A stretch of DNA of 14,503 nt, taken from a virus (taxonomy: Duplodnaviria; Heunggongvirae; Uroviricota; Caudoviricetes; Crassvirales). The notes beneath the pieces are model-generated. The model had not been told where the DNA came from. It worked only from the letters and a program-made list of their open reading frames with translations, and did not search any database. A program made the translations under genes and the position numbers. Location of the stretch: the IMG/VR virus record IMGVR_UViG_3300031952_000007, positions 1 through 14,503 of that record. One strand, written 5' to 3'. Below are positions 1 to 14,503 of this stretch, in pieces (within the stretch, counting starts at the first letter, position 1; every line of letters starts with the position of its first letter).

Positions 1-24
1 CTGCAAAGCACAAAACAAAATAAT

Positions 25-789
25 ATGGCAACAATAAAAAAACCTGCTTCTAAAATGAAGAAATGTGGAACAGTAAAAAAAGCTCAAACTGGATGTTGGA
101 AAGGTGATGGTCCATCTTTTATGGATAATATCAGAAATTCAATTAGAGAAGGATCTCAAAGAAGACAAGATAGAAGAAGCGATAGAAAAGAAAATAGGCA
201 ACAGGAGCAAGATGAAAGAAATGAAACTGATAATAGAACAAAACTTTTGTCACAACTTGGTAAAAAGGATAATCCATTAGCTATTAGATCAACTCCTACA
301 ATGTCTCAAGATGAAGAAGGAAATGTATCAAAGAAATCTATGTTAGGTGTTCCAGATGATCAAGCCAAATATGGTAAGAAAGTTAAAAAAACAATGATGA
401 AAAAGAAAGTAGCACCTAAAAAAATAGCTACTAAAAAAGCTCCTCCAATGATGCAAGCTCCTCCAACAGCAAGTGCTCCTATGGGTGGTGGTCCAATGAT
501 GAAAAAAAGTGGAATGGTAAAGAAGGCACAGACTGGTGTTACTAAATCAAAATCAGATTCATCATCTTATGTAAAGTCTACTTACACCACTAAAAAATCA
601 CCACTTAAGACCACTAAAAACAAAGATGGTTCAACTACTACAACCCAATCTCAATCAACAATAGGTAAGTATTATAAAGATGGTGGAATGATGAAAAAAG
701 GTGGAATGAAAAAAGCTAATTGTGGAATGATGTCATCTTCTAAAACATCTATGAAAAAAGGTGGTAAAATGTCTAAACGTGGCTGCTAA
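25..789 (+). CDS. Highly basic, K/M/G-rich low-complexity protein with repeated MKKxG(xVKKAQTG) motifs; possible virion/DNA-binding protein
   Basis: 254-aa ORF after an A-rich leader (CACAAAACAAAATAAT-ATG); recurring MKKCGTVKKAQTG, MMKKSGMVKKAQTG, MMKKGGMKKANCG, MKKGGKM; function is inference only. Confidence 0.75.
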   Translation: MATIKKPASKMKKCGTVKKAQTGCWKGDGPSFMDNIRNSIREGSQRRQDRRSDRKENRQQEQDERNETDNRTKLLSQLGKKDNPLAIRSTPTMSQDEEGNVSKKSMLGVPDDQAKYGKKVKKTMMKKKVAPKKIATKKAPPMMQAPPTASAPMGGGPMMKKSGMVKKAQTGVTKSKSDSSSYVKSTYTTKKSPLKTTKNKDGSTTTTQSQSTIGKYYKDGGMMKKGGMKKANCGMMSSSKTSMKKGGKMSKRGC

Positions 790-937
790 AATAACATACG
801 GAAAAACGAAGAAAAAGAATTTAGCTCCTAAGGTGAATAATCCTTCTCCTAAAAATAATTTTATGAGAGAAGCAGATACACCAAAGAGACTTAAATCTCC
901 TATGCTTCCAATGAAACAGAAGCGTTTGTCAAAATAA
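779..937 (+). CDS. Small basic protein (52 aa, MAAKITYGKTKKKNLAPKVNNPSPKNNFMREADTPKRLKSPMLPMKQKRLSK), absent from the ORF track
   Basis: Open frame from GTG 779 (overlapping the upstream gene's 3' end) to TAA 935-937; fills the gap up to the terminator; K/P-rich like its neighbour; alternative ATG at 863. Confidence 0.55.
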   Translation: MAAKITYGKTKKKNLAPKVNNPSPKNNFMREADTPKRLKSPMLPMKQKRLSK

Positions 938-939
938 TA

Positions 940-967
940 AAAGCCCCTCGTATTAATGAGGGGCTTT
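940..967. terminator. Bidirectional intrinsic terminator between convergent transcription units
   Basis: Perfect 10-bp inverted repeat AAAGCCCCTC-GTATTAAT-GAGGGGCTTT, with T-tract (ATTTTT) on the right and A-tract on the left; lies between the + strand stop at 937 and the - strand stop at 972. Confidence 0.9.
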
Positions 968-971
968 ATTT

Positions 972-1271
972 TTAAATAGACGTTACTTCGTAAAATCTTG
1001 TACCATCTGCTGGATCTAAATAGATCTCACTCTGGTAGGTGTTACGTTCTCTTCTAACACCTTTAATCTTATTAGTTTTAAGATCTACTTCAGGTACTTC
1101 TTGTACTCTCTCGTGGATATCATTCAATAAGATTAATGTCCTACCATCTTCCATTGAAATACTTCTAATCACCTTGTCCAGGTTAAAACTATCTGTATAA
1201 GTTTTAAACTCTGGTGCTTCAGGAGTGCCTCCTGTGATTTCTTTTCTTGTGTAAAAGAATTGATTGTTCAT
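972..1271 (-). CDS. Hypothetical phage protein (99 aa)
   Basis: ORF with A-rich leader, last gene of the - strand operon; no recognisable motif. Confidence 0.75.
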   Translation of the reverse strand: MNNQFFYTRKEITGGTPEAPEFKTYTDSFNLDKVIRSISMEDGRTLILLNDIHERVQEVPEVDLKTNKIKGVRRERNTYQSEIYLDPADGTRFYEVTSI

Positions 1272-1297
1272 TTTTGGTTTGTTTTATTGTTTATTAA

Positions 1298-1948
1298 TTA
1301 TTTGCCATACTCGAAGTCCAAAATTTTCCCAACGAGATCAGATCTATGATTGTGCTTAAGTTTTATGTATTCAATACCATCTATTTTTTTAGATAGTTCA
1401 ATTACATAACTTAGTCCATTCATACCATCTTTAATATCTTTTTGTTCATTATCTCCATTGATTATAATCTTACCGTTTTTCCCAAGCCTAGTAAGGATAG
1501 CCAACATCTCAGCTTTTGTAAGATTCTGTGCTTCCTCCACAATAAGGACATCATCAACAGTCTTGCCCCTAATGAACTGAACAGGGAGAGCATTAACTCT
1601 ACCACTCGTAATGAGCTCATCCACTTTAACTTTATCATAACACTTAATTAAGTTTTCTTGAAATGCTTCTAAATATGGATCAAACTTTTCATTAAGAGAT
1701 CCTGGTAAGAAACCAAGACTATGTCCCACTTCTACAGCAGCTCTAGTAACTAAGATTTGATCACATTGTTTCTTAAAGAGAAAATCTAATGCACATTGTG
1801 CACTAACAAGCGATTTACCACAACCAGCCCTACCTGTAATAACAACTATCTGGTTTTCAATAATTAGTCTCTTAACCTCCTTTTGTTCCTCATTAAGAGT
1901 GATCTTGTATTTGATATCTTGTTTGCGTTCTCTGTTAGGTTCTTTCAT
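1298..1948 (-). CDS. phoH: PhoH-family ATPase
   Basis: Walker A GRAGCGKS, plus RAAVEVGHSLGFLPG, RGKT, LIVEEAQN, LTRLG, GDNEQKD and HRS motifs typical of PhoH. Confidence 0.93.
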   Translation of the reverse strand: MKEPNRERKQDIKYKITLNEEQKEVKRLIIENQIVVITGRAGCGKSLVSAQCALDFLFKKQCDQILVTRAAVEVGHSLGFLPGSLNEKFDPYLEAFQENLIKCYDKVKVDELITSGRVNALPVQFIRGKTVDDVLIVEEAQNLTKAEMLAILTRLGKNGKIIINGDNEQKDIKDGMNGLSYVIELSKKIDGIEYIKLKHNHRSDLVGKILDFEYGK

Positions 1949-1961
1949 TTGTAAATTTTTA

Positions 1962-1969
1962 CAAATATA
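1962..1969 (-). promoter_or_regulatory. Bacteroidota-type -7 element (TATATTTG) upstream of phoH
   Basis: Exact TAnnTTTG 13 nt upstream of the phoH ATG; -33 element at N20 is poor. Confidence 0.5.
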
Positions 1970-1971
1970 CG

Positions 1972-2364
1972 TTATTTATCAAACCTCTTCCTAACTTCTT
2001 CTATTTTATGTCTAACAAAATCAGTTAGATTTCCTCTGGTTTTATTATCATGACATTCCAAACACACCATCATGATGTTTTCCTCTTCAAATTTTAAATC
2101 TGGATGTTTATTCTTTTCAAGGAGATGATCAAAATGGTAAGAGAGTGGCTCATTACCAAGCCACTCTCCACAATTTTCACAATAATGTTTCTTCTTTGCC
2201 CACAAATTCCTGAAAAATTCATGCAATTGTTGGGTAGTTCCACCATTAACCTTCTTTTTGAACGATAGTGATGGTTTTATCCTACTTTGAGCTAGTGGTT
2301 TTCGTGGCTTACATCTAAAACAATATTCTGATTCTGACCCCTTACCACATGTTTTACACTTCAC
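1972..2364 (-). CDS. Zn-binding HNH-type nuclease (NinG/Rap-like)
   Basis: CxxC pairs (CKTC, CFRC, CENC), YHFDHLLEK..HPDLKFEEENIMMVCLECHDNK HNH-like core; GTG at 2364 overlapping the upstream stop is preferred over TTG at 2382. Confidence 0.7.
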   Translation of the reverse strand: MKCKTCGKGSESEYCFRCKPRKPLAQSRIKPSLSFKKKVNGGTTQQLHEFFRNLWAKKKHYCENCGEWLGNEPLSYHFDHLLEKNKHPDLKFEEENIMMVCLECHDNKTRGNLTDFVRHKIEEVRKRFDK

Positions 2365-2764
2365 GTATTTTGGTTTTTGCAAAATGATATAACATTGTTC
2401 TGTCTCTATTAATTACAGCAGCAGCTTTGCTTACATTAAACCTTTGTTCAAACACTCCCTTGCTGTAGTCTATTAGGGCTCTTTTTTCTCTCCTATAACT
2501 AAGATGATCGCATCTGATATGTTTACTCTTAACTTTTTGCATATCTGCTCCATGTAACATTACACATTGCTGTAAGAATTTCTCCATCAAATCAGTTTCA
2601 TCTCTCATTATCTTTTGATACTTATAGATTATTTTTTCAACAACTGGCTTTAGTTTTATATCAGAACCATTCATCAGAGCAATATCAATTTCCAATCGTT
2701 TACCAAATAATTCTTTAAACTCACGTTGATAAGACTTTATCTTTCCTAATTCTGCTGCTGTCAT
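2354..2764 (-). CDS. Hypothetical protein with C-terminal DnaA domain IV-like helix-turn-helix
   Basis: C-terminus FNVSKAAAVINRDRTMLYHF resembles the DnaA domain IV signature (IG..FG.RDHTTV.HA); recognised by eye. Confidence 0.5.
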   Translation of the reverse strand: MTAAELGKIKSYQREFKELFGKRLEIDIALMNGSDIKLKPVVEKIIYKYQKIMRDETDLMEKFLQQCVMLHGADMQKVKSKHIRCDHLSYRREKRALIDYSKGVFEQRFNVSKAAAVINRDRTMLYHFAKTKIREV

Positions 2765-2976
2765 ATTTTCTTTTTGTAATTAGTACCTGTCTTTAGATTG
2801 TAAAGATCAATATAGAAGTTTATAGAATCTCTCCAATCAATATACTCTTGCTTCTTGCTTTTTCTAACTTTATTAGCTTCGAGCTTTTCTATTTCTTTTT
2901 TGAGATCTGTAGCATTTAAATATTGCTTCTTAAACAAAGCTAGTTCGTCATTACTAATTGATGTGATTATACTCAT
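2761..2976 (-). CDS. Hypothetical protein (71 aa)
   Basis: ORF with ATGA stop/start overlap with the downstream gene. Confidence 0.7.
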   Translation of the reverse strand: MSIITSISNDELALFKKQYLNATDLKKEIEKLEANKVRKSKKQEYIDWRDSINFYIDLYNLKTGTNYKKKI

Positions 2977-3066
2977 TGATTTAGTTATTTAAGTCCTGTA
3001 GATCCAAAATATTTTCTTTTTCCAGAAAATTGTATATCATCAAAATAAATGGAAAATAATATAAAA

Positions 3067-3507
3067 TTAGGACATCCCACTACTGCCAAATCCTCCAGTT
3101 CCTCTATCAGAATCAGAAAGTTCTTCAACCTCTATAAATTCTACAGGAAGTATTTGTTCAAAATAAATTTGCCCAACTCTATCTCCTACACCATAAGGAA
3201 GAGCATTCAATAGAAGATCTCCATTCAATGGTGTTAAGATCATCTTCCATTCACCACGATAGTCAGCATCTATAATACCCATAGAGTTATTCATCATCCA
3301 TTGGAACTTGGTTAGATTACTTCTAGGTATCAAAACACCTTTATATCCTCTAGGGATTTCTGTTTTGAATCCTAAGCCTATAACCATCTTTTGGTTCTCA
3401 AAGGTGATTGAATGTGCGTACACATCGTGACAAGCAGCATCTAAGCTCCCTTTAAAAGGAAGCTTAGTGTTACTTGACATTTTCTTAAATTTAACTTGTA
3501 ATGTCAT
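3067..3507 (-). CDS. dut: Trimeric dUTPase
   Basis: All five dUTPase motifs: AACHDV, PRSNL, GIIDADYRGEW, GDRVGQ, RGTGGFGSSG. Confidence 0.96.
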   Translation of the reverse strand: MTLQVKFKKMSSNTKLPFKGSLDAACHDVYAHSITFENQKMVIGLGFKTEIPRGYKGVLIPRSNLTKFQWMMNNSMGIIDADYRGEWKMILTPLNGDLLLNALPYGVGDRVGQIYFEQILPVEFIEVEELSDSDRGTGGFGSSGMS

Positions 3508-4570
3508 CAGTTGTTTCGTTTATTTCGTTTAGTAAAGTTGTTTCTTCTTCTATAACCTCTGTAACCTCTTCTGCTACAGCGTTTATCTTACTAATAATCT
3601 TAGACTTAATCTCATTGTAGAAATCTTCATTGTCTGTTAACAATGCACTAAAATCTTCTACACTGTATTTAGTTTCTCCCATTGTAATAGTTTTACCCCA
3701 CTTCTTAATGATTTCAAAATCACTAGCAATTTCCATAATCTCTTTAAGTTTATCAATACCCACACCATAAACAATTTCAAATTGAGAAAGCTTGTATGGA
3801 GGAGACATTTTATTCTTAATAGCCTTCACCTTAGTTACATTACCATAAGCTTGATCACCTTCTTTTGCAAGACTCTTACTAACCTCGATTCTACAATCAG
3901 AATAAAACTTAAGAGCATGTCCACCTTGTGTAGTGGTAGGATTACCAAACATAACACCAATCTTCTCACGATATTGAGAAATCACTATTACACATACATT
4001 ATGTTGTGATAGAGCACCTTTAAGCTTTGGATAGGCATTACTATTCAATAATGCTTTCTTACCAATAGAACTATCACCAACCTCACCATCTAACACTTTC
4101 TTAGGAATAAGACTAGAATCAGAATCAATAATCACAAGATCAATAGTTCCTGTTTCAATCATTTCCATAGCAATGTTAAATCCTTCCTCACCACATGATG
4201 GTTGAGCAATTAACATTTTATTTGTATCTACACCAAGAGCTTGGAAGTAATGCTTATCAACAGCATGCTCACCATCAATATACAAAACTACACCACCTTT
4301 CTTTTGACATTCTGCTACAGCATGCCCACAAATTGTAGATTTACCAGAGCCTTCCCAGCCCATCAATTCATACATCTTACCTTTTACAAATCCTCCTGTT
4401 CCTAATGTAACATTATCAAACCCAATAGAGCCTGTACTAATGACATCATAATCACCAGATCCTTTACTGTCTAATGTAATAATTGTGCCTACACCATAGG
4501 TCTTATTTAGTTTATCAAGGGCCTCTTGATACCTACTGTTTCCTTTTACTTCCTTTGTTGCTTTTGCCAT
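3491..4570 (-). CDS. recA: RecA/UvsX recombinase
   Basis: ISTGSIGFD, Walker A GWEGSGKST, YIDGEHA, LVIIDSDSSL, SQYREKIGVMFGNPTTTQGGHALKFYS, KNKMSPP; acidic C-terminal tail. Confidence 0.97.
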   Translation of the reverse strand: MAKATKEVKGNSRYQEALDKLNKTYGVGTIITLDSKGSGDYDVISTGSIGFDNVTLGTGGFVKGKMYELMGWEGSGKSTICGHAVAECQKKGGVVLYIDGEHAVDKHYFQALGVDTNKMLIAQPSCGEEGFNIAMEMIETGTIDLVIIDSDSSLIPKKVLDGEVGDSSIGKKALLNSNAYPKLKGALSQHNVCVIVISQYREKIGVMFGNPTTTQGGHALKFYSDCRIEVSKSLAKEGDQAYGNVTKVKAIKNKMSPPYKLSQFEIVYGVGIDKLKEIMEIASDFEIIKKWGKTITMGETKYSVEDFSALLTDNEDFYNEIKSKIISKINAVAEEVTEVIEEETTLLNEINETTDDITS

Positions 4571-4590
4571 GTTATTGATTTTTATTTATA

Positions 4591-4621
4591 CGAATTTACG
4601 AAATTTGTGGATAAGTACCAA
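4591..4621 (-). promoter_or_regulatory. Bacteroidota-type promoter of recA (TTG-N20-TAAATTCG) with a perfect DnaA box in the spacer
   Basis: -33 TTG at 4621-4619, 20-nt spacer, -7 TAAATTCG at 4598-4591; TTATCCACA at 4614-4606. Confidence 0.65.
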
Positions 4622-4644
4622 CGATTTTATGTTAAATCTTACAG

Positions 4645-4680
4645 AAAAAAATAAGCCCCAGTGTAGACACACCAGGGCTT
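4645..4680 (-). terminator. Intrinsic terminator ending the nrdJ transcription unit
   Basis: - strand RNA AAGCCCUGGUGU-GUCU-ACACUGGGGCUU (12 bp, two G-U) followed by AUUUUUUU. Confidence 0.85.
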
Positions 4681-4700
4681 CTCACTATTAAAACAAAATA

Positions 4701-4829
4701 TTATTTAAATGGACAATGTTTACATCTATTACCACAACAGGTTCCCCTGTCTAAATGATATTTCTCTGTGAACACCCATTTTCCATTTTCTATATAGTAG
4801 TCTATATTTTCTATTAATTCCTTTTTCAT
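4701..4829 (-). CDS. Small Cys-rich protein, DUF5522-like (42 aa), absent from the ORF track
   Basis: MKKELIENIDYYIENGKWVFTEKYHLDRGTCCGNRCKHCPFK; the YY.E.G..VFT..YHL.RG.CC...C.HCP pattern matches DUF5522 as recalled; TAATG coupling to the upstream ORF. Confidence 0.75.
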   Translation of the reverse strand: MKKELIENIDYYIENGKWVFTEKYHLDRGTCCGNRCKHCPFK

Positions 4830-4897
4830 TATCGATTGCCTTTTACAGAATAATAAATTCCATTTATTATGTTCTGAACGAGATTGTCATGTGCCAT
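4829..4897 (-). CDS. Putative 22-aa peptide (MAHDNLVQNIINGIYYSVKGNR)
   Basis: ATG 17 nt after the nrdJ stop with an A/T-rich leader; its TAA overlaps the next ATG (TAATG). Confidence 0.35.
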   Translation of the reverse strand: MAHDNLVQNIINGIYYSVKGNR

Positions 4898-4914
4898 TGT
4901 ATTATATTTTATGA

Positions 4915-5792
4915 TTAATCAATATTGCAAGCACCACCAGCACATGCAGCAACTTGACCAAAATCCACTGTATCATCAAGTTCTATCACTTTAGTAAGAT
5001 CAATAGATTTTAAAAGACTAATCTTATTATTATATTGTTCTTCTGTGATGTCCTCGAAAGGAGCTTGTAAATAACTGCCTCCAAAATGGGGGAGCACTGA
5101 CAAACCATTGTACACCTCCCTATTGCTCCACATCCAATCTCCCACTTCTTTCCAACCATCTTGTAGAATAGAAATTGTAGCAGATACATTATGTGTATTA
5201 TCACCTTTTACATGTCCTGCATTGATCCATTCTGTAGAAAATCTTTTAACACGCTCTAATGTATCAAGTGCTGATTCAGATCTAAGAATTGATCCTTCTG
5301 GAGCTTTAACAGGGATTCTAACACACACAGTATCTTTTGGACGCAAAACATCATCTTCACATAGTTCAGGATGATTTACCATTAGATAACTAGCAATGTC
5401 TTCATTCTTATTAAAACGCATAGTTCTAAGATAATAATCATTATGCCATGCATGAATACCACTAGCTGTACCTAATACAAGACTTGTAGTACCTGAAGGT
5501 TTAATACAAGTGATTCTAGCAGCTTCATTAGTTCCTATCTTTTCAGAAATCATACTATTAACAACCTTAGCTGTATTAGCAGCAATCTCAAGATTGTATT
5601 TCAAGATTTCTCCTGAACCAATACCTGTCATTCCTATTCCTAATAAAGCATCTTTTTGTGTTGTCTTAGCCCAGATTGGTCTTAAGTAATGAAAGTTTGT
5701 AAATCCTGACTGTAATGTTCCAAAGAATGAAGCAATTGCCACTCTATCATTAAGATCTTCCTGACATGTGACATCTGACACATTCACTTCAC
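4915..5792 (-). CDS. nrdJ: nrdJ exon 3 (C-terminal part)
   Basis: Begins GT GAA GTG AAT right after the intron omega-G (5793); TCIKPSGTTSLVLG, HNVSAT, C-terminal redox pair CAGGAC. Confidence 0.92.
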
Positions 5793-8537
5793 CATATGTT
5801 CAATTAAGCACGTTACCTCTTAATCAGAATCCTTTGGAATATTTTTATTAACCCAATCTGCAAATTTTATCATTTCAGAATTATTAGCACAACTTTTCAT
5901 CATATTTGCTAAATGACTTATAACTCTTACATTAGTTTTAGTATAGCCCCCTTTTGCATCTATCCTATCTAATGCTGGAGAATTATTTTGTCCTCCTGAA
6001 ATTCCTGTTTTGCAAATTAATTCTAAACCTAAAACTGGGCAATATTTTGGTATAATAATATCTTTTACAGTTAAATCAAAATCTAAACCTTTTAATTTAG
6101 CTCGACCTTTTGCTCTTTGTAACATTTTTGATTCAGGATCTGTACATTTTACTCGTTCTGAATTACATTTATTACAAAGAGTTACTGTTTTTGAGGTTTT
6201 TAAGAACATTGTGCCACAATTAGTACATTCTCGTTCTGTCTCAGATATTTTATAACCTTCTCGATTTACTCTCATAATTTTGTATTTTTACAAAGTTACA
6301 AAACTTATTCGAGATTTCCAAATTTTCATCAATATATTTCTATATTGTTCAGACTATATCATCACCCTTTTCAGGGGCTCTGTGCTTCCACTCACTTGAG
6401 TGTACGTCTTTCGACTAGTCGTTGAACCTTCCTATTTCTAGGCTCGGCTGCTGATTGTCTTCACCATTATGTGGTCAGAGTTTCCAGCAATTCTCAGAGT
6501 TTTAAATCTCCACAAAGTTTAGAGATTACAGAATTGATATGGACGTAAACCAATCTCACAACAAGGATTTGTACCCCAATCTTTATTATTGGTCCAATAG
6601 ATTCCTGGTTCACCACTTCCTGAAGCTTCAATTCTTTTCCACAAGTCCATGAATTCTTTTTCTCCAAATTGTCCTCTCTCAAGAACAGCAGAATTATTAC
6701 TTCTACCTCTCTGCTCATTCAGTTCCCACCAATTACCATATTTACATGTAATCATTTCTTCATCATCATGACTAAATAAAGAAATCATAGCACTTCTACG
6801 AATACCACCAGCCAATACACTATTAGCTATGTGACAAAGGATATCGTGGCATTCTAATGGACTTAATTGCTCTCCTTCATGCTTTCTATCAAGAACTGCT
6901 TGAACGTGCGTTAAACACAGTTTAAGAGGCTCTGGACCAGGTGCTTTACCACCAGCTGTAACTAGTCTTGCTCCTTTTTCACGAACAGCTCTAAAATCAA
7001 AGCTAGGAAGAAAAGAACCTTCCAAATAAGCTTTCATTAACACTTTAACAGCATCAGCCCATCCCATAATAGAATCTTCTACAAGATAGTTTCTCTTCTT
7101 AGATGGTTTCTTGATAGCAGGTAATTGTGCAACATGATGTTTCTGTACAGAAAATCCTACCAAATGTTATCCTAAAGGCTCTTTATCCTTTAGTTCTACA
7201 GTTTTATATATATCTGTAGGTCGGACTATATCATCACATATTTCTATGTGTCGGATGTTCGTGGAAAGATTATATTCTTATTTCTAAGTTTCACTTTCTA
7301 GTCTCTGAACTCGCATTAGTCATTTAAACTAATGATAAGCTGCTGATTGTCTGCTTCACTACAGATTTTCCAGCAATTTATCCGATTTTAAACGGGCATA
7401 GGATTTGATAATTTTGTTTAAATACTTTCCCATTTTGTAAATATCTACGTATTTGTGTAATAGATGTTTTTAAATACTCTGCTAAACTTTTATAAGATTC
7501 AAATTCTAGTTTTTCTAAAGTTTCTATATTAAAAAGAATTACTTTTTTATTTAAACAACTCATGTCTTTTTTTAAGACATAGACATTTGGATTTTCTCCA
7601 TAAGTTATTTGATAATTTTTCCATCTTTTAACTTTTTTTGAAAGAACTTTTTCTAAACTAGAATAAGGAATTTCTAATTGTTTTGAACATTGACTAAGAG
7701 ATTTAAACGAATTAATAAAATTTCCTTTTAAATCAAAAACAGAAATAGCAGTTTCTCTTGTGGGTTTAATTTGTCCACTTTTATACTTATTTTTTAAAGT
7801 ATTGCTTATTTTTTGTTTCTGTTCAATTGTAATAATTTTATTAACACTTCCTTCACCCCTATCATCAAGATTTACTAAATCAAAACCAAACTTTAAGCAT
7901 TTAGATATTAATTCTTGTTCGTATAAATGAGACTCTTTCCACCCCCTTATTTTATTAAATAAAATTATTTTTGGAATAAGTCCTTTTTTTAACAAATTTT
8001 GAATCCAACAATCCTTATGGTTATTTTTAAATTTTGATTTACTAAGATGTCCGTTCAACCTAGTACTCAAAGAACATTTTGTTCTTCCTATATATCTAAT
8101 TTTATGAGATATAGGATCTATTAATACGTAAATTTTAACTTCCATAATAAATGTTTTTACAAATATATGGAAAAGATTTTAAACTACCAAATTTATTTTT
8201 GTTTACCCGTTCCTCCAAGAAGCAAGAACATTGTTTCAGAGAAGCTATGTAAGCTATCTATTGGTAGGAAACAACAGTTGTAAATTCTAGCATTATTCAC
8301 TTCTGCAGCACTTCCTGCAAATTGTAATGCTCTCATAGAAGGCAACACCTTCTTCTCTCTAATCATCTTAGCACTCTTAACTATGCCCTCTTCTAAAGAG
8401 GGATATTTCTTGATCATCATGTTTTGATAGCGATCAACTATCTCATCCCAATTTTCTCTTCTTTTCTCTTGAGGTAAATACTTTGCATACTTACTAAAAA
8501 TTGTAATTTTACTTAATGCCTCTAGTCCTAAATCCAT
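4915..8537 (-). CDS. nrdJ: Class II (adenosylcobalamin-dependent) ribonucleotide reductase, monomeric RTPR type; spliced join(8537-8205,7160-6521,5792-4915), 616 aa
   Basis: Splicing restores LLLGGTG|VGFSV and FCNL|CEVN in frame (333+640+878=1851 nt). Motifs: PSMR, YNCCF, AGGIRRSAMISL, TNPCCEI..RPYQFCNL, KPSGTTS, C-terminal CAGGAC. Confidence 0.93.
5820..6275 (-). CDS. Intron-encoded His-Me-finger (HNH-superfamily, DR..GY..N type) putative homing endonuclease
   Basis: Lies wholly inside intron 2; N-terminal CTNC/CNKC zinc ribbon; core SPALDRIDAKGGYTKTNVRVISHLANMMK. Confidence 0.8.
   Translation of the reverse strand: MRVNREGYKISETERECTNCGTMFLKTSKTVTLCNKCNSERVKCTDPESKMLQRAKGRAKLKGLDFDLTVKDIIIPKYCPVLGLELICKTGISGGQNNSPALDRIDAKGGYTKTNVRVISHLANMMKSCANNSEMIKFADWVNKNIPKDSD
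6291..6322 (-). promoter_or_regulatory. Intron-internal promoter for the intron 2 endonuclease
   Basis: TTTG (6322-6319)-N20-TAACTTTG (6298-6291), 15 nt before the ATG at 6275. Confidence 0.8.
6521..7160 (-). CDS. nrdJ: nrdJ exon 2 (active-site region)
   Basis: VGFSVQKHH...LVTAGGKAPGPEPL...AGGIRRSAMISLF...SGSGEPG...TNPCCEI...FCNL; carries the thiyl-radical NPC cysteine and the CNL cysteine. Confidence 0.92.
7378..8145 (-). CDS. Intron-encoded GIY-YIG homing endonuclease with NUMOD-type C-terminal DNA-binding repeats
   Basis: KIYVLIDP...RYIGRT...RLNGH...LYEQELI...LVN catalytic pattern; EQKQKISNTLK (NUMOD3-like); two HTH-like repeats (ISVFDLKGNFINSFKSLSQCSKQL; LFNIETLEKLEFESYKSLAEYL); visibly more AT-rich than the flanks. 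Confidence 0.9.
   Translation of the reverse strand: MEVKIYVLIDPISHKIRYIGRTKCSLSTRLNGHLSKSKFKNNHKDCWIQNLLKKGLIPKIILFNKIRGWKESHLYEQELISKCLKFGFDLVNLDDRGEGSVNKIITIEQKQKISNTLKNKYKSGQIKPTRETAISVFDLKGNFINSFKSLSQCSKQLEIPYSSLEKVLSKKVKRWKNYQITYGENPNVYVLKKDMSCLNKKVILFNIETLEKLEFESYKSLAEYLKTSITQIRRYLQNGKVFKQNYQILCPFKIG
8160..8191 (-). promoter_or_regulatory. Intron-internal promoter for the GIY-YIG gene
   Basis: TTTG (8191-8188)-N20-TATATTTG (8167-8160), 14 nt before the ATG at 8145. Confidence 0.8.
8205..8537 (-). CDS. nrdJ: nrdJ exon 1
   Basis: MDLGLEALSKITIFSKYAKY...RRENWDEIVDR...VLPSMRALQFAG...IYNCCF...LLLGGTG; start at ATG 8537 (the ORF-track extension to 8606 runs through the promoter/terminator). 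Confidence 0.92.
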
Positions 8538-8558
8538 AAATGTTTTGTTTTGTGTTTG

Positions 8559-8607
8559 TAAAAAATAAGGGGATGCGAATTTAACACATCCCCTTGTAAA
8601 AACCAAA
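8559..8607 (-). promoter_or_regulatory. Terminator hairpin with the nrdJ promoter embedded in it
   Basis: 11-bp stem AAGGGGAUGUG-UUAAAUU-CGCAUCCCCUU (8595-8567) then AUUUUUU; overlapping TTTG (8607-8604)-N20-TAAATTCG (8583-8576). Confidence 0.75.
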
Positions 8608-8621
8608 TTATTTGAACATTA

Positions 8622-8873
8622 TTAATTAACTAATTTCCTTATAATTATTCCTAGTTCAGTATCATTTGGATGCTTGTTAACCAATGTTGTTATTTCCTTT
8701 TCTAAAACCATTAACTTCTGTAAATACAGGGTAGCATCCATCAATTCCTCCTGCAAATGCTTTAAATAATTGTCTTTATTGTTTGTTTCAAGTGTTGTAC
8801 CATATTTAGTAATCCCCACTTGACTTCTATCTAAATACTTTCCAATAACATCTTCTACTATTTGATCTCTCAT
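8622..8873 (-). CDS. Small all-alpha protein, possibly MazG-like nucleotide pyrophosphatase
   Basis: RSQVGITKYGTTL...YLKHLQEELMDATLY with an EExxD acidic cluster; a common phage family; activity is inference. Confidence 0.5.
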   Translation of the reverse strand: MRDQIVEDVIGKYLDRSQVGITKYGTTLETNNKDNYLKHLQEELMDATLYLQKLMVLEKEITTLVNKHPNDTELGIIIRKLVN

Positions 8874-8875
8874 GA

Positions 8876-9559
8876 TTACGTTGTTTTAATTACAAATCCT
8901 GTTTCATCCTTTTTTGCTTGTCCTTTAGCTCTAAGACCAATTACATGTCCTTTTGGATCTAAGAATCTAACATCGCTGCTATCACCATCATATACAGGAA
9001 ATCCTTTCCATTCAATAGGTAGGTCTTTCCCTTTCTTAGTGTCAAAAACTACAGCTACATTTGTTCCAAGATTCAAAGCTATTTCACATTCAGCTTCATT
9101 TTGCTCATTCTTACTAAATGTAATATGATAGTTCTTTGGCATTTCTTTCTCTAACCTATTTAACACTTTCGTATAGTCATAGAACTGTACATCAGAAAAT
9201 TCATCCATAAGACCAAATCTTGTCCATTCAATATCAGAAGTTCCATTAAGCCTTATAGCTGGAATCATATCGTTCTTCTTAGCTTTTCTAATAATGAACT
9301 TTATATCTTGTTTCAAGAGATGCAAGAAAGCATCTCTCTTCTCAAAGAAAAGTTTTGTTCTTTCTATTCTAGCTTTTTGCACTGTACTGAAAGCACCATG
9401 TCCTGCTGTATATAAGCAAGACTTGGTACATCCTTCAGATCTTCTTGGACAAACTTCATATCCAGATATAGCAGCAGGAGCTAATGATAGTATTCCTGTG
9501 AGCACTCCAAGCTCTTCTCCTTTCTCTGTTTTATAATTGCTTGTTGATAGTAGATACAT
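8876..9559 (-). CDS. GP88-like phage protein (Cys-triad, possible Fe-S enzyme)
   Basis: LSLAPA...VCPRRSEGCTKSCLYTAG, AIRLNGTSDI, FYDYTK, NVAVVF, DGDSSDVRFLDP, GLRAKG: pattern recalled for the gene product 88 family. Confidence 0.7.
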   Translation of the reverse strand: MYLLSTSNYKTEKGEELGVLTGILSLAPAAISGYEVCPRRSEGCTKSCLYTAGHGAFSTVQKARIERTKLFFEKRDAFLHLLKQDIKFIIRKAKKNDMIPAIRLNGTSDIEWTRFGLMDEFSDVQFYDYTKVLNRLEKEMPKNYHITFSKNEQNEAECEIALNLGTNVAVVFDTKKGKDLPIEWKGFPVYDGDSSDVRFLDPKGHVIGLRAKGQAKKDETGFVIKTT

Positions 9560-9921
9560 TATAATTTTTCATTTAAGATTTTAAATGCATACTCAATAGC
9601 TTCCTTCTCAGCATCCTTTCTACCATCGTACATTTTTGTATCAGATGGTTGATCTCTAATAAACCAACTAAATTTAACACCTTCCCATACACTAATTTGA
9701 ATGTACACTTTATGTCCATCAAATACATCAAATAACGTTCTTGATGATGTATCTATAATAGCTCCAATTTGTGGATTCTCTATAGATTGTTCTCTCACAT
9801 AGTCTTTAAAATCTTCTGGTAGGTTATCATCATTAATTGATTCTAGCATTTTTTCTAGATACCATTGTTTAACTACTAATGCTGCTTTTGGATATTCATC
9901 CAATAATTCTAATCCTGTCAT
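9559..9921 (-). CDS. Hypothetical protein (120 aa)
   Basis: ORF with TAATG coupling to the downstream gene. Confidence 0.75.
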   Translation of the reverse strand: MTGLELLDEYPKAALVVKQWYLEKMLESINDDNLPEDFKDYVREQSIENPQIGAIIDTSSRTLFDVFDGHKVYIQISVWEGVKFSWFIRDQPSDTKMYDGRKDAEKEAIEYAFKILNEKL

Positions 9922-9932
9922 AATTTTAATTT

Positions 9933-10139
9933 TTAAATTGAGCTAATCTTTACTAATTCTTCTCCTTCTTTGTGCCACCAATCTCTTTCAAAATCATATT
10001 CTACACACTCACCATCACCAGATTTAATACAGTCTGCATATAGAATAGCATTTTTAGCACTTTCCATTTGGCAAAACAGAATAGCATTTGCTATTCCGAA
10101 CTCTTTGATTAATAAATTTAATATACTACTGTTATACAT
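9933..10139 (-). CDS. Hypothetical protein (about 68 aa)
   Basis: In operon orientation; ATG 10139 overlapping the upstream stop is preferred over 10157. Confidence 0.6.
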   Translation of the reverse strand: MYNSSILNLLIKEFGIANAILFCQMESAKNAILYADCIKSGDGECVEYDFERDWWHKEGEELVKISSI

Positions 10140-10686
10140 CTTCTTTAAGTTTATCAAGGTTTAAAATTTCATCTTCTTCATTATATCCATGCCAAACTTC
10201 TTGATCTGGATCAAAAGTTACATCAAGCTTCTCTTCCCAGAATTTAACCATGTCCTCTGTTTTATTAAAGACACGATATTGTAAAGATATTTCTTCTCTG
10301 TTTACTCCACTTTTAACCAATTTAACAATCTTGGGAAACAGTAATTGAAATTCTTTAGAAGTTTTAGAATATTGAGATTGCTTTACAAGTTTAAAGTCCT
10401 TGCTGTATTTAGTATTTAACTTGTATACAACTACAATATACCCATCTTCATAATCATAATCATCAATTACAGACTTGGTCCTTTCATATTCTACATCAAG
10501 AAACTCTTTGAACTTGTCAAGATCAGAAGGCTTAAACAATAAATAGACACAGTTGTCATAACTCACTGCACCATCTCTACCATCTTTAACATACCCATTG
10601 AGAAACCCATTCTCCTTTAGTTTAACCTTATCAATCTTTAAGGTGGGGACCATAAAAATAGTGGTGATTGTCTTTTTTACTTCCAT
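10132..10686 (-). CDS. Conserved hypothetical phage protein (184 aa)
   Basis: ORF with stop/start overlap with the exonuclease gene. Confidence 0.75.
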   Translation of the reverse strand: MEVKKTITTIFMVPTLKIDKVKLKENGFLNGYVKDGRDGAVSYDNCVYLLFKPSDLDKFKEFLDVEYERTKSVIDDYDYEDGYIVVVYKLNTKYSKDFKLVKQSQYSKTSKEFQLLFPKIVKLVKSGVNREEISLQYRVFNKTEDMVKFWEEKLDVTFDPDQEVWHGYNEEDEILNLDKLKEDV

Positions 10687-11744
10687 TAGCCTTTCAAATT
10701 TACTTGTCCGTTATTAATATAATTCTCTCTTGAAATATTCCATGTATCATTTTCAATAGCCCATTTAAGATCTACAATCAATTGCTTAACACCTGGATAG
10801 ACTCTACCTTTATGTTCAAAACCATTGTACGCATCATCCATATCAACATCTGTTAAAGTGTAAATCAATGGATTAAAGTAGTTAGTGGAGTCACAAACAA
10901 TAAACTTAGGATGTAAGATTGTATATCCTTTTAGATCACCAGCAGCTTTGATGTCTTCACATGCTTTGTAATATAAATAAGCTTGGATGTAGCTTCTTCT
11001 ATAAAGATAATATTCTTCATAGAAACCTTCTACAGCCCAAACACATTTAAGATCATAAACTTGAATTGTTTTTTCATCATGATCAATAACAAGTTTATCC
11101 ATCATGCTCTTAAAATTATGATTGTCTACAACATATCCTTCAATCTGCAATTGGTTATGCACTTCATAACGTATACTCCTAACCAAATTAATGATTTTAC
11201 TTGTAGCAAAGTTTGTTTTTAACTCTTTTACAGTCTTTTCAGCATTATTTACATCTTCTACTGTTACCACTGTAAGATTATTACTCTGTACTTCTCTAAG
11301 TTCTTTATAAAAGATTTCAGCATCACTTCCTACAAACTTAGCAACCACAGCTTCAAATTTAATCTTAAATCCAGATTCTACATAAGCATCTCTCATTACA
11401 GCATCAAAATCTCTTGTAACATTACCTTCCTCATCTGTAGCTAATAATGTATGTTTATACAGAGCTTCTACAAAAGCTAACATAAGCCCTGTAGGACTAC
11501 TTGTACATACAGACATATAAAACCTTCCATCAAACTCTTCAGGCTCTAATAACAAGGTTTCCACAATCCTACCAATAGTAGCAGCTTTGTTAATCTTCTC
11601 TTCTACTTTCTCACCTAGAATATATCTACGATGATATTTCTTTCTGTCCATACAGAATTCTTTCAATGATGAAGAGCTATCCATGTTTACAGCTCTATAC
11701 ATTGCTTCTGTTCTTTTTCCTTCTACCCCTTGTGATTTTGACAT
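10686..11744 (-). CDS. PD-(D/E)XK (RecB/ExoVIII-like) exonuclease
   Basis: SSSSLKEF and GRIVETLLLEP N-terminal pattern; catalytic KSMMDKLVID...YDLK and YIQAYLY (Q-x3-Y) motifs; start at ATG 11744 preferred over 11780. Confidence 0.8.
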   Translation of the reverse strand: MSKSQGVEGKRTEAMYRAVNMDSSSSLKEFCMDRKKYHRRYILGEKVEEKINKAATIGRIVETLLLEPEEFDGRFYMSVCTSSPTGLMLAFVEALYKHTLLATDEEGNVTRDFDAVMRDAYVESGFKIKFEAVVAKFVGSDAEIFYKELREVQSNNLTVVTVEDVNNAEKTVKELKTNFATSKIINLVRSIRYEVHNQLQIEGYVVDNHNFKSMMDKLVIDHDEKTIQVYDLKCVWAVEGFYEEYYLYRRSYIQAYLYYKACEDIKAAGDLKGYTILHPKFIVCDSTNYFNPLIYTLTDVDMDDAYNGFEHKGRVYPGVKQLIVDLKWAIENDTWNISRENYINNGQVNLKG

Positions 11745-11754
11745 AATATTTGTT

Positions 11755-11976
11755 TTATTTAATGATTTCAATTTCTCCAAATGTTTCTATCCATAACTTA
11801 CAACCATCATTCAATGGATCATCTGGACTATACACAAGCTTACTGTTTCCTACAATTCTAATCTCATGAGCATATTCAGTTTTGTTATAGCTCTTGATAG
11901 TAAACACAGGATTATTTGTTTTATTCTTCTTATTAAAAGATAACATATTTCTATTTATATGAATTCTAGTCTTCAT
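11755..11976 (-). CDS. Small conserved phage protein
   Basis: IHIN...PVFTIK...LVYSPDDPL.DGCKLWIET pattern recalled from many phage genomes; function unknown. Confidence 0.7.
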   Translation of the reverse strand: MKTRIHINRNMLSFNKKNKTNNPVFTIKSYNKTEYAHEIRIVGNSKLVYSPDDPLNDGCKLWIETFGEIEIIK

Positions 11977-12209
11977 AATGTCTGTTTAAATGATTCAATA
12001 ATTTGAGGATATAACATTCTCACTTCTCTTGGAACATTCTTAAAAAACCATCTCACTTCTAATTCATAATCATTATCCTCTTCCACTTGTCTAATAGGAT
12101 GTAATAACCAGAATTGATGCTTAAGCCCTTCATGTTCTACATATCCCTCATGCCAATTCTCTTGGAATGCTGGGATTTTGTTAATACTTATTTGATTAAT
12201 TTGACTCAT
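11973..12209 (-). CDS. Hypothetical protein
   Basis: ATGA overlap with the downstream gene; ATG 12209 preferred over 12251. Confidence 0.65.
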   Translation of the reverse strand: MSQINQISINKIPAFQENWHEGYVEHEGLKHQFWLLHPIRQVEEDNDYELEVRWFFKNVPREVRMLYPQIIESFKQTL

Positions 12210-12441
12210 TTGGTATCCATTTATATGCGTACAATTTGTAATCTTTACCACCTGGGATTTTACTCTTAAAAGTTATATCTGAAATCTTAAGATTTCTCAT
12301 CTTTAACTGTGTAGGATTTAAAGTCATTGATTTACCATCATGAACAACAATACAACTATCGTTACGATTGATACAATCTAATACATTATAATCACGCAGC
12401 TCTACATTTCCATTATAGAGTTTCTTCACTGTTAACCTCAT
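12196..12441 (-). CDS. Hypothetical protein (81 aa)
   Basis: ATGA overlap with the upstream HNH gene. Confidence 0.7.
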   Translation of the reverse strand: MRLTVKKLYNGNVELRDYNVLDCINRNDSCIVVHDGKSMTLNPTQLKMRNLKISDITFKSKIPGGKDYKLYAYKWIPNESN

Positions 12442-12854
12442 TTTGTTTTTTCGTTTTGAGTTTTAATATTGTGACAGTCGGTACACAAACATTGTAAATT
12501 TTCAATTTCACAGAATAATCTTTCTACAAATCCTGGTAGATCATTAGCACACTTTAAAGATCCAGCACCTACAATATGATCAACGTTAATTTTCTTCTCA
12601 ATAAACCAATCTTTACATTCGTTACATTGATATTCAAACTTCTGACGTTTGTTAGGACCTTTATAGATGCGTTTAGCTTCAAGTTTACATTGCGTAATAG
12701 GTTTCCACCATCTACTCTTTTGTCTGAGTCCACTTCTAATAAATCCCCAGAAAGCACTCTCACTCATTGTGCCAGCATTTCTAGTTTTCTCTACTTTAGC
12801 AACTCTCTTCTTTGCAACTTTCTTAGGAGCTGCTTTCTTCTTTCTAATAGCCAT
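12438..12854 (-). CDS. HNH endonuclease (free-standing, Zn-binding)
   Basis: YQCNEC...INVDHIVGAG...ENLQCLCTDCHNIKT; start at ATG 12854 (the extension to 12902 runs through a hairpin). Confidence 0.8.
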   Translation of the reverse strand: MAIRKKKAAPKKVAKKRVAKVEKTRNAGTMSESAFWGFIRSGLRQKSRWWKPITQCKLEAKRIYKGPNKRQKFEYQCNECKDWFIEKKINVDHIVGAGSLKCANDLPGFVERLFCEIENLQCLCTDCHNIKTQNEKTK

Positions 12855-12862
12855 AATAAATA

Positions 12863-12903
12863 AATGTGCCCCCCAAATATACAAAATAAATGGGAGGCAC
12901 ATT
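12863..12903 (-). terminator. Hairpin (weak terminator or RNA-stability element) containing a -7 promoter element
   Basis: 13-bp stem on - strand RNA AAUGUGCCUCCCA/UGGGGGGCACAUU (one U-G) with a weak U-tract; TATATTTG at 12881-12874. Confidence 0.6.
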
Positions 12904-12911
12904 GTTAAAGG

Positions 12912-14429
12912 TTAGTCAATATTGTACACTCTGTTTAAGATTTCACCCTTCATTTCATCCAAAGATTTAACAATGTTGTGAATCTCTTCTGCAGAAATCT
13001 TAGGTAGATTGAATTCATACTTCTTAACCTCAGCTTGAATACCATCTTGAATTTTAGCAACAAGATCTTCCAACTCCCTGATAGCATATTGCTCGTCAAG
13101 TTGTAAGAAATCAAATGACCCATCATTCATAATCTCATCAGCTTCCTGAACAGTGGTAGTCATAAATGGAAGATATTCCCAGCATCTACCTTTCTCTGTT
13201 CCAATACCTACAACCTTCATAGGATTATGAAGTGTAAATACAGTGGTGTTACCACAAAGAACATAAGGAGCTGTATAACCAGCAAAGTGTAATCCTGCTG
13301 TTGCACAATCTTGTGTACTCCAATTACAATCTTCAATAGGCATATTTACCACTCTACCAATACGAATGTCAAATGTTTTAGTCCAATCATCAGTGAATCT
13401 ATTTTCATATCTATTAGGAAGATCCAAATAGAGATCTGTCAATCCACCAATTCTTTCACCATGATTAACAGGAACAATTACAGTGTATTCATATTCTTCT
13501 ACTTCTCCTGTACCATTACAGGTATCACAATCATTCCAATTTTCATCAAAATCAGATTCATCTTCTTCATCATACCATCCACCATCACCACCACAATCTG
13601 GACATGTTGTAGATTTAACAGTTTCAGTTGTTGTAAGATCATTAGTGTGAACCAATTTGTATTCTCCATTCTCTAAGAACACTACATAGTTATCAGGACT
13701 CTTCTTCCAAACAGCCTTCACCTTATTGTATGCATTACTTACAAAGTGTACAAAATCAACACCACCATGTACAGTTACAACATTCCTAAGAGCTACAAAG
13801 AAACCTTGTTTGGTGATTTGCATACCATTTTGCTCTAAGAAATCATAAAGCTTATCAGCAACTTCTGCTCTTGGATTCAAACAAGCCCACATAAAGAATC
13901 TCTTCAAACCAATATACTCATCATCAGATAGTAACAACTCATTGATTTGTTGTGGCTCATAATGCTCTGAGTATTGCCCAATGATAGCAACAAACTTCTC
14001 AACCAATAATTGAGGAAGAGTTCTGTTAATACCTTTAAGATATACAGAAGATCCATCAACTACAAAATCACCAGTTTGCTCTAATACACTAAACCCAGCA
14101 AGGATGTTTTTTACTCTAGCAGCTTCATCACTAACTTTTCTACTCTCTTTCCTTGTTTCTTCTGAACAAAGAATGTTAAGAATATCATCATGCGATGTTG
14201 CTAGTTTTACAGCATTGAAATCTGCTTCTGTAGCATCTGGTTTACTAACTACATCACCATCAGGCAATACAATAGTTAACACGTCATTTACCATTTTCAC
14301 TTGCTTGTAAGGCTTTGTGAAAACTAATTCACCTTCCATTTCTTCTACAGCTTTATTCACTCTCTTTTCTACCACTCTGTCTACGCTGTGTTTGATTGCT
14401 TCTTTAAACCATTTTAAACTGATGTTCAT
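12912..14429 (-). CDS. rIIB: RIIB-like protein with a large insertion containing a CxxCxGxG zinc finger
   Basis: CLNPRAEVADKLYDFL...ITKQGFFVALRNV and IGRVVNMP..DC.....CATAGLH...HNPMKVV...KGRCWEY match the T4 RIIB core as recalled; CPDCGGDG...CDTCNGTG inserted. Confidence 0.72.
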   Translation of the reverse strand: MNISLKWFKEAIKHSVDRVVEKRVNKAVEEMEGELVFTKPYKQVKMVNDVLTIVLPDGDVVSKPDATEADFNAVKLATSHDDILNILCSEETRKESRKVSDEAARVKNILAGFSVLEQTGDFVVDGSSVYLKGINRTLPQLLVEKFVAIIGQYSEHYEPQQINELLLSDDEYIGLKRFFMWACLNPRAEVADKLYDFLEQNGMQITKQGFFVALRNVVTVHGGVDFVHFVSNAYNKVKAVWKKSPDNYVVFLENGEYKLVHTNDLTTTETVKSTTCPDCGGDGGWYDEEDESDFDENWNDCDTCNGTGEVEEYEYTVIVPVNHGERIGGLTDLYLDLPNRYENRFTDDWTKTFDIRIGRVVNMPIEDCNWSTQDCATAGLHFAGYTAPYVLCGNTTVFTLHNPMKVVGIGTEKGRCWEYLPFMTTTVQEADEIMNDGSFDFLQLDEQYAIRELEDLVAKIQDGIQAEVKKYEFNLPKISAEEIHNIVKSLDEMKGEILNRVYNID

Positions 14430-14442
14430 GTTGTTTTGTTTT

Positions 14443-14502
14443 TTAATTTTTAAAATACTTGTTGAAAATTTGTGAGAACTCCATATACCTATTACAATGT
14501 TC
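14443..14502 (-). CDS. Possible 3' end of an upstream gene truncated by the window edge (rIIA would be the expected neighbour)
   Basis: Open frame EHCNRYMEFSQIFNKYFKN* ending 13 nt before the rIIB ATG; too short to identify. Confidence 0.3.
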   Translation of the reverse strand, partial: EHCNRYMEFSQIFNKYFKN

Positions 14503-14503
14503 G

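What the first reader, a model, noticed from the sequence alone, without database searches (positions are those of the whole stretch)
4915..8537. B12-dependent ribonucleotide reductase split into three exons by two self-splicing, endonuclease-carrying group I introns
Seen: precise U|...G junctions restore GGTG|VGFSV and CNL|CEVN. Each exon holds essential cysteines (YNCC in exon 1; NPC and CNL in exon 2; CAGGAC in exon 3), so both splicing events are needed for activity. Automatic annotation would report three fragments or a pseudogene. Established: phage group I introns are classically described in class I/III RNRs (T4 nrdB and nrdD, Twort nrdE). Two introns in a class II nrdJ, with endonucleases from two different superfamilies, is less familiar to me; novelty needs a literature check.
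Basis: partly seen in the sequence, partly recalled or inferred. Interest (0 to 1): 0.75.

Follow-up and report, generated by a model that had tools for sequence, protein, structure and literature searches.

The report
Phage nrdJ split by two introns
The vitamin-B12-type ribonucleotide reductase gene of an uncultured crAss-like phage is interrupted by two mobile self-splicing (group I) introns, each carrying its own DNA-cutting enzyme gene; this is well supported but is an ordinary example of a well-known kind of selfish element.

Summary
A minus-strand gene (8537-4915) for an RTPR-type class II ribonucleotide reductase is split into three exons by two group I introns: 8204-7161 (1044 nt) and 6520-5793 (728 nt). 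Both match Rfam RF00028 above its cut-off. Both have a U.G pair at the 5' splice site, a guide sequence that pairs with both exons (P1 and P10), and a terminal G. Splicing in silico gives a 616-aa protein that aligns without gaps to uninterrupted homologues. About 145 of 160 related viral loci carry the empty sites. Homologous introns at the same nucleotide positions in other phages show many compensatory base-pair changes. The intron 2 endonuclease ORF is under purifying selection. Intron 2 carriers are scattered on the nrdJ tree, and the intron is more conserved than its host exons, which points to mobility. Intron 1 carries a GIY-YIG/NUMOD1 endonuclease inside its P1 loop. Intron 2 carries a His-Me-finger (HNH-like) endonuclease after P9. 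No RNA data exist, so splicing itself is inferred. None of this is new in kind: a class II RNR group I intron is known in Nostoc punctiforme, two introns in one RNR gene are known in phage Twort and Arthrospira, and this scan has already found group I introns in nrdJ on other DNA, including a two-intron phage case.

The parts
8205..8537 (-). nrdJ exon 1 (111 codons; holds the YNCC motif, whose Cys88 aligns with the NNC motif of RTPR)
   Evidence: colinear with uninterrupted homologues through ...LLLGGTG
7161..8204 (-). Group I intron 1 (1044 nt, phase 0, between codons 111 and 112). An in-frame stop (TAA, 8195-8193) follows three codons after the 5' splice site. The intron ends in G at 7161.
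   Evidence: RF00028 56.2 bits over 7448-7203; P1/P10 read; empty site in 80 of 80 clade-1 relatives; homologous introns at the same site in L088 and L120 with compensatory changes
7378..8145 (-). HEG1: 255-aa GIY-YIG homing endonuclease with two NUMOD1 DNA-binding modules. It lies in the loop of P1, and its last codons encode the guide sequence and the 5' strand of P3.
   Evidence: PF01541 22.6 bits, equal to its cut-off, on residues 1-100; NUMOD1 E 1e-11; TIGR01453 partial match; relatives 58-65% identical at the same place in L088 and L090/L120; G+C 22-26% against 35-40% in the exons
7392..7403 (-). Internal guide sequence of intron 1. UCCUAU (7403-7398) pairs with the first six bases of exon 2, GUAGGA (P10). 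GCCCGU (7397-7392) pairs with the last six bases of exon 1, ACGGGU (P1), with U8205.G7397 at the splice site.
   Evidence: read; P10 position 3 is A-U, U-A or C-G in the window, L088 and L120
6521..7160 (-). nrdJ exon 2 (213 codons plus 1 nt; holds NPCCEI, whose first Cys aligns with the thiyl-radical Cys of RTPR, and FCNL)
5793..6520 (-). Group I intron 2 (728 nt, phase 1, after the first base of codon 325). A UAA stop forms across the 5' splice site (6521-6519). The ribozyme core P1-P9 is 6520-6330, the endonuclease ORF lies 3' of P9, and the intron ends in G at 5793.
   Evidence: RF00028 75.2 bits; seven homologous copies at the same nucleotide; 15 pairs with compensatory changes and 98.6% of cells paired, against 33-43% when slid; core about 80% identical to Staphylococcus phage introns
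6505..6518 (-). Internal guide sequence of intron 2. ACUUUGU (6518-6512) pairs with exon 3 GUGAAGU (P10). GGAGAUU (6511-6505) pairs with exon 2 AAUCUCU (P1, with a U.G pair at the splice site).
   Evidence: read; P1 8 bp in all five clade-1 copies; the clade-2 copies L159 and L163 have AACCUUU with GGAGGUU, a compensatory change
5820..6275 (-). HEG2: 151-aa endonuclease with an N-terminal four-cysteine ribbon and an EndoVII/HNH-like (beta-beta-alpha-metal) C-terminal half
   Evidence: phrog_3322 'endonuclease' E 7e-32, phrog_1035 'endonuclease VII', phrog_3118 'HNH'; more than 260 homologues with no Pfam domain; model pLDDT 78, best fold match PacI HNH 3ldy (E 1.3e-3, probability 1.00); dN/dS 0.13-0.26
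4915..5792 (-). nrdJ exon 3 (2 nt plus 291 codons plus stop; holds the C-terminal CAGGAC redox pair)

Best explanation
This is one functional gene for a monomeric, adenosylcobalamin-dependent (RTPR-type, class II) ribonucleotide reductase of a crAss-like phage. Two independent mobile group I introns have invaded it. After transcription each intron folds into its ribozyme. The guide sequence pairs with the end of the upstream exon (P1, with a U.G wobble at the cut site). A free guanosine attacks the 5' splice site. The guide then aligns the downstream exon (P10), and the exons are ligated after the intron's terminal G. That restores an uninterrupted 616-codon message. Both splicing events are needed, because the essential cysteines are spread over all three exons. 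Stop codons at or just after each 5' splice site halt ribosomes before they enter the ribozyme. Each intron also encodes a site-specific DNA endonuclease: a GIY-YIG/NUMOD1 enzyme in intron 1 and a His-Me finger enzyme in intron 2. During co-infection these would cut intronless nrdJ alleles of related phages, and repair from the intron-bearing copy would copy in the intron plus some flanking exon (homing). Shown here: the anatomy, the conserved folds, the empty sites, selection on HEG2, and the patchy distribution. Inferred: actual splicing, endonuclease activity and specificity, and B12 use.
For: (1) RF00028 hits at 75.2 and 56.2 bits, E 6e-18 and 3e-12. (2) Exact in-silico splice to a 616-aa ORF that aligns without gaps to uninterrupted homologues. 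(3) P1 with a U.G pair, a contiguous P10, and a terminal G for both introns. (4) Empty sites: 75 of 80 clade-1 loci are continuous across both sites and none has a site-1 insertion; 72 of 80 clade-2 loci are continuous. (5) Intron 2 fold: 15 pairs kept through changes on both sides in P1, P3, P6, P7.1, P8 and P9; 98.6% of cells paired against 33-43% when slid and at most 90.5% when shuffled. Intron 1 fold: 12 of 21 P4-P6 pairs compensatory, and P10 tracks the wobble base of its own exon in three copies. (6) All five clade-1 intron 2 carriers share the exon sequence TGYAATCTCT (T or C at the third base), so the seven bases AATCTCT that pair in P1 are identical, while intronless alleles vary at wobble positions there. 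The window has ACG where nearly all relatives have ACA, which gives the C-G pair that P1 of intron 1 needs. (7) HEG2 is intact in all full-length copies, with dN/dS 0.13-0.26. HEG1 is intact in three diverged copies. (8) Mobility: carriers are scattered on the nrdJ tree, with at least 4 changes forced, and L070(+) and L058(-) are sister alleles. Introns are 86-91% identical against 72-79% for their exons, and 6 of the 24 bases flanking the site differ between L070 and L058 against about 3% elsewhere. (9) This is not an assembly artefact. Contigs from another sample and study are identical to the window across most of both introns, including three of the four exon-intron boundaries, and a contig about 4% diverged from a third study runs continuously through both introns. 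(10) RTPR identity: TIGR02505 is the best family for all three exons, and the profile matches 1L1L at E 5e-60 with all motifs aligned.
Against: No RNA evidence exists: no public RNA run holds this sequence. Splicing, its efficiency and the endonuclease activities are therefore untested. The summed TIGR02505 score lies below that family's trusted cut-off, as it also does for the uninterrupted homologue (261 against 340 bits), so this is a diverged RTPR-like clade and B12 dependence is inferred by homology. In HEG2 the histidine expected from EndoVII/HNH motifs is Arg or Lys (D-R/K-I-D), and the fold match is of modest strength (TM about 0.4), so its catalytic mechanism is uncertain. In intron 1 the two P1 strands are 807 nt apart, and ribosomes translating HEG1 would cover the guide, which could make splicing inefficient. 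How the distant 3' splice site of intron 2 is docked is only predicted.
Confidence: 0.9

Rival explanations
1. The introns are real but one or both no longer splice, or splice too poorly. In that case nrdJ in this phage is a decaying pseudogene that is tolerated because the host supplies deoxynucleotides.
For: No RNA data. Intron 1 needs a very long-range P1 (807-nt loop), and its guide lies inside a translated ORF. RF00028 scores intron 1 only just above its cut-off (56.2 against 50 bits).
Against: All three exons are intact, in frame and about 80-84% identical in protein to uninterrupted relatives, with every catalytic motif kept. The exon bases that pair in P1 and P10 are exactly those the guides need. 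The same two-intron allele persists in a copy about 4% diverged with no indels over 5057-9000. The ribozyme helices keep pairing through compensatory changes.
Confidence: 0.06
2. The gene is 'fractured' by free-standing endonuclease genes, as Aeromonas phage Aeh1 nrdA is split by mobE. On this view the three pieces are translated separately and assemble as a protein complex without RNA splicing.
For: Such arrangements exist in phage RNR genes (PMC3653736; PMC2677866). Each exon is followed by a stop codon.
Against: Exons 2 and 3 have no start codon or ribosome-binding context at their beginnings, and exon 3 begins in the middle of a codon (T|GT). Complete ribozyme cores with P1/P10 guides flank the endonuclease genes.
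Confidence: 0.02
3. The arrangement is a metagenomic assembly chimera that joins an intronless nrdJ with intron sequences from other phages.
For: Related introns occur elsewhere in this genome and in related phages, and repeats of that kind can mislead assemblers.
Against: Contigs from a different sample and study match with zero differences across 5173-6585, 7062-7466 and 7425-8357, which covers three of the four exon-intron boundaries. A 22-kb contig from a third study, about 4% diverged, spans 5057-9000 continuously.
Confidence: 0.01

Closest known systems
[quoted passage not shown] 2002, as summarised in PMC3653736)
   Same: A phage RNR catalytic-subunit gene split into three exons by two phage-type group I introns inserted next to conserved, functionally important residues, with an HNH-type intron endonuclease. 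The intron 2 core here is about 80% identical over about 160 nt to introns of Staphylococcus phages.
   Different: The host gene here is class II (RTPR-type nrdJ), not class Ib nrdE. Both introns carry endonuclease genes, from two superfamilies. The host is a crAss-like phage from sediment and freshwater samples. Self-splicing is shown for Twort and only inferred here.
Phage T4 td / nrdB / nrdD (sunY) introns with I-TevI, I-TevIII and I-TevII
   Same: The same kind of element: introns with the extra P7.1/P7.2 hairpins, a stop codon in frame soon after the 5' splice site, and a looped-out endonuclease ORF. HEG1 has the modular GIY-YIG plus DNA-binding-module design of I-TevI. As I recall for the T4 nrdD intron, the intron 2 ORF lies 3' of P9.
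   Different: HEG1 sits in the P1 loop rather than in P6, and it overlaps the guide sequence. The host gene class differs. HEG2 belongs to an unannotated family in which the usual HNH histidine is Arg or Lys.
Group I intron in the class II RNR gene of Nostoc punctiforme (Meng, Zhang and Liu 2007; described as class II in PMC2853384)
   Same: A group I intron interrupting a B12-dependent RNR gene. This shows that class II genes are known targets.
   Different: That case is bacterial, has a single intron and carries an insertion sequence rather than a homing endonuclease. I could not read the paper (not held), so the insertion sites were not compared.
Intron-rich crAss-like phages (Yutin et al. 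2021, PMC7886860)
   Same: This genome is crAss-like and has further group I introns. The paper reports dense group I introns and inteins in the Delta and Zeta groups, found through their endonuclease domains.
   Different: The paper names MCP, PolB, primase, ATP_43b and TerL as hosts. In the passages I read it does not name RNR. Its genomes come from the human gut, whereas this phage is found in sediment and freshwater metagenomes.

Membership tests
Group I intron (Rfam RF00028) | Covariance-model match at or above the curated gathering score | tested here: met
   75.2 bits (intron 2) and 56.2 bits (intron 1) against a cut-off of 50. The related copies L042 and L070 also match. The site-1 relative L088 does not, even at E below 0.1.
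Group I intron (Rfam RF00028) | P1 helix between the 5' exon end and an internal guide sequence, with a U.G wobble at the 5' splice site | tested here: met
   Intron 1: ACGGGU with GCCCGU. Intron 2: AAUCUCU with GGAGAUU. Both have a terminal U.G. The pairing is kept through compensatory change in clade-2 copies.
Group I intron (Rfam RF00028) | Terminal G at the 3' end and a P10 pairing of the guide with the 3' exon | tested here: met
   Both introns end in G (7161, 5793). P10 is UCCUAU with GUAGGA and ACUUUGU with GUGAAGU. In both introns P10 covaries with the exon across copies.
Group I intron (Rfam RF00028) | Conserved P3-P9 core maintained by base-pair covariation | tested here: met
   Intron 2: 15 compensatory pairs, 98.6% of cells paired, with controls far lower. 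Intron 1: 12 of 21 pairs in P4-P6. P3, P8 and P9 of intron 1 were judged by eye only.
Group I intron (Rfam RF00028) | Guanosine-dependent self-splicing of the transcript | not testable with these tools
   No RNA run holds the sequence. This needs in vitro transcription or RT-PCR.
Subgroup IA (phage-type) group I introns | Extra hairpins P7.1 and P7.2 between the 5' strand of P7 and the 3' strand of P3 | tested here: met
   Intron 2: two hairpins at alignment columns 119-128 and 132-145, between GACUAG and the 3' strand of P3. Intron 1: read by eye (AAGUGAAACUU and AAGAAUAUAAUCUU). No subgroup-specific model was available.
Class II ribonucleotide reductase, monomeric RTPR type (TIGR02505; structure 1L1L) | Full-length homology to RTPR, with that family as the best match | tested here: inconclusive
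   TIGR02505 is the top family for all three exons (34, 97 and 86 bits), but the total is below the 340-bit cut-off, and the uninterrupted homologue reaches only 261 bits. The profile matches 1L1L at E 5e-60 over nearly the whole length. I read this as a diverged phage clade of the RTPR type.
Class II ribonucleotide reductase, monomeric RTPR type (TIGR02505; structure 1L1L) | Thiyl-radical Cys in NPC(G/C)E, the active-site redox Cys pair, and the C-terminal CxGGxC pair | tested here: met
   C88, C311, C322 and C608/C613 are invariant in the family alignment. They align to the NNC, NPCGEI, PCNL and CEGGAC motifs of 1L1L. The RTPR residue numbers (C119, C408, C419, C731/C736) are from my memory of the literature.
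Class II ribonucleotide reductase, monomeric RTPR type (TIGR02505; structure 1L1L) | Adenosylcobalamin as radical generator | not testable with these tools
   Inferred from homology only. PF21995 (B12-dependent RNR insertion domain) matches weakly, at 19.3 against 27 bits.
GIY-YIG homing endonucleases (I-TevI-like) | N-terminal GIY-YIG catalytic domain joined to a separate DNA-binding module | tested here: met
   PF01541 scores 22.6 bits, exactly its cut-off, on residues 5-53. Two NUMOD1 modules match at E 1e-11. TIGR01453 'group I intron endonuclease' gives a partial match of 45 against 56 bits. The motifs KIY...RYIG...RLNGH are visible.
His-Me finger (HNH / EndoVII) nucleases | Beta-beta-alpha-metal fold with a catalytic His and a metal-binding Asn or His | tested here: inconclusive
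   PHROG families annotated endonuclease, endonuclease VII and HNH match at E 7e-32 to 2e-9. The best fold match is PacI HNH 3ldy (E 1.3e-3, probability 1.00, TM about 0.4), with Gme-HNH and Hpy99I weaker. No Pfam HNH model matches, and the position of the canonical His is Arg or Lys.

The most novel reading that the evidence does not exclude
In intron 1 and its relatives the endonuclease ORF fills the P1 loop. Its last codons are the guide sequence itself, and in L088 and L120 also P3 to P5. A ribosome finishing HEG1 would therefore physically prevent P1 and P10 from forming. Each transcript could then either make endonuclease or be spliced into nrdJ mRNA, giving a built-in switch between homing and host-gene expression. 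More broadly, this phage RTPR family would be a hot spot with at least four distinct intron sites clustered on catalytic residues and served by four different endonuclease lineages.
Probability: 0.3. Interest if true: 0.5.

Novelty: new member of a known kind. Interest (0 to 1): 0.3.

Why it matters
Practically, the gene is a single working RNR gene that gene callers will report as three fragments plus two 'hypothetical' ORFs. Its closest deposited homologues are already mislabelled 'recombinase' or 'hypothetical protein', so correct annotation depends on recognising the introns. Biologically, it adds an RTPR-type phage nrdJ to the list of RNR genes targeted by mobile introns. It also gives a good natural data set: about 160 related loci with empty and filled sites, and at least four insertion points at or beside catalytic residues. 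That set could be used to study homing-site choice, co-conversion and intron turnover among environmental crAss-like phages. It does not change any concept.

Tried and rejected
- Rfam boundaries: the RF00028 alignments place the model's P1 in exon 2 (intron 2) or inside HEG1 (intron 1), and the model's terminal G of intron 2 falls at 6330. I rejected these as splice sites in favour of homologue colinearity plus P1/P10.
- Rfam on the L088 introns: no match even at E below 0.1, although P7 and the guide are visible by eye.
- PDB sequence searches for HEG1 (no hit) and HEG2 (only zinc-ribbon noise) were uninformative.
- Pfam gave nothing for the HEG2 nuclease half.
- Papers by Meng et al. 2007 and Landthaler et al. 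2002 are not held, so their exact insertion sites were not compared with sites 1 and 2.
- A whole-length automatic alignment of the three site-1 introns failed downstream of P7.1 because of large insertions. Only P4-P6 was counted formally.
- An apparent one-base offset of the clade-2 site-2 introns was considered and rejected. P1 pairing (AACCUUU with GGAGGUU) and the reading frame put them at the same nucleotide.
- P0078 looked like a fourth insertion site. It turned out to be an HEG2-family ORF fused to a remnant RTPR tail behind a different, complete RNR gene.
- The ORF-closing helix of intron 2 is only an RNAduplex prediction. It is consistent in the four full clade-1 copies but unclear in clade 2.


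Full report
WHAT IS THERE. The window is the first 14.5 kb of a 103.6-kb IMG/VR virus record. That record carries the crAss muzzle-protein family above its cut-off (PF25731), so it is a crAss-like phage. Contigs matching it come from sediment, lake and other freshwater metagenomes. The finding lies in a minus-strand block of DNA-metabolism genes: PhoH, dUTPase, RecA, DUF5522, then the gene in question, then GP88.

Read on the minus strand, the gene has this layout. Exon 1 is 8537-8205. Intron 1 is 8204-7161 (1044 nt). Exon 2 is 7160-6521. Intron 2 is 6520-5793 (728 nt). Exon 3 is 5792-4915.

Joining the exons gives 1851 nt: a 616-aa ORF plus its terminal stop, with no internal stop. It aligns without a gap at either junction to uninterrupted proteins of three cultured phages, at 56-58% identity.

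Much closer relatives exist. Of 80 viral loci 83-89% identical over exon 2, about 75 carry one continuous gene across both sites. Four are broken at exactly site 2. None is broken at site 1.

A second clade, about 60% identical in protein, shows 72 of 80 continuous (a further locus has only a small frameshift). Three have an insertion at site 2. Two have one inside the codon of the radical cysteine. Two loci with identical sequence (L094 and L095, the L088/L089 contigs) have site 1 plus a site immediately before that codon.

The arrangement is not an assembly artefact. Contigs from another sample and study are identical to the window across most of both introns, including three of the four exon-intron boundaries. 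A 22-kb contig from a third study, about 4% diverged, runs through both introns without indels. Contigs of a roughly 90% identical relative that lacks intron 1 occur in two further samples.

THE HOST GENE. All three exons have TIGR02505 (adenosylcobalamin-dependent ribonucleoside-triphosphate reductase) as their best family. Exon 2 alone finds the L. leichmannii RTPR structure 1L1L. A profile of ten uninterrupted relatives matches 1L1L at E 5e-60 over nearly its full length.

In that alignment YNC(88), NPC(311)CEI, FC(322)NL and the C-terminal CAGGAC align with the NNC, NPCGEI, PCNL and CEGGAC motifs of RTPR. From my memory of the RTPR literature these are C119, C408 (the thiyl radical), C419 and C731/C736.

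Site 1 falls in the conserved GGTG|VGFSV motif. Site 2 falls three residues after the second active-site cysteine. The scores stay below the family's trusted cut-off even for uninterrupted members. This is therefore a diverged phage clade of the RTPR type, and B12 use is inferred rather than shown.

THE INTRONS. RF00028 matches both introns above its gathering score, at 75.2 and 56.2 bits. The model does not define the splice sites; the following evidence does.

Intron 2. The last seven exon bases, AAUCUCU, pair with GGAGAUU eleven bases into the intron, with a U.G pair at the cut. The bases just upstream, ACUUUGU, pair with the start of exon 3. The intron ends in G.

Seven further copies at the same nucleotide, in two nrdJ clades, allow a real test of the fold. 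Fifteen pairs in P1, P3, P6, P7.1, P8 and P9 are kept through changes on both sides. In all, 98.6% of cells are paired, against 33-43% when the 3' partners are slid and at most 90.5% in column shuffles.

P1 changes to AACCUUU with GGAGGUU in the clade-2 copies L159 and L163. P10 tracks an A/G difference in exon 3 among clade-1 copies. The two hairpins between P7 and P3' mark the intron as subgroup IA, the usual phage type. Its core is about 80% identical to introns of Staphylococcus phages.

Intron 1. The exon end ACGGGU pairs with GCCCGU at 7397-7392. The adjoining UCCUAU pairs with the first six bases of exon 2, and the intron ends in G. The two P1 strands are 807 nt apart, because the whole endonuclease ORF lies in the P1 loop.

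Two diverged copies at the same site, in L088 and in the contig split between L090 and L120, keep the same P1. Opposite the wobble base of the first exon-2 codon they give three different Watson-Crick pairs in P10: A-U, U-A and C-G. Twelve of 21 pairs in P4-P6 are compensatory.

The window's exon has ACG where nearly all relatives have ACA, which is what P1 requires. Stops follow both 5' splice sites: three codons into intron 1, and spanning the junction of intron 2. This is a known feature of phage group I introns (PMC3984707).

THE ENDONUCLEASES. HEG1 (255 aa) has a GIY-YIG domain scoring exactly at the Pfam cut-off when its first 100 residues are scanned alone. It also has two NUMOD1 modules and a partial match to the 'group I intron endonuclease' model. 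Its G+C content is 22-26%, against 35-40% in the exons. Its last eight codons and its stop cover the guide sequence and the 5' strand of P3. In L088 and L120 the ORF runs on through P4-P5. Overlap of such ORFs with the ribozyme core is a recognised arrangement (PMC3984707, figure 2 legend).

HEG2 (151 aa) belongs to a family of more than 260 metagenomic proteins with no Pfam domain. PHROG families labelled endonuclease, endonuclease VII and HNH match it. An AlphaFold model (pLDDT 78) is closest to the small HNH restriction enzyme PacI, with other beta-beta-alpha-metal enzymes further down the list. The family has Arg or Lys where EndoVII has its first His, so I call it His-Me-finger-like and leave the chemistry open. 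Between copies its dN/dS is 0.13-0.26.

MOBILITY. On a tree of the first 972 nt of nrdJ, the five intron 2 carriers need five changes, and at least four are forced by well-supported branches. L070 (with intron) and L058 (without) are sister alleles. Intron copies are 86-91% identical, while the exons hosting them are 72-79% identical. L070 and L058 differ at 6 of the 24 bases flanking the site, against about 3% further away. These patterns fit repeated homing with co-conversion of exon flanks. Selection for P1/P10 pairing would contribute to the last pattern too.

WHAT IS NOT SHOWN. No RNA data exist. Splicing, endonuclease activity and specificity are inferences from anatomy and conservation. 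The docking of the distant 3' splice site of intron 2 rests on a predicted helix that closes off the ORF. That helix is reproducible in the four full clade-1 copies but not clearly in clade 2.

COMPARISON AND NOVELTY. Intervening sequences in RNR genes are classical. RNRdb had curated over 100 group I introns by 2009. A 2013 survey of cultured phages found split nrdJ only in phiYS40 and P60, neither split by introns. [quoted passage not shown] Twort nrdE has two and Brochothrix A9 nrdE has three. crAss-like phages with many group I introns are described, though RNR is not among the named hosts in the passages I read.

I found no paper describing group I introns in a phage RTPR-type nrdJ. Within this scan, however, group I introns in nrdJ have been found repeatedly on other DNA, including another phage with two introns carrying different endonuclease families. 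These are unchecked AI notes, but they agree with what I see in L088.

This is therefore a clean, well-supported new member of a known kind. The mildly unusual points are the endonuclease ORF inside the P1 loop overlapping the guide sequence, and the clustering of at least four insertion points on catalytic residues across this phage nrdJ family.

Noticed in passing
L088:2094-5738 (IMGVR_UViG_3300010348_001730; L089 has the same sequence): Another phage's nrdJ also has two intervening sequences: the homologue of intron 1 at site 1, and a second one directly before the radical-cysteine codon (GTNP|CCEI) that carries a 226-aa LAGLIDADG-like ORF. RF00028 finds neither, even at E below 0.1, although the guide, the P7 sequence and a terminal G are visible.
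   Followed up: partly
L161:5080-5990 and L164:5080-6030: A further intron site lies one base later, inside the radical-cysteine codon (CCG T|...G|GT TGT). It carries a 252-263-aa GIY-YIG-type ORF unrelated to HEG1. Across the phage nrdJ family at least four insertion points cluster on catalytic residues.
   Followed up: partly
L174:1751-4037 (Logan contig, protein P0078): An HEG2-family ORF ends in frame with about 28 residues of an RTPR-type NrdJ C-terminus (...DLTKVVEFGDNTNFTQEAACAGGQCAVN). It sits just behind a different, complete RNR gene of 586 aa with its own cysteine tail. This looks like the footprint of an RNR gene replacement that left the endonuclease and the old 3' end behind.
   Followed up: partly
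L120:791-1045 (with L090, contig IMGVR_UViG_3300012003_000002): The third copy of the site-1 intron has an extra insertion of about 250 nt after P7.1 that holds a small ORF of about 75 aa. The contig's two ends overlap within the endonuclease gene, which suggests a circular or terminally redundant genome.
   Followed up: no
window 5823-6275 (HEG2) and alignment A3: In this endonuclease family of more than 260 members, the position of the first EndoVII/HNH histidine is Arg or Lys (ALD-R/K-ID), while D103, Y111, N115 and N124 are invariant. From memory, PacI (the best fold match) is thought to use a tyrosine to start cleavage, so the invariant Tyr may be worth testing.
   Followed up: no
G000:C1:32201-32429 and 28346-28519 (outside the window): The same genome has at least two more RF00028 matches (95.8 bits and 39.9 bits). 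Earlier notes of this scan place them in a tmRNA gene and a helicase gene.
   Followed up: no
L004, L005, L006 (Mel-JY01, VPs20, PD0307): The closest deposited uninterrupted homologues of this RNR are annotated 'hypothetical protein' or 'recombinase' in GenBank, so this phage RTPR clade is mislabelled in public records.
   Followed up: no
window 7161-7235 against crAssphage records: The 3' end of intron 1 (P7' to P9.1) is 77-86% identical to short unannotated or 'intron-encoded HNH endonuclease'-adjacent stretches in Carjivirus communis and other gut crAss-like phages, and about 77% identical to Clostridium perfringens phages. This hints at a shared intron lineage across very different phage groups.
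   Followed up: no
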